Source of the DNA: Halalkalibacterium halodurans
GTDB lineage: Bacteria > Bacillota > Bacilli > Bacillales > Bacillaceae_D
Direction of reading: 5' to 3'
Length of the DNA stretch: 10,447 nt
Assembly (NCBI RefSeq): GCF_004376175.1
Contig: NZ_SNUY01000078.1
Coordinates: 1-10,447 of the forward strand
Shown here: in pieces, positions 1-10,447 of the stretch
Numbering within the stretch: the stretch's first letter is position 1
How the letters are laid out: every line of letters starts with the position of its first letter
Translations under genes and position numbers: made by a program
Notes under the pieces: generated by a model
Databases searched by the model: none
Told to the model about the DNA's origin: nothing
The model's input: only the letters and a program-made list of their open reading frames with translations

Positions 1-104
1 CGCCCTTGATTGACCTCTGAATAAACCATTGGTGTGTTTGTCAAGAGCGATAGCGTGGCATTTCCACCTAATAAATGGTAGGTAGTATGAACCGTGCTAG
101 TTTT

Positions 105-428
105 TCATAGAACTTTTGACACTACCTCATCATTCATGATATTTTCGACCATATGAACATCTATCGCAGAATATTTAATACGGTTTTTTTGAATGGCATA
201 AAACAAAGTGTGATACATCTTACGTTTTGGATTACTTCGAGATGGCATTAATAAGAAAATGCTAACTCCCATACCAAAAACATAATAGGGAATGGTTAAC
301 GAAGAGTGAACCATTCCCTTAGATAGATAAAGAAAAAAAGCAGTTAGTAATAGAATGACAATCTCTTTAAGATGAAATGACTTGGTTATCTTTATCTCAC
401 TTTTAAAGTGTTTCGGAATTTCATACAA
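105..428 (-). CDS. Small two-TM T4SS membrane protein, PrgI/ConD/TcpE-type (VirB3-like), 107 aa
   Basis: Track ORF. The start is TTG (426-428), with a GGGAGGAAGG SD about 8 nt upstream. It lies 1 nt after the TAG stop (430-432) of the upstream gene, so the two are translationally coupled. An N-terminal IPKHFKSEIKITKSFHLKEIV segment is followed by two adjacent hydrophobic helices and a basic tail (RSNPKRKMYHTLFYAIQKNRIKY), which is the PrgI-family/VirB3-like layout. It sits directly after a VirB6-like gene. The family call is from recalled pattern only. Confidence 0.75.
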   Translation of the reverse strand: MYEIPKHFKSEIKITKSFHLKEIVILLLTAFFLYLSKGMVHSSLTIPYYVFGMGVSIFLLMPSRSNPKRKMYHTLFYAIQKNRIKYSAIDVHMVENIMNDEVVSKVL

Positions 429-429
429 G

Positions 430-2640
430 CTACCTTCCTCCCTTTCTCCAATCTCTTATTGTTCTTCCGATTCGATACCCTGTATTGTAACCTTTTACAT
501 GCTCTTCCTTGGCTTTCATAACTACTCTATTTTGCCCCCAAATAGTATTTGGGTGTTGGGCTGTTTTAAACCCTGTTTCCTTTGTAGTATCGTATGTGGT
601 TTCTTGATATTTTTCATTAGGTGCAGTACTTTCTCCACTCGGAACTGGCGCTGTACCTTGTACGCTTTCACTTGAAATTGGTGCAGTACTTTCTCCACTC
701 GGAACTGGCGCTGTATCTTGTACGCTTTCACTTGAAATTGGTGCAGTACTTTCTCCACTCGGAACTGGCGCTGTACCTTGTACGCTTTCACTTGAAATTG
801 GTGCAGTACTTTCTCCACTCGGAACTGGCGCTGTATCTTGTACGCTTTCACTTGAAATTGGTGCAGTACTTTCTCCACTCGGAACTGGCGCTGTACCTTG
901 TACGCTTTCACTTGAAATTGGTGCAGTACTTTCTCCACTCGGAACTGGCGCTGTACCTTGTACGCTTTCACTTGAAATTGGTGCAGTACTTTCTCCACTC
1001 GGAACTGGCGCTGTATCTTGTACGCTTTCACTTGAAATTGGTGCAGTACTTTCTCCACTCGGAACTGGCGCTGTATCTTGTACACTTTCGCTTGAAATTG
1101 GTGCAGTACTTTCTCCACTCGGAACTGGCGCTGTACCCTGACCAGCCTGTGCATTCAGATTCTGACCTTTCATGCCTTGATCAGCTTGTGCATTTGGATT
1201 CTGACCTTTCATGCCTTGATCAGCCTGTGCATTTGGATTCTGACCTTTCATGCCTTGACCAGCCTGTGCATTTGGATTCTGACCTTTCATGCCTTGACCA
1301 GCCTGTGCATTTGGATTCTGACCTTTCATGCCTTGACCAGCCTGTGCATTTGGATTCTGACCACTTGGGATTTTGTTATTCGCTTGATTACGTCTCGATT
1401 GAGATAAAGCGCCATTGTCTTTTTTTGCCCCATTAGTAGCTTGTATACCTGCCTTTAATCCCCCTGCTAAACCTACACCTTGATTGAATTTAGAGAAGCT
1501 TTCACTTACGAGTTTGCCCCCTACCTTTGATGTCACGTTTGATACAGCTTTACTAGCCATCACTAATCCTACACCTGTCCGCCAACTATCTTTTAATCCT
1601 GCGTCTACTCCTAGTATTCTTTCGACTAAGTGTGGACCATCAATAAGAGCAAGGCTAGCCGCTAATAATAGTAACGAGCTTCCAAACGACCCCAAAGACG
1701 ATTGACCACTTAGCCAGTTTGAAAAAAGCACATAGAATTTAAGAGACACTGCAAGAAAAAAGATAACCGCAAAATTGGAAATTATATCATTAATAATTTG
1801 TTTGATTCGCTGTCCTCCTGATAAATCTGTGACAGCTATAAATAAGCCAAACAGCTTTTTAAATGCTAACTCAAATATAATTCGTCCAACTTTTAAAACA
1901 GCTATAATTAACGTAATTCCAATCACAGATAAGCTAAAAATCGTATTCCACCAAGCTACATGCCAACGGTAGTAAAGTTCTTTACCAATACCAAACCATC
2001 CGTTGCCAAGTGGCTCTTCTCTAAAATTACCATTTGTGTCCATAACCAATTTGCTTTTTAAGTAATCATTATTTATATCATCACTGTCGGGATCTATCAA
2101 TTCATTAATATCTATATACGTTATTCGACTAACCGGAAGATCATTTACAAGTCCTTTTTCCGGTATTCTCACATTAAAATCCTTTTTTGCATAAAGGTAT
2201 ACATCAGCAATATTACCTTTAATAAGTTGTTCAGCATTTGTGCCAGCGCTAGTATCACCTATGGCTTTGACCCCTGCTGTTGTTATATTGTCTAAATTAG
2301 ACAATAGCAGGGGCAATGCAATAATAAACAAGAAAGCCAATAAAACATTAGTCACAACTCTTTCCCGATCTTGCATTTTCCCTGCCATAAACTTATATCC
2401 TATCCACACCAGTGATATTGCAACAAGTACCCATAATACCGGCGACCATTGTTTTATAAAGTTATTTACAGGTGCTGAGTTGAAAAATCCATTCATAGTC
2501 AATACTGTATCCGTCATACCTTCTACTTGGTTGACTAGCCACATAAGCCCTAAAATGAGCCACCAGCCTAACTCTCGAAGGGATGAACTAAGTATATTAG
2601 CAATGTTCAAAATCGAATCATATTGTTCTAAAACGTCCAA
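430..2640 (-). CDS. VirB6-like polytopic T4SS channel protein (ConG/TcpH/PrgH class) with a long repetitive C-terminal tail, 736 aa
   Basis: Track ORF. TTG start at 2638-2640, with a GGGGGAGA SD about 5 nt upstream, 11 nt after the stop of the upstream gene. Residues 1-340 contain about 7 hydrophobic helices, with a ~115-aa hydrophilic loop after the third helix (VirB6-type topology). The segment LIDGPHLVERILGVDAGLKDSWR after the last helix resembles Gram-positive VirB6 analogues. The C-terminal ~330 aa carry GQNPNAQAGQGMK x5.7 and TAPVPSGESTAPISSESVQ[G/D] x8.7 repeats, followed by a basic 60-aa end. Confidence 0.85.
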   Translation of the reverse strand: MDVLEQYDSILNIANILSSSLRELGWWLILGLMWLVNQVEGMTDTVLTMNGFFNSAPVNNFIKQWSPVLWVLVAISLVWIGYKFMAGKMQDRERVVTNVLLAFLFIIALPLLLSNLDNITTAGVKAIGDTSAGTNAEQLIKGNIADVYLYAKKDFNVRIPEKGLVNDLPVSRITYIDINELIDPDSDDINNDYLKSKLVMDTNGNFREEPLGNGWFGIGKELYYRWHVAWWNTIFSLSVIGITLIIAVLKVGRIIFELAFKKLFGLFIAVTDLSGGQRIKQIINDIISNFAVIFFLAVSLKFYVLFSNWLSGQSSLGSFGSSLLLLAASLALIDGPHLVERILGVDAGLKDSWRTGVGLVMASKAVSNVTSKVGGKLVSESFSKFNQGVGLAGGLKAGIQATNGAKKDNGALSQSRRNQANNKIPSGQNPNAQAGQGMKGQNPNAQAGQGMKGQNPNAQAGQGMKGQNPNAQADQGMKGQNPNAQADQGMKGQNLNAQAGQGTAPVPSGESTAPISSESVQDTAPVPSGESTAPISSESVQDTAPVPSGESTAPISSESVQGTAPVPSGESTAPISSESVQGTAPVPSGESTAPISSESVQDTAPVPSGESTAPISSESVQGTAPVPSGESTAPISSESVQDTAPVPSGESTAPISSESVQGTAPVPSGESTAPNEKYQETTYDTTKETGFKTAQHPNTIWGQNRVVMKAKEEHVKGYNTGYRIGRTIRDWRKGGR
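621..1140. repeat. 60-bp perfect-phase tandem repeat, about 8.7 copies, inside the VirB6-like CDS
   Basis: The unit gtgcagtactttctccactcggaactggcgctgta[c/t]cttgtacgctttcacttgaaattg starts at 621, 681, 741, 801, 861, 921, 981, 1041 and 1101 (the last is partial). One site toggles c/t (656+60n: c,t,c,t,c,c,t,t,c), giving Gly/Asp on the minus strand. The only other changes are two synonymous Ser-codon swaps at 1084 and 1090 and one synonymous Gln change at 1138. Confidence 0.97.
1141..1362. repeat. 39-bp tandem repeat, about 5.7 copies, inside the VirB6-like CDS
   Basis: The unit a[c/t]cagc[c/t]tgtgcatt[t/c][g/a]gattctgacctttcatgccttg starts at 1141, 1180, 1219, 1258, 1297 and 1336 (the last is partial, ending at 1362). 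It encodes GQNPNAQA[G/D]QGMK on the minus strand. The length is a multiple of 3, so copy-number change keeps the reading frame. Confidence 0.97.
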
Positions 2641-2651
2641 AAAATCTCCCC

Positions 2652-3389
2652 CTATAAGGTCACTGAAATATCATGCTTTGCTTTTTGCAAATACAAGAAA
2701 TTAAATAACAAAAATAAGTAAAAGACTGTAAAAATAACTAAAGTAATAGGGGAATTAAGAAAGTCAGCATATAGCTTACTAGCAAAGAGCGATAAAAGAA
2801 TAGGAACCGCAAATACAATACCTGTCATAAAATAAACTCTGTTCGCACTATATTTTTTCTCTCTCTGCAATTCATCCCTTTTAGTTGTCTCGAAGTTAAT
2901 TAATTTGCTAGTAGGACTGAAAAGATCTGTTACAGATCCCCCCATTTGATACTTAATCTCTAATATTTGATGGAAGGCATTTAGCGATACAAAATTATAT
3001 TTTTCAAAATGAGCTACATCGAGTACACCTTCTTGTTTGAGCGTTTTTATAGTCTTGTCTATATCCTTTTTCAATAAATCACTAGCCGATTCTTTAGCTC
3101 CTTCTAAGGCAAAAAGAACGTTTTTGCCTGTCTTTAAATAAAAAACAACATTTGAAACATACTTACTTAACTCACTAAAAATCCTCTGTTCTTTCTTTAA
3201 CTGCCTCCCCAACAATGAAATGCTATAGAAGCAAAGCAAAGACCCAACAAGCCCTAACAAAACGCTTAATACAACATGTTTGCTGATCATGTAGATGTAA
3301 AGAAAGTTGATACTAAAATAAAGGAGTAAATGGAGCAATACCACCCAACCAGAAAACAATTCTTTTGTTAAACCCCATACATCTTTCAT
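2652..3389 (-). CDS. Polytopic membrane protein with T2SSF (GspF/TadB/TadC)-like organisation, 245 aa
   Basis: Track ORF. ATG at 3387-3389, with an AGGAGG SD 8 nt upstream. Two N-terminal TM helices, a ~115-aa helical cytoplasmic segment, then two C-terminal TM helices. The central region follows the platform-protein pattern: SELSKYVSNVVFYLKTGKNVLFALEGA ... NAFHQILEIKYQMGGSVTDLFSPTSKLINFETTKRDELQREKKYSANRVYFMTGIVFAVPIL. The CDS is confident; the family assignment is moderate to low. Confidence 0.8.
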   Translation of the reverse strand: MKDVWGLTKELFSGWVVLLHLLLYFSINFLYIYMISKHVVLSVLLGLVGSLLCFYSISLLGRQLKKEQRIFSELSKYVSNVVFYLKTGKNVLFALEGAKESASDLLKKDIDKTIKTLKQEGVLDVAHFEKYNFVSLNAFHQILEIKYQMGGSVTDLFSPTSKLINFETTKRDELQREKKYSANRVYFMTGIVFAVPILLSLFASKLYADFLNSPITLVIFTVFYLFLLFNFLYLQKAKHDISVTL

Positions 3390-3415
3390 TTTTTTAACCT
3401 CCTGTTTTGATTAAT

Positions 3416-3450
3416 AAAAAAAGGCTTACAAGTCCAATCACTTGTAAGCC
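3416..3450 (-). terminator. Rho-independent terminator downstream of the primase gene
   Basis: On the minus strand: GGCTTACAAGT-gattgg-ACTTGTAAGCC (perfect 11-bp stem at 3423-3433/3440-3450, 6-nt loop) followed directly by TTTTTTT (3416-3422). The plus-strand reading has no T-tract, so it is unidirectional. Confidence 0.85.
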
Positions 3451-3470
3451 CCGAAAAAATCCCTAATAAC

Positions 3471-3499
3471 AATATAGCACGCTTTGAGTACCTTGTTAG
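3471..3499 (-). promoter_or_regulatory. Candidate sigma-A type promoter (extended -10) in the primase/245-aa intergenic region
   Basis: On the minus strand: CTAACA (3494-3499, 4/6 to TTGACA), a 17-nt spacer ending in TGC, then TATATT (3471-3476, 5/6 to TATAAT). That gives a TGnTATATT extended -10. It is only a sequence match, and the spacer also contains a 5-bp inverted repeat AGTAC...GTACT. Confidence 0.3.
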
Positions 3500-3526
3500 T
3501 ACTTAAATAGTTCATAAAAAGTTCGT

Positions 3527-5134
3527 TTAACCAACTTCCTTTTGAGATTCTTTTTCTTTGTTTTTAGTTTTTAATGGCTTTGTTAAATCTAAAATCTTGT
3601 TAGAAAAATCCTTAGAAGTCTTAACAAAGCTATTTATTTTATCACCCTTAAAATAGTACGGTGTTGATACATAATCTTTTCCTTTACTCTTACCTGTTAC
3701 AATTCCATTTACAATTAAATTACGATAACCAATATTAACAGATATATTACCGTTAGAGAAAGTATGTGAATGAATGATTTTAGGATCAAACTTCCCCCCC
3801 CCTGAACTAATATTAATCCCTACATTCTTAACTGTATTTTTTTCCTTAACCTGATGTTTAAGCTCATAGTAACTTTTAATCAACGCCCCTTCTATCATTC
3901 GTTTATCAAGGCTTTCTTCAAATCTATACACATCCCTCCATACACTATCAGTCCCCTTTTTTTGTGGATAATTAATCATAGGTGAACCTTTATATTCCTC
4001 TATTACAATATTATTGAGAGTTATCTCACCGTACTTCACACATGCAAGGGAAATTCCTTTATCTTGCAAAAAGGTCATATTAACAATCTTAACTTTATAA
4101 TCATTTGATTGCTCTGTTTTGTCATTCATTTTCTCACCCTCCTCTTTTTTCAAATCTATGTCTAAGGTTCTTAAAGTTAGCTCTATTTGTCGCTCAAAAA
4201 GTAAGCGGTTGCTTTGGAGTAAGTCATTAGGATCTTTTAGATCCATATCTGGATAAATAAATCCTTTATGAAACAACTTCTCTTCATCCAAAACGTGTGC
4301 TATTTTTTTATCTGCTTCTTTTCCTGCTCTATCATTGTCAAAAGCTCTAATAATCTTTTTCCCCTTAAACTTATCAGGGTTTTCTTTTATAAATGTTTCA
4401 AGCTGTTTTATTTTATTTGAACCTGTAGTCATTAATAAACCCATTTTCGGATCTATTTCTCGGAATGATAGTCCGTCTATAATACTTTCACTAATAACAA
4501 CAGTTTCAGCATTATCCGGTATATCTTCGACAAAATATCTTGCTTTCTCTGTTGGATTTAAAAATAACTGGATTTCTTTCTTCTTTAGACTAGGATCAGA
4601 CGACCTTAATAACAACGAGTCAATTGATCCTTCATGATTGTAAATAGGAAAAACAATATTCCTCTTTGTCATAAAGTCCATTTTCGCATAGTCTTTTTTG
4701 ATTAGGTCAGGGATTTTCGAGAACATAAGTGATACAATCTTAGGATCTTTTAGATCCAAAATGAAAGGTTTCGTAACTTCTCGATTTATCCCCCGATAAT
4801 TTTCTAATTCTTGATTTACAACATGTTTACTCATGAATTTAAAAAAATTAGTACACCAGTCGATTTGCTCTTTTTGTTTTAAAGAGATACTTTTAGGTTT
4901 TTCGTTTTTCTTTAAGTTCAGATTACCTTTTAGTTTTTCATTTAGTTTAATATGCCAACGTTCACCGCAATTATTTTGCCTATTGCACTGTAACACATTA
5001 AGATTATCTTTATACATAAATGCTTCTGGCTGATTACAAGATGGACAAGTACATAAAAAATAACGCCCCTGTGGTTGAGCGTTTAAAGATTCCAACATAT
5101 CATCAATATTCCTAAACTCTAATTGATTCACCAT
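3527..5134 (-). CDS. Plasmid/ICE-type DNA primase: N-terminal Cys-rich zinc ribbon + Toprim domain + C-terminal tandem SpoVG-like domains, 535 aa
   Basis: Track ORF. ATG at 5132-5134, with a GAGGT SD 7 nt upstream. Cys cluster C28-x-C30-x2-C33 ... C50-x5-C56. Toprim signature: acidic Glu in VVISESIIDGLSF (E216) and DxD in IIRAFDNDRAGKEAD (D266/D268). Residues ~346-425 and ~436-517 each resemble SpoVG (see findings). Confidence 0.85.
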   Translation of the reverse strand: MVNQLEFRNIDDMLESLNAQPQGRYFLCTCPSCNQPEAFMYKDNLNVLQCNRQNNCGERWHIKLNEKLKGNLNLKKNEKPKSISLKQKEQIDWCTNFFKFMSKHVVNQELENYRGINREVTKPFILDLKDPKIVSLMFSKIPDLIKKDYAKMDFMTKRNIVFPIYNHEGSIDSLLLRSSDPSLKKKEIQLFLNPTEKARYFVEDIPDNAETVVISESIIDGLSFREIDPKMGLLMTTGSNKIKQLETFIKENPDKFKGKKIIRAFDNDRAGKEADKKIAHVLDEEKLFHKGFIYPDMDLKDPNDLLQSNRLLFERQIELTLRTLDIDLKKEEGEKMNDKTEQSNDYKVKIVNMTFLQDKGISLACVKYGEITLNNIVIEEYKGSPMINYPQKKGTDSVWRDVYRFEESLDKRMIEGALIKSYYELKHQVKEKNTVKNVGINISSGGGKFDPKIIHSHTFSNGNISVNIGYRNLIVNGIVTGKSKGKDYVSTPYYFKGDKINSFVKTSKDFSNKILDLTKPLKTKNKEKESQKEVG

Positions 5135-5148
5135 ATTGTTTACCTCAA

Positions 5149-5682
5149 CTATACAGACTCACTTAAATAACTGTGATCATTTGTAACCTCTCTGTGAGTA
5201 GATAAAACAATTGCTGGATAACTTAATTTTTCAATCTCTTTATCATCAAAAGTAAGTCCTTGAGAGCTTACCAATATCTTCTGTTTTTCTTTGATCCTAT
5301 AATAATGATCCGTCTTATTAATTTGTTGCTCAATTGCCTTTTCTAAATTTCTAGCTATGAGATAAATGATAGCTCCGTCTCCAAAGATACTCTTATTATC
5401 AAAATATTTTTGTAACTCCAGAGATCCCACTACAATGAAGTCATTATTTAAACATTCAGATAGAGCAACAACTTCCTCCATTTCTTCTTCTAAACCTTTT
5501 AATAAAGCAAAATCATTAAATTTATTAGAGTAATATATACAAGGAGTACATTGAGGACTACTTGTAAACAGAAGAATGATCTCCTGCCAAAACTGTTCCG
5601 CCATAGCATAGCATTTTTCTGCAATCCTATTTACAATTTTTTCATTTAAATATTGATTCTCATGTAATAACAAATTACTCAT
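5149..5682 (-). CDS. Hypothetical acidic cytoplasmic protein, 177 aa
   Basis: Track ORF. ATG at 5680-5682, with an AGGAGAG SD 6 nt upstream. It is 11 nt after the upstream stop and 14 nt before the primase start. No TM segment, no signal peptide and no motif I recognise. Confidence 0.8.
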   Translation of the reverse strand: MSNLLLHENQYLNEKIVNRIAEKCYAMAEQFWQEIILLFTSSPQCTPCIYYSNKFNDFALLKGLEEEMEEVVALSECLNNDFIVVGSLELQKYFDNKSIFGDGAIIYLIARNLEKAIEQQINKTDHYYRIKEKQKILVSSQGLTFDDKEIEKLSYPAIVLSTHREVTNDHSYLSESV

Positions 5683-5693
5683 AATTAACTCTC

Positions 5694-6950
5694 CTAACTT
5701 TTATTTTTTTCAAAAACCACTTTAGTAACATGACTGATATACTCAGTAACCGCCCAATACTTAAAATCCATGCCTTTATTAATGCTCGACTCATATAACA
5801 CTTTTTTTACCTCTTCTTGATCCAACGTTGCAACATACTCCATAATCTCACGTTCAAAACGCCCAAAGAATCCACATTCTATTAATTCCTCAATTTTTAA
5901 AGTTTCTTTTTTGTTCTGCAACCTTCTAATTAGTTTGCCATCTTGACAGATGTTTTTTACTAAGATTTCTGCTACATTATCGAATCCATGTTTTGAAAAT
6001 AAATTTAAAAGATCGTCTTCTGTTTGTCCGTTTGATTGACTTTCATTTTCCTCATTAATGTTAAAGACAATAATCGCTTCTTCTGACTTCTGATCCTTTT
6101 GTTCATTCTGTAAGTATCCAGATAATACTGGCAGTATAATATTATTTTTTATATCGTCCTCAGAGGAAATAACTATCCCCTTTTTAATAATTGAATACCA
6201 CCTGTTCTTCAATAAAGTTTCTATTTCTTTATTCTTTTTTAGCGCCAATACGTAGTCCTCTAAAGCTAGTTGCTCGAATAAATATCTTTGAACCTCTTCA
6301 TAAACTTCCGAATCTCTTAGGCATTTATCAAGTCTAGATAAAGGTAAACTGTAGCGACTTGCTACAGCATAATTCTGAAACATTGAAAAGTTTTCAACGT
6401 CATTTAGACTTTCCTGTGTTAATTCCTGTGTTAAGACTAGATCATCAAAAGAATACTTAATTGCTTTTGCAATATCATTAACTTCACTATAAAAACTACC
6501 TACTATTCGATCTCTAAAAAGATCATAGAGTTGCTTCAATTTTTCTAAACTAAAAGAAAAATCTTGATTAGAAAATTGTTCTTCGACTTCAATAGCAAAC
6601 AATTTAAAATTTTGATCCAAAAACAATTTCTTTTCTTTTGATAGAAAATCAGTAAAATCATTGATCACTTTATTTTTCGTAGCTTCATTCCAATTTGACG
6701 CATTTTTTATTATCAGATAAATCGATTCTTCCAAACTTCTATTATCATTAAAATCAATAAAAGCCTTTAACACTCTTTTATTTTTAATAAACAAAGTAAA
6801 GGACAGTTCAACATTATCCCTTCCATTTTTTCTAAATTCACCTTTAAGTTTTTTTAAGATTCCTTCTAATTCGCTAATAAAATATCGTCGCTTTGGATCT
6901 AAATCTCTAATGCTGTTATTAGCTTCAACAACTACATGTACTTCCCTCAT
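5694..6950 (-). CDS. Hypothetical acidic helical cytoplasmic protein, 418 aa from the preferred start
   Basis: The track ORF extends to a TTG at 6980, but that codon lies inside the upstream terminator T-tract. The ATG at 6948-6950 has an AAAGGGG SD 7 nt upstream and is preferred. There is no Walker A, metal-binding or nuclease motif that I can recognise, and no TM segments. Confidence 0.8.
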   Translation of the reverse strand: MREVHVVVEANNSIRDLDPKRRYFISELEGILKKLKGEFRKNGRDNVELSFTLFIKNKRVLKAFIDFNDNRSLEESIYLIIKNASNWNEATKNKVINDFTDFLSKEKKLFLDQNFKLFAIEVEEQFSNQDFSFSLEKLKQLYDLFRDRIVGSFYSEVNDIAKAIKYSFDDLVLTQELTQESLNDVENFSMFQNYAVASRYSLPLSRLDKCLRDSEVYEEVQRYLFEQLALEDYVLALKKNKEIETLLKNRWYSIIKKGIVISSEDDIKNNIILPVLSGYLQNEQKDQKSEEAIIVFNINEENESQSNGQTEDDLLNLFSKHGFDNVAEILVKNICQDGKLIRRLQNKKETLKIEELIECGFFGRFEREIMEYVATLDQEEVKKVLYESSINKGMDFKYWAVTEYISHVTKVVFEKNKS

Positions 6951-6978
6951 GTCAAAACCCCTTTTTAACAGTAAATAC

Positions 6979-7010
6979 AAAAAAAGATGGTGAGTTAATA
7001 ACTCACCATC
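6979..7010 (-). terminator. Rho-independent terminator downstream of the 75-aa gene
   Basis: On the minus strand: GATGGTGAGTT-att-AACTCACCATC (11-bp perfect inverted repeat at 6986-6996/7000-7010) followed by TTTTTTT (6979-6985). It starts 8 nt after the TAG stop at 7019-7021. Confidence 0.85.
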
Positions 7011-7018
7011 CTACATTT

Positions 7019-7246
7019 CTAGAAGGCAACTACCCCTCTTAAACTGTCTCGTAACGCTCCTGCTCCCAGCACAATCACCAGTCCAACAAGAAGCCATGTA
7101 ATATTTCGCTTGCCCTTTTCCCTACCTTCTTGTCCTCCTGCAAAGAAGTTATACCCCGCCATACATAACATTACTGCACAAAAAGCCCACGCAGGCATTT
7201 GAATAAGCCCTAAGAAGTTTATTAAAGTAGAAATTACACCCTGCAT
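7019..7246 (-). CDS. VirB2/TrbC-like small two-TM protein (pilin-type T4SS subunit), 75 aa
   Basis: Track ORF. ATG at 7244-7246, with a GGAGGA SD 8 nt upstream. Two hydrophobic helices are separated by a short charged loop (GGQEGREKGKRN). The pattern LINFLGL...AFCAVMLCMAGYNFFAGG...LLVGLVIVLGAGALRDSLRG parallels mature Agrobacterium VirB2 (FILGPFGQSLAVLGIVAIGISWMFGR...GGIVIMFGASFLGKTLTG). This is recalled similarity, not a search result. Confidence 0.7.
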   Translation of the reverse strand: MQGVISTLINFLGLIQMPAWAFCAVMLCMAGYNFFAGGQEGREKGKRNITWLLVGLVIVLGAGALRDSLRGVVAF

Positions 7247-7273
7247 TTTTATAATCCTCCAATCTCATTTAAA

Positions 7274-7462
7274 TTAATCTGATACTGCTTCTAAAACAAA
7301 AGATAGATTTTCTGTGATTACTTTTTCATGTTGTGAATGTAGCCATTCATTGTAATCCACTCCTTTCAGAGCAAGAATTTTTTCAGCTTGCTCCTTCTTT
7401 GTTTTAAAATTACTTGGCTTCTTTCTTGGTCTATTTTGCTGTTCATTTTTCAGTTGTTCCAT
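7274..7462 (-). CDS. Small basic soluble protein of unknown function, 62 aa from the preferred start
   Basis: The track ORF (83 aa) starts at 7525, inside the upstream gene. The ATG at 7460-7462 has an AAAGGAG SD 8 nt upstream, and this SD overlaps the TAA stop (7476-7478) of the upstream gene. Sequence: MEQLKNEQQNRPRKKPSNFKTKKEQAEKILALKGVDYNEWLHSQHEKVITENLSFVLEAVSD. Confidence 0.65.
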   Translation of the reverse strand: MEQLKNEQQNRPRKKPSNFKTKKEQAEKILALKGVDYNEWLHSQHEKVITENLSFVLEAVSD

Positions 7463-7475
7463 ATTCTCATCTCCT

Positions 7476-10010
7476 TTATTCCAACGAAATAATATTAGAC
7501 AACCTTTCGTATAGGTCACCATCACTTGTTCTAAAAGAATGTAATAGCTGAGGTTGATCCTGCACCAATTCGAGTATTAGATTCTTTTGTGAATCCTTAA
7601 TCTCGACAGCATGTGTATAACTAACATTTAACGTAGATTCAGGTTGTTCATTGACGTATACGTCATCATAAACAGATCCTAATAGATACTTCTGAAAAGC
7701 AAATTCTTTACCAAAGTCAAGCGTTAGATCATTAAGTGTGAGCTTACCCAAAACATAATGATTCTTATACTGTCTCTCTCTATTCAGAAATGACTTTGGA
7801 TCAACAGGTAAATAGTACCTTTGACCATCAAAAGTTGTTATGTTTTCATTACTAAATTTTGACTTAGTAATTGATTCATACTCTAACTTTGCCTGTTTCT
7901 TTATATCTTCCTTACTTGACTTTCTAGGGACTGAGAACTGAAACCCTGTTTTATCTAAAATAAAAAAATCATCTTTAGCACCAAAATACGCCTTATACTG
8001 GTTTGCTTCACCCTCTTGTATTTCTATTAACTCAAGGGGAATTGCATACTCTGTATAGGCGTAAGCAGTTTTATTTTGATATTTTTTCTGTATAGATTCA
8101 TCCAAATCTACAGGGTAAAGGAACATAAAATCCTCGTCAATGTTATAAGGGAATGGCTCTCCAAAGTCTGATTTGTACTCTATTGGCTTATCAAATATCG
8201 GAAGCCAACTTTGCGTGAGTAAAGTAATCATTCTTTGATCATTAAGCTTTAGTGACTCATAATAACTTTCTTTTTCCCCTTTCGAACCTACCTCTACCGT
8301 TTGCCCTATTAAGAATCTGTGATCAGTACCAAATTCTAAATTATAGGTTTCATTATATGGATAATCTAAGTTAAACGTTTCTTCCCACTGGAAGCTTTTT
8401 TTATACTCTTTATCCCACACAGGTGTACTATCTTTGTAGATCCACTCAAAACAATGCTGTCCTTGTTGATCAGTACAAGTATAATTACGCCTAAAATGGT
8501 TCGTATACTCATAAGAAAAAGAAAACAGAACATCCCTTTTTTTTACATCCAATGGTTGTAACTTCGTTGAAAATGGTTCATCCTCTACGTTGTTAAATAC
8601 ATTTGCTGAATAGATACGATTTTCTACATTTTGTACATCAAAGTGCAACCCTGCAACCGTAGCAGAATTAACCAATAAGGTTTCACTAGGGTTATTTTCT
8701 TTAATTTTTTGTAAGCGCCATGATACTTCACCTTGAGCTTTCCCTTCTGTTGCACCATCTAATTCTTCTATACTGGAAGGGTTCGGCAAAGATACTTTGT
8801 AGGTAAATGTAAAATTCATATTGTTATTTGGTGTAGTCCCTTCATATTTTTGTCCTTCTGGCGAAGCGACAAAAGGGTTTCCGTTGGAATCCTTAAAAAA
8901 TCCAGCCTTCTCAGGTGCATACGAGTAAGAGTTTCCAACAGTAGATTTTACCTTCGTTTGCATTAATATCTTGCCTGTCGCGTAATCCTTATGAGTAATT
9001 GTTACATCAACTGTACATCTTTGATTGATGTTTACTATTGACCCATCTGGACAAACCTTTTTGGTTACTTGGTACGATAGAGTAGCAATAGTACCACCAA
9101 AAGCCCAATAGCTACTAGCTGCCCATCGAGTTCGTCCTGAATCATGAGGGCTACTGACACCATACCAAACAACAGTACTCTTTTGATCTTGGTTCACACG
9201 TTGATAAAAGCGATTGTAGTCAAAATAGTTGCCACTGTTTGTAGTCCCTCTTGGTTCGATTCGCCTGATAACACCATTTCCAATCATACGTAACTGTTGA
9301 GCGTTAATCCCACTAGAAAGGCTAATTTCACCATTACCCCAAGATAGATTTTCAAACTCAAAAGGTAAACGCAATTCGTCATAAAGAACAGTTGAACCTA
9401 CTCTTTTGACAATACGTAACTGCCAATCAGAGTTATTTTCCCCATCCTTAAAAAGCTCATCTAATGGAACATGCGCTCTAAACCCTACATGTTCATAATA
9501 CATGTTGCAAGTTGCATTATTTTGGTTTCTAGCACTATTCGCACAAGGGTTCCAAATATCCCCCGTTTGAGACTGACGGTTGAACTCCATATCTTTTGAA
9601 GCGTTAAAATTAAGTTGTTCCGCTTTATAAAACTTGTCTTCCCCAGTCCTAATATTTTTAAGCCAAATGTATGTGTCTTGGTTATTTTCTGTGTGGTGTC
9701 TATGTCCAATAACTGCTGACCATCCTGTGAAAGTTAAATATTGCCTACTACCTTTTCCAAAGTCCCTACGTTTAATGCTCCAGCCTTCTTTTCCGTCTCT
9801 TTGCATATAAACATCATATACCATCTTTTTTCCACTTTCGAAAGTAGCAGATCGATCTCCTTTTGTCCTCTTGTTTACATCGCTCATTTTAACGTCGTAA
9901 GGACTGTAACTATTCGCTAATCCATTTTCAGGGAAAGCCAACCAAAGAGCAAACCAAAGAGCAAATAATGAAAACACAACAGTTATATAGGAAATTGCTT
10001 TCTTCATCAT
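7476..10010 (-). CDS. Large secreted surface/adhesin-like protein with a MucBP-like beta domain, 844 aa from the preferred start
   Basis: The track ORF begins at a TTG at 10049, inside the upstream terminator. The ATG-ATG at 10005-10010 follows an AAAGGGGGTGAGGGA SD. It has a classical Sec signal peptide (MMKK + AISYITVVFSLFALWFALWLAF + PENGLA/NS). Residues ~346-419 in track numbering (VDVTITHKDYATGKILMQTKVKSTVGNSYSYAPEKAGFFKDSNGNPFVASPEGQKYEGTTPNNNMNFTFTYKV) fit the MucBP pattern. There are three short-range Cys pairs (169/181, 333/345, 525/533). There is no C-terminal LPXTG or TM anchor. Confidence 0.85.
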   Translation of the reverse strand: MMKKAISYITVVFSLFALWFALWLAFPENGLANSYSPYDVKMSDVNKRTKGDRSATFESGKKMVYDVYMQRDGKEGWSIKRRDFGKGSRQYLTFTGWSAVIGHRHHTENNQDTYIWLKNIRTGEDKFYKAEQLNFNASKDMEFNRQSQTGDIWNPCANSARNQNNATCNMYYEHVGFRAHVPLDELFKDGENNSDWQLRIVKRVGSTVLYDELRLPFEFENLSWGNGEISLSSGINAQQLRMIGNGVIRRIEPRGTTNSGNYFDYNRFYQRVNQDQKSTVVWYGVSSPHDSGRTRWAASSYWAFGGTIATLSYQVTKKVCPDGSIVNINQRCTVDVTITHKDYATGKILMQTKVKSTVGNSYSYAPEKAGFFKDSNGNPFVASPEGQKYEGTTPNNNMNFTFTYKVSLPNPSSIEELDGATEGKAQGEVSWRLQKIKENNPSETLLVNSATVAGLHFDVQNVENRIYSANVFNNVEDEPFSTKLQPLDVKKRDVLFSFSYEYTNHFRRNYTCTDQQGQHCFEWIYKDSTPVWDKEYKKSFQWEETFNLDYPYNETYNLEFGTDHRFLIGQTVEVGSKGEKESYYESLKLNDQRMITLLTQSWLPIFDKPIEYKSDFGEPFPYNIDEDFMFLYPVDLDESIQKKYQNKTAYAYTEYAIPLELIEIQEGEANQYKAYFGAKDDFFILDKTGFQFSVPRKSSKEDIKKQAKLEYESITKSKFSNENITTFDGQRYYLPVDPKSFLNRERQYKNHYVLGKLTLNDLTLDFGKEFAFQKYLLGSVYDDVYVNEQPESTLNVSYTHAVEIKDSQKNLILELVQDQPQLLHSFRTSDGDLYERLSNIISLE

Positions 10011-10037
10011 TAGAAGTCCCTCACCCCCTTTTCGAAT

Positions 10038-10070
10038 AAAAAAACACAAAACCTAGTAGCTTCGTGTTTT
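10038..10070 (-). terminator. Intrinsic terminator of small-peptide cassette 1
   Basis: Minus-strand RNA: AAAACACGAAGC-uacuag-GGUUUUGUGUUUU followed by further U (7 U in a row, 10038-10044). The core stem is 8 bp with two G.U pairs, flanked by A/U pairs. It overlaps the TAA stop at 10069-10071. Confidence 0.7.
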
Positions 10071-10224
10071 AGAATACATTGCGAATCGTATCTGTAATAC
10101 CTTTAAAAACAGTATCTACTGTTTGACTAAACCATCCATTATCACCACCAAGTGCTACCCCTAGCACTCCAAAGAGCATTACAGCAAGAACAATTAAAAA
10201 CAAAGATCCATTTTTTTCACCCAT
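10069..10224 (-). CDS. 51-aa single-TM membrane peptide, cassette copy 1 (not in the ORF track)
   Basis: Hand translation of the minus strand gives ATG (10222-10224) ... TAA (10069-10071): MGEKNGSLFLIVLAVMLFGVLGVALGGDNGWFSQTVDTVFKGITDTIRNVF. The SD AAAGGGGGTGA (10/11 match to AAAGGAGGTGA) ends 5 nt before the ATG. An identical peptide is encoded 209 bp upstream, with only a synonymous difference. Confidence 0.8.
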   Translation of the reverse strand: MGEKNGSLFLIVLAVMLFGVLGVALGGDNGWFSQTVDTVFKGITDTIRNVF

Positions 10225-10246
10225 CAGTTTCACCCCCTTTTCGAAT

Positions 10247-10279
10247 AAAAAAACACGAAACCTAATAGCTTCGTGTTTT
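10247..10279 (-). terminator. Intrinsic terminator of small-peptide cassette 2
   Basis: Same hairpin as at 10038-10070, but the stem G.U pair is a G-C pair here (10257 g versus 10048 a on the plus strand) and the loop differs by one base. It is followed by U7. Confidence 0.7.
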
Positions 10280-10433
10280 AGAATACATTGCGAATCGTAT
10301 CTGTGATACCTTTAAAAACAGTATCTACTGTTTGACTAAACCATCCATTATCACCACCAAGTGCTACCCCTAGCACTCCAAAGAGCATTACAGCAAGAAC
10401 AATTAAAAACAAAGATCCATTTTTTTCACCCAT
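10278..10433 (-). CDS. 51-aa single-TM membrane peptide, cassette copy 2 (not in the ORF track)
   Basis: ATG at 10431-10433 and TAA at 10278-10280. The protein is identical to copy 1, with a single synonymous ATT/ATC difference at Ile43. It has the same consensus-like SD. Confidence 0.8.
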   Translation of the reverse strand: MGEKNGSLFLIVLAVMLFGVLGVALGGDNGWFSQTVDTVFKGITDTIRNVF

Positions 10434-10447
10434 CAGCTTCACCCCCT

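Follow-up and report, generated by a model that had tools for sequence, protein, structure and literature searches.

A probable pBS72-type conjugation operon segment with a VirB2-type pilin-like gene in Halalkalibacterium halodurans

The window, i.e. the whole analysed stretch of 10,447 nucleotides from Halalkalibacterium halodurans, carries eleven genes, and all eleven lie on the minus strand, to which all gene, hairpin, junction and flank coordinates below refer. All substantial open reading frames are thus co-directional and in the order given by the original prediction. The order starts with a duplicated 51-aa peptide, a secreted 844-aa protein, a small protein similar to pLS20 p44 and a VirB2-type pilin-like protein, and continues with two soluble proteins, a DnaG-type primase, a divergent T2SSF protein, an extended VirB6-like protein and a DUF5592 protein in the VirB3 position. 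The GC content of the element is about 33%. Four strong intergenic terminator-like hairpins (dG -13 to -19 kcal/mol, z -3.1 to -6.2) bear out the description of the operon as terminator-punctuated. Such punctuation is already known from the pLS20 operon, where the conAn antitermination system lets transcription pass the terminators inside the operon (PMC8191782), and is not a new trait.

The head of the operon is formed by a 209-bp tandem duplication (10021..10447; TRF score 826, 2.0 copies, 98% matches), each unit of which consists of a ribosome-binding site, a peptide gene and a terminator hairpin. The two genes (copy 1, 10278..10433; copy 2, 10069..10224) encode identical 51-aa single-TM membrane peptides that begin with MGEK and have an invariant Glu3. 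Both have the strong Shine-Dalgarno sequence AAGGGGGTGA and a hairpin of their own, at 10250..10279 for copy 1 (13-bp stem and U-tract, dG -15, z -4.1) and at 10041..10070 for copy 2 (dG -12.9, z -3.1). A third copy of the ribosome-binding site precedes the 844-aa gene, and the window edge cuts at that of the first peptide gene. The peptide had been described as multicopy and hyper-expressed. The two genes are indeed identical, but only two copies lie within the window, and expression may be high, judging from the Shine-Dalgarno sequence and the copy number only. In relatives, too, the peptide homologues come first in the module, mostly directly upstream of a large secreted protein (locus L006, pBS72, a B. 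thuringiensis plasmid and C. horneckiae). The B. thuringiensis plasmid has two copies, and in B. badius the homologue precedes the orf83/pilin pair.

The gene at 7476..10010 encodes a secreted, anchorless, multi-domain beta-rich protein of 844 residues. A signal-like hydrophobic segment is present at the N terminus, and neither an LPXTG motif nor a C-terminal TM segment was seen in the reading frame. The N-terminal domain (~35-330) is conserved, as is a helical motif at the C terminus, and a MucBP-like domain (~341-411) lies between them. The AF2 model (pLDDT 84) is mostly beta, and Foldseek gave only loose matches, to adhesin and Ig-like proteins. The MucBP match is weak in the protein itself (E 0.27) and ranges from 6.5e-4 to 7e-12 in homologues, of which 32 were found. 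These features (secretion, an all-beta fold, a weak MucBP-like domain and no anchor) agree with the adhesin-like protein that had been predicted. Beyond its stop codon, a Shine-Dalgarno sequence and an ATG at 7462 point to a small soluble protein of probably 62 aa (7274..7462; listed as an 83-aa open reading frame); it is homologous to gene 44 of pLS20 (blastp E 1.6e-8 to pLS20 13806-13997).

The next gene (7019..7246) encodes a 75-aa VirB2-type T4SS pilin-like protein with two TM helices and a basic loop, and a terminator-like hairpin lies 3' of it (6984..7012; 13-bp stem, dG -17.6, z -5.0). The protein scores 34.3 bits against Pfam T4SS_pilin, above the gathering cut-off of 26.6, which substantiates the claim of a VirB2-like subunit. 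The matches to Pfam TrbC (21.7) and to the NCBIfam Mbov_0395 pilin-like model (E 7.6e-6) are under the respective cut-offs. The P. larvae orthologue passes Pfam TrbC/VirB2, orthologues are annotated as 'pilin' or 'TrbC/VirB2 family' in RefSeq, and the homologous pLS20 gene 45 likewise scores as T4SS_pilin. In its small size, two hydrophobic helices and basic loop, the protein resembles Gram-negative VirB2/TrbC pilins and the VirB2-like arrays of Patescibacteria. In contrast to these systems, the host of the window is monoderm, VirB5, VirB7, VirB9 and VirB10 are absent, and any pilus is hypothetical.

Two soluble proteins follow, one of 428 (or 418) aa (5694..6980) that is conserved in relatives and gave no match in family searches, and one of 177 aa (5149..5682) that is conserved in the closest relative (tblastn E 1e-15 to a 178-aa protein of locus L006). 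The 535-aa protein (3527..5134) is a DnaG-type primase with an N-terminal zinc finger, a Toprim domain and an additional C-terminal domain. A transfer-associated primase had been proposed, and the Toprim primase identity was confirmed by Pfam (Toprim_2, E 2e-11) and PHROG (DNA primase, 2e-10); NCBIfam matches to DnaG/MG010 are weak and under cut-off.

The 736-aa protein (430..2640) is an extended VirB6-like protein of the pLS20_p028 family (NCBIfam E 7e-114; blastp E 6e-55 to pLS20 gene 49). A polytopic N-domain, covering residues ~1-366 by the NCBIfam match or 1-395 by blastp to orthologues, precedes a repeat tail rich in S, A, G, P and Q, with a small basic motif at the C terminus. The tail is encoded by tandem repeats (620..1362; 60 nt x8.6, 98% identical, and 39 nt x5.7, 96% identical) with a GC content of 45-46%, compared with 30-39% in the rest of the window. 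Orthologue tails range from 271 to 851 aa, in line with the long, length-variable tail that had been described. The 107-aa protein at 105..428 is a DUF5592 protein with two TM segments in the VirB3/PrgI position (Pfam E 1.9e-20), with a weak match to the N terminus of a Mycoplasma ICE VirB4 (E 0.0046). Its earlier label as PrgI/VirB3-like agrees with synteny and topology, but hhalign found no similarity to PrgI, whose Pfam family differs from DUF5592. Neither hhalign against pCF10 PrgH and PrgI nor profile searches of the PDB gave a match for the putative VirB6-like and VirB3-like proteins, and this status rests on NCBIfam and Pfam family names, position and topology. The Prg/Pcf system of pCF10 (PrgF-PrgH-PrgI-PrgJ) has the same order of small TM protein, VirB6-like, VirB3-like and VirB4 proteins. 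However, PrgF shows no T4SS_pilin match and only a weak one to Maff2, PrgH is a short TrbL-type VirB6, and the adhesins of pCF10 are LPXTG-anchored, unlike the 844-aa protein. The last 104 nt (1..104) are an unassigned 3' flank in which the start of the next gene is not recognisable. The original prediction had presumed VirB4 to come next, which was not sustained; relatives carry a gene for a protein of ~200 aa ahead of VirB4.

Gene-by-gene orthology and synteny were found with pBS72 from B. subtilis (KX711616), a P. larvae plasmid (CP019656), B. thuringiensis p133753, B. badius pPM400 and metagenomic contigs. The four plasmids have the same gene order as the window, apart from one block considered below, and protein identity to these pBS72-type relatives is 31-43%. 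At the DNA level, identity to these relatives is too low for a megablast match. The module occurs in 12 Bacillaceae/Paenibacillus plasmids as well as metagenomic contigs, and the gene set travels together, as a homologue of the 844-aa protein is present in 12 of the 12 PLSDB plasmids with a homologue of the 245-aa T2SSF-like protein (for comparison, p028 is carried by 1020 plasmids). In pLS20 from B. subtilis natto, homologues are genes 49 (VirB6-like), 50 (DUF5592), 45 (T4SS_pilin), 44 and, weakly, 38. An anchorless adhesin, a primase and a terminator-punctuated operon are common to both (PMC8092201, PMC8191782, PMC8557374), but the gene order of pLS20 differs, its primase lies at the operon end and an ATPase is present. 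Its adhesin is a thioester (TIE) protein, akin to the 844-aa protein in one beta-domain only (E 1e-5). From these sequence comparisons, the window probably represents a pBS72-type operon for conjugation (mating-pair formation), from its promoter-proximal to its central part, and is distantly related to pLS20. VirB4, VirD4, relaxase and hydrolase are not found within the 10.4 kb, and placing the window in a complete conjugation system therefore rests on synteny with relatives; pBS72 has been called only 'putative conjugative' (PMC8708921). Most component labels of the original prediction survive the profile and fold tests, but 'undescribed' is too strong for a pBS72-type module that is kin of the studied pLS20 operon and whose relatives already bear RefSeq names.

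The 245-aa protein (2652..3389) is a divergent membrane protein of the T2SSF superfamily (TadB/TadC-like). Although it has no Pfam T2SSF match itself, a 42%-identical orthologue passes the gathering score, and T2SSF proteins make up 47 of the 77 remote matches in a family-profile search. The best Foldseek matches of its only moderate AF2 model (pLDDT 68) are EpsF, PilC and OutF, and relatives are named 'type II secretion system F family' in RefSeq, so that the predicted T2SSF-like platform protein is upheld. All 16 relatives examined have VirD4, a second T2SSF paralogue and a TadA/VirB11 ATPase in the neighbourhood of the homologue. In 13 of these, the block also includes two small genes and separates the primase gene from that of the 245-aa homologue, and in the remaining three the ATPase trio has a different context. 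Unlike these relatives, the window has a junction of only 137 bp at this place (3390..3526), with a strong hairpin at 3421-3452 and no remnants of the two small genes, VirD4, the T2SSF paralogue or the ATPase. The absence of the block had been missed in the original prediction. The same junction was seen in three datasets, among them ERR1034890 and SRR25997715. The block is lost from the window copy or carried elsewhere; therefore the T2SSF-like gene is an orphan in this copy, and its self-transmissibility is uncertain.

A deletion of ~5 kb that took the coupling protein and the ATPase could have left a defective or dependent remnant, not self-transmissible and either decaying or helper-reliant. 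The junction, its recurrence and the flank without the start of the usual next gene fit such a remnant, whereas every reading frame of the window is intact, also those of 844, 736 and 535 aa, and near-identical copies exist in at least three sequencing datasets. In addition, some relatives have a rearranged gene order, with VirD4 downstream in C. horneckiae, so the missing genes could sit outside the window. A remnant is possible but not the more likely reading.

The original prediction had combined the VirB2-like pilin, the peptide, the anchorless adhesin and the T2SSF platform into a surface appendage or adhesion device linked to DNA transfer, which here would be a Gram-positive conjugative pilus or an adhesion fibre. 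Besides the confirmed pilin and platform families, this is favoured by an adhesin with no anchor of its own and a conserved C-terminal motif, and by hairpins 3' of the peptide and pilin genes, as is often so for major-subunit genes. The likeness to the Tad/Flp type IVb machinery lies in a T2SSF-superfamily protein with a single cytoplasmic bundle between TM helices and, in relatives, in two T2SSF proteins adjoining a T2SSE-family ATPase as a TadB-ATPase-TadC-like trio. However, the window lacks VirD4 and the ATPase that would partner the T2SSF protein, the genes are within a T4SS operon, no Flp-type pilin was recognised, and no prepilin peptidase is among the annotated products of the examined loci. 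Similarity of the peptide to Flp pilins was not detected (hhalign probability 1.9%, no better than the control). VirB2 homologues, moreover, can act in the channel and build no pili. Such an appendage is quite improbable. Alternatively, the T2SSF-like protein, with the ATPase in relatives, could be a VirB11-like motor for membrane-protein extraction or assembly in the T4SS and not a pilus part. The genes sit amid T4SS core genes, adjoining VirD4 and VirB6, and the relatives' ATPase has similar scores with TadA-type and VirB11 models (135 vs 116 bits, both under cut-off). Yet canonical VirB11 ATPases are not known to have a T2SSF partner, and pairs of T2SSF and T2SSE proteins are known elsewhere only from type IV filament machines. 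A motor role is rather unlikely.

If the window is part of a pBS72-type conjugation operon, pLS20 and Gram-negative T4SSs suggest by analogy that the VirB6-like and DUF5592 proteins and a downstream VirB4 form the membrane channel. The VirB2-like protein may be a high-copy membrane subunit that lines the channel or extends it across the thick wall, and the role of the large secreted protein would be that of the mating adhesin, comparable to the anchorless TIE adhesin of pLS20, which is required for mating in liquid (PMC8092201). The primase, made in the donor, would prime complementary-strand synthesis in the recipient. By the same kind of analogy, a processive antitermination system would read through the internal terminators, which may set the stoichiometry and lead to high peptide and pilin levels. 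According to reviews, pilus-platform-like proteins are missing from Gram-positive systems, and Gram-positive T4SSs lack VirB2, with the exception of Patescibacteria (PMC12857230, PMC12102498). The VirB2-type pilin-like gene found here and the RefSeq 'pilin' labels on its relatives contrast with that view.

Every substantial ORF in an ORF listing of the whole window lies on the minus strand, and the gene coordinates given here refer to that strand. The GC skew is negative along the entire window, in agreement with this orientation. Four intergenic hairpins with U-tracts were found, 3' of each of the two copies of a 51-aa peptide gene, of the gene for a 75-aa protein and of the primase gene, with folding energies of -12.9 to -19.3 kcal/mol and z-scores of -3.1 to -6.2 against shuffled sequences. 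The original prediction was largely correct in what it observed, including the co-directional layout, the peptide duplication and the hairpins. The GC content of the window (~0.30-0.39) is below that of the H. halodurans genome (about 44%) and fits an origin from a foreign plasmid or ICE. An NCBI protein labelled H. halodurans (locus tag E2L07_18200) matches the 245-aa protein of the window with 100% identity. Rfam and tRNA scans of the window were empty, and a PHROGs search of the unknown ORFs gave no matches. Two neighboring genes (6980-5694 and 5682-5149) encode soluble proteins of 428 and 177 aa of unknown function. In pLS20, the conAn system is established to read through a terminator-rich operon (PMC8191782).

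The gene order of the window was also found in pBS72, a P. larvae plasmid, plasmids of the B. cereus group, B. badius pPM400 and metagenomic contigs, where genes for a ~200-aa protein, VirB4, a hydrolase and a MobP2 relaxase come next. Each of the 12 PLSDB plasmids that have a homologue of the 245-aa membrane protein of the window also has a homologue of its 844-aa protein. Set against the 1020 plasmids with a homologue of the VirB6-like protein p028, this co-occurrence indicates that the gene set travels together as a sub-lineage, a point that the original prediction had left to genome comparison. MOB-suite typed these plasmids as mobilizable or non-mobilizable only. A megablast search of the whole window against PLSDB gave no matches, and a scan of genome contigs with the VirB6 N-domain returned no relative; a metagenome scan recovered only the contig of the closest relative locus, L006, again, together with two distant loci. 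The upstream regulators vary: L006 carries an ImmA/ImmR-like pair (Peptidase_M78 and HTH; 4037-4971), and ArpU-family regulators are located at the operon head in two plasmids (B. thuringiensis p133753, L012 27637-28071; L013 28276-28719).

The 75-aa protein (7246-7019) has two TM helices, with hydrophobic segments at residues 8-26 and 47-65, and a short basic loop (GGQEGREKGKRN). It passes the Pfam T4SS_pilin model PF18895 with 34.3 bits (cut-off 26.6), scores 21.7 bits with PF04956 TrbC/VirB2, under the cut-off of 27.9, and matches the NCBIfam model 'Mbov_0395 pilin-like conjugal transfer protein' below its cut-off. In P. larvae, the orthologue scores above the cut-offs of both of these Pfam models, and the RefSeq names of the orthologues are 'TrbC/VirB2 family protein' and 'pilin'. 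A tblastn search with the 75-aa query gave no matches, the query probably being too short or filtered, and a PDB profile search with the pilin family gave nothing meaningful. Both the profile and the topology expected of VirB2/TrbC/T4SS_pilin proteins were thus found in the 75-aa protein, a putative VirB2-type pilin. The T4SS_pilin cut-off is also passed by pLS20 gene 45 (76 aa, L014 14035-14265; 32.1 bits), and a protein passing this model is present in the window, in its 16 relatives and in pLS20.

The 245-aa protein (3389-2652) itself gave no match to Pfam T2SSF (PF00482) at E<=0.1. The alignments of six of its orthologues cover the T2SSF profile almost completely, all in one register. The B. 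badius orthologue, 42% identical to the 245-aa protein and annotated 'type II secretion system F family protein', scores 25.7 bits and is above the gathering threshold of 25.2, and the other five have E values of 0.0076-0.1. When the family profile was searched against 1.84 billion representative proteins, 133 matches were obtained, and 47 of the 77 remote matches taken (E 1e-7 to 1e-3) are bona fide Pfam T2SSF proteins. A Foldseek search of the PDB with an AF2 model of the protein (pLDDT 68) ranked EpsF, PilC and OutF highest, each matched in its cytoplasmic domain, with probabilities of 0.93-1.0 and TM-scores on the target of 0.64-0.71 at weak E values of 0.3-2; TM segments at both ends flank the predicted GspF/PilC-fold bundle. 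A PDB profile search with the T2SSF-like family gave nothing meaningful. From the profiles and the predicted fold we conclude that the 245-aa protein is a putative TadB/TadC-type protein of the T2SSF superfamily, divergent in sequence and with a single domain. Its identity with the gene that PGAP names 'FlaJ' in the relatives was rejected, as blastp showed it to be the orthologue of the other T2SSF-like gene, directly upstream of VirB6.

In the relatives and in pLS20, a T2SSE-family ATPase gene is adjacent to, or at most two genes away from, the T2SSF-like gene, and a Tad-like trio of ATPase and platform proteins is present. No such ATPase partner was found within the window by tblastn. The 16 relatives examined comprise 12 plasmids and four metagenomic contig groups. 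In 13 of them, a block of about 5 kb separates the primase from the 245-aa homologue and comprises two small genes, VirD4, another T2SSF-like paralogue and the T2SSE-family ATPase; in the other three the arrangement differs, with the ATPase trio still present. A C. horneckiae relative has a shuffled gene order with VirD4 downstream. VirD4 was annotated or detected by Pfam in all 14 of the 16 relatives that were checked for it, and the scores of the relatives' ATPase with TadA-type and with VirB11 models are close to each other. At the corresponding position the window has only 137 bp (3390-3526) with one strong hairpin, and a comparable hairpin lies directly downstream of the ATPase gene in the relatives. 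A tblastn search of the window for VirD4, the ATPase and the other block genes found neither copies nor remnants. The junction without the block recurs in a contig from ERR1034890 (99.77% identical over 8.8 kb) and is also spanned by SRR25997715. Because it recurs in independent read sets, the absence of the block is real within this stretch. The window represents a divergent member of the family and, within this stretch, a natural deletion variant without VirD4 and the motor, genes that the element may carry elsewhere. The annotated products of the related modules of pBS72, P. larvae, B. thuringiensis and B. badius include no prepilin peptidase. Small proteins with an N-terminal TM segment adjoin the ATPase/T2SSF trio in C. 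horneckiae (L010 3406-3744) and pLS20 (L014 12609-12971), and weak DUF4320 matches were obtained (E 7e-4 for C. horneckiae, 6e-3 for pLS20 gene 40). These DUF4320-like proteins might be pseudopilin-like accessory subunits, and no counterpart was found in the window.

The VirB6-like assignment of the 736-aa membrane protein (2640-430) agrees with its match to the NCBIfam model pLS20_p028 NF045890 (E 6.8e-114, 380 bits, cut-off 150), which covers a polytopic conserved N-domain of ~366 residues. The following S/A/G/P/Q-rich tail, 271 to 851 aa long in the orthologues, is made of near-perfect tandem repeats of 60 nt (8.6 copies, 98% identity) and 39 nt (5.7 copies, 96%) at window positions 620-1362. 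The GC content of these repeats is 45-46%, compared with 30-39% elsewhere in the window, which together with their near-perfect identity suggests a recent expansion. Long spurious ORFs on both strands (522-1154, 621-1436 and 1177-1407) also result from the repeats, and the plus-strand ORFs at 522-1436 were dismissed as antisense or reading-frame artefacts of this repeated coding sequence. An hhalign comparison of the N-domain alignment with pCF10 PrgH was negative, and a PDB profile search with the VirB6-like family gave nothing meaningful. Directly downstream, in an adjacency shared with five annotated plasmids, lies the gene for a 107-aa protein with two TM segments (428-105), which is a DUF5592 protein (Pfam PF17332, 73.5 bits). 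It gave no Pfam match to PrgI, and hhalign against pCF10 PrgI returned a probability of 1%. The name 'VirB3-like' is used for this protein as a tentative one, as it is supported only by position, topology and weak similarity to a Mycoplasma ICE VirB4 in the N-terminal, VirB3-like part of the latter (E 0.0046).

The 535-aa primase (5134-3527) matches Pfam Toprim_2 at residues 213-306 (E 2e-11), PHROG DNA primase at residues 29-64, PHROG primase/helicase at residues 27-310 and, weakly, TIGR01391 dnaG. A zinc-finger match was also obtained, and both the zinc-binding N-terminal domain and the Toprim domain of a DnaG-type primase are predicted. Past the Toprim domain, the C-terminal ~200 aa (residues ~330-535; window 3527-4140) form an extra region, in which the L008 homologue has a faint SpoVG annotation. 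At the downstream end of the operon segment, the 104 nt past DUF5592 (window 1-104) contain no recognisable gene start, including one for the ~200-aa gene found ahead of VirB4 in the relatives. The VirB4 that the original prediction presumed to come next would be located outside the window, as would the relaxase and the hydrolase. A good SD follows the DUF5592 stop codon, and after it only a six-codon ORF, MPRYRS*, is found. Another rearrangement may have occurred here, or the N-terminus of the next gene product may just be divergent.

The 844-aa protein (10010-7476) is predicted to be secreted, with a signal-like N-terminus and a hydrophobic segment at residues 8-26. Its translation, TM prediction and Pfam revealed no LPXTG motif, C-terminal TM segment or wall-binding domain. 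The AF2 model (pLDDT 84) is almost all beta and multi-domain, and Foldseek found loose resemblance only, to multi-domain adhesins and Ig-like proteins. A full-length but weak MucBP match at residues ~341-411 (E 0.27) is significant in homologues (E 6.5e-4 to 7e-12), and several of these bear the NCBI name 'MucBP domain-containing protein'. A set of 32 homologues shares a conserved N-terminal domain of ~300 residues and a conserved helical motif at the C-terminus. 'Adhesin-like, anchorless' is a fair description of this putative adhesin. An anchorless adhesin is established to be required for mating of pLS20 in liquid (PMC8092201). The next ORF, listed as 83 aa, overlaps the end of the 844-aa gene (window 7462-7525). 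Directly past the stop codon of the 844-aa gene lie an AAAGGAG SD and an ATG at 7462, from which a product of 62 aa is probable instead (7462-7274); it aligns with pLS20 gene 44 (63 aa).

The identical 51-aa peptides, each with a single TM segment, are encoded at 10433-10278 and 10224-10069 inside a 209-bp tandem duplication (98% identical), the unit of which comprises an RBS, the gene and a hairpin; a third copy of the RBS lies before the 844-aa gene. Peptide homologues at the module head of the relatives likewise begin with MGEK, the Glu3 being invariant, and have a single TM segment and a tail that is amphipathic. pLS20 gene 41 (47 aa) has a similar architecture, its sequence similarity not being significant. 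A tandem duplication of the small-peptide gene is also found in B. thuringiensis p133753 (L012 25199-25577), and a strong hairpin lies 3' of this gene in the closest relative (L006 7589-7612). High dosage or attenuation of the small-peptide gene may be a recurrent feature. T2SSF/T2SSE pairs normally act on type-IV-pilin-like subunits, and the 51-aa peptide was therefore tested for likeness to Flp pilins. The peptide family gave no match to Pfam Flp_Fap, and hhalign against four annotated Flp pilins returned a probability of 1.9%, equal to that of a VirB2-versus-Flp control. The peptide was accordingly rejected as a leaderless Flp-type pilin, an identity that is kept as a low-probability speculation on architecture.

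Most of the family calls made by eye survived: the pilin by Pfam, p028 by NCBIfam, the primase by its Toprim domain and T2SSF by orthologue profiles and Foldseek. Profile searches did not reassign the pilin-like and platform-like proteins to unrelated families and gave T4SS_pilin for the former and, through orthologues, T2SSF for the latter. The interpretation is supported in part. The combination of T4SS core, pilin-type and platform-type parts stands, as does their joint travel in the 12 plasmids, but the module is not undescribed, since the family has been sequenced and annotated and is related to pLS20. The surface appendage coupled to DNA transfer is a hypothetical one, and this copy is without the ATPase and the coupling protein.

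pLS20 is a distant cousin of the window module, with genes 44, 49 and 50 homologous to window genes and gene 38 weakly so. Its genes 37-39 encode a TadA-like ATPase and a pair of membrane proteins, of which one is weakly T2SSF-like; PGAP names the ATPase tadA, and it is followed by two genes for T2SSF-like membrane proteins. Reviews up to December 2025 describe Gram-positive T4SSs without VirB2 pilins, VirB11-type ATPases or a pilus-like structure (PMC12857230, PMC11730352, PMC12102498, PMC8557374), and the 2021 paper on the pLS20 family reported no VirB2 homologue in it (PMC8557374). Contrary to these reviews, pLS20-type systems appear, as judged from sequence, to have VirB2-like and Tad-like parts. 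This wider point is not specific to the window, the added value of which is modest. An unlikely extension is that pLS20/pBS72-type systems of Firmicutes build a real filament or wall-spanning conduit, with the VirB2-like pilin and possibly the ~50-aa peptide as subunits, a co-opted Tad-like motor and a displayed anchorless adhesin, the window being a variant without the motor. The motor, consisting of the T2SSE ATPase and two T2SSF platform proteins, would power the structure. If true, a conjugative organelle of the pilus type would thereby be described for the first time from a classical Gram-positive bacterium. As pLS20 genes 37-39, 41 and 45 are genetically tractable, the role of pilin-type parts in a monoderm conjugation machine is directly testable.

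What the first reader, a model, noticed from the sequence alone, without database searches (positions are those of the whole stretch)
621..1362. Two near-perfect in-frame tandem arrays form the C-terminal tail of the VirB6-like channel protein
A third of this T4SS membrane protein is encoded by 5.7 copies of a 39-bp unit (GQNPNAQA[G/D]QGMK) followed by 8.7 copies of a 60-bp unit (TAPVPSGESTAPISSESVQ[G/D]).

DNA identity between copies is almost complete. In the 60-bp array the only non-synonymous variation is one C/T site that toggles Gly/Asp without regular order. The other three changes are synonymous and sit in the copies at the high-coordinate end of the array (the last full copy and the terminal partial copy).

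Identity this high implies very recent expansion or ongoing homogenisation. Both unit lengths are multiples of 3, so slippage or recombination would change tail length without breaking the frame. The tail could therefore act as a length-variable spacer.

The composition is Pro/Ser/Thr/Gly/Gln-rich with no hydrophobic segments. That resembles cell-wall-spanning linkers of Gram-positive surface proteins, and it is unusual for the VirB6-like proteins I know. The 20-aa unit is itself an ancient 10-aa duplication (TAPvpSgES / TAPisSES).

Which side of the membrane the tail occupies cannot be determined from sequence alone.
Basis: partly seen in the sequence, partly recalled or inferred. Interest (0 to 1): 0.6.

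Follow-up and report, generated by a model that had tools for sequence, protein, structure and literature searches.

The report
Repeat-built disordered tail of VirB6-like protein
The two near-perfect in-frame repeat arrays are real and make up a third of a conjugation-channel protein. Long, floppy, repeat-prone tails turn out to be normal for this protein family, so this is a fresh example of a known kind rather than a new mechanism.

Summary
Gene 430..2640 (-) encodes a 736-aa pLS20_p028-family "extended VirB6". Residues 427-674 (33.7%) are 5.7 copies of a 39-bp unit followed by 8.6 copies of a 60-bp unit. Both arrays are in frame and 96-98% identical between copies.

- **Supported: length-variable spacer.** Hydrophilic, low-complexity tails of 160-613 aa were found in all 118 relatives examined. 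Unrelated in-frame arrays arose independently in at least six lineages, including pLS20 itself, pXO2 and C. botulinum plasmids. Three records of one B. thuringiensis plasmid differ only by whole 45-bp units.
- **Not supported: "unusual for VirB6-like proteins".** It is typical of this family.
- **Disfavoured: cell-wall-spanning linker.** There are six core helices. The 80 aa after the last helix are net positive in 97% of relatives. There is no LPXTG motif. These features predict that the tail leaves on the cytoplasmic side, although VirB6 topology is uncertain.

My reading is an acidic, disordered tether whose length drifts by slippage or unequal recombination. No other copy of this allele exists in the databases searched, so its own copy-number variation cannot be tested.

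The parts
430..2640 (-). Gene for the 736-aa pLS20_p028-family (extended VirB6-like) conjugation transmembrane protein, TTG start, stop codon included
   Evidence: ORF listing. NCBIfam NF045890 scores 380.6 bits against a cutoff of 150 over aa 2-366. Identical to P0001, hypothetical protein E2L07_18195 of Halalkalibacterium halodurans.
1606..2640 (-). Polytopic core, aa 1-345. Six long helices (16-47, 56-85, 92-127, 230-271, 277-312, 317-343) and a beta-rich acidic central loop (aa 135-228).
   Evidence: AF2 model of aa 1-350 has pLDDT 79 and pTM 0.70. Top Foldseek PDB hits are TrwI/VirB6 of R388: 8rtd_L with prob 0.96, TM 0.49, E 0.19, and 7o3v_G/J. Family hydropathy and charge profile.
1591..1641 (-). 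Most conserved motif of the family, directly after the last core helix: D334-G-P-x3-E340-x3-G344-x-D-A-G348-L-K
   Evidence: Invariant columns in the 60- and 89-sequence alignments.
1363..1605 (-). Membrane-proximal G/A/K-rich segment of the tail, aa 346-426, net charge +8
   Evidence: Charge count. The equivalent 80 aa are net positive in 97% of 116 relatives. AF2 gives low-confidence short helices at 355-399.
1139..1362 (-). 39-bp in-frame tandem array, 5.7 copies, GQNPNAQA[G/D]QGMK, aa 427-502
   Evidence: TRF. Unit-by-unit listing. Pairwise differences of 0-2 nt.
619..1137 (-). 60-bp in-frame tandem array, 8.6 copies, TAPVPSGESTAPISSESVQ[G/D], aa 503-674. With the boundaries used (aa 501-673), net charge is -21.
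   Evidence: TRF. Unit listing. Charge. AF2 pLDDT about 30-38 through aa 346-704.
433..618 (-). Non-repeated C-terminal end, aa 675-736. It contains the conserved basic module at about aa 695-733 (window 442-558): NTIWGQNRVVMKAKEEHVKGYNTGYRIGRTIRDWRK.
   Evidence: A motif of the type RTIGQY..K..R.Y.LG.NT..KW plus a basic end is found in 39 of 120 relatives and in pLS20. tblastn of aa 695-726 against L001 gives 50% identity at E 7e-6, independent of the core match. Alignment A3. AF2 predicts a helix at 705-733 with pLDDT about 50.
105..428 (-). Downstream DUF5592 gene (107 aa, VirB3-like position), the conserved partner gene of this family
   Evidence: Pfam PF17332 at E 1.9e-20. A DUF5592 gene follows the VirB6-like gene in pLS20, the Bti plasmid, Exiguobacterium, C. 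botulinum, Listeria, S. aureus and C. perfringens loci.

Best explanation
The two arrays are recently expanded filler of the intrinsically disordered C-terminal extension that is typical of pLS20-type "extended VirB6" channel subunits.

**Layout of the protein**
- Six-helix VirB6-like core.
- Invariant DGP..E..G.DAG motif.
- Basic membrane-proximal segment.
- Acidic, Ser/Pro/Ala/Gly/Gln-rich linker, here built almost entirely from the 13-aa and 20-aa units.
- Short conserved basic C-terminal helix.

**How it evolves.** In the linker only hydrophilicity, net acidity and approximate length appear constrained. Replication slippage or unequal recombination between units therefore adds and removes whole units freely. 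Only unit lengths divisible by 3 survive in a coding region. This yields lineage-private arrays and alleles of different length.

**How it probably works (inferred).** The tail most likely leaves the core on the cytoplasmic side. There it would act as a flexible tether, or entropic brush, that presents the conserved C-terminal module to a partner at the base of the secretion machine. The partner is not identified.

**Shown versus inferred**
- Shown: the anatomy, the family-wide recurrence of arrays, whole-unit polymorphism in sister plasmids, predicted disorder and the charge pattern.
- Inferred: the side of the membrane, the tether role and the partner.
For: **Family membership.** NF045890 at E 7e-114. 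VirB6-like fold. DUF5592 neighbour.

**Tail is a family trait.**
- 118 relatives have tails of 160-613 aa, median 296.
- Distant members are 613-952 aa.
- pLS20-family orthologues span 690-1135 aa (PMC8557374).

**Arrays recur independently.** Periods of 13+20, 33, 53, 15, 16 and 26+27 aa occur with unrelated unit sequences. Seven of 12 sampled genes have DNA-level arrays, and every period is divisible by 3.

**Whole-unit polymorphism.**
- Three complete B. thuringiensis ~359.5-kb plasmid records have identical flanks. Their genes are 2508, 2463 and 2373 bp and differ by 45-bp and 90-bp indels inside a 45-bp x12.4 array.
- B. cereus-group alleles show a one-unit 15-aa indel plus larger indels of 33-65 aa in the repeat region. 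C. botulinum alleles show a two-unit 32-aa indel.

**Young arrays with interior homogenisation.** Interior copies are identical and edge copies are the most diverged. The units occur nowhere else in genome or metagenome contigs.

**Disorder.** pLDDT is about 30-38 over aa 346-704. Maximum hydropathy is -0.08.

**Cytoplasmic side.**
- Six helices. The short loops 81-99 and 250-286 are basic, and the long central loop is acidic.
- The proximal 80 aa are net positive in 97% of relatives and the linker is net negative in 91%.
- There is no LPXTG motif.
- The base of the R388 VirB6 pentamer contacts VirB3 and VirB4 (PMC9259494).

**Conserved C-terminal module beyond the linker**.
Against: - No experiment or structure places the tail. 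In the assembled R388 machine only two N-terminal VirB6 helices cross the membrane and the rest sit in the periplasm (PMC9259494). Hydropathy-based topology can therefore mislead. A recent review states that the topology of Gram-positive extended VirB6 (Orf15) is uncertain.
- The C-terminal module is absent from the Exiguobacterium and C. botulinum clades, so a tether-for-module role cannot be universal.
- No partner was identified. A VirB11 co-occurrence test failed. AF2 did not dock the helix on the core with any confidence.
- Copy-number variation of this particular allele cannot be shown, because there is a single sequence in the collection.
- Differences between deposited plasmid assemblies could in principle be assembly noise.
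- P/S/T-rich composition is also typical of extracellular wall-spanning regions.
Confidence: 0.55

Rival explanations
1. Extracellular, cell-wall-spanning spacer. The tail would leave the core on the outside and reach through the peptidoglycan, placing the basic C-terminal module at or beyond the wall. Spacer length would be tuned to wall thickness.
For: - The composition is Pro/Ser/Thr/Gly-rich, like wall-spanning regions. B. cereus-group units such as SGGSPAPIETPRSVP look similar.
- In the assembled R388 T4SS most of VirB6, including its C-terminal hydrophobic helices, lies on the periplasmic side.
- Extended VirB6 proteins of Rickettsiales are reported as surface-exposed (PMC3556328).
- From my own knowledge, F-plasmid TraG has a periplasmic C-terminal domain.
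Against: - Six-helix parity with an acidic central loop and basic short loops predicts C-in.
- The 80 aa after the last helix are net positive in 97% of relatives, which violates the positive-inside rule if they are outside.
- There is no LPXTG motif or recognisable wall-binding domain.
- Even with an R388-like arrangement, the last helix runs towards the membrane or cytoplasmic base, where VirB3 and VirB4 dock.
Confidence: 0.2
2. Adaptive contingency locus. Copy number would be selected to vary. It might diversify a recognition surface, such as entry or surface-exclusion specificity or mating-partner recognition, or help escape something that targets the tail.
For: - Whole-unit length alleles exist among isolates of one plasmid.
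- Arrays recur in many lineages.
- VirB6-type proteins are the donor-side partners of exclusion proteins in other systems (PMC4027160).
- Anaplasma VirB6-3 and VirB6-4 repeats vary between strains.
Against: - Both unit lengths are multiples of 3, so there is no on/off switching.
- The only amino-acid variation between units is Gly/Asp, so expansion changes length rather than sequence diversity.
- Tail composition differs between lineages (N/K-rich, G/S-rich, S/T/P-rich). I read this as mutational drift under weak constraint, which is inference.
- A predicted cytoplasmic location would preclude contact with the partner cell.
- There are no population data for this element.
Confidence: 0.1
3. 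Threaded or translocated tail. The disordered tail would carry a positively charged C-terminal end that resembles T4SS translocation signals. The coupling protein would engage it and it would thread into or through the channel, acting as a plug, pseudo-substrate or probe that reaches the recipient.
For: - The end is basic (RIGRTIRDWRKGGR). The last 45 aa carry +4 to +11 in the motif-bearing relatives listed.
- The tail is disordered and long enough (about 390 aa) to span the envelope.
- Published proposals hold that extended VirB6 C-terminal domains protrude through the T4SS or are released and translocated (quoted in PMC3556328).
- The VirD4 gene is immediately upstream of the VirB6-like gene in most loci.
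Against: - This is purely analogical. A basic C-terminus has many other explanations, such as membrane or DNA binding.
- The module is missing from whole clades.
- The module is predicted helical rather than unstructured.
- There are no data on cleavage or transfer.
Confidence: 0.07
4. Assembly artefact. The arrays, or at least their copy numbers and the order of G/D units, would be products of short-read mis-assembly rather than the real allele.
For: - The 518-bp array of units differing at one site exceeds ordinary short-read length.
- The source is a 15.5-kb contig from a draft assembly.
- Repeats are known to break assemblies of pLS20-family plasmids (PMC8557374).
Against: - The ORF stays in frame through both arrays and continues into a conserved C-terminal module.
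- Analogous arrays exist in many complete plasmid sequences.
- An artefact would not create two different in-frame arrays with diverged edge copies.
Confidence: 0.05

Closest known systems
pLS20 gene 49 product (pLS20_p028 family, NF045890 / DUF8208), the "putative extended-VirB6" of Bacillus pLS20-family plasmids
   Same: - Same HMM family and the same invariant post-core motif.
- Same DUF5592 downstream gene.
- Long Ser/Gly/Pro-rich tail with two adjacent in-frame arrays, 81 bp x2.4 and 78 bp x3.5.
- Related C-terminal module...RTAYDIAKNT....
- Length varies widely between orthologues, 690-1135 aa.
   Different: - About 27% identity in the core (H111).
- The repeat units are unrelated in sequence and period.
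- The window's arrays are more perfect (96-98% against 87-94%) and make up most of the linker.
- No VirD4 gene lies directly upstream in the window.
VirB6-like protein of the B. thuringiensis serovar israelensis-type ~359.5-kb conjugative plasmid (WP_151874091.1 and length variants)
   Same: - Identical architecture: core, basic proximal segment, array 1 (42 bp x4.4), array 2 (45 bp x12.4, Pro/Ser/Thr/Glu-rich) and a C-terminal module.
- Demonstrated whole-unit length alleles.
   Different: - Different unit sequences.
- Older arrays (90-92% matches).
- VirD4 is adjacent.
Anaplasma phagocytophilum VirB6-3 / VirB6-4 (Rickettsiales extended VirB6)
   Same: A polytopic VirB6 domain followed by a hydrophilic, acidic C-terminal extension. 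The extension is made of tandem repeats whose number varies between strains (PMC3556328).
   Different: - Gram-negative effector-translocating T4SS.
- Repeat units of hundreds of bp, and proteins of up to 5,550 aa.
- Proposed surface exposure and antigenicity.
- No detectable sequence relationship to the tail here.
TrwI/VirB6 of plasmid R388 (PDB 7O3V, 8RTD)
   Same: Best structural match of the predicted core. Multi-helix hydrophobic subunit with a central extracytoplasmic insertion.
   Different: - 342 aa with no long tail.
- The match is weak (E about 0.2, TM 0.4-0.5).
- No Pfam TrbL/VirB6 hit.
- The window protein has one extra N-terminal helix.
Wall-spanning Pro/Thr/Ser-rich regions of LPXTG surface proteins
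   Same: Low-complexity P/S/T/G composition, tandem repeats and length polymorphism.
   Different: No signal peptide or LPXTG sorting signal. The region follows a polytopic membrane core with predicted C-in orientation.

Membership tests
pLS20_p028 family conjugation transmembrane protein (NF045890 / PF26635 DUF8208) | Scores above the curated cutoff of the family HMM | tested here: met
   380.6 bits against a cutoff of 150, E 6.8e-114, aa 2-366 on profile positions 2-376 of 377. Precomputed PF26635 on P0001.
pLS20_p028 family conjugation transmembrane protein (NF045890 / PF26635 DUF8208) | Invariant motif D-G-P-x3-E-x3-G-x-D-A-G after the last core helix | tested here: met
   D334, G335, P336, E340, G344, D346, A347 and G348 are invariant in the 60- and 89-sequence alignments that include the window protein.
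pLS20_p028 family conjugation transmembrane protein (NF045890 / PF26635 DUF8208) | Gene context: DUF5592 (VirB3-like) gene immediately downstream, then TraC-like and VirB4 | tested here: met
   DUF5592 lies at 105..428, 1 bp after the stop codon. The TraC-like and VirB4 genes would fall beyond the window edge. They are present in the syntenic L001.
pLS20_p028 family conjugation transmembrane protein (NF045890 / PF26635 DUF8208) | VirD4-type coupling-protein gene directly upstream (usual, not universal) | tested here: not met
   The window has a 245-aa gene and then a primase upstream. There is no VirD4 within the 7.8 kb upstream. This is a context feature rather than a defining one, and L001 also has VirD4 a few genes away.
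VirB6 / TrbL superfamily (T4SS channel subunit) | Five or more hydrophobic helices with a large central extracytoplasmic loop | tested here: met
   Six long helices and a beta-rich acidic loop at aa 135-228 in an AF2 model with pLDDT 79. Family hydropathy profile. This is a prediction only.
VirB6 / TrbL superfamily (T4SS channel subunit) | Sequence-profile similarity to Pfam TrbL/VirB6 | tested here: not met
   No Pfam family at E <= 0.01 for the full protein. Homology to classical VirB6 is not detectable by this test.
VirB6 / TrbL superfamily (T4SS channel subunit) | Structural similarity to a solved VirB6 | tested here: inconclusive
   The top two of 350,542 PDB chains are TrwI/VirB6: 8rtd_L with prob 0.96, TMt 0.49, E 0.19, and 7o3v_G. 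None has E <= 0.001.
VirB6 / TrbL superfamily (T4SS channel subunit) | Pentameric assembly at the centre of the machine; required for transfer | not testable with these tools
   Needs multimer modelling, cryo-EM and genetics.
Extended VirB6 with strain-variable C-terminal tandem repeats (Anaplasma VirB6-3/-4 type) | Hydrophilic C-terminal extension composed of tandem repeats | tested here: met
Extended VirB6 with strain-variable C-terminal tandem repeats (Anaplasma VirB6-3/-4 type) | Copy number differs between strains carrying the same gene | not testable with these tools
   There is only one sequence of this allele among about 15 billion proteins, and the units are absent from genome and metagenome contigs. 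Variation is shown only for sister plasmids.
Wall-spanning linker of sortase-anchored Gram-positive surface proteins | N-terminal signal peptide and C-terminal LPXTG sorting signal | tested here: not met
   No LPXTG-like motif anywhere in the protein. The C-terminus is a basic helix. The N-terminus is a polytopic core.
Wall-spanning linker of sortase-anchored Gram-positive surface proteins | Extracytoplasmic location | tested here: inconclusive
   Positive-inside rule and helix parity predict cytoplasmic. The R388 structure shows that such predictions can fail for VirB6.
Phase-variable contingency locus (simple-sequence switch) | Copy-number change shifts the reading frame or promoter spacing, giving on/off expression | tested here: not met
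   Units are 39 and 60 bp, both divisible by 3, and lie inside the ORF. All family arrays have periods divisible by 3.

The most novel reading that the evidence does not exclude
The disordered, acidic, length-variable tail with its conserved arginine/lysine-rich C-terminal module is not a passive linker. It would be a tethered pseudo-substrate. The coupling protein or VirB4 would engage the basic C-terminus like a T4SS translocation signal, and the tail would thread into the channel of its own pentamer. There it would gate the channel, or reach the recipient, for example as the donor-side determinant read by exclusion proteins. Repeat number would then set how far it reaches.
Probability: 0.07. 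Interest if true: 0.8.

Novelty: new member of a known kind. Interest (0 to 1): 0.35.

Why it matters
Reviews state that the role of the extra hydrophilic domains of extended VirB6 proteins is not yet known (PMC12857230). This window adds an unusually clean example.

The comparison made here gives a simple family-wide picture that can be tested by genetics in pLS20 or B. cereus-group plasmids:
- a basic membrane-proximal segment;
- an acidic, repeat-prone linker whose length differs even between isolates of one plasmid;
- in many lineages, a conserved basic C-terminal module.

The family is present on more than 1,100 sequenced Firmicute plasmids, including Enterococcus megaplasmids, Listeria and Staphylococcus plasmids and pXO2. 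Whether linker length matters for transfer efficiency is therefore relevant to the spread of resistance and virulence plasmids.

There is also a practical point. These arrays are likely to be mis-assembled in short-read data.

The finding itself does not reveal a new mechanism.

Tried and rejected
- **Close relatives for copy-number comparison.**
  - megablast of the whole window against PLSDB gave no match.
  - The search for related loci in genome contigs found nothing.
  - The look-up of encoding contigs for P0001 found no record.
  - Degenerate DNA patterns for both repeat units gave 0 hits in genome contigs and metagenome contigs.
- **Full-length AF2 model.** It was too poor for fold search (pLDDT 50), and Foldseek returned only noise. 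Repeating with the core alone worked.
- **Sequence search of the PDB.** Nothing meaningful.
- **Profile of the C-terminal module against the 5.8-billion protein set.** It returned only five short fragments. This was uninformative about other contexts of the module.
- **VirB11 docking hypothesis.** I asked whether the C-terminal module co-occurs with a VirB11-like ATPase, as a docking site. Rejected: motif-positive L010 has no T2SSE-family gene within 10 kb, and the motif-negative loci lack it too, so nothing discriminates.
- **Rfam scan of the window.** No RNA family. The 271-aa plus-strand ORF at 621..1436 is a by-product of the stop-free repeats.
- **Pfam scan of the tail end and of the duplicated 51-aa ORF.** Nothing.
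- **Breidenstein et al. 2025** (structure predictions of Gram-positive T4SS) is not held in the library.
- **TcpH topology** (cytoplasmic C-terminal domain; Teng et al. 2008) could not be retrieved. It is cited only from memory and I did not rely on it.

Full report
**1. What is in the sequence**

The window carries a minus-strand operon of Gram-positive conjugation genes. ORF 430..2640 (-) encodes 736 aa.

TRF reports two adjacent arrays inside it:
- 1139-1362, period 39, 5.7 copies, 96% matches;
- 620-1137, period 60, 8.6 copies, 98% matches.

Read in the coding frame, these are:
- five GQNPNAQA[G/D]QGMK units plus a partial unit (aa 427-502);
- eight TAPVPSGESTAPISSESVQ[G/D] units plus a partial unit (aa 503-674).

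Together they are 248 aa, or 33.7% of the protein.

- In the 60-bp array one GGT/GAT site gives the order D D G G D G D G.
- The edge copy at the high-coordinate end carries two synonymous changes, and there is a synonymous change at the junction with the 39-bp array.
- There is one further synonymous change (CCT) in the low-coordinate partial copy.
- Interior copies are otherwise identical. Pairwise differences are 0-3 nt per 60 and 0-2 nt per 39.
- The most diverged copies sit at the array edges. I take this as the usual signature of arrays homogenised by slippage or unequal exchange (inference).

The region is S/P/A/G/Q/T-rich, has no hydrophobic stretch (maximum 19-aa hydropathy -0.08) and contains no Cys or LPXTG-like motif. 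Its G+C is 46-48% against 30-35% for the rest of the window.

One caveat applies. The source is a 15.5-kb contig of a draft Halalkalibacterium halodurans assembly. An array of 518 bp made of near-identical 60-bp units can be mis-counted by short-read assemblers.

**2. What the protein is**

- NCBIfam places aa 2-366 in the pLS20_p028 family of conjugation transmembrane proteins (E 6.8e-114, 380.6 bits against a cutoff of 150).
- The next gene, 105..428, is DUF5592. A DUF5592 gene follows this gene in pLS20 and in most of the other loci I inspected.
- Val-Calvo et al. 2021 list the pLS20 orthologue (their gene 49) as "putative extended-VirB6". It has 5 N-terminal TM segments and a length of 906 aa, with a range of 690-1135 aa among seven reference plasmids. 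It is followed by a 103-aa two-TM protein (PMC8557374).
- Pfam gives no TrbL/VirB6 hit.
- An AF2 model of aa 1-350 with an 89-sequence alignment is reasonably confident (pLDDT 79, pTM 0.70).
- Its two best Foldseek matches among 350,542 PDB chains are TrwI/VirB6 of the R388 T4SS: 8rtd_L with prob 0.96 and TM 0.49, and 7o3v_G. The E-values are only about 0.2.

"VirB6-like" is therefore supported by family assignment, context and a weak but specific fold match. It is not supported by direct sequence homology.

**3. The tail is a family trait, not an oddity**

A search with the core alone returned 165 proteins. The window protein itself is P0001, with a single member. The next relative is only 48% identical.

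The tails themselves are near-universal.
- Nearly all full-length relatives are 610-746 aa, although the family profile is 377 positions long.
- Measured from the invariant DGP..E..G.DAG motif, 118 relatives have tails of 160-613 aa, median 296.
- Tail composition is lineage-specific: N/K-rich, G/S-rich or S/T/P-rich.
- More distant members on plasmids are 613 aa (S. aureus), 790 aa (E. faecium), 788 aa (Listeria), 952 aa (B. anthracis pXO2) and 709 aa (C. perfringens).
- The family occurs on 1,103 PLSDB plasmids.

Tandem arrays recur in these tails.
- Fourteen of 118 tails have a protein-level tandem array far above shuffled controls.
- Those arrays have unrelated units and periods: 13+20 aa here, 33, 53, 15, 16 and 26+27 aa.
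- At the DNA level, 7 of 12 sampled genes have arrays. Every period is divisible by 3, and several genes have two adjacent arrays, as here.
- pLS20's own gene has 81 bp x2.4 followed by 78 bp x3.5.
- The window's arrays are the longest and most perfect of the set (TRF score 990 against at most 903; 96-98% against 77-94%).

A 2025 review already notes that Gram-positive MPF_FA VirB6 homologues are 700-900 aa and "contain additional unstructured domains". The same review says the role of such extensions "is not yet known" (PMC12857230). I found no paper in the searchable library that describes the tandem arrays in Gram-positive VirB6-like tails.

**4. Does copy number vary?**

For this allele the question cannot be answered.
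- megablast of the window against PLSDB gave no match.
- No relative was found in genome contigs.
- The gene is not in the contig index.
- Degenerate patterns for both units have no match in genome or metagenome contigs.

In sister lineages the answer is yes.
- Three complete records of the ~359.5-kb B. thuringiensis plasmid have 100% identical flanks: 1,377 bp upstream and 1,100 bp downstream. The flanking proteins are identical too.
- Their VirB6-like genes are 2,508, 2,463 and 2,373 bp.
- The alignment shows exactly one 45-bp and one 90-bp gap, plus four substitution columns.
- The gaps fall inside a 45-bp x12.4 array that follows a 42-bp x4.4 array. Five records at >=99% identity carry these alleles.
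- B. cereus-group alleles show a one-unit 15-aa indel and larger indels of 33, 35 and 65 aa in a 15-aa repeat region.
- C. botulinum alleles differ by 32 aa (two 16-aa units) and by 17 aa in a region of a second, ~17-aa repeat (51-bp period by TRF).

The "length-variable spacer" reading is thus supported by analogy. The reservation is that differences between deposited assemblies are not proof of biological variation.

**5.

The arrays are not the end of the protein. After them come 62 unique residues that contain a conserved module.
- In the window it reads NTIWGQNRVVMKAKEEHVKGYNTGYRIGRTIRDWRK.
- The family consensus is ..RTIGQY.KD.V....F.....R[AS]Y.LG[YK]NT.SKW followed by Lys/Arg.
- It is present in 39 of 120 relatives and in pLS20.
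- tblastn detects it independently of the core: aa 695-726 against L001 gives 50% identity at E 7e-6.
- It is absent from the Exiguobacterium and C. botulinum clades.

The full-length AF2 model gives pLDDT about 30-38 for aa 346-704. That indicates disorder. It also gives a low-confidence helix at 705-733.

The charge pattern is conserved across 116 relatives.
- The 80 aa after the core are net positive in 97% (+9 in the window by this family-wide measure).
- The linker is net negative in 91%. With one search's boundaries the 20-aa array carries -21 (0 K/R, 21 D/E).
- The last 45 aa are positive in 59% overall and in all the motif-bearing members listed (+8 here).

**6. Which side of the membrane?**

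This is inference. The model has six long helices with a beta-rich insertion between helices 3 and 4.

Family-averaged charges:

| Region | K+R | D+E | Reading |
|---|---|---|---|
| Short loop 81-99 | 3.2 | 1.5 | basic |
| Long central loop 111-234 | 13 | 20.7 | acidic |
| Loop 302-319 | 0.3 | 1.4 | almost no K/R |
| 108 aa after helix 6 | 13.4 | 5.9 | basic |

The 250-286 stretch between helices 4 and 5 is also basic. The positive-inside rule and helix parity therefore give N-in/C-in, with the tail on the cytoplasmic side.

The caveat is serious. In the assembled R388 machine only alpha1 and alpha2 of VirB6 cross the membrane. The other hydrophobic helices form the periplasmic stalk base (PMC9259494). 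The review calls the topology of Gram-positive extended VirB6 uncertain.

Even in that arrangement the direction of the last helix is towards the base, where VirB6 touches VirB3 and VirB4. I therefore put about two-thirds probability on a cytoplasmic-side exit. The wall-spanning-linker analogy also fails its membership test, because there is no signal peptide or LPXTG motif.

**7. Most likely mechanism**

The arrays are young, lineage-private expansions within a disordered, acidic linker that tolerates almost any hydrophilic sequence. Slippage or unequal recombination changes the number of whole units. Only periods divisible by 3 persist. Functionally the linker most likely acts as a flexible tether or brush between the channel core and the conserved basic C-terminal module. 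The module's partner is unknown.

My one attempt to find the partner by gene co-occurrence, using a VirB11-like ATPase, was negative.

Rivals:
- an extracellular spacer (0.2);
- an adaptive contingency or specificity determinant (0.1);
- a threaded pseudo-substrate whose basic C-terminus mimics a T4SS signal (0.07);
- assembly artefact (0.05 for the existence of the arrays, higher for the exact count).

**8. Comparison with known systems, and novelty**

- The closest known relatives are the pLS20 gene 49 "extended VirB6" and its B. cereus-group homologues. They share the family and the architecture, and they have their own arrays.
- In functional analogy, the closest is the Anaplasma VirB6-3/-4 proteins, whose C-terminal tandem repeats vary between strains (PMC3556328).

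The window protein is a new member of this known kind. It has private repeat units and unusually fresh arrays. The family-level regularities assembled here may not have been spelled out before, but they are incremental. They are the charge pattern, the recurrent paired arrays, whole-unit alleles within one plasmid type, and the terminal module.

**9. Verdict**

- Observation: confirmed.
- Interpretation: partly supported.
- Interest: 0.35.
- Novelty: new member of a known kind.

Noticed in passing
window 10021-10447 (runs to the window edge): A 209-bp unit is repeated 2.0 times at 98% identity. Each copy carries a Shine-Dalgarno-like site, an identical small single-TM ORF (10069..10233 and 10278..10442, minus strand; MGEKNGSLFLIVLAVMLFGVLGVALGGDNGWFSQTVDTVFKGITDTIRNVF) and a terminator-like hairpin. 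There is no Pfam hit. This looks like a tandemly duplicated small membrane-protein gene just upstream of the 857-aa gene, and the array may continue beyond the window.
   Followed up: partly
window 7019..7246 (-): A 75-aa two-helix protein matches Pfam T4SS_pilin PF18895 (E 2.6e-8, above cutoff). It matches TrbC/VirB2 and the Mbov_0395 pilin-like family weakly. Reviews state that VirB2-type pilins are generally absent from Gram-positive T4SS, and the pLS20 paper reports no VirB2 homologue. The Exiguobacterium locus L007 has a 74-aa gene with a weak TrbC hit in a similar position.
   Followed up: no
window 3390-3526 (between the primase gene 3527..5134 and the 245-aa gene 2652..3389): The syntenic locus L001 carries about 5 kb here, with six genes that include a VirD4-type coupling protein and a VirB11-like (T2SSE) ATPase. 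The window has only a 137-bp spacer. In most other family loci VirD4 sits directly upstream of the VirB6-like gene. The element may be rearranged, defective, or encode its coupling protein elsewhere.
   Followed up: partly
window 7476..10049 (-): An 857-aa protein has an N-terminal hydrophobic, signal-like segment and no Pfam or NCBIfam hit. An 847-aa gene occupies the same first position in L001. Its role is unknown. A secreted or surface (adhesin-like) function is only a guess from the signal-like start.
   Followed up: no
window 600-1400 versus the rest: G+C is 46-48% across the repeat arrays and 30-35% elsewhere in the window. The arrays are the most GC-rich part of an otherwise low-GC element.
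   Followed up: partly
L014 (B. anthracis pXO2) 2234-5092; L003 (pLS20) 4285-7209; L006 (B. thuringiensis plasmid) 1378-3885: The homologous genes of pXO2 (90 bp x3 and 81 bp x6), pLS20 (81 bp x2.4 and 78 bp x3.5) and the Bti-type plasmid (42 bp x4.4 and 45 bp x12.4) each carry two adjacent in-frame arrays in the tail. The paired-array layout recurs with unrelated unit sequences, and I have no explanation for it.
   Followed up: partly
window 621..1436 (+): A 271-aa ORF on the opposite strand runs through both arrays. It is a mechanical consequence of stop-free repeats, and nothing supports it as a gene.
   Followed up: yes

Follow-up and report, generated by a model that had tools for sequence, protein, structure and literature searches.

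Co-directional conjugation genes that are separated by strong transcription terminators raise the question of how the genes furthest downstream come to be expressed. This question is posed by a 10,447-nucleotide stretch of Halalkalibacterium halodurans DNA (hereafter the window), in which all genes lie on the minus strand. By homology, the cluster is a set of Gram-positive conjugation (type IV secretion, T4SS) genes with the plasmids pBS72 and pLS20 as distant relatives, and it comprises the following genes:

10278 to 10433, minus strand: 51-aa membrane peptide gene, copy 1 (read from the sequence; MGEKNGS... and one TM helix)
10069 to 10224, minus strand: 51-aa peptide gene, copy 2, within a 209-bp tandem repeat; protein identical to that of copy 1
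7476 to 10010, minus strand: 844-aa secreted large protein (ORF and translation; homologues at 35-51% identity)
7274 to 7462, minus strand: 62-aa protein, the p83 ORF (from the sequence; ATG at 7462 favoured by its Shine-Dalgarno sequence, SD)
7019 to 7246, minus strand: 75-aa VirB2-like T4SS pilin (Pfam PF18895, E=2.6e-8)
5694 to 6950, minus strand: 418-aa p418, function not assigned (from the sequence; gene call in L001; homologues in class A loci)
5149 to 5682, minus strand: 177-aa p177 (ORF; homologue in L014)
3527 to 5134, minus strand: 535-aa Toprim primase (Pfam Toprim_2, E=2e-11)
2652 to 3389, minus strand: 245-aa polytopic membrane protein p245 (ORF)
430 to 2640, minus strand: 736-aa VirB6-like transmembrane protein of the pLS20_p028 family (tblastn; C-terminal tandem repeats)
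105 to 428, minus strand: DUF5592 protein, a conserved T4SS neighbour (Pfam PF17332, E=1.9e-20)

We refer to relatives with the gene order of the window as class A, to which the window belongs by gene content, and to their sister class as class B; individual loci carry L numbers. Homologues of p245 occur in both classes at 32-46% identity, and primase homologues in the same identity range are found on plasmids of Bacillus, Paenibacillus, and Listeria. The VirB6-like protein matches pLS20_p028-family genes in pBS72, a P. larvae plasmid, and pLS20 (tblastn), and the neighbours of the p83 ORF are conserved in both class A loci and pLS20. The large protein is a probable adhesin, some of its homologues being annotated with MucBP, and in all relatives small genes homologous to the 51-aa peptide gene stand ahead of the large-protein gene. 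The peptide itself is 100% identical to the H. halodurans protein WP_166740121. Exact-protein look-ups of peptide, pilin, and primase led to Logan contigs only, the longest of which (L001) ends within the same 209-bp repeat, L002 being a 3-kb fragment. Neither megablast of the whole window nor tblastn of the 51-aa peptide gave a match among plasmids, and a viral-contig scan with the large-protein alignment found no relatives. Rfam scans at the gathering threshold, covering five loci and the window, returned nothing relevant, the sole match being BsrG in L008.

A first-pass annotation of this DNA had claimed four intrinsic terminators inside the co-directional cluster. Our program scan recovered them at coordinates differing by no more than 3 nt, as 13-pair hairpins followed by T-runs on the minus strand (10279-10250, 10070-10041, 7012-6984, and 3452-3421). 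Folding energies and z-scores were calculated with RNAfold against 200 shuffles each:

10243 to 10279, minus strand: T1, 13-bp stem, loop of 4, U7; -15.0 kcal/mol, z -4.6
10034 to 10070, minus strand: T2; -12.9 kcal/mol, z -4.3
6977 to 7012, minus strand: T3, 6 nt past the pilin stop codon; -17.6 kcal/mol, z -5.6
3414 to 3452, minus strand: T4, starting 20 nt after the motif GTGCTATATT; -19.3 kcal/mol, z -6.2

None of the 200 shuffles folded as well as the respective native sequence in any of the four cases (RNAfold). All four thus combine a GC-containing hairpin with a U-run, having stems of 12-13 bp, energies of -12.9 to -19.3 kcal/mol, and U7. A strict scan, demanding a compact hairpin of -9 kcal/mol or lower and at least 6 T in 8, yielded five matches on the sense strand, namely T1-T4 and a hairpin without U-tract inside the DUF5592 gene, and zero on the antisense strand of the window. 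In 50 dinucleotide shuffles the mean was 0.84 matches, or 0.2 (maximum 1) at -11.5 kcal/mol or lower. Furthermore, four intergenic gaps exceed 30 nt, and every one of them holds a terminator, the remaining six gaps measuring 27 nt or less. Generic palindromes or repeat elements were rejected as an explanation, the three sequences being unrelated and the U-tracts all lying on the sense side. Judged from sequence, T1-T4 are genuine Rho-independent terminators, orientation-specific, far above chance, and predicted to be strong, their efficiency being estimated from structure only. The window hence presents a Gram-positive T4SS operon with multiple internal intrinsic terminators.

The count of four nevertheless needs qualification. 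T1 and T2 sit in one 209-bp tandem repeat (2.0 copies, 98% identity, 4/209 differences), T2 being a copy of T1 with one G-C pair turned into G-U and one loop change (alignment). All four sites are present, but since T1 and T2 are copies of one duplication, only three of them are independent. The repeat extends to the end of the window, which is probably a contig break, and further copies may exist beyond it. Viral and metagenome contigs scanned with DNA patterns for the upstream region of the window yielded nothing, nor did a genome scan.

The immediate surroundings of the terminators agree with what had been described: the genes directly upstream are the 51-aa peptide (twice), the 75-aa pilin (PF18895), and the Toprim primase, and an SD follows closely behind each U-tract (approximately 9 nt to GGGGGTGA for T1 and T2, 17 nt to GGGG for T3, and 12 nt to AGGAGG for T4). 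The gaps between terminator and SD are too short to hold a promoter, in line with the earlier claim of its absence there. In the 12-nt gap behind T4 a TATTAA is present, which we rejected as a promoter for want of a -35 at usable spacing.

Stable 3' hairpins are known to protect RNA against 3' exonucleases, and the position of hairpins directly at small-gene ends would suit elements that act mainly in RNA stability or processing, be it 3' protection of the peptide and pilin mRNAs or 5' stabilization of the p245 mRNA. The U7 on the sense side of all four, with none on the antisense side, is however the signature of termination, and a terminator by itself creates a protective 3' end, so that the two functions are not exclusive. 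As the main role of the hairpins, we consider stabilization very improbable.

As terminators, T1-T4 would split the cluster into modules: the 51-aa peptide (twice); the large surface protein, p83, and the VirB2-like pilin; p418, p177, and the primase; and p245, the VirB6-like protein, DUF5592, and what follows. At T1-T3, most polymerases would be halted just behind the genes for small membrane subunits, presumably of high copy number, resulting in short abundant transcripts and much less downstream machinery, and the terminators may additionally block stray transcription. Attenuating terminators after major pilin genes are a feature of pilus operons, which likewise place a terminator right after a small abundant subunit gene with machinery genes downstream; those attenuators differ in that their pilus systems are Gram-negative, of the chaperone-usher or type IV kind, and have unrelated genes.

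Could constitutive leakiness alone account for the layout, each terminator passing a fixed fraction of polymerases and thus creating a descending expression gradient with no antitermination factor? The first-pass annotation had proposed leaky terminators that set stoichiometry, and this fits T1, T2, and T3, each located behind a small gene for a structural membrane protein, but not T4, which follows the primase rather than an abundant subunit. That the peptide gene is tandemly duplicated in three elements (the window, L004, and L030) would fit a requirement for high dosage, and the G-U change weakens T2. On the other hand, stems of 12-13 bp with U7 are typical of efficient terminators, and at least three of them stand in series before the channel genes, where 10% read-through at each would leave ~0.1% or less; the series would be longer still if a leader terminator precedes copy 1, as it does in relatives. 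Sister elements with the same terminator layout moreover carry a dedicated antitermination gene. Leakiness alone is therefore an unlikely explanation. Unless relieved, three or four efficient terminators in a row would shut off the channel genes. Terminator read-through is thus almost certainly required, and for full expression it is most likely regulated and encoded by the element.

The picture of a single promoter-less operon drawn earlier is not quite right either, as the primase-p245 gap contains a promoter-like element immediately 5' of T4, a candidate promoter of the activator type:

3487 to 3524, minus strand: four G(A/T)ACT units in direct repeat at a spacing of exactly 11 bp, a candidate array of activator sites that extends to ~-25
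3471 to 3480, minus strand: extended -10 element GTGCTATATT (TG-n-TATATT; promoter scan)

This element has no -35, the four 11-bp-phased repeats standing in its place. The array statistic was matched by 0.27% of window segments and by 0/3000 Markov sequences, and GTGCTATATT is the sole extended -10 match in the window against 0.10 expected. The weak points are a short array (four 5-mers with one degenerate position) and a -10 of 5/6. In phages, activators of the Ltr/ArpU type recognize short direct repeats that lie upstream of late promoters (PMC3753634, PMC3152322), and the four units at 3524-3487 that abut GTGCTATATT show this arrangement; the internal promoter would accordingly be built like the phage late promoters that ArpU/RinA (Ltr) activators drive. 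The same 11-bp geometry recurs in L008, L014, L003 (twice), and L005, with arrays clearer than that of the window, and a conserved GTGCTAnAnT lies beside the arrays in L008, L014, pBS72 (twice, once ahead of the p245 homologue), and L005. Such repeat-array promoters were found in class A only.

T4 is thereby placed in the leader of the predicted promoter. A strong terminator stands 17-41 nt past GTGCTAnAnT in the window, L008, L014 (two terminators), and the first pBS72 site, whereas the order is reversed at the second pBS72 site and in L005, with the terminator preceding the array. Simple activation does not explain a promoter that is followed by a strong terminator 20 nt on.

Comparison with relatives at 35-51% protein identity revealed terminators of unrelated sequence at junctions matching those of the window: on either side of the small-peptide gene, behind the VirB2-like pilin gene, and ahead of the p245/VirB6-like module. 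Recurrence at the same junctions with unrelated sequences indicates that the positions are under selection. Both proposals of the first-pass annotation, leaky terminators and processive antitermination, are therefore sensible in broad terms. A terminator precedes the peptide gene in every independent locus checked (L008, L014, L003, L004, L010, L012, L013, L016, L018/L025, L028, L030, and L032). One follows it in the window, L008, L010, L012, L016, L018/L025, L028, and L032, and is absent there from L003, L004, L013, L014, and L030. Behind the pilin gene, terminators occur in the window, L008, L003, L004, L005, and L030, with L014 showing a hairpin without U-tract, and the p245 module is preceded by one in the window, L008, pBS72, and L030. 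No relative has a promoter near the position of T3, by which the p418-primase module would be wholly reliant on read-through. The Listeria plasmids, conAn-positive by experiment, and pLS20 are poor positional comparators because their gene order differs.

Which regulator may license this read-through was approached via the front ends of the related operons. An ArpU/Ltr-type gene stands at the operon head in five of five independent class A front ends versus none of seven in class B. The ArpU profile matches class A only (L003/L017, L004, L005, L008, and also L027 and L030), with TIGR01637 matches at 7e-20 and a C-terminus matching sigma region 4; under a strict E-value cut-off, the L008 ArpU-like protein as query matched only itself. 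The ConAn1-like profile in turn matches only class B loci and ConAn1 of pLS20. All seven related class B loci have a ConAn1-like gene at the operon head, 85 aa in length and followed by a non-coding gap of ~190 nt, the conAn2 definition being a non-coding RNA region of 260-600 nt downstream of conAn1. The assignment draws on PF17362 (E=6.7e-4), TraE_Enteroc (5e-6), and hhalign (83%, against the N-terminal half of ConAn1 from pLS20). Searched with the ConAn1-like HMM at E<=10, the ~7.4-10 kb of stored sequence that precedes the large-protein gene in the five class A loci contained no ConAn1-like ORF. ArpU-like and ConAn1-like genes exclude one another at the equivalent operon position. No ArpU/RinA-family regulator gene lies within the window; from these 5 + 7 related loci, we predict a front end of the ArpU/Ltr type for its element.

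This bears directly on the second earlier proposal, processive antitermination of the pLS20 type, in which ConAn1 protein and conAn2 RNA from the operon start make the polymerase resist all four terminators. Experiments have established such bipartite antitermination in pLS20 and in eight further Gram-positive plasmids (PMC8191782). The cluster is a member of the same plasmid superfamily (pLS20_p028-like, DUF5592, p83, and pilin homologues), and the 85-aa gene with its gap is found in the class B relatives of the large protein. Documented as the mechanism is in the superfamily, the proposal is a poor fit to class A, where an ArpU/Ltr-type gene occupies the operon head: the five independent loci with the gene order of the window have an ArpU-like gene and lack a ConAn1-like ORF, making conAn unlikely for this element, and the window contains a repeat-array promoter, a feature of class A only. 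The element probably does not use conAn, and we rate bipartite antitermination at these four terminators as unlikely. ConAn1 proteins are very divergent, and a profile could miss one in class A loci.

The reading that we somewhat favour is that real terminators modularize the operon, and that full expression depends on element-encoded, regulated read-through connected with a regulator of the ArpU/Ltr type instead of ConAn1/conAn2, the factor being encoded outside the window.

A bolder version holds that the ArpU/Ltr protein replaces ConAn1/conAn2 in one class of Gram-positive conjugative elements, including that of the window, in the manner of lambda Q. The ArpU/Ltr-like protein would bind the phased repeats, which replace the -35, and join the polymerase at the array promoter; the loaded polymerase may then be carried through the leader terminator 17-41 nt on and the later intra-operon terminators, and transcription from elsewhere would be stopped. 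At this distance from GTGCTAnAnT, a terminator leaves too little room for an antiterminator RNA acting in cis and would serve no purpose under plain activation, and both the mutual exclusivity with ConAn1-like genes and the sigma-region-4-like C-terminus would suit such a role. Ltr/ArpU proteins are, however, known as activators only (PMC3753634), and the second pBS72 site and L005 have their terminator upstream of the array, as in phages. Lambda Q at PR'-qut-tR' is alike in that a promoter is closely followed by a terminator and a DNA-bound factor could license read-through of several terminators; ArpU-like proteins differ in lacking homology to Q, their polymerase-travelling role is putative, and no sigma-dependent pause element was identified here. 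We regard replacement of ConAn1/conAn2 in this class as unlikely, and the same holds for terminator resistance confined to polymerases loaded at the array.

With respect to the favoured ArpU/Ltr-linked read-through, the closest phage parallel is the Ltr superfamily (RinA, ArpU, LtrA-C; TP901-1 Alt), which shares with class A a small sigma-region-4-like regulator, repeats upstream of the promoter, a terminator tied to the regulatory region, and an early-to-late cascade logic (PMC3753634, PMC3152322). Class A differs in representing conjugative elements with arrays of 4-10 copies in exact 11-bp phase that abut the -10, a terminator downstream of the -10 in four cases, and a regulator gene not adjacent to the promoter. 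pLS20 (conAn1/conAn2; Ter30, Ter33, Ter35 ...) resembles the window as a long co-directional Gram-positive T4SS operon with many intergenic intrinsic terminators (PMC8191782, PMC8955417); 23 intra-operon terminators are predicted there, and the six tested were functional and antiterminated (PMC8191782). Both share the VirB6-like pLS20_p028 family, DUF5592, p83, and the pilin, as well as the proposed terminator roles of insulation from spurious transcription and differential expression. They differ in gene order, in the pilin homologue of pLS20, which has no terminator behind it (20-nt gap), in the predicted internal repeat-array promoter of the window, and at the operon head, where pLS20 has ConAn1 and the relatives with the gene order of the window have an ArpU-like gene and no ConAn1. 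Tn916, with its own terminators T1-T3 and canT (PMC11658703), likewise combines terminators that insulate Gram-positive conjugation genes with a required processive antiterminator, but canT is a cis RNA antiterminator, and the leaders here (~10-35 nt up to the first terminator) offer too little length for such an RNA.

Terminator-rich conjugation operons with processive antitermination are a recently recognized control layer for gene transfer in Firmicutes, which may limit host range. Intra-operon terminators are thus a known design in Gram-positive conjugation operons; new here is the phage-style internal promoter in a probably non-conAn setting. The terminator layout is kept across elements that differ in the front-end regulator, one class having a ConAn1-like gene and the other a phage-type ArpU/Ltr regulator with repeat-array promoters. 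If class A also antiterminates, this would be a new way of licensing read-through, the Ltr family of widespread phage late regulators would gain an antitermination function not described for it, and there would be grounds for re-examining how these regulators act in phages. Otherwise, the locus is simply a further instance of the known design.

As a separate observation, the program scan marked a weaker fifth hairpin with U6 inside the primase gene (5062 to 5083, minus strand; codons ~17-27), the eight flanking codons of which are identical at all synonymous sites in five elements.

All long ORFs of the window lie on the minus strand.

Genes of the window in order of transcription
10433-10278, minus strand, 51-aa membrane peptide gene, copy 1
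10224-10069, minus strand, 51-aa membrane peptide gene, copy 2, identical protein
10010-7476, minus strand, 844-aa secreted protein (the large protein)
Between the large protein and the pilin, minus strand, ~62-aa small protein (p83)
After p83, minus strand, 75-aa VirB2-like pilin (PF18895, E=2.6e-8)
After the pilin, minus strand, 418-aa protein (p418), then 177-aa protein (p177)
After p177, minus strand, 535-aa Toprim primase
After the primase, minus strand, p245, a 245-aa membrane protein
After p245, minus strand, 736-aa VirB6-like protein of the pLS20_p028 family
Last in transcription order, minus strand, DUF5592 protein

The G+C content is 30-37% across most of the window, and Halalkalibacterium halodurans entries of one 15.5-kb draft contig include identical copies of the peptide, pilin, primase, and DUF5592 proteins.

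The four hairpin/U-tract terminators proposed by the first-pass annotation (T1, 10243-10279; T2, 10034-10070; T3, 6977-7012; T4, 3414-3452) were all recovered by a consensus scan, with 13 pairs and a T-run apiece. RNAfold energies were -15.0, -12.9, -17.6, and -19.3 kcal/mol, respectively, with z-scores of -4.3 to -6.2 and 0/200 shuffles folding equally well. A stricter hairpin scan returned five sense-strand hits and zero antisense hits, compared with a mean of 0.84 hits in 50 dinucleotide shuffles (0.2 at <= -11.5 kcal/mol; maximum 1). Each of the four intergenic gaps >30 nt (53, 58, 68, and 137 nt) hosts one terminator, the remaining six gaps spanning 1-27 nt. The U-tracts are spaced 9, 9, 17, and 12 nt from the Shine-Dalgarno (SD) sequences, leaving no room for a promoter in between, as had been claimed. 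All four sites are real, but T1 and T2 lie within one 209-bp tandem duplication, with four differences between its copies, so that three independent terminator sites are left. Since this repeat reaches right up to the end of the window and is also where an independent Logan assembly breaks off, the window edge is probably a contig break; further copies beyond it are possible.

Hairpins were also noted inside coding sequences. The one in the DUF5592 gene (287-319, minus strand) is stable (-17 kcal/mol), lacks a U-tract, and is probably not a terminator. The other is weak, is followed by U6, and covers primase codons ~17-27.

Primase-internal hairpin and U6
Window 5062-5083, minus strand
B. mycoides plasmid (L004) 16033-16056
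P. larvae plasmid (L005) 16034-16055
Relative L030 15140-15163

Every synonymous site of the codons AAC GCT CAA ... GGG CGT TAT TTT TTA is identical in five elements, with a protein identity of only ~40% and variable codons beside the conserved block. This structure may represent an intragenic attenuator or pause site.

No plasmid near-identical to the window was found in PLSDB, and protein searches led to syntenic loci with large-protein identities of 35-51%, forming two classes. Class A comprises L008, L014, pBS72 (L003/L017), the B. mycoides plasmid (L004/L027/L026), the P. larvae plasmid (L005), and L030, and follows the window in its order of large protein, p83, pilin, p418, (p177), and primase. 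In class B (L010/L015, L012, L013, L016, L018/L023/L025, L028, L035), the large protein is followed by two small genes, a FlaJ-like protein, an ATPase, and p245. Equivalent junctions were surveyed with the same strict scan and by inspection. All independent loci checked have a terminator ahead of the peptide gene, including two in tandem in L014 and, in the Cytobacillus horneckiae element (L010 9519-9666), three identical ones in a 62-bp tandem repeat directly before the gene. Three further junctions have a terminator both in the window and in some relatives: after the peptide gene (L008, L010, L012, L016, L018/L025, L028, and L032), after the pilin gene (L008, L003, L004, L005, and L030; the L014 hairpin lacks a U-tract), and before the p245/VirB6-like module (L008, pBS72, and L030). 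As the terminator sequences are unrelated from element to element, the positions are what is maintained; these conserved junctions are the strongest evidence for function at the sites.

At 3499-3471, a promoter scan of the window picked out CTAACA-17-TATATT with a TG. In relatives, an array of short direct repeats in ~11-bp phase, followed by GTGCTAnAnT, is located shortly before the pre-peptide terminator.

Repeat arrays and following motifs
L008: TGGCAG five times, then GTGCTATAAT
L014: CTGGA nine times, then GTGCTAAAAT
pBS72, first site: TGGCR five times, then GTGCTAATAT
pBS72, second site: before the p245 homologue
L005: TGAGACTTTTT four times, then TGCTAATAT
Window 3524-3487, minus strand: GAACT, GAACT, GTACT, GTACT at exactly 11-bp spacing, primase-p245 gap
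Window 3480-3471, minus strand: GTGCTATATT motif after the repeat array

GTGCTAWAWT occurs once in the window (0.10 expected), the array statistic of the site was reached by 0.27% of window segments and by 0/3000 Markov sequences, and the array scores the same as both pBS72 arrays. Its last repeat is located near -25, so that the array would stand in for the -35 element. T4 begins 20 nt past the GTGCTATATT motif; the terminator likewise comes after the promoter in L008, at a distance of 25 nt, in L014, which has two terminators, at 41 nt, and at the first pBS72 site, at 17 nt. At the second pBS72 site and in L005, the terminator is on the upstream side of the array. With this statistical support, an activator-type promoter is predicted before T4. 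The cluster therefore does not count as a single promoter-less operon, although the first-pass annotation is right in placing no promoter between a terminator and its SD.

In the window, the primase gene is followed directly by p245 (3390-3526, versus 14162-19295 in L008, the closest relative); two small genes, VirD4, a FlaJ-like protein, and a VirB11/TadA-like ATPase separate them in class A relatives. The window element has undergone a deletion or rearrangement at the exact junction with the internal promoter and T4. L008 also carries, upstream of its conjugation genes, an Rfam match to BsrG, a type I toxin-antitoxin sRNA (641-942, 90.9 bits).

Class A operons are headed by an XRE-type HTH gene and an ArpU-family gene of 134-144 aa with a TIGR01637 hit at 5-7e-20 and Sigma70_r4-like features; compared with PDB, the family profile matches sigma region 4 of SigF and SigW. 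ArpU, RinA, and the rest of the Ltr proteins activate late operons of phages and bind short direct repeats ahead of the late promoter, in an intergenic region that also contains a terminator; the repeats bound by TP901-1 Alt extend from -76 to -32 (PMC3753634, PMC3152322). The equivalent position in class B is occupied by an 85-aa protein, its gene being followed by a ~190-nt non-coding gap. This protein matched PF17362 (pXO2-34, ConAn1 domain) below threshold (E=6.7e-4, three of five members), NCBIfam TraE_Enteroc at 5e-6, and the N-terminal processivity half of pLS20 ConAn1 (hhalign probability 83%, E=8.7e-6). HMM searches of all six-frame ORFs in all loci confined ArpU-like matches to class A (5/5 independent front ends) and ConAn1-like matches to class B (7/7) plus pLS20 itself (7.9e-4), with no ConAn1 visible in class A loci. 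Because the window combines class A gene content with an array promoter, a front end of the ArpU type is predicted upstream of it.

Strong, oriented terminators thus occupy conserved junctions. T1-T3 could provide attenuation after small structural genes and insulation of modules; T4, located in the leader of the internal promoter, would stop read-through from the primase module. Three or four terminators in series would permit little channel-gene transcription, and no promoter was found after T3 in any relative, which makes regulated read-through likely. For class B and pLS20, the documented solution is the conAn system. The pLS20 conjugation operon has 23 predicted terminators, the six tested being functional and all bypassed by conAn; the terminators were proposed to help coordinate expression, to allow genes to be expressed differentially, and to suppress spurious transcription (PMC8191782). 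conAn is absent from Inc18 plasmids (PMC8955417), and the Tn916 antiterminator is an RNA, canT (PMC11658703). Class A leaders ahead of the first terminator span ~10-35 nt, too short to encode an RNA antiterminator before it. A protein loaded at the promoter and providing read-through would be the simplest remaining option in class A.

The terminators are real, and features of this general kind were known before. [quoted passage not shown]

In the B. mycoides and P. larvae plasmids, the long leader from the promoter region to the pre-peptide terminator contains a conserved ~90-nt non-coding block (L004 10240-10370, L005 10590-10700; core CTGGATCGCRCTAGT), which had no match in Rfam and could be a leader RNA element. 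The small peptide (conserved N-terminus MGEK-x-G, one TM helix, amphipathic tail) gave no family match; it might be a pilin-like subunit, as TadA-like and FlaJ-like genes are present in relatives. Three class A elements have a tandem duplication of its gene (window 10069-10433, L004 10624-11002, L030 9525-9893), which fits a high-dosage need for the product. The large protein has 844 aa in the window and 840 aa in the independent Logan assembly (L001; 99% identity), with an in-frame 12-bp indel in the signal-peptide region (window 9936-9965, L001 ~110-140). Near its 3' end, the VirB6-like gene carries long in-frame tandem repeats (window 620-1362) of 60 bp x 8.6 (98% identity) and 39 bp x 5.7 (96% identity), encoding Gln/Asn/Pro-rich and Ser/Thr/Pro-rich stretches.

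Follow-up and report, generated by a model that had tools for sequence, protein, structure and literature searches.

A tandem SpoVG-like module ends a putative conjugative primase of Halalkalibacterium halodurans

How a primase of a Gram-positive conjugation system might be held on the DNA strand that it serves is the question raised by a 535-residue protein encoded in Halalkalibacterium halodurans, in which a large C-terminal tail follows the catalytic half. The gene lies in a contig of 10,447 nucleotides (NZ_SNUY01000078.1), analysed over its whole length and here called the window; all coordinates refer to it. The encoded protein is identical to WP_134230266.1 of H. halodurans, which is annotated merely as a "toprim domain-containing protein". 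An initial annotation, made by eye, had described it as a conjugative primase ending in an acidic linker and two segments of about 80 residues that resemble SpoVG. We distinguish the following features:

3527–5134, minus strand: primase gene, an ORF of 535 aa
4964–5053, minus strand: N-terminal zinc ribbon, residues 28–57, from its cysteine pattern
4520–4807, minus strand: N-subdomain of a DnaG-like catalytic core, residues ~110–205, from a weak TIGR01391 match and invariant columns
4217–4498, minus strand: Toprim domain, residues 213–306 (PF13155, Toprim_2, E 2e-11)
4097–4216, minus strand: linker, residues 307–346, with an acidic stretch at its end (EEGEKMNDKTEQSND)
4127–4142, minus strand: candidate internal translation start at Met336, with GGAGG (within AGGAGG) 8 nt 5' of an in-frame ATG
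3851–4096, minus strand: SpoVG-like domain 1, residues 347–428, a beta-rich core and C-terminal helix
3788–3850, minus strand: basic interdomain linker, residues 429–449, pI 10.0
3575–3787, minus strand: SpoVG-like domain 2, residues 450–520, more diverged
3530–3574, minus strand: Lys-rich C-terminal tail, residues 521–535 (PLKTKNKEKESQKEVG), modelled with low confidence
3421–3452, minus strand: terminator-like hairpin, a 13-bp stem with a T-run after it, just 3' of the primase stop codon

Sequence criteria place the gene product among the DnaG-type zinc-ribbon/Toprim primases, and its gene in a Gram-positive type IV secretion locus like that of pLS20. Five cysteines within residues 28–56 (C28, C30, C33, C50 and C56) are invariant among eight homologues, and the zinc-ribbon call rests mainly on this pattern, the match to Zn_ribbon_16 being weak (E 0.15). 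Within the core, a K157-R158-N159 ... I164 stretch (MTKRNIVFPI...LLLRS) is invariant in the homologue alignment; we take it to resemble the "RNRxMFPI" motif of DnaG. The dnaG model TIGR01391 matches residues 149–354 with an E-value of 4.8e-5, far under its cutoff, and TIGR00646 also matches weakly (both E ~1e-5 and below the cutoffs). The catalytic Glu and DxD of the Toprim domain are present, and E216, D266 and D268 are invariant among the homologues.

The assignment to conjugation, already made in the initial annotation, is borne out by these domains and residues together with the neighbourhood. On one side of the primase gene is a type IV secretion system (T4SS) pilin gene and on the other a pLS20_p028 gene (VirB6-like), and the window encodes T4SS_pilin, pLS20_p028 (380 bits) and DUF5592 genes. 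Synteny extends to related loci, which contain VirD4-like and VirB11-like genes; the VirD4/VirB11 block is absent from the window at the syntenic position. The primase gene had no megablast match among plasmids, and a profile of four sequences gave no confirmed related locus in GTDB species genomes.

Residues ~347–520 form two homologous repeats. All strings quoted in the initial annotation for the acidic linker and the two segments are located in the 535-aa ORF. Its span of 3584–4099 corresponds to residues 346–517, with segment 1 at residues 347–425 (3860–4096) and segment 2 at residues 438–516 (3587–3823). The acidic stretch occupies residues 331–345 (4100–4144), and the linker as a whole varies in length from ~25 to 110 aa among homologues.

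By itself, the similarity to SpoVG seen by eye is unconvincing, although the signal at the level of the family is well above chance. Aligned by BLASTP with B. subtilis SpoVG, segment 1 of the tail shows 21% identity over 53 aa (E 0.007, as a single comparison), and segment 2 gives no match. Pfam and NCBIfam give no match to the window's tail, and Pfam SpoVG (PF04026) is absent even at E ≤ 10 from both the whole protein and the isolated segments. With the tail alone, a word-indexed homologue search found no match, nor did tblastn against plasmids and phages; phmmer searches of PDB sequences with the protein and the tail returned noise only (DNMT3A, PARP1). When profiles were compared with PDB sequences, SpoVG provided the top three matches for domain 1, but with E-values of 0.5–0.8, and was not found with domain 2.

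The family-level signal comes from homologues and from comparisons between profiles. Homologue P0004 (44% identical) reaches 33.3 bits and so passes the Pfam SpoVG gathering score of 29.6 bits, and SpoVG matches below or near threshold occur in the first domains of four and the second domains of three of eight homologues (those of P0006 and P0007 fall in domain 2). In hhalign, the profiles of the two segments match each other (93%, 2.8e-7). Against a diverse SpoVG alignment they reach 97.9% (segment 1) and 98.0% (segment 2) with scores of 68–70, compared with 7–17 for 20 column-shuffled controls and one reversed control per segment. Against a low-diversity alignment of canonical SpoVG only, the values are 81% for domain 1 and 6.5% for domain 2. 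A search of 1.84 billion proteins with the tail profile found 45, some 25 of them with two canonical SpoVG domains; P0035 and P0037, which are repetitive surface and adhesin proteins, were rejected as spurious. Aligned as a whole with tandem SpoVG proteins, the tail gives 99.4% (P 7.7e-22, 163 columns), segment 1 being nearest to their domain 1 and segment 2 to their domain 2. The link between the tail and SpoVG is transitive, leading from P0004 above the gathering score, through tandem SpoVG proteins retrieved end to end, to the 99.4% alignment. These profile comparisons show homology between the tail and tandem SpoVG proteins, each domain with its counterpart.

An AlphaFold model of the two-domain tail (pLDDT 85.7, pTM 0.80) has the same order of secondary-structure elements in both halves. 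All solved SpoVG structures come out at the top of the Foldseek search with this model; the seven highest-ranked chains have probabilities of 0.93–0.99, and 2i9x_B follows at rank 19 (0.80). SpoVG chains are the sole high-probability matches; their target TM-scores are 0.60–0.69 and rmsd 2.5–3.4 Å for a match that is not assigned to either half, and their E-values are just 0.2–0.6. Phage SpoVG proteins rank first in a viral library. For the isolated domain-2 model (pLDDT 81), in contrast, SpoVG is not among the 50 Foldseek matches listed. Its best match, a 41-residue piece of RlmN, was rejected as a sign of relationship; the isolated model is rated the weaker one because the small C-terminal strands of the two-domain model turned into helices. 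For the two-domain tail the SpoVG fold is a confident prediction, and the original proposal of two SpoVG-like domains is upheld by profile, profile–profile and structural evidence, with domain 2 the more diverged and the window's own sequence below every Pfam threshold.

SpoVG proteins bind DNA, ssDNA and RNA (PMC3688583, PMC11086051), and canonical SpoVG prefers RNA over ssDNA (PMC11086051). Binding is site-selective, the C-terminal helix determining the specificity, and K50/R51 of the S. aureus protein are essential for nucleic-acid binding (PMC3688583). In domain 1 of the tail, K392-K393 align with S. aureus K50-R51; PQKKGTDSVWRD occupies the place of the doublet-bearing motif and keeps a PxKKxxDxxWRD pattern. 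The K50 equivalent is basic in one of the eight aligned relatives, the window's protein alone, and the R51 equivalent in seven of the eight. Domain 2 is without the doublet and has an invariant Tyr and Phe there instead. Both domains of the tail have a conserved C-terminal helix, and the tail as a whole is basic (pI 9.6).

Conjugation loci carry the module repeatedly: it is fused to primases of two unrelated lineages or to other N-termini, or is encoded as a separate gene near a primase or pilin gene. In the second primase fusion, P0041 joins ArdC-N, DNAG_N and Toprim domains to the tandem module in a T4SS locus. P0030 is a stand-alone module two genes from a Zn_ribbon_DnaG/DUF3991/Toprim primase, and P0028 another, located just 3' of a pilin gene with only a 30-aa ORF between. 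In P0045, MuF_C is fused to two SpoVG domains. P0026, P0033 and P0034 carry the module on non-primase N-termini, and these architectures show that its role is not confined strictly to primases. No published description of a primase–SpoVG fusion was found in open-access full text; within that literature, the fusion is undescribed, as the initial annotation had surmised.

Two further elements concern the tail. Met336 sits at the boundary between primase and tail, and translation from it would produce the tail on its own, as a protein of 200 aa. The window has three GGAGG-N5-10-ATG sites, this one and two at real gene starts, and among 13 internal in-frame ATGs (M1 excluded) Met336 alone has a strong Shine-Dalgarno sequence. 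That sequence is weak in P0004, absent in a B. mycoides relative, and could be a by-product of purine-rich Glu/Lys/Gly codons. Judging from the motif, a free tail may be made from Met336 as well. The Lys-rich end is a possible T4SS translocation signal by analogy with the pLS20 gene 60 primase, whose positively charged C-terminus has been proposed to act as one (PMC8557374).

On balance we lean towards a DnaG-type conjugative primase in which the SpoVG-fold pair and the Lys-rich tail replace the DnaB-binding domain and tether the primase to the incoming strand. Two ideas raised in the initial annotation, that the tail stands in for the helicase-binding domain and that it recruits the primase to the transferred strand, are consistent with the anatomy of the protein and with the recurrent association of the module with primases. 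The flexible acidic linker would join the catalytic half to the diverged tandem pair, and the module would bind single-stranded nucleic acid, either the transferred DNA strand or the RNA-primer/template junction or both. In the recipient, a primase that works independently of a helicase would thereby stay attached to the incoming strand, a role that falls to the non-catalytic regions in SogL/SogS and TraC1. Domain 1 would make backbone contacts through K392-K393, with domain 2 as its pseudo-dimer partner. The Lys-rich tail could serve as secretion signal, and the Met336 start could supply a free 200-aa tail besides the fused form. Whether the SpoVG fold is biochemically a DNA or an RNA binder is an old question, and its natural fusion to an enzyme that acts on ssDNA and synthesises RNA gives a Rosetta-stone hint towards single-strand or hybrid binding. 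Gram-positive conjugative primases have barely been studied, and a defined accessory module that accompanies primases of three types offers a concrete, testable answer to how a helicase-independent primase locates the incoming strand and remains on it.

More tentatively, the tandem module may represent an unrecognised "escort" class that coats or marks the transferred strand in Gram-positive conjugation. Such a module would be made both fused and, from Met336, free, much as SogL and SogS are, and would leave the cell together with the DNA. Extended further, this reading would make single-strand nucleic-acid binding the ancestral biochemical activity of the SpoVG fold.

A different function, which we think unlikely, would be one mainly in protein–protein contact or secretion, the module docking the primase or other cargo on the coupling protein or relaxosome for T4SS export, with nucleic-acid binding lost or secondary. 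A shared "delivery" function would fit the occurrence of the module on several unrelated N-termini in T4SS loci and alone beside a pilin gene, and the Lys-rich tail that comes after the module resembles the translocation signal proposed for the pLS20 primase. The basic doublet is also poorly conserved across the family and missing from domain 2. However, the PxKKxxDxxWRD motif persists in the window's domain 1, a short charged tail alone would do as a signal, and the module is also found with MuF_C in phage-type proteins that use no T4SS. SpoVG-fold proteins are not known to serve as secretion adaptors.

It is quite improbable, in our judgement, that the module acts like chromosomal SpoVG, as a sequence-selective RNA/DNA-binding regulator of establishment or transfer genes or as a binder of structured single-strand origins or promoters, and not as a general tether. 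The site selectivity of SpoVG proteins and the conservation in both domains of the helix that sets it would suit a regulator, and a free tail from Met336 could act in trans. That the module is covalently fused to primases of two lineages and linked in an operon with one of a third nevertheless points to priming and not to gene control, and no candidate target site was identified. That the tail is an unrelated pair of beta-rich domains with a convergent or coincidental resemblance to SpoVG is very hard to maintain: neither Pfam nor PDB sequences give a significant match to the window's sequence, Foldseek E-values exceed 0.1 and the isolated domain-2 model best matched RlmN, but the transitive chain leads from P0004 over dozens of true tandem SpoVG proteins to the hhalign result, shuffled controls lie near zero, and no other fold gives high-probability Foldseek matches.

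Recognition of the module is also of practical use in annotation. It explains ~190 unannotated residues in "toprim domain-containing" or "hypothetical" proteins of Halalkalibacterium, Listeria booriae and Enterococcus raffinosus, and probably also in those of B. cereus-group plasmids.

Among known systems, SpoVG itself (PF04026; B. subtilis, S. aureus, L. monocytogenes and B. burgdorferi; PDB 2IA9, 2I9X and 2I9Z) has the same predicted fold and is homologous by profile. In the window's protein, domain 1 retains a PSKR...DG.FRD-type motif with a basic doublet, and both domains have the C-terminal helix. SpoVG is, however, a one-domain, stand-alone chromosomal regulator of ~95–100 aa, whereas here two very diverged tandem copies end a primase. 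Closer in layout are the tandem SpoVG proteins of Firmicutes mobile elements (for example P0040, P0044 and P0045), which have the same two domains, align end to end and likewise occur in mobile-element contexts, with LPD11/DUF3846 and sortase neighbours or a MuF_C fusion. Unlike the tail, proteins of this type are not fused to a primase, and they score 40–136 bits with the canonical SpoVG HMM, against ~5 bits for the primase tail; as far as we searched, no characterisation of them was found.

The putative primase encoded by pLS20 gene 60 and its relatives on Bacillus and Listeria plasmids are homologous over the N-terminal 320 aa (29–46% identity). The pLS20 protein belongs to the same kind of conjugation operon and has a positively charged C-terminal end, but similarity stops at about residue 320 and the C-terminal region of pLS20-type proteins is different. 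Relatives in the B. cereus group and Paenibacillus larvae have a still more diverged two-repeat tail that matches the window's tail with 90% probability. Compared with SpoVG directly, the B. cereus-group tails reach 10% probability, and their link to SpoVG runs solely via the family of the window's primase tail.

SogL/SogS of IncI1 plasmids R64 and ColIb-P9 and TraC1 of IncP plasmid RP4 also combine a Toprim primase with a large non-catalytic part thought to accompany or coat the transferred strand. The Sog and TraC1 primases have non-catalytic, DNA-associated parts and both enter the recipient, and SogS is made by internal reinitiation (PMC6112013, PMC7213743), which the candidate Met336 start parallels. 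These are Gram-negative systems, however, and their accessory regions (ArdC-N in TraC1) show no sequence relationship to the window's tail. In chromosomal DnaG, zinc ribbon, RNA-polymerase core and Toprim domain follow one another in the same order, and the catalytic residues are conserved; where DnaG ends in a DnaB-helicase-binding C-terminal domain, the window's primase carries the SpoVG-like pair in its place.

The minus-strand genes of the window form one long run, which includes the primase gene. Its 535-aa product is identical to WP_134230266.1 (Halalkalibacterium halodurans), annotated solely as 'toprim domain-containing protein', and contains all the sequence strings quoted in the initial annotation. 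The features discussed here are:

3527..5134, minus strand: primase ORF, 535 aa
Residues 213-306: Toprim_2 domain (Pfam, E 2e-11)
Residues 331-345: acidic linker
Residues 347-425 (window 3860-4096): segment 1 of the C-terminal tail
Residues 438-516 (window 3587-3823): segment 2 of the C-terminal tail
3421-3452, minus strand: strong terminator-like hairpin, inside the gap between the primase gene and a gene for a 245-aa protein

DnaG-type matches are weak and cover residues 149-354 (NCBIfam). In an alignment of eight full-length homologues (identity 38-50% there, 36-48% by BLASTP), five cysteines at positions 28-56, the KRN...I stretch of the DnaG core, and the Toprim residues E216, D266 and D268 are invariant. 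On the coding strand, genes 3' of the primase encode the 245-aa membrane protein, a VirB6-like protein of the pLS20_p028 family (380 bits), as well as a DUF5592 protein; on the 5' side are a T4SS pilin gene and conserved unknowns. Given these T4SS-type neighbours, and the VirD4-like and VirB11-like genes added in syntenic loci (a B. mycoides plasmid and metagenomic contigs), the earlier designation as a conjugative primase is well supported by gene context. It also agrees with a match to gene 60, the putative primase of the pLS20 family (PMC8557374).

In two syntenic loci (L003:7576-12356 and L001:7600-12324), two small genes come after the primase gene, then a VirD4-like coupling protein gene, a 234-aa-class gene and a VirB11/CpaF-like ATPase gene, and only then the genes for the 245-aa membrane protein and the p028 protein. 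The block from the two small genes to the ATPase is missing between the primase and 245-aa genes of the window (3389-3527), which follow each other directly, 137 bp apart. The element in the window may therefore be deleted or defective, or may carry the genes of this block elsewhere.

Three conserved genes without a family, all on the minus strand, lie at 7476-10049 (857 aa), 5694-6980 (428 aa) and 5149-5682 (177 aa); their order beside the pilin and primase genes is kept in L003, L001 and a third syntenic locus, L012, and the counterparts of the 857-aa protein share 39-44% identity with it. Just upstream of the 857-aa gene and overlapping its start, a 209-bp repeat is present in 2.0 copies at 98% identity (10021-10447); this array reaches the window end and may extend past it. 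The p028 gene (430-2640, minus strand) contains two near-perfect tandem DNA arrays at 620-1362, one of 60 bp x 8.6 copies (98%), encoding about nine copies of the 20-aa Ser/Pro/Thr-rich unit SGESTAPISSESVQDTAPVP, and the other of 39 bp x 5.7 copies (96%), encoding about six copies of the 13-aa unit GQNPNAQAGQGMK. Both fall within a long C-terminal extension of the VirB6-like protein, of which the NCBIfam model spans residues 2-366 only.

The tail had been proposed, by eye, to comprise two SpoVG-like domains. Tested directly, the window's own sequence gives weak evidence: the tail has no match in Pfam or NCBIfam, phmmer found none among PDB sequences, and BLASTP against B. subtilis SpoVG aligned segment 1 only (21% identity, 53 aa, E 0.007 for a single comparison), so the proposal could not be proved from one sequence. 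At the family level, the evidence is strong. Repeat 1 of P0004, a primase homologue from a syntenic locus (44% identical), matches Pfam SpoVG at 33.3 bits (gathering score 29.6 bits); repeat 1 of the homologues P0002 and P0003 matches below threshold, and in P0006 and P0007 the match falls in repeat 2. SpoVG is matched by four of eight first repeats and three of eight second repeats, among which no other family recurs, and the two repeats are themselves homologous (hhalign 93%, 2.8e-7).

A whole-tail profile searched against 1.84 billion representative proteins (E<=1e-3) retrieved only 45 matches. About 25 of these, outside the tail's own family, are proteins with two canonical SpoVG domains, to which an HMM of chromosomal SpoVGs gives 40-136 bits and Pfam SpoVG, where scanned, 71-173 bits. 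Tail and tandem proteins align end to end (hhalign 99.4% probability, P 7.7e-22, 163 columns). In hhalign comparisons of the single segments with a diverse SpoVG alignment, the real alignments scored 68-70 and column-shuffled and reversed controls 7-17. The best pairing joins segment 1 with tandem domain 1 and segment 2 with tandem domain 2, which indicates that the duplication predates the divergence of the primase tail. Against a low-diversity alignment of canonical SpoVGs only, segment 1 reached 81% (P 1.3e-5) and segment 2 6.5%. Two further matches, P0035 and P0037 (E 2e-17 and 5e-8), are false positives: these long repetitive surface/adhesin proteins (PPC repeats; YadA-type autotransporter) were reached via many short repeated stretches, and the tail profile is accordingly sensitive to beta-hairpin repeats.

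In the AlphaFold model of residues 336-535 (mean pLDDT 85.7, pTM 0.80), both halves share one order, strands followed by a long helix. Foldseek ranked the SpoVG chains 2IA9, 2I9Z and 2I9X first in PDB, with a probability of 0.93-0.99 for the seven top-ranked chains; the SpoVG chains have target-normalised TM-scores of 0.60-0.69 (rmsd 2.5-3.4 A, 77-91 columns) at E-values of just 0.2-0.6. No non-SpoVG PDB match combined high probability with full target coverage. In the viral library, a phage 'putative septation protein' ranks first (probability 1.00, E 0.01), and a Clostridium phage SpoVG is also among the matches. Segment 2 modelled alone (pLDDT 81) lacked the small C-terminal strands, and its search did not bring up SpoVG; the predicted assignment of domain 2 rests on sequence profiles and the two-domain model. 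The family-level profiles and this model together bear out the two-domain proposal.

The module is not confined to this primase family. One match of the tail profile, P0041 (901 aa), represents a second, independent primase lineage with the same tail: ArdC-N, an M78-like peptidase region, DNAG_N and Toprim are joined in it to the tandem module, and its locus encodes TrbL-like, VirB4-like and M23 peptidase proteins. Stand-alone modules also occur. P0030 (228 aa) is encoded two genes upstream of a 327-aa Zn_ribbon_DnaG/DUF3991/Toprim_2 primase, on an element with a MobL relaxase and topoisomerase III, and the gene for P0028 (223 aa) follows that of a T4SS pilin, with only a 30-aa ORF between. 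On a Listeria booriae contig (JAASTX010000018.1; locus L007), adjacent genes at L007:5398-7917 (839 aa) and, just downstream, 8001-9614 (537 aa, P0026) both encode the module as their C-terminal end, about 36% identical to the window's tail; their N-terminal regions matched no Pfam family, and the contig encodes a T4CP, a TrbL-like protein, a topoisomerase, RepA_N and a relaxase. One of the canonical tandem SpoVG proteins, P0045, is a fusion with MuF_C, which occurs in phage head proteins that bring cargo into the host (PMC5512222); another, P0040, is encoded near LPD11/DUF3846 genes. Contexts were fetched for several of the matches, and all were conjugation loci or other mobile-element loci. 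What is established for the module is its homology, its predicted fold and the way it recurs in genomes together with primases and in T4SS loci.

On plasmids of the B. cereus group and of Paenibacillus larvae, the primases have a two-repeat tail that has diverged further; it matches the window's tail (90% probability, 147 columns) and has no match to SpoVG directly. Similarity to pLS20-type primases ends at about residue 320. These relatives (L002:2227-3582, from a B. subtilis plasmid; P0009; P0010) carry another C-terminal region, of about 130-160 aa, in place of the SpoVG-like tail; judged by eye, this may be a second, degenerate Toprim-like unit.

DNA binding by S. aureus SpoVG requires both K50 and R51 (PSKRT), and specificity is set by the helix that follows (PMC3688583); B. 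burgdorferi SpoVG binds RNA, ssDNA and dsDNA, with RNA preferred (PMC11086051). The HMMER alignment sets PQKKGTDSVWRD of the window against the corresponding 12-residue stretch of canonical SpoVG and thus places K392-K393 at the basic-doublet positions; the subsequent D, aromatic, R and D positions are likewise retained. Among eight relatives, the second doublet position is basic in seven and the first in one. Domain 2 has an invariant Tyr and a Phe in place of the doublet, the latter position being Lys in most relatives. The tail is basic overall (pI 9.6), and its C-terminal end is Lys-rich and modelled with low confidence.

We infer that the module binds single-stranded nucleic acid. Standing where DnaG has its DnaB-binding domain, it may anchor a primase that lacks a helicase partner on the transferred strand or on its own primer-template. 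A secretion or adaptor role also fits, as the module is attached to unrelated N-termini and ends in a Lys-rich tail, but is without precedent for the SpoVG fold.

The tail might also be produced alone. Met336 is an in-frame ATG exactly at the primase/tail boundary, with AGGAGG 8 nt upstream, a stronger Shine-Dalgarno sequence than the primase's own. GGAGG-N5-10-ATG occurs at only three sites in the window, the other two being where the pilin and 245-aa genes start, and none of the remaining 12 internal in-frame ATGs of the primase gene has a GGAGG-type site. P0002 and P0006 have an in-frame ATG in the same linker with a GGAG-type site 11 nt upstream; the equivalent site is weak in P0004 and absent from the linker of a B. 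mycoides relative. Translation from Met336 would yield 200 aa, similar in length to the stand-alone homologues. As a candidate internal start, Met336 is suggestive only, because purine-rich Glu/Lys/Gly codons easily form such sites by chance. A free tail acting as a SpoVG-like regulator is possible, but the repeated linkage to primases would then be left unexplained. That the resemblance to SpoVG is coincidental is very unlikely, given the transitive profile evidence and its controls.

Public annotations of the named members read 'toprim domain-containing' or 'hypothetical'. This architecture is not known to have been described; our search of open-access full text found no account of it, nor any paper linking SpoVG to primases, Toprim or conjugation machinery. 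SpoVG is nowhere mentioned in a broad survey of polyvalent and transferred proteins, and a gut-microbiome study reported PF04026 as enriched in mobile elements, reading it as sporulation-related with nothing further on it. The parts and the general design, a primase plus a DNA-associated accessory region, are already known; what is new is the accessory module and where it occurs. Gram-negative plasmids offer a precedent for a primase anchored by its tail: in TraC1, Toprim is linked to the ssDNA-binding ArdC-N, and in Sog to a large C-terminal part that has been proposed to coat the strand. Both proteins enter the recipient, and internal reinitiation in sog also yields the C-terminal part alone, SogS (PMC7213743; PMC6112013).

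Follow-up and report, generated by a model that had tools for sequence, protein, structure and literature searches.

A candidate VirB2-type pilin gene in a pLS20-type Gram-positive conjugation module of Halalkalibacterium halodurans

To our knowledge, the textbook view until late 2025 was that Gram-positive conjugation machines work without a VirB2 pilin. Classical TrbC/VirB2 pilins (PF04956), for instance A. tumefaciens VirB2, RP4 TrbC and R388 TrwL (PDB 8S6H), carry a leader of about 30-50 aa that is cleaved off, and some of them are also cyclised. VirB2-type pilins generally polymerise into a helical tube, which mostly contains lipid and whose lumen is lined by the loop. The TrwL precursor consists of 101 aa and the mature pilin of 69 aa. 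In December 2025, the idea of a Gram-positive pilus was proposed and tested for PrgF (PrgF_B2) of the E. faecalis plasmid pCF10 (bioRxiv 10.64898/2025.12.18.695078). PrgF is essential for conjugation, and models show it as a pilus seated on a pentamer of VirB6; its loop cysteines are accessible to a PEG-maleimide reagent, transfer is blocked, and the data fit a pilus lumen (bioRxiv 10.64898/2025.12.18.695078). According to the same study, VirB2-like candidates exist in 95 % of 174 Gram-positive plasmid classes, pXO1 and pXO2 included, and microscopy has so far not shown a conjugative pilus on any Gram-positive cell (bioRxiv 10.64898/2025.12.18.695078). The premise of the original prediction analysed here, namely that pili had not been considered in Gram-positive T4SS, is outdated by this work.

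Besides pCF10, the B. subtilis plasmid pLS20 provides a comparison. In the description of the pLS20 family, gene 45 was listed as "unknown" and the family was said to lack a VirB2 homolog (PMC8557374). Moreover, pLS20-type operons contain about 23 predicted intrinsic terminators in their interior, past which transcription continues by ConAn processive antitermination; six terminators besides Ter30, five from the operon and one foreign control, have been tested, and all of them terminated and were antiterminated by ConAn (PMC8191782). VirB2-like pilins are also known from the archaeal Ced/Ted systems (CedA1 and TedC with CedA/TedA), whose hosts have a single membrane and in which CedA1 is exported unprocessed (PMC9905601). 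There, the N-terminus of the VirB6-type protein CedA is homologous to nearly the whole pilin CedA1, and a weaker relation of the same kind has been reported for VirB2 and VirB6 of A. tumefaciens (Beltran et al., PMC9905601). Finally, the VirB2-like pilins of Patescibacteria and the pilin-like Mycoplasma ICE family Mbov_0395 (NF045849) belong to monoderm MPF_FATA-type T4SS.

Here we describe a related gene in the window, which is the whole stretch of 10,447 nucleotides of H. halodurans DNA that was analysed (contig NZ_SNUY01000078.1). Its product is best explained as the pilin-like subunit, of VirB2 type, in a Gram-positive conjugative T4SS of the pLS20 type (MPF_FATA-like). We give this reading, with the mechanism proposed below, a probability of roughly 70 %. 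The gene and its start signal are the following:

7019..7246, minus strand: gene of the 75-aa leaderless VirB2-type (PF18895 T4SS_pilin) protein, ortholog of pLS20 gene 45 (ATG ORF and profile match)
7256..7260, minus strand: Shine-Dalgarno sequence GGAGG, 9 nt 5' of the pilin ATG (direct sequence reading)

The ORF, which the database labels as a hypothetical protein of Halalkalibacterium halodurans, starts with ATG and encodes the sequence MQGVISTLINFLGLIQMPAWAFCAVMLCMAGYNFFAGGQEGREKGKRNITWLLVGLVIVLGAGALRDSLRGVVAF. All features named in the original prediction are present, i.e. two hydrophobic helices, which the hydropathy plot shows as two hydrophobic segments, the charged loop QEGREKGKRN between them (four basic and two acidic residues) and the motifs GYNFFAGG and VLGAGALRDSLRG. 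The predicted absence of a long N-terminal leader holds as well: an in-frame stop lies 6 codons 5' of the ATG (stop-to-stop ORF 7022-7264) and therefore no leader can be encoded. Classical pilins are leader-bearing, and the protein differs from them also in that it stays below the PF04956 cutoff. Furthermore, its alignment to PF04956 begins at profile position 39, beyond a cleaved leader, and a length of about 75 aa is shared by 28 of the 38 unique relatives. Sec leaders ahead of the same domain occur in a few homologs (P0093 and P0110).

A protein was counted as a member of a Pfam family if its profile HMM score reached the curated gathering cutoff. PF18895 (T4SS_pilin) is passed with 34.3 bits (cutoff 26.6, E = 2.6e-8), and residues 3-60 align with positions 3-62 of the 71 profile positions. 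For PF04956 (TrbC/VirB2), the protein reaches 21.7 bits and misses the cutoff of 27.9 (E = 2.3e-4); this match is confined to positions 39-94 of 98, which correspond to the mature pilin part. A weak NCBIfam match was obtained with NF045849, the "pilin-like" Mycoplasma ICE Mbov_0395 family (E = 7.6e-6). The syntenic P. larvae ortholog exceeds both Pfam cutoffs (30.2 bits for PF04956) and is named "TrbC/VirB2 family protein" in RefSeq, and the ortholog on the B. cereus plasmid pRML02 is annotated as "pilin". Thus, the profile similarity to VirB2/TrbC, whose absence was to count against the original prediction, was found, and the proposed VirB2/TrbC-type identity is supported by PF18895 above its cutoff, by the sub-threshold PF04956 match on the mature part and by the ortholog that passes both.

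A word-indexed protein search returned nothing beyond the protein itself, and tblastn against PLSDB gave no match. Since the 75-aa protein is too short and divergent for such searches, an exhaustive phmmer search was needed, which yielded 118 relatives among 1.84 billion representatives. In the family alignment A1, which comprises about 30 single-domain relatives, the members share the loop GGxEGRxKAKK with K46 and G55 invariant, and a conserved C-terminal Phe, which is the final residue in most of them. PF18895 is matched by 28 of 30 family members and PF04956, at E < 0.01, by 22 of 30 (best E = 2.6e-10). Judged by these profile scores, the members of PF18895 grade into classical TrbC/VirB2 proteins. 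Searches of PDB sequences gave weak or no support: the sole PDB sequence match of the P. larvae ortholog is the mature TrwL pilin 8S6H, collinear and weak (E = 0.36), that of the 75-aa protein is a bacteriocin immunity protein (E = 0.87), and the family profile run against PDB sequences retrieved designed coiled coils and transporters, none of them significant, and no VirB2. The hhalign comparison of the family with the single TrwL sequence was negative, too.

The AF2 monomer of the 75-aa protein is a helical hairpin (H2-36 and H38-74, pLDDT 80). A Foldseek search of this model against the PDB gave no match with E < 0.001 and, among the 50 matches listed, generic helical hairpins only; a monomeric hairpin is too simple for Foldseek to tell VirB2 pilins from generic hairpins. 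In the family, the loop has a net charge of +1.8 and the N-terminal segment one of -0.7. By the positive-inside rule, and judging from the homologs with Sec leaders, the protein is predicted to insert N-out/C-out with its basic loop in the cytoplasm. With this predicted topology, it has the general layout of a VirB2 pilin, i.e. a small protein of two hydrophobic helices and a short charged loop with both ends outside. Gram-positive VirB2-like proteins as delimited by ter Beek et al. (2025) have 50-150 aa, an Out-TM-In-TM-Out arrangement, whether or not a signal peptide is present, and a gene near virB6, and the definition further asks for a pilus-like AlphaFold3 assembly of 10 pilins and 5 VirB6 with ipTM above 0.65 and for a gene that is essential for transfer; here, the protein has 75 aa and this arrangement by prediction, and its gene lies 4.4 kb from a VirB6-like gene.

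Among the closest known counterparts is the product of pLS20 gene 45 (WP_013603207, L086 14035-14265), which has 76 aa and two TM segments, scores above the PF18895 cutoff, aligns with the family over its full length in hhalign (96.8 %) and ends in Gly-Phe. PrgF resembles the window pilin in length (75 aa), in having no leader, in its two helices with a short charged loop and in its C-terminal Phe, and its gene is located just upstream of that for the VirB6-like PrgH, as the pilin gene is upstream of a VirB6-like gene here. However, PrgF has an acidic loop (DD.R) and the window pilin a basic one, and PrgH is a short TrbL/VirB6 protein, whereas the VirB6-like protein of the window belongs to the pLS20_p028 family. 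Comparison of the pilin family with the single PrgF sequence by hhalign revealed no detectable similarity (1.2 %), and PrgF matches neither PF18895 nor PF04956, giving a weak Maff2 match. Because PrgF shows neither similarity to the family nor a pilin Pfam match, it is the present family that links Gram-positive pilin-like proteins to classical VirB2 by sequence. Classical systems are like this one in the hairpin, in mature-pilin length and in the profile-level similarity, and differ in that the H. halodurans system has no outer membrane and no VirB7/9/10 core; a VirB5 homolog was not found. The Patescibacterial and Mycoplasma pilins belong to the same Pfam family (detected via PF18895/PF04956), and they are encoded in arrays, each with 2-11 divergent genes and in most cases no relaxase, whereas the window has a single copy in a conjugation cluster. 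The Ced/Ted systems are set apart by being archaeal DNA-import systems with solved, lipid-containing pilus structures.

The pilin gene is part of a minus-strand module, which is transcribed in the order two 54-aa genes, a large exported protein of about 844 aa, a protein of about 62 aa, the pilin, a terminator, two unknown proteins, a Toprim primase, a second terminator, a 245-aa protein, a VirB6-like protein and a DUF5592 protein. Apart from the pilin gene and its terminator, the module comprises:

10041..10447, minus strand: tandem duplicate of a single-TM gene of 54 aa (10069-10233 and 10278-10442), a 13-pair terminator belonging to each copy, at the head of the module (209-bp repeat, 98 % identity)
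7476..10010, minus strand: large exported protein of about 844-857 aa, 5' of the pair formed by the 62-aa protein and the pilin and co-transcribed with it (ORF with N-terminal hydrophobic segment)
7274..7462, minus strand: gene of a soluble charged protein of about 62 aa, conserved upstream partner of the pilin and homolog of pLS20 gene 44 (BLAST)
3527..5134, minus strand: primase-like protein with a Toprim domain; a terminator comes after it at 3452-3421 (PF13155, E = 2e-11)
2652..3389, minus strand: 245-aa polytopic membrane protein directly 5' of the VirB6-like gene (no family match)
430..2640, minus strand: extended VirB6-like protein that belongs to the pLS20_p028 family and is homologous to pLS20 gene 49, presumed assembly platform (NF045890, 380.6 bits, cutoff 150)
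105..428, minus strand: small membrane protein of the DUF5592 type, homologous to pLS20 gene 50, directly 3' of the VirB6-like gene (PF17332, 73.5 bits)

The proposed Gram-positive T4SS cluster is thus recognisable from the pLS20_p028-family VirB6-like protein, the DUF5592 protein and the Toprim primase. The VirB6-like gene lies on the same strand as the pilin gene and 4.4 kb downstream of it, and an AF2 model of its product (pLDDT 64) has R388 TrwI/VirB6 as its top four Foldseek matches, with probabilities of 0.96-0.99 but E values of about 0.1. The partner of about 62 aa matches pLS20 gene 44 with E = 4e-11 and no Pfam family. As in pLS20, where gene 44 precedes gene 45, this small soluble homolog precedes the pilin gene, and both lie upstream of the extended VirB6 gene (gene 49 in pLS20) and the DUF5592 gene (gene 50). 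The two systems differ in what stands between pilin and VirB6, namely VirD4 in pLS20 and the Toprim primase in the window.

Same-module loci are present on a P. larvae plasmid and on pRML02. The large exported protein has a signal-like N-terminal hydrophobic segment and is 40 % identical over its full length to a 912-aa protein in the same position of pRML02; it contains no LPXTG motif and no C-terminal anchor. It matches nothing in Pfam, NCBIfam or the PDB sequences, so that the name "adhesin" is a guess. It is kept upstream of the pilin only in the closest relatives (B. cereus pRML02 and P. larvae) and not family-wide, and the adjacency of the pilin to a large secreted protein, to which the original prediction had attached weight, is thus not conserved throughout the family. 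The 54-aa gene is duplicated in pRML02, too; its product was considered as a Flp-like pilin, for which there is no Pfam support. The 245-aa membrane protein, which has no Pfam or NCBIfam family match, is 39 % identical to a 253-aa protein in the same position of pRML02. Its candidacy as a TadB/C- or FlaJ-like platform likewise found no support in Pfam, and it matches the unnamed pRML02 protein just before VirB6 rather than the protein in the FlaJ position 5' of the ATPase. Among plasmids, Megablast found nothing that matches the entire window, and an Rfam scan of the window detected nothing. In relatives, a block of VirD4, FlaJ-like and VirB11/TadA-like ATPase genes lies between the primase and the 245-aa protein. 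This block is absent from the window, and because it is missing, the H. halodurans element may be rearranged, incomplete or not self-transmissible.

For the wider synteny, 80 genomic loci anchored on the VirB6-like protein were collected. Exactly one pilin-family ORF is present in 52 of them, always co-oriented with and upstream of the VirB6-like gene at a distance of 65-7240 nt (median 4.3 kb). With one family member in 52 of the 80 related loci and profile E values of 1e-12 to 1e-30, the pilin gene is not a chance ORF. The partner of about 62 aa is encoded immediately 5' of the pilin gene in 30 loci (median identity 49 %), and the DUF5592 gene occurs in 54 of the 80. VirB4, which follows DUF5592 in the relatives, and the relaxase seen in them have positions that fall outside the window. 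Hence the location in a T4SS cluster that characterises VirB2-type pilins is given here by the VirB6-like gene in the window, with VirB4 known from relatives.

A second connection between pilin and platform lies within the VirB6-like protein itself:

2287..2493, minus strand: helical hairpin resembling the pilin, located at residues ~50-118 of the VirB6-like protein (hmmsearch E = 1.3e-6, hhalign 89 %)

In hmmsearch, the pilin profile matches two VirB6-like proteins at their N-terminal hairpin (E = 1.3e-6 and 3.3e-4). The alignment of the pilin family with the VirB6 family by hhalign has a probability of 89 % and a score of 41.4 and places pilin positions 2-71 on residues 50-118 of the VirB6-like protein. 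Among 150 column shuffles and 150 block-preserving shuffles, the maximum scores were 23.2 and 21.8, respectively, and the reversed profile scored 13.6. The AF2 model of the VirB6-like protein has helices at 56-86 and 92-126, at the position of the pilin-like hairpin. The cognate VirB6 N-terminus thus resembles the pilin here as it does in A. tumefaciens, and as the CedA N-terminus does in archaea (PMC9905601). The relation is not new in kind, and its extension to a Gram-positive family is. As judged from these profile comparisons, it provides further evidence that the 75-aa protein is the cognate pilin-type partner of the VirB6-like protein.

Downstream of the pilin gene, the following signal was found:

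6984..7012, minus strand: intrinsic-terminator hairpin of 13 pairs with a 3-nt loop, then a T7 run (7 nt past the pilin stop codon)

A strong terminator with an 11-bp stem had been predicted 3' of the gene, and the perfect 11-bp core (GATGGTGAGTT/AACTCACCATC) is indeed present, extending to 13 pairs in total (7012-6984). RNAfold gives -18.4 kcal/mol (z = -4.6), and none of 200 shuffles folds as well. The further claim that this terminator is the mark of an abundant subunit stands in part. It is not a unique mark, as there are four comparable strong minus-strand terminators in the window (10279-10250, 10070-10041, 7012-6984 and 3452-3421) and about 23 in pLS20-type operons; what does hold is a significant enrichment after the pilin gene. 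With an energy-based detector, which scores a hairpin plus T-run within 140 nt after a gene and includes a background rate, such a site follows the pilin gene in 33 of the 52 loci, compared with a rate of 20 % for the remaining genes on the same strand. In the set dereplicated at 80 % identity, the counts are 20/27 versus a background of 83/361 (23 %; Fisher p = 1e-7). This detector replaced a strict perfect-stem version, whose 12 of 52 loci were an undercount. In pLS20, no terminator follows gene 45, and the gap to gene 46 is 20 nt. Because internal terminators are read through with ConAn, four comparable ones lie in the window and none follows pLS20 gene 45, the terminator after the pilin is a favoured and not a universal feature.

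From the enrichment we infer a role of the terminator in pilin stoichiometry. It is quite possible, at a little less than even odds, that the hairpin is instead one of many internal terminators of a pLS20-type operon, which would block spurious transcription and be passed with the help of a ConAn-type processive antitermination complex that is loaded where the operon begins, and no stoichiometry device. The ConAn-read terminators of pLS20, of which about 23 are predicted and all tested ones were antiterminated (PMC8191782), fit this explanation, as do the four strong terminators in the window, the 20-23 % of gene ends in related loci that already carry a terminator, and gene 45 of pLS20 with none. 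It is opposed by the roughly threefold enrichment over background after the pilin in many genera, with hairpin sequences that are unrelated between genera, which points to selection for a terminator at this place. The internal-terminator and the stoichiometry explanations are compatible with each other.

In the reading of the gene as a VirB2-type pilin, the leaderless protein would insert into the membrane N-out/C-out without leader cleavage, probably through YidC/SpoIIIJ, and would build up as a membrane pool. Upon activation of the operon, the pilin would be drawn out of the membrane and assembled as a helical stack on the pentameric VirB6-like platform, by analogy with PrgF of pCF10. The stacked pilins would then form a short tube that crosses the thick cell wall and whose lumen is lined by the loop, as has been proposed and partly tested for PrgF. 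The hairpin terminator would probably raise pilin mRNA relative to the downstream genes, with transcripts ending there carrying a stabilising 3' hairpin, and polymerase that comes antiterminated from the main conjugation promoter would continue past it.

Several observations speak against this reading, among them the PF04956 score of 21.7 versus 27.9, the negative PDB, TrwL and Foldseek results and the lack of similarity to PrgF, which is the sole Gram-positive example tested by experiment. To these may be added that no Gram-positive pilus has been seen, that pLS20 has no terminator at this place and that the VirD4/FlaJ-like/ATPase block is absent.

In the main rival explanation, a VirB2-homologous subunit would remain in the membrane as a stoichiometric channel part packed at the VirB6-like protein, gating or lining the translocon and forming no fibre. 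We consider this explanation unlikely. It would agree with the lack of any observation of a conjugative pilus on Gram-positive cells (bioRxiv 10.64898/2025.12.18.695078) and with the view of Beltran et al. that the pilin derived from, or shares its origin with, a bona fide VirB6 membrane segment (PMC9905601). The homology between the pilin and the VirB6 N-terminus fits lateral packing in the membrane equally well, and the most conserved part of the pilin is the basic loop, which by prediction points into the cytoplasm and could contact the VirB4 ATPase. However, the accessibility of the PrgF loop cysteines and the resulting transfer block argue for extrusion (bioRxiv 10.64898/2025.12.18.695078), the terminator enrichment suggests that the pilin is expressed above its neighbouring genes, and the Patescibacterial relatives form diversifying pilin arrays, which are typical of exposed subunits. 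A very improbable and already disfavoured explanation is an unrelated small two-TM protein (holin-like, toxin/immunity or entry-exclusion) that resembles pilins by composition only: compositional matches are common with short hydrophobic hairpins, Foldseek cannot separate the model from generic hairpins and the sole PDB sequence match is the bacteriocin immunity protein, but the protein scores above a curated family cutoff, its alignments are full-length and collinear and include a lysine that is invariant in the loop and a Phe conserved at the C-terminus, 52 loci show strict synteny with VirB6-like genes, and the shuffle controls exclude composition as the cause of the VirB6 match.

Going beyond the favoured pilin reading, the VirB6 hairpin (residues ~50-118) could be a zeroth layer of the fibre, with five copies templating the first pilin ring, and the partner of about 62 aa a dedicated factor in the cytoplasm, which would hold the leaderless pilin or deliver it via the invariant basic loop of the pilin. 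In this rather improbable scenario, the pilin would be ancestral to the T4SS, because a bona fide PF18895/TrbC-related pilin with a relation to VirB6 exists in a monoderm system. If true, an ancestral pilin would contradict the proposal that pilins were a late addition for spatially separated cells (PMC9905601).

The concept of a Gram-positive pilin is already published, the Pfam family is years old, and RefSeq already names orthologs. What is new amounts to small additions, i.e. pLS20 genes 44 and 45 being named explicitly as a pilin/partner pair, a sequence bridge from Gram-positive pilin-like proteins to TrbC/VirB2, the relation of pilin and VirB6 N-terminus in the Gram-positive family and the terminator enrichment. 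The H. halodurans locus itself is one further family member. As a leaderless protein with a basic loop, its pilin is a counterpart of the acidic-loop PrgF. One family joins pLS20 gene 45, the "pilins" of B. cereus-group and P. larvae plasmids and classical TrbC/VirB2, and the locus shows that the pLS20-type systems carry a VirB2-type pilin that ordinary profile searches can detect and that is not "almost without sequence homology". The well-developed genetics of pLS20 thereby gains named candidates, genes 44 and 45, for the Gram-positive pilus model.

The VirB6-like protein encoded in the window, which belongs to the pLS20_p028 family, shows the following features:

2287-2493, within the VirB6-like gene (residues ~50-118 of the protein): pilin-like hairpin that hhalign aligns to the pilin family at 89 %
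620-1362, within the VirB6-like gene on the minus strand (C-terminal extension of the protein): two arrays of almost perfect tandem repeats

Shuffle controls remained far below the hhalign value obtained for the hairpin. A relation between pilins and VirB6 proteins is already known from the archaeal CedA and CedA1 proteins and from VirB6 and VirB2 of A. tumefaciens (PMC9905601). However, we found no literature report of a pilin-like hairpin in the VirB6-like proteins of Gram-positive pLS20-type systems. The first repeat array has a period of 60 (8.6 copies) and encodes the 20-aa unit TAPVPSGESTAPISSESVQD/G, and the second one has a period of 39 (5.7 copies) and encodes the 13-aa unit GQNPNAQAGQGMK. 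The repeat region is probably an extracellular, disordered spacer, whose recent expansion is implied by the 96-98 % identity of the repeats.

Multiple pilin-like hairpins within one polypeptide were observed outside the window. The majority of the remote homologs of the 75-aa pilin that were collected by the phmmer search (P0002-P0118) are single polypeptides of 200-1395 aa with 2-8 tandem pilin-like hairpin units. For instance, P0002 (552 aa) has a Sec leader and six units and P0009 possesses four units. Two of the remote multi-unit homologs bear the IMG name 'Type IV secretion system pilin'. In these homologs the pilin units are fused, whereas published work on Patescibacteria reports separate pilin genes that are organised in arrays.

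The genes upstream of the pilin gene, up to the head of the module, encode the following small and large proteins:

7274-7462, minus strand: gene for a ~62-aa charged soluble protein, homolog of pLS20 gene 44
7476-10010, minus strand: gene for a large exported protein of ~844 aa
10069-10233 and 10278-10442 (region 10021-10447), minus strand: tandemly duplicated gene for a 54-aa single-TM protein

In 30 of the 52 loci, the gene for the ~62-aa protein, which has no family assignment, directly precedes the pilin gene. The conserved gene pair suggests that the protein acts specifically with the pilin, for example as a chaperone or as an assembly or regulatory factor.

The tandem duplication behind the 54-aa gene pair comprises 209 bp with 98 % identity, and each gene copy is followed by its own 13-pair terminator. 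The homolog in B. cereus pRML02 is likewise duplicated (L089 7673-7843 and 7880-8050), and the protein is similar to the product of pLS20 gene 41 (47 aa). In the conjugation system, the 54-aa protein is probably a further small envelope component with high expression. Moreover, a C-terminal Phe as the last residue is common to several unrelated small membrane proteins of Gram-positive T4SSs, namely the 54-aa protein, the aligned single-domain pilins (A1), PrgF of Enterococcus faecalis pCF10 (L005 19545-19772) and the pLS20 gene 41 product (L086 13191-13334). Phe terminates 28 of the 38 unique pilins, and the longer pilins carry 2-11 additional residues beyond it. The terminal Phe might indicate where the C-terminus is recognised or processed.

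A difference in gene content from the closest relatives of the module concerns the following interval:

3390-3526: gap between the Toprim gene and the gene for a 245-aa membrane protein, containing a terminator

In the window, the Toprim gene is followed by the terminator, the 245-aa membrane protein gene and the VirB6-like gene. By contrast, the P. larvae plasmid and pRML02 possess the VirD4 coupling protein, a FlaJ-like membrane protein and a TadA/VirB11-like ATPase between the Toprim and 245-aa positions; none of the three is present at the corresponding position of the window (3390-3526 and flanking genes). The element may have been rearranged or reduced.

The ~844-aa exported protein lacks an LPXTG motif and has no match in Pfam, NCBIfam or PDB sequences. 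A 912-aa protein encoded at the same position in pRML02 shares 40 % identity with it across the full length. The exported protein is a surface or secreted component that is conserved in this sub-lineage.

Follow-up and report, generated by a model that had tools for sequence, protein, structure and literature searches.

The window, the whole stretch of 10,447 nucleotides analysed here, ends in a tandem pair of separately translated genes for one and the same small single-pass membrane protein. The 51-aa product is very probably a genuine, selected and dosage-amplified component of a conjugation system, and it may be a subunit of an unrecognised mating filament. By its gene content the locus is a T4SS operon of the Gram-positive pLS20/pAW63 class, with Halalkalibacterium halodurans as host (locus tags E2L07_18200-18230), an assignment made because co-directional VirB6-like, DUF5592, VirB2-like and Toprim primase genes are all present; VirB4, VirD4 and relaxase genes lie outside the window. 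The features are as follows.

105..428, minus strand: 107-aa DUF5592 protein, at the VirB3 position in this T4SS class (PF17332, E = 1.9e-20)
430..2640, minus strand: 736-aa VirB6-like T4SS membrane protein of the pLS20_p028 family (NF045890, E = 6.8e-114)
2652..3389, minus strand: 245-aa polytopic protein, remotely TadB/TadC (T2SSF)-like (BLASTP to ATPase-adjacent proteins, hhalign)
3527..5134, minus strand: 535-aa Toprim/DnaG-like conjugative primase (Toprim_2, E = 2e-11)
6984-7012: own terminator of the 75-aa VirB2-like gene
7019..7246, minus strand: 75-aa VirB2-like T4SS pilin with two TM helices (PF18895, E = 2.6e-8, above cut-off; NF045849)
7274..7525, minus strand: small soluble protein with a conserved Y-x-[DE]-W-L-H-x-x-H motif, always ahead of the VirB2-like gene; its real start is probably an internal ATG (MEQLKNEQ...)
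7476..10010, minus strand: 844-aa protein, secreted or on the surface, with a signal-like segment at its N-terminus (no domain match)
10021..10031, minus strand: third SD block, the repeat junction, serving the 844-aa gene (sequence reading, unit alignment)
10031..10070, minus strand: intrinsic terminator after the proximal copy, with one G.U pair (dG -14.7 kcal/mol, z = -3.2)
10069..10224, minus strand: proximal 51-aa peptide gene, identical product (Ile43 ATT versus ATC the only coding difference)
10230..10240, minus strand: AAAGGGGGTGA, the SD ahead of the proximal copy, with a 5-nt spacer to the ATG (sequence reading)
10240..10279, minus strand: intrinsic terminator after the distal copy, all-Watson-Crick stem (dG -16.8 kcal/mol, z = -4.2)
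10278..10433, minus strand: distal (upstream) 51-aa peptide gene, ATG to TAA (family HMM, E = 5e-20)
10439..10447, minus strand: AGGGGGTGA, the SD ahead of the distal copy, truncated where the window stops (sequence reading)

Two of the profile assignments can be set against their cut-offs and exceed them, that of the 736-aa protein to NF045890 (380 bits, cut-off 150) and that of the 75-aa protein to PF18895 (34.3 bits, cut-off 26.6). The 736-aa protein has a tandem-repeat region at its C-terminus.

A single tandem array was found by TRF at 10021-10447 (period 209, 2.0 copies, 98% match, score 826), and a minus-strand alignment of unit 10021-10229 with unit 10230-10438 has 4 differences in 209 columns: A/G in the SD-ATG spacer, the synonymous ATT/ATC at Ile43, C/T in the terminator hairpin loop, and T/C in the stem, giving G.U in the copy beside the 844-aa gene and G-C in the upstream copy. 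Both units encode the identical product MGEKNGSLFLIVLAVMLFGVLGVALGGDNGWFSQTVDTVFKGITDTIRNVF. The preliminary description of this DNA had given the 209-bp period, the two units and their four differences, and also the identical peptide, near-consensus SD, 5-nt spacer and hairpin/U7 terminator; all are as it had them. The 844-aa gene is preceded by an identical SD block beyond which the sequences diverge, and the sharing of 10021-10031 confirms the further claim that this gene reuses the block and that the duplication junction lies at the SD. The label 'adhesin' then given to the 844-aa protein finds no support: there is no domain match, and pLS20 has a characterised adhesin of another kind, an LPXTG/thioester protein (PMC8092201). 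Nor does the window bear out an array continuing past its end, as its last 9 nt are the distal copy's own SD and a third ORF is not visible. A second sample (Logan ERR1034890, L004) has the same peptide 3' end, terminator and SD ahead of the large gene; that contig ends within the peptide gene, i.e. in the repeat, and the window's own contig probably does likewise.

Each array terminator comprises a 13-pair stem, a 4-nt loop and U7, with the TAA of the distal peptide copy sitting within the 5' arm of its hairpin, and for either hairpin none of 200 shuffles was as stable. A private terminator for each copy had earlier been seen as part of the design. It is a fact of the window, and strong hairpins are present in Peribacillus, but there is none between the copies of the B. 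cereus and B. subtilis pairs and as a family-wide design it was rejected.

How far does the peptide extend beyond this one locus? A near-identical search of plasmids with the array DNA had no match, and tblastn with the 51-aa peptide by itself returned noise only. The family was found instead via synteny with the 844-aa gene, a conserved neighbour of the peptide genes whose homologues on plasmids of Bacillus and Paenibacillus are 36-40% identical. It numbers 57 cluster representatives at E < 1e-3 (among 1.84 billion), almost all of 47-73 aa and with an alignment that begins at residue 1. The common layout is an MGEK-x-G N-terminus, a TM helix of ~20 residues, an F-P hinge and an amphipathic C-terminal helix; in the window's peptide the TM core occupies residues 8-27 and the amphipathic helix residues 31-51 (muH 0.63-0.78). 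The extreme N-terminus is the most conserved stretch, with the pattern M-G-E-K-x-G-[SGA]-L-F-N-[IM]-[IV] (G2 in 39, E3 in 45, K4 in 34 and G6 in 44 of 48 members), and the C-terminal tails differ from member to member and have many Gly, Ser, Thr and Pro residues. The GxxGxxxGG face to which attention had been drawn is there in the window's peptide but is without conservation across the family. The N-region has a net charge of 0, the C-terminal part is net acidic, and the positive-inside rule gave an ambiguous topology.

The peptides of pLS20 and pAW63 form a distant branch (HMM E = 2e-5; hhalign 70%, E = 3.9e-5), which was found at 208 places on at least 120 plasmids, including pLS20 itself with 3 copies and pAW63 with 1. 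The pLS20 tandem genes (WP_013603204 and neighbours, between gene 40 and the VirB2-like gene, about genes 41-43) belong to the same class of operon, and the pAW63 member, WP_000886822, is likewise a distant one. They differ from the window's peptide in an N-terminus of the form MLDQN-x-DR rather than MGEK-x-G and in the placing of their genes after the ATPase module considered below, not ahead of a large surface-protein gene.

The preliminary description did not recognise the family, and there is indeed no named family for the peptide in Pfam, NCBIfam, PHROGs, PADLOC or PDB: PHROGs gave a single match (E = 0.003, in 1 of 13 members), PADLOC none, a PDB sequence search with the peptide profile noise only, and Rfam, at E up to 1, nothing. 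Family genes are often left unannotated, and the pLS20/pAW63 members are all labelled 'hypothetical'. In the text of PMC8557374, on the pLS20 family, a look for 'gene 40' to 'gene 43' found the small tandem genes unmentioned; among the open-access papers and bioRxiv texts consulted, none was found in which they are characterised or in which a Tad-like module is put forward for pLS20-class plasmids.

Whether copy number varies in related plasmids had been posed as a check, and on Bacillus-type conjugative plasmids the gene is found in 1-4 copies in tandem: two in the window, in two B. cereus-group clades and in pSX01705-1, three in Peribacillus, L012 and pLS20, and elsewhere up to four. The multi-copy condition is a recurrent, selected state. 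Within arrays pN/pS is 0-0.2 (10 paralogue comparisons), with 8 synonymous and no non-synonymous differences in the L012 array and 9 synonymous versus 2 non-synonymous in that of L002; these counts show the peptide to be under purifying selection. The start codon, for its part, switches among ATG, GTG and TTG, with M-G-E-K retained. Between paralogues pS is 0.03-0.22, as against 0.66-0.79 between clades with the same two-copy layout, and variable residues are reshuffled between copy 1 and copy 2. Since the differences within arrays are nearly all synonymous and the copies are far closer to each other than orthologues are, the comparison indicates purifying selection together with concerted evolution or repeated duplication. 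That the short ORFs are real genes, as had been supposed, is upheld by homologous arrays that differ almost only synonymously, and of the two causes previously offered for the strict conservation of the peptide, purifying selection or gene conversion, the first is borne out.

The neighbours of the peptide genes in relatives suggest what the product might do. In Peribacillus, L012, pLS20 and pAW63 the genes lie beside a module with a T2SSE ATPase (E = 1e-24 to 1e-26 against T2SSE); the window has no such ATPase. In 5 of 5 cases the best NCBIfam match of this ATPase was TIGR03819, 'TadA family conjugal transfer-associated ATPase', below the cut-off of that model and with the score against VirB11 only slightly behind; its best non-Firmicute tblastn matches were CpaF. 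The window does have the 245-aa ORF, which matches the ATPase-adjacent proteins of relatives (BLASTP 7e-55, 8e-47 and 9e-5) and whose homologues there are directly downstream of the TadA/CpaF-like ATPase. When aligned by hhalign with TadB/C references from three genuine Tad loci, the 245-aa family reached 87.7-90.5% against TadB (E = 1.3e-6 at 90.5%), a 229-aa family 92.2% against TadB+C (E = 6e-7) and the two merged 95.9% (E = 5.6e-9); reversed, shuffled and unrelated controls gave at most 1.8%, and TadB against TadC, the positive control, 98.2%. The Pfam T2SSF model (HMMER) had no match to the polytopic proteins, the 245-aa and 229-aa profiles found nothing above noise among PDB sequences, and an AF2 model of the 245-aa protein, for which one homologue was retrieved, was unusable at pLDDT 50.6. 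The two polytopic proteins, the window's 245-aa ORF among them, would on this evidence be TadB/TadC-like platform proteins, an identity reached by profile-profile comparison only.

Relatives also encode, near the peptides, proteins of 113-120 aa with a peptide-like N-terminal motif. The window has none, but in its clade such proteins begin MGELKG (pBS72), MSEKMG (Peribacillus) and MGEKKG (L026), and in pLS20 and pAW63 peptide and 120-aa protein have an MLD start in common; the motif of the larger proteins thus co-varies with the N-terminus of the peptide. The annotations of pBS72, pLS20, pAW63 and the Peribacillus plasmid list no prepilin peptidase; profile searches covered part of their ORFs, and a host peptidase could serve.

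Several known systems invite comparison. Like the peptide, Flp pilins are of ~50-60 aa with an N-terminal hydrophobic helix and then a short amphipathic segment, and their genes are often in tandem paralogous copies, e.g. flp1-3. The company is also alike: a TadA/CpaF-like ATPase, a pair of paralogous T2SSF-type platform proteins and larger proteins with the pilin's N-terminus. In contrast to Flp/Tad loci, the peptide operons are without CpaB, secretin and TadZ, a prepilin peptidase was not found in their annotation, and the peptide genes are embedded in the T4SS operon of a monoderm. Membership of Flp/Fap (PF04964) was rejected, there being no Flp_Fap match in Pfam for 13 members at E up to 10, and the 58-member family aligned with three Flp pilins at 1.4%, like its reversed control at 0.8%. 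Absent from the family too are the G/xxxxEY prepilin site with its 10-26-residue leader (the leader here could have at most 6 residues) and the Glu+5 of type IV pilins.

VirB2/PrgF pilins resemble the peptide in being small, hydrophobic, poorly conserved and missed by annotation, and in being encoded in the same operon with a terminator after the gene; they have two TM helices and a charged loop, where the peptide has one TM helix. Homology to VirB2 was rejected on the single hydrophobic segment, the want of a Pfam match and an hhalign figure of 1.2% (6 same-operon VirB2-like proteins). TatA/TatE share with the peptide a short N-terminus, single TM, hinge, amphipathic helix and loose tail, and the need for a high copy number. 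The amphipathic helices of TatA are basic. The peptide differs in its acidic C-terminal part, in having no TatC partner and in its T4SS context, and membership of TatA/B/E (PF02416) was rejected at a best E of 0.72, in 2 of 13 members. The IncI1 (R64) thin pilus and PAPI-1 furnish the precedent of one element with both a T4SS and a type-IV-filament module. Theirs are canonical type IVb pili of Gram-negative hosts, with PilS-type prepilins, a PilU peptidase and PilV adhesins, whereas the components in the peptide operons are barely recognisable. In IncI and PAPI-1 elements type IV pilus and T4SS are combined for transfer in liquid (PMC12857230), and pLS20 is stated to prefer transfer in liquid, where plasmids of its class mate well (PMC11730352).

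Our preferred reading, a tentative one in which we place somewhat less than even trust, is that the peptide is a dosage-amplified, pilin-like subunit of a Tad-like module, outside the Flp and VirB2 families; a pilin-like mechanism as such we hold a shade more tentatively still. Gene dosage, a near-consensus SD and the terminators would together yield a large molar excess of peptide over the products of the downstream genes, and read-through of both terminators would still supply the 844-aa and T4SS genes. Processive antitermination is a feature of the pLS20 family, and in relatives the first gene is ArpU-like. As the major pilin-like subunit the peptide would be handled by a Tad-like type-IV-filament module inside the conjugation operon, made up of the TadA/CpaF-like ATPase, the two TadB/TadC-like proteins flanking it and the 113-120-aa 'minor-pilin-like' proteins. 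The resulting filament or pseudopilus might work at the cell surface, together with the large secreted protein, in forming mating contacts or keeping them stable; it would complement the VirB2/VirB6 DNA conduit rather than replace it. Any pilin role would have to be in such a different, Tad-like filament, since the T4SS pilin proper is the 75-aa protein, a PF18895 protein of the PrgF type (preprint 10.64898/2025.12.18.695078). The original suggestion of an abundant pilin-like subunit accordingly gains contextual support from the Tad-like neighbours and loses the place of the T4SS pilin to that protein. On a broader scale, plasmids of the pLS20/pAW63/pXO2 class could hold a second, highly diverged Tad-like machine, its ATPase labelled 'VirB11' and the peptide its major subunit, with the fibre, perhaps together with the large secreted protein, mediating donor-recipient contact in liquid; this we consider possible but doubtful. 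No filament has ever been reported for plasmids of the pLS20/pAW63 class. Counted against the pilin reading were the lack of Flp similarity, of a processing motif and of an annotated prepilin peptidase, the negative T2SSF result with HMMER, the near-equal VirB11 score of the ATPase, the ambiguous topology and, in the window, the absence of ATPase, TadB-like and minor-pilin-like genes from their usual place, where the 844-aa gene adjoins the peptide genes instead.

It is rather unlikely that the peptide is an abundant T4SS membrane subunit or assembly factor of high stoichiometry that never forms an external fibre, for instance a lipid-facing oligomer or chaperone of the VirB2-like, VirB6-like or large secreted protein, or a TatA-like membrane-thinning oligomer. 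The family is strictly tied to T4SS operons, whose gene order varies: the peptide genes of the window, of pBS72 and of the B. cereus plasmids are apart from the ATPase module and near the VirB2-like gene, and in L020, an integrase-bearing element whose 13-kb contig has no ATPase, the gene comes immediately behind that for T4SS_pilin. A TatA-type architecture, weak matches to TatA_B_E and LapA and the want of a pilin signature fit as well. However, those Pfam matches do not rise above noise (E = 0.7 and 0.017, in 2-3 of 13 members) and the acidity of the C-terminal part is unlike TatA; further, the N-terminal motif that the 113-120-aa proteins share, and with which they co-vary, is left unexplained, and a TadA-like ATPase with two TadB/C-like partners would be otherwise without a substrate.

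A membrane-active effector whose copies raise the dose, serving in entry exclusion or immunity or acting as a holin-like peptide, a toxin peptide or a type I toxin, is improbable. A small hydrophobic peptide with an amphipathic helix, encoded near surface proteins at an operon start and, to judge from its SD and terminators, designed for strong expression, could be such a thing. Against this, there is no PHROGs or PADLOC match and no Rfam antisense/sRNA family, a convergent promoter or antitoxin-like feature is not evident, and exclusion by pLS20 is assigned to another protein, the 390-aa Ses of gene 29 (PMC11730352). Strict N-terminal conservation in common with larger proteins is unexpected for a toxin, and toxins are seldom kept as 2-4 identical expressed copies in a structural operon.

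Very improbable is a Sec-processed precursor that would release a 25-aa amphipathic C-terminal signal or bacteriocin-like peptide. The Ala-Leu-Gly/Gly-Asp after the hydrophobic stretch of the window's peptide invites the idea, but the N-region has no net charge, the stretch of ~20-22 residues is of TM length, and the cleavage site is unconserved, with F-P-[DE] there in most members; the variability of the tails means that there is no conserved mature peptide, and the most conserved part, the extreme N-terminus, would be thrown away. The earlier suggestions of Sec cleavage, bacteriocin, exclusion and toxin have in short no positive evidence. Lastly, it is scarcely conceivable that misassembly produced the array or that the repeat is non-coding, for despite the uncertainty of short-read copy number where contigs end in the repeat, four ordered differences tell the two copies apart, the same tandem layout is present on closed plasmids from many laboratories, and the substitution pattern is that of coding sequence.

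How do Gram-positive conjugation systems bridge two thick cell walls? Only in December 2025 did a preprint propose VirB2-like pili for Gram-positive systems (10.64898/2025.12.18.695078), while the latest nomenclature review has Gram-positive T4SSs universally without VirB11-type ATPases (PMC12857230). If true, a Tad-like fibre would account for the anomalous 'VirB11' of Gram-positive systems and also for efficient mating in liquid. The TadB/C-like identity predicted here for the two polytopic proteins is newly recognised, and the link with a TadA-like ATPase turns 'hypothetical' genes of pLS20 into a concrete hypothesis for a family present on well over a hundred plasmids of Bacillus, Listeria and Enterococcus type, among them relatives of the anthrax plasmid pXO2. 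Should the pilin idea prove mistaken, the definition of the family, the survey of its copy number and the case of concerted evolution in a gene of 50 codons remain useful, the last bearing on small-protein annotation and on T4SS stoichiometry.

Every gene of the window is encoded on the minus strand. Tandem Repeats Finder reports 10021-10447 as a single array (period 209, 2.0 copies, 98% matches, score 826), and alignment of its units gives, as the preliminary description had it, differences at 4/209 positions: one in the SD-ATG spacer, the synonymous Ile43 ATT/ATC, one in the hairpin loop, and one in the stem that is G-C in the distal copy and G.U in the gene-proximal one. Each unit runs from AAAGGGGGTGA through 5 nt to an ATG, 51 codons and a TAA placed in the 5' arm of a hairpin that has 13 pairs and a U7 run after it. 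Folding energies of the two hairpins are -14.7 and -16.8 kcal/mol (z = -3.2 and -4.2; 0/200 shuffles equalled either). Recurrence of the SD block ahead of the 844-aa gene places the duplication junction at the SD, again as proposed.

10069-10224, minus strand: peptide coding sequence, gene-proximal copy
10278-10433, minus strand: peptide coding sequence, distal copy
10021-10031, minus strand: SD block repeated ahead of the 844-aa gene

The further suggestion that the array runs on past the window end is not borne out by the window, whose final 9 nt are solely the distal copy's own SD. Short-read assemblers break contigs at repeats, and a contig from a second sample (L004, Logan ERR1034890) stops partway through the peptide gene after matching the window in the 3' end of that gene, the terminator and the SD; the copy number in the H. 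halodurans element is thus given as at least two. In the peptide, residues 8-27 form a hydrophobic core and 31-51 a strongly amphipathic helix (muH 0.63-0.78).

A search with the peptide alone matched only itself, and the family was reached via synteny with the 844-aa gene, whose homologues (36-40% identity) are on Bacillus and Paenibacillus plasmids. Directly upstream of these homologues are small ORFs of the same design, two each in B. cereus pRML02 and B. subtilis pSX01705-1, one each in pBS72 and P. larvae. The profile built from them matched 15 clusters, and when 1.84 billion representatives were searched exhaustively with an HMM, 57 matched at E < 1e-3, 9 of them at E < 1e-10. Nearly all members are 47-73 aa with the alignment starting at residue 1. 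The N-terminal consensus M-G-E-K-[KS]-G-[SGA]-L-F-N-[IM]-[IV] (Glu3 in 45/48 members) is followed by a ~20-residue TM helix, a hydrophobic-Pro hinge (at position 29 in 27/48), an amphipathic helix and a variable Gly/Ser/Thr/Pro-rich tail; the start codon ahead of GEK is ATG, GTG or TTG depending on the element, with the N-terminus unchanged. The preliminary description recognised no family, and none with a name was matched in Pfam, NCBIfam, PHROGs, PADLOC or PDB sequences, nor did the DNA match Rfam. The peptide belongs to a real, unnamed family, widespread and uncharacterised, to which the array adds a new member.

Copy number and repeat period, from a family HMM scan over every six-frame ORF in the retrieved loci
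Window: 2 copies, period 209 bp
Four B. cereus-group clade A plasmids: 2 copies each, period 207-208 bp
Four B. cereus-group clade B contigs: 2 copies each, period 210 bp
pSX01705-1: 2 copies, period 204 bp
Peribacillus asahii plasmid: 3 copies, period 279 bp
Metagenomic contig L012: 3 copies, period 236-237 bp
pBS72, P. larvae plasmid and integrase-bearing element L020: 1 copy each, no period

Copies within an array differ almost wholly at synonymous sites (synonymous versus non-synonymous 8 vs 0 in L012, and 9 vs 2 and 7 vs 2 in two further relatives' loci, L002 and L013), and this, with pN/pS of 0-0.2, shows that the ORFs are translated and that purifying selection acts on them. Within arrays the pS between paralogues is 0.03-0.22, as against 0.66-0.71, with ~12 residues different, between B. 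cereus clades A and B, which have the same two-copy layout; every clade-specific change is present in both copies, and the distribution of the S/N34 and N/S45 polymorphisms between copies 1 and 2 varies among plasmids. The pattern is that of concerted evolution through gene conversion. A series of recent duplications would account for it less parsimoniously, and on either account multiple copies are favoured time and again. The peptide had been thought to be kept by purifying selection or gene conversion; signals of both were found. The private terminator per copy is present in the window and in the Peribacillus array, where a strong hairpin follows every copy, but it is not a family trait, since folding of inter-copy DNA gave no hairpin between copies in the B. 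cereus and B. subtilis pairs.

The window is a portion of a pLS20-class Gram-positive conjugation operon, with these ORFs:

430-2640, minus strand: 736-aa ORF, VirB6-like pLS20_p028 family (NF045890, E = 6.8e-114)
107-aa ORF: DUF5592
535-aa ORF: Toprim primase
75-aa ORF with two TM helices: T4SS_pilin (PF18895 and NF045849)

For pCF10 PrgF, a two-TM VirB2-like protein, a conjugative pilus on a VirB6 pentamer has been shown experimentally, and the same pilus is predicted for most Gram-positive plasmids (10.64898/2025.12.18.695078, December 2025 preprint); that screen demanded two TM helices, so the single-TM peptide would have dropped out. For the 844-aa protein the preliminary description's 'adhesin' is a tentative label: the protein has a signal-like N-terminus and no domain match in Pfam or NCBIfam; the characterised pLS20 adhesin, a thioester/LPXTG protein, is distinct from it (PMC8092201). 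In the signal-peptide region of the 844-aa gene (9936-9965, minus) a 12-nt tandem repeat, AGCAAACCAAAG, in 2.5 copies encodes an FALW repeat within the hydrophobic core of the signal-like N-terminus. Since the independent sample L004 (100-140) has one unit fewer (840 aa vs 844 aa), this is a length-polymorphic repeat within a signal peptide. The VirB6-like gene holds two long in-frame tandem repeats at 620-1362 (60 nt x 8.6 and 39 nt x 5.7; 96-98% identity), giving TAPVPSGESTAPISSESVQ[DG] and GQGMKGQNPNAQA in the C-terminal part, an extension of low complexity that probably spans the wall; pLS20 has a similar repeat block close by (L022 2441-3430).

In several elements the peptide genes share one block with recurring partners.

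Gene order in three arrangements
Peribacillus and L012: large surface protein, peptide x3, ~130 aa, ~115 aa, ~229 aa polytopic, T2SSE ATPase, ~245 aa polytopic
pAW63: 1415-aa surface protein, 124 aa, peptide, 119 aa, ATPase, 277 aa, 249 aa, 120 aa, 48 aa, 83 aa, VirB2-like
pLS20: ATPase, 267 aa, 141+ aa, 120 aa, peptide x3, ..., VirB2-like

The top NCBIfam match of the ATPase was TIGR03819, 'TadA family conjugal transfer-associated ATPase', in 5/5, narrowly above VirB11 and with every match under cut-off; beyond Firmicutes, tblastn pairs it best with CpaF from Tad loci. The protein encoded after the ATPase is a homologue of the window's 245-aa ORF (Peribacillus 35% identity, 7e-55; pBS72 8e-47; pLS20 9e-5; pAW63 277-aa protein 99.8% by hhalign). 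Against TadB/TadC profiles from Tad loci of Rhizobium, Ralstonia and Sinorhizobium, the 245-aa family scored 87.7% (E = 3.4e-6, 156 co-linear columns), with controls at 0.4% (reversed template), <=0.1% (columns shuffled 20 times) and 0.6% (VirB6-like membrane protein, unrelated). Enlarged profiles raised the signal: 90.5% for the 245-aa family against TadB, 92.2% for the 229-aa family against TadB+C, 86.8% for the two families against each other and 95.9% for the two merged (E = 5.6e-9, 189 columns), with reversed controls at <=1.8% and TadB against TadC, the positive control, at 98.2%. As Pfam T2SSF gave no HMMER match to the polytopic proteins and the AF2 model of the 245-aa protein was unusable (pLDDT 50.6), it is by profile comparison alone that the two appear TadB/C-like.

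The 113-120-aa proteins carry the peptide's own N-terminal motif, then a TM helix and globular domain (pBS72 MGELKGLCISVLIF..., Peribacillus MSEKMGFLFTIAIF..., L026, a further relative, MGEKKGMLFTILII...), and in the pLS20/pAW63 clade the peptide starts MLDQN... and the 120-aa protein MLDG... or MLDS.... In type IV filaments a small abundant major pilin and larger low-copy minor pilins share a co-varying N-terminus; by analogy the peptide would stand to the 113-120-aa proteins as major pilin to minor pilin.

The best-supported reading is of a dosage-amplified structural subunit, most likely serving as the pilin-like substrate in a diverged Tad-like module, which would operate alongside the VirB2/VirB6 conduit. 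Of the abundant pilin-like subunit proposed at the outset, the partner genes (ATPase, TadB/C-like proteins, shared N-terminus) speak in favour; Flp similarity and a processing motif are missing. That a conserved and selected peptide, multi-copy and T4SS-linked, also polymerises to form a fibre is a step that we infer. The main rival is a membrane part of the T4SS needed in high stoichiometry without forming a filament. Several results count against a fibre: hhalign gave no Flp similarity (1.4%), the family has neither the G/xxxxEY motif nor Glu+5, no prepilin peptidase is annotated on pBS72, pLS20, pAW63 or the Peribacillus plasmid, topology is ambiguous by the positive-inside rule, the window between primase and 245-aa gene is without the usual ATPase, TadB-like and minor-pilin-like genes, and in L020 a family member adjoins T4SS_pilin with no ATPase nearby. 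Little or nothing supports reading the peptide as toxin, exclusion factor or secreted peptide, or the array as an artefact. A functional precedent exists in IncI plasmids and PAPI-1, which pair a T4SS with a type IV pilus; in IncI that pilus serves liquid mating (PMC12857230). pLS20 is noted for mating in liquid (PMC11730352). The latest review has VirB11 homologues universally missing from Gram-positive T4SSs (PMC12857230), and neither the TadB/C-like nature of the polytopic proteins beside 'VirB11' nor the pilin-like N-terminus common to the small peptides and 113-120-aa proteins is in the searchable literature (open-access papers, bioRxiv). What emerges, with only moderate mechanistic certainty, is a candidate type-IV-filament-like subunit and module within a Gram-positive conjugation system.

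Distant members extend to pLS20 itself, where two adjacent small ORFs match the family HMM (E = 2e-5 and 7e-5; 58-member family against them 70%, E = 3.9e-5, hhalign) and the DNA has three ~172-bp tandem units between the 120-aa 'gene 40' and the 76-aa VirB2-like gene. By tblastn the 47-aa pLS20 product has 208 places on 120 plasmids: 3 in every pLS20-type plasmid, the reference NC_015148.1 among them, 1 in pAW63, 4 each in one plasmid of B. pumilus and one of Brochothrix, with Enterococcus plasmids matched also. Annotation either calls these genes 'hypothetical' or omits them; the pLS20-family paper, searched by the names gene 40 to gene 43, makes no mention of them and describes the family as without VirB2 (PMC8557374). 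In the pLS20-type plasmid NZ_CP032864.1 the third unit (L022 1254-1396) is frameshifted, +1 and -1 at homopolymer runs, which could be sequencing error or a true pseudogene. pAW63 has a second small single-TM ORF (L029 12136-12282, minus; 48 aa, MLENNVFRLMILMGGVIALIAIITLC...) with the M-L-[DE] start common to peptide and 120-aa protein; it may be a further divergent family member or a separate small component.

Some observations concern the rest of the operon. From primase to 245-aa gene the window has a gap of only 137 nt (3390-3526), where pBS72 (L010 16570-22739) has ~130-aa and ~118-aa N-TM proteins, VirD4, a TadB-like 236-aa protein and the T2SSE ATPase, so the coupling protein and ATPase module must lie elsewhere in the window's element or have been lost. 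Immediately upstream of the VirB2-like gene (7274-7525, minus), and kept in every lineage examined, is a small soluble protein with no Pfam or NCBIfam match and the motif Y-x-[DE]-W-L-H-x-x-H (window VDYNEWLHSQHEK, pBS72 LSYDDWLDEQH, pLS20 ISYDDWLHDQHK, L012 NYYEWLHEMH, pRML02 NYYDWLHEAHEK), which may be a dedicated partner of the VirB2-like pilin. A strong intrinsic terminator (6984-7012, minus; 13-pair stem and T-run) lies 3' of the 75-aa VirB2-like gene, and the operon has at least three internal terminators, each after a small, presumably abundant membrane protein, which implies read-through control, for example processive antitermination as described for pLS20. At the head of the operon, where pLS20 has its antiterminator gene conAn1, pRML02 (L001 1065-1499), the Peribacillus plasmid (L009 3523-3993) and pBS72 (L010 3300-3722) have an 'ArpU family phage packaging/lysis transcriptional regulator' gene, which may supply the conAn1 function under a different annotation.
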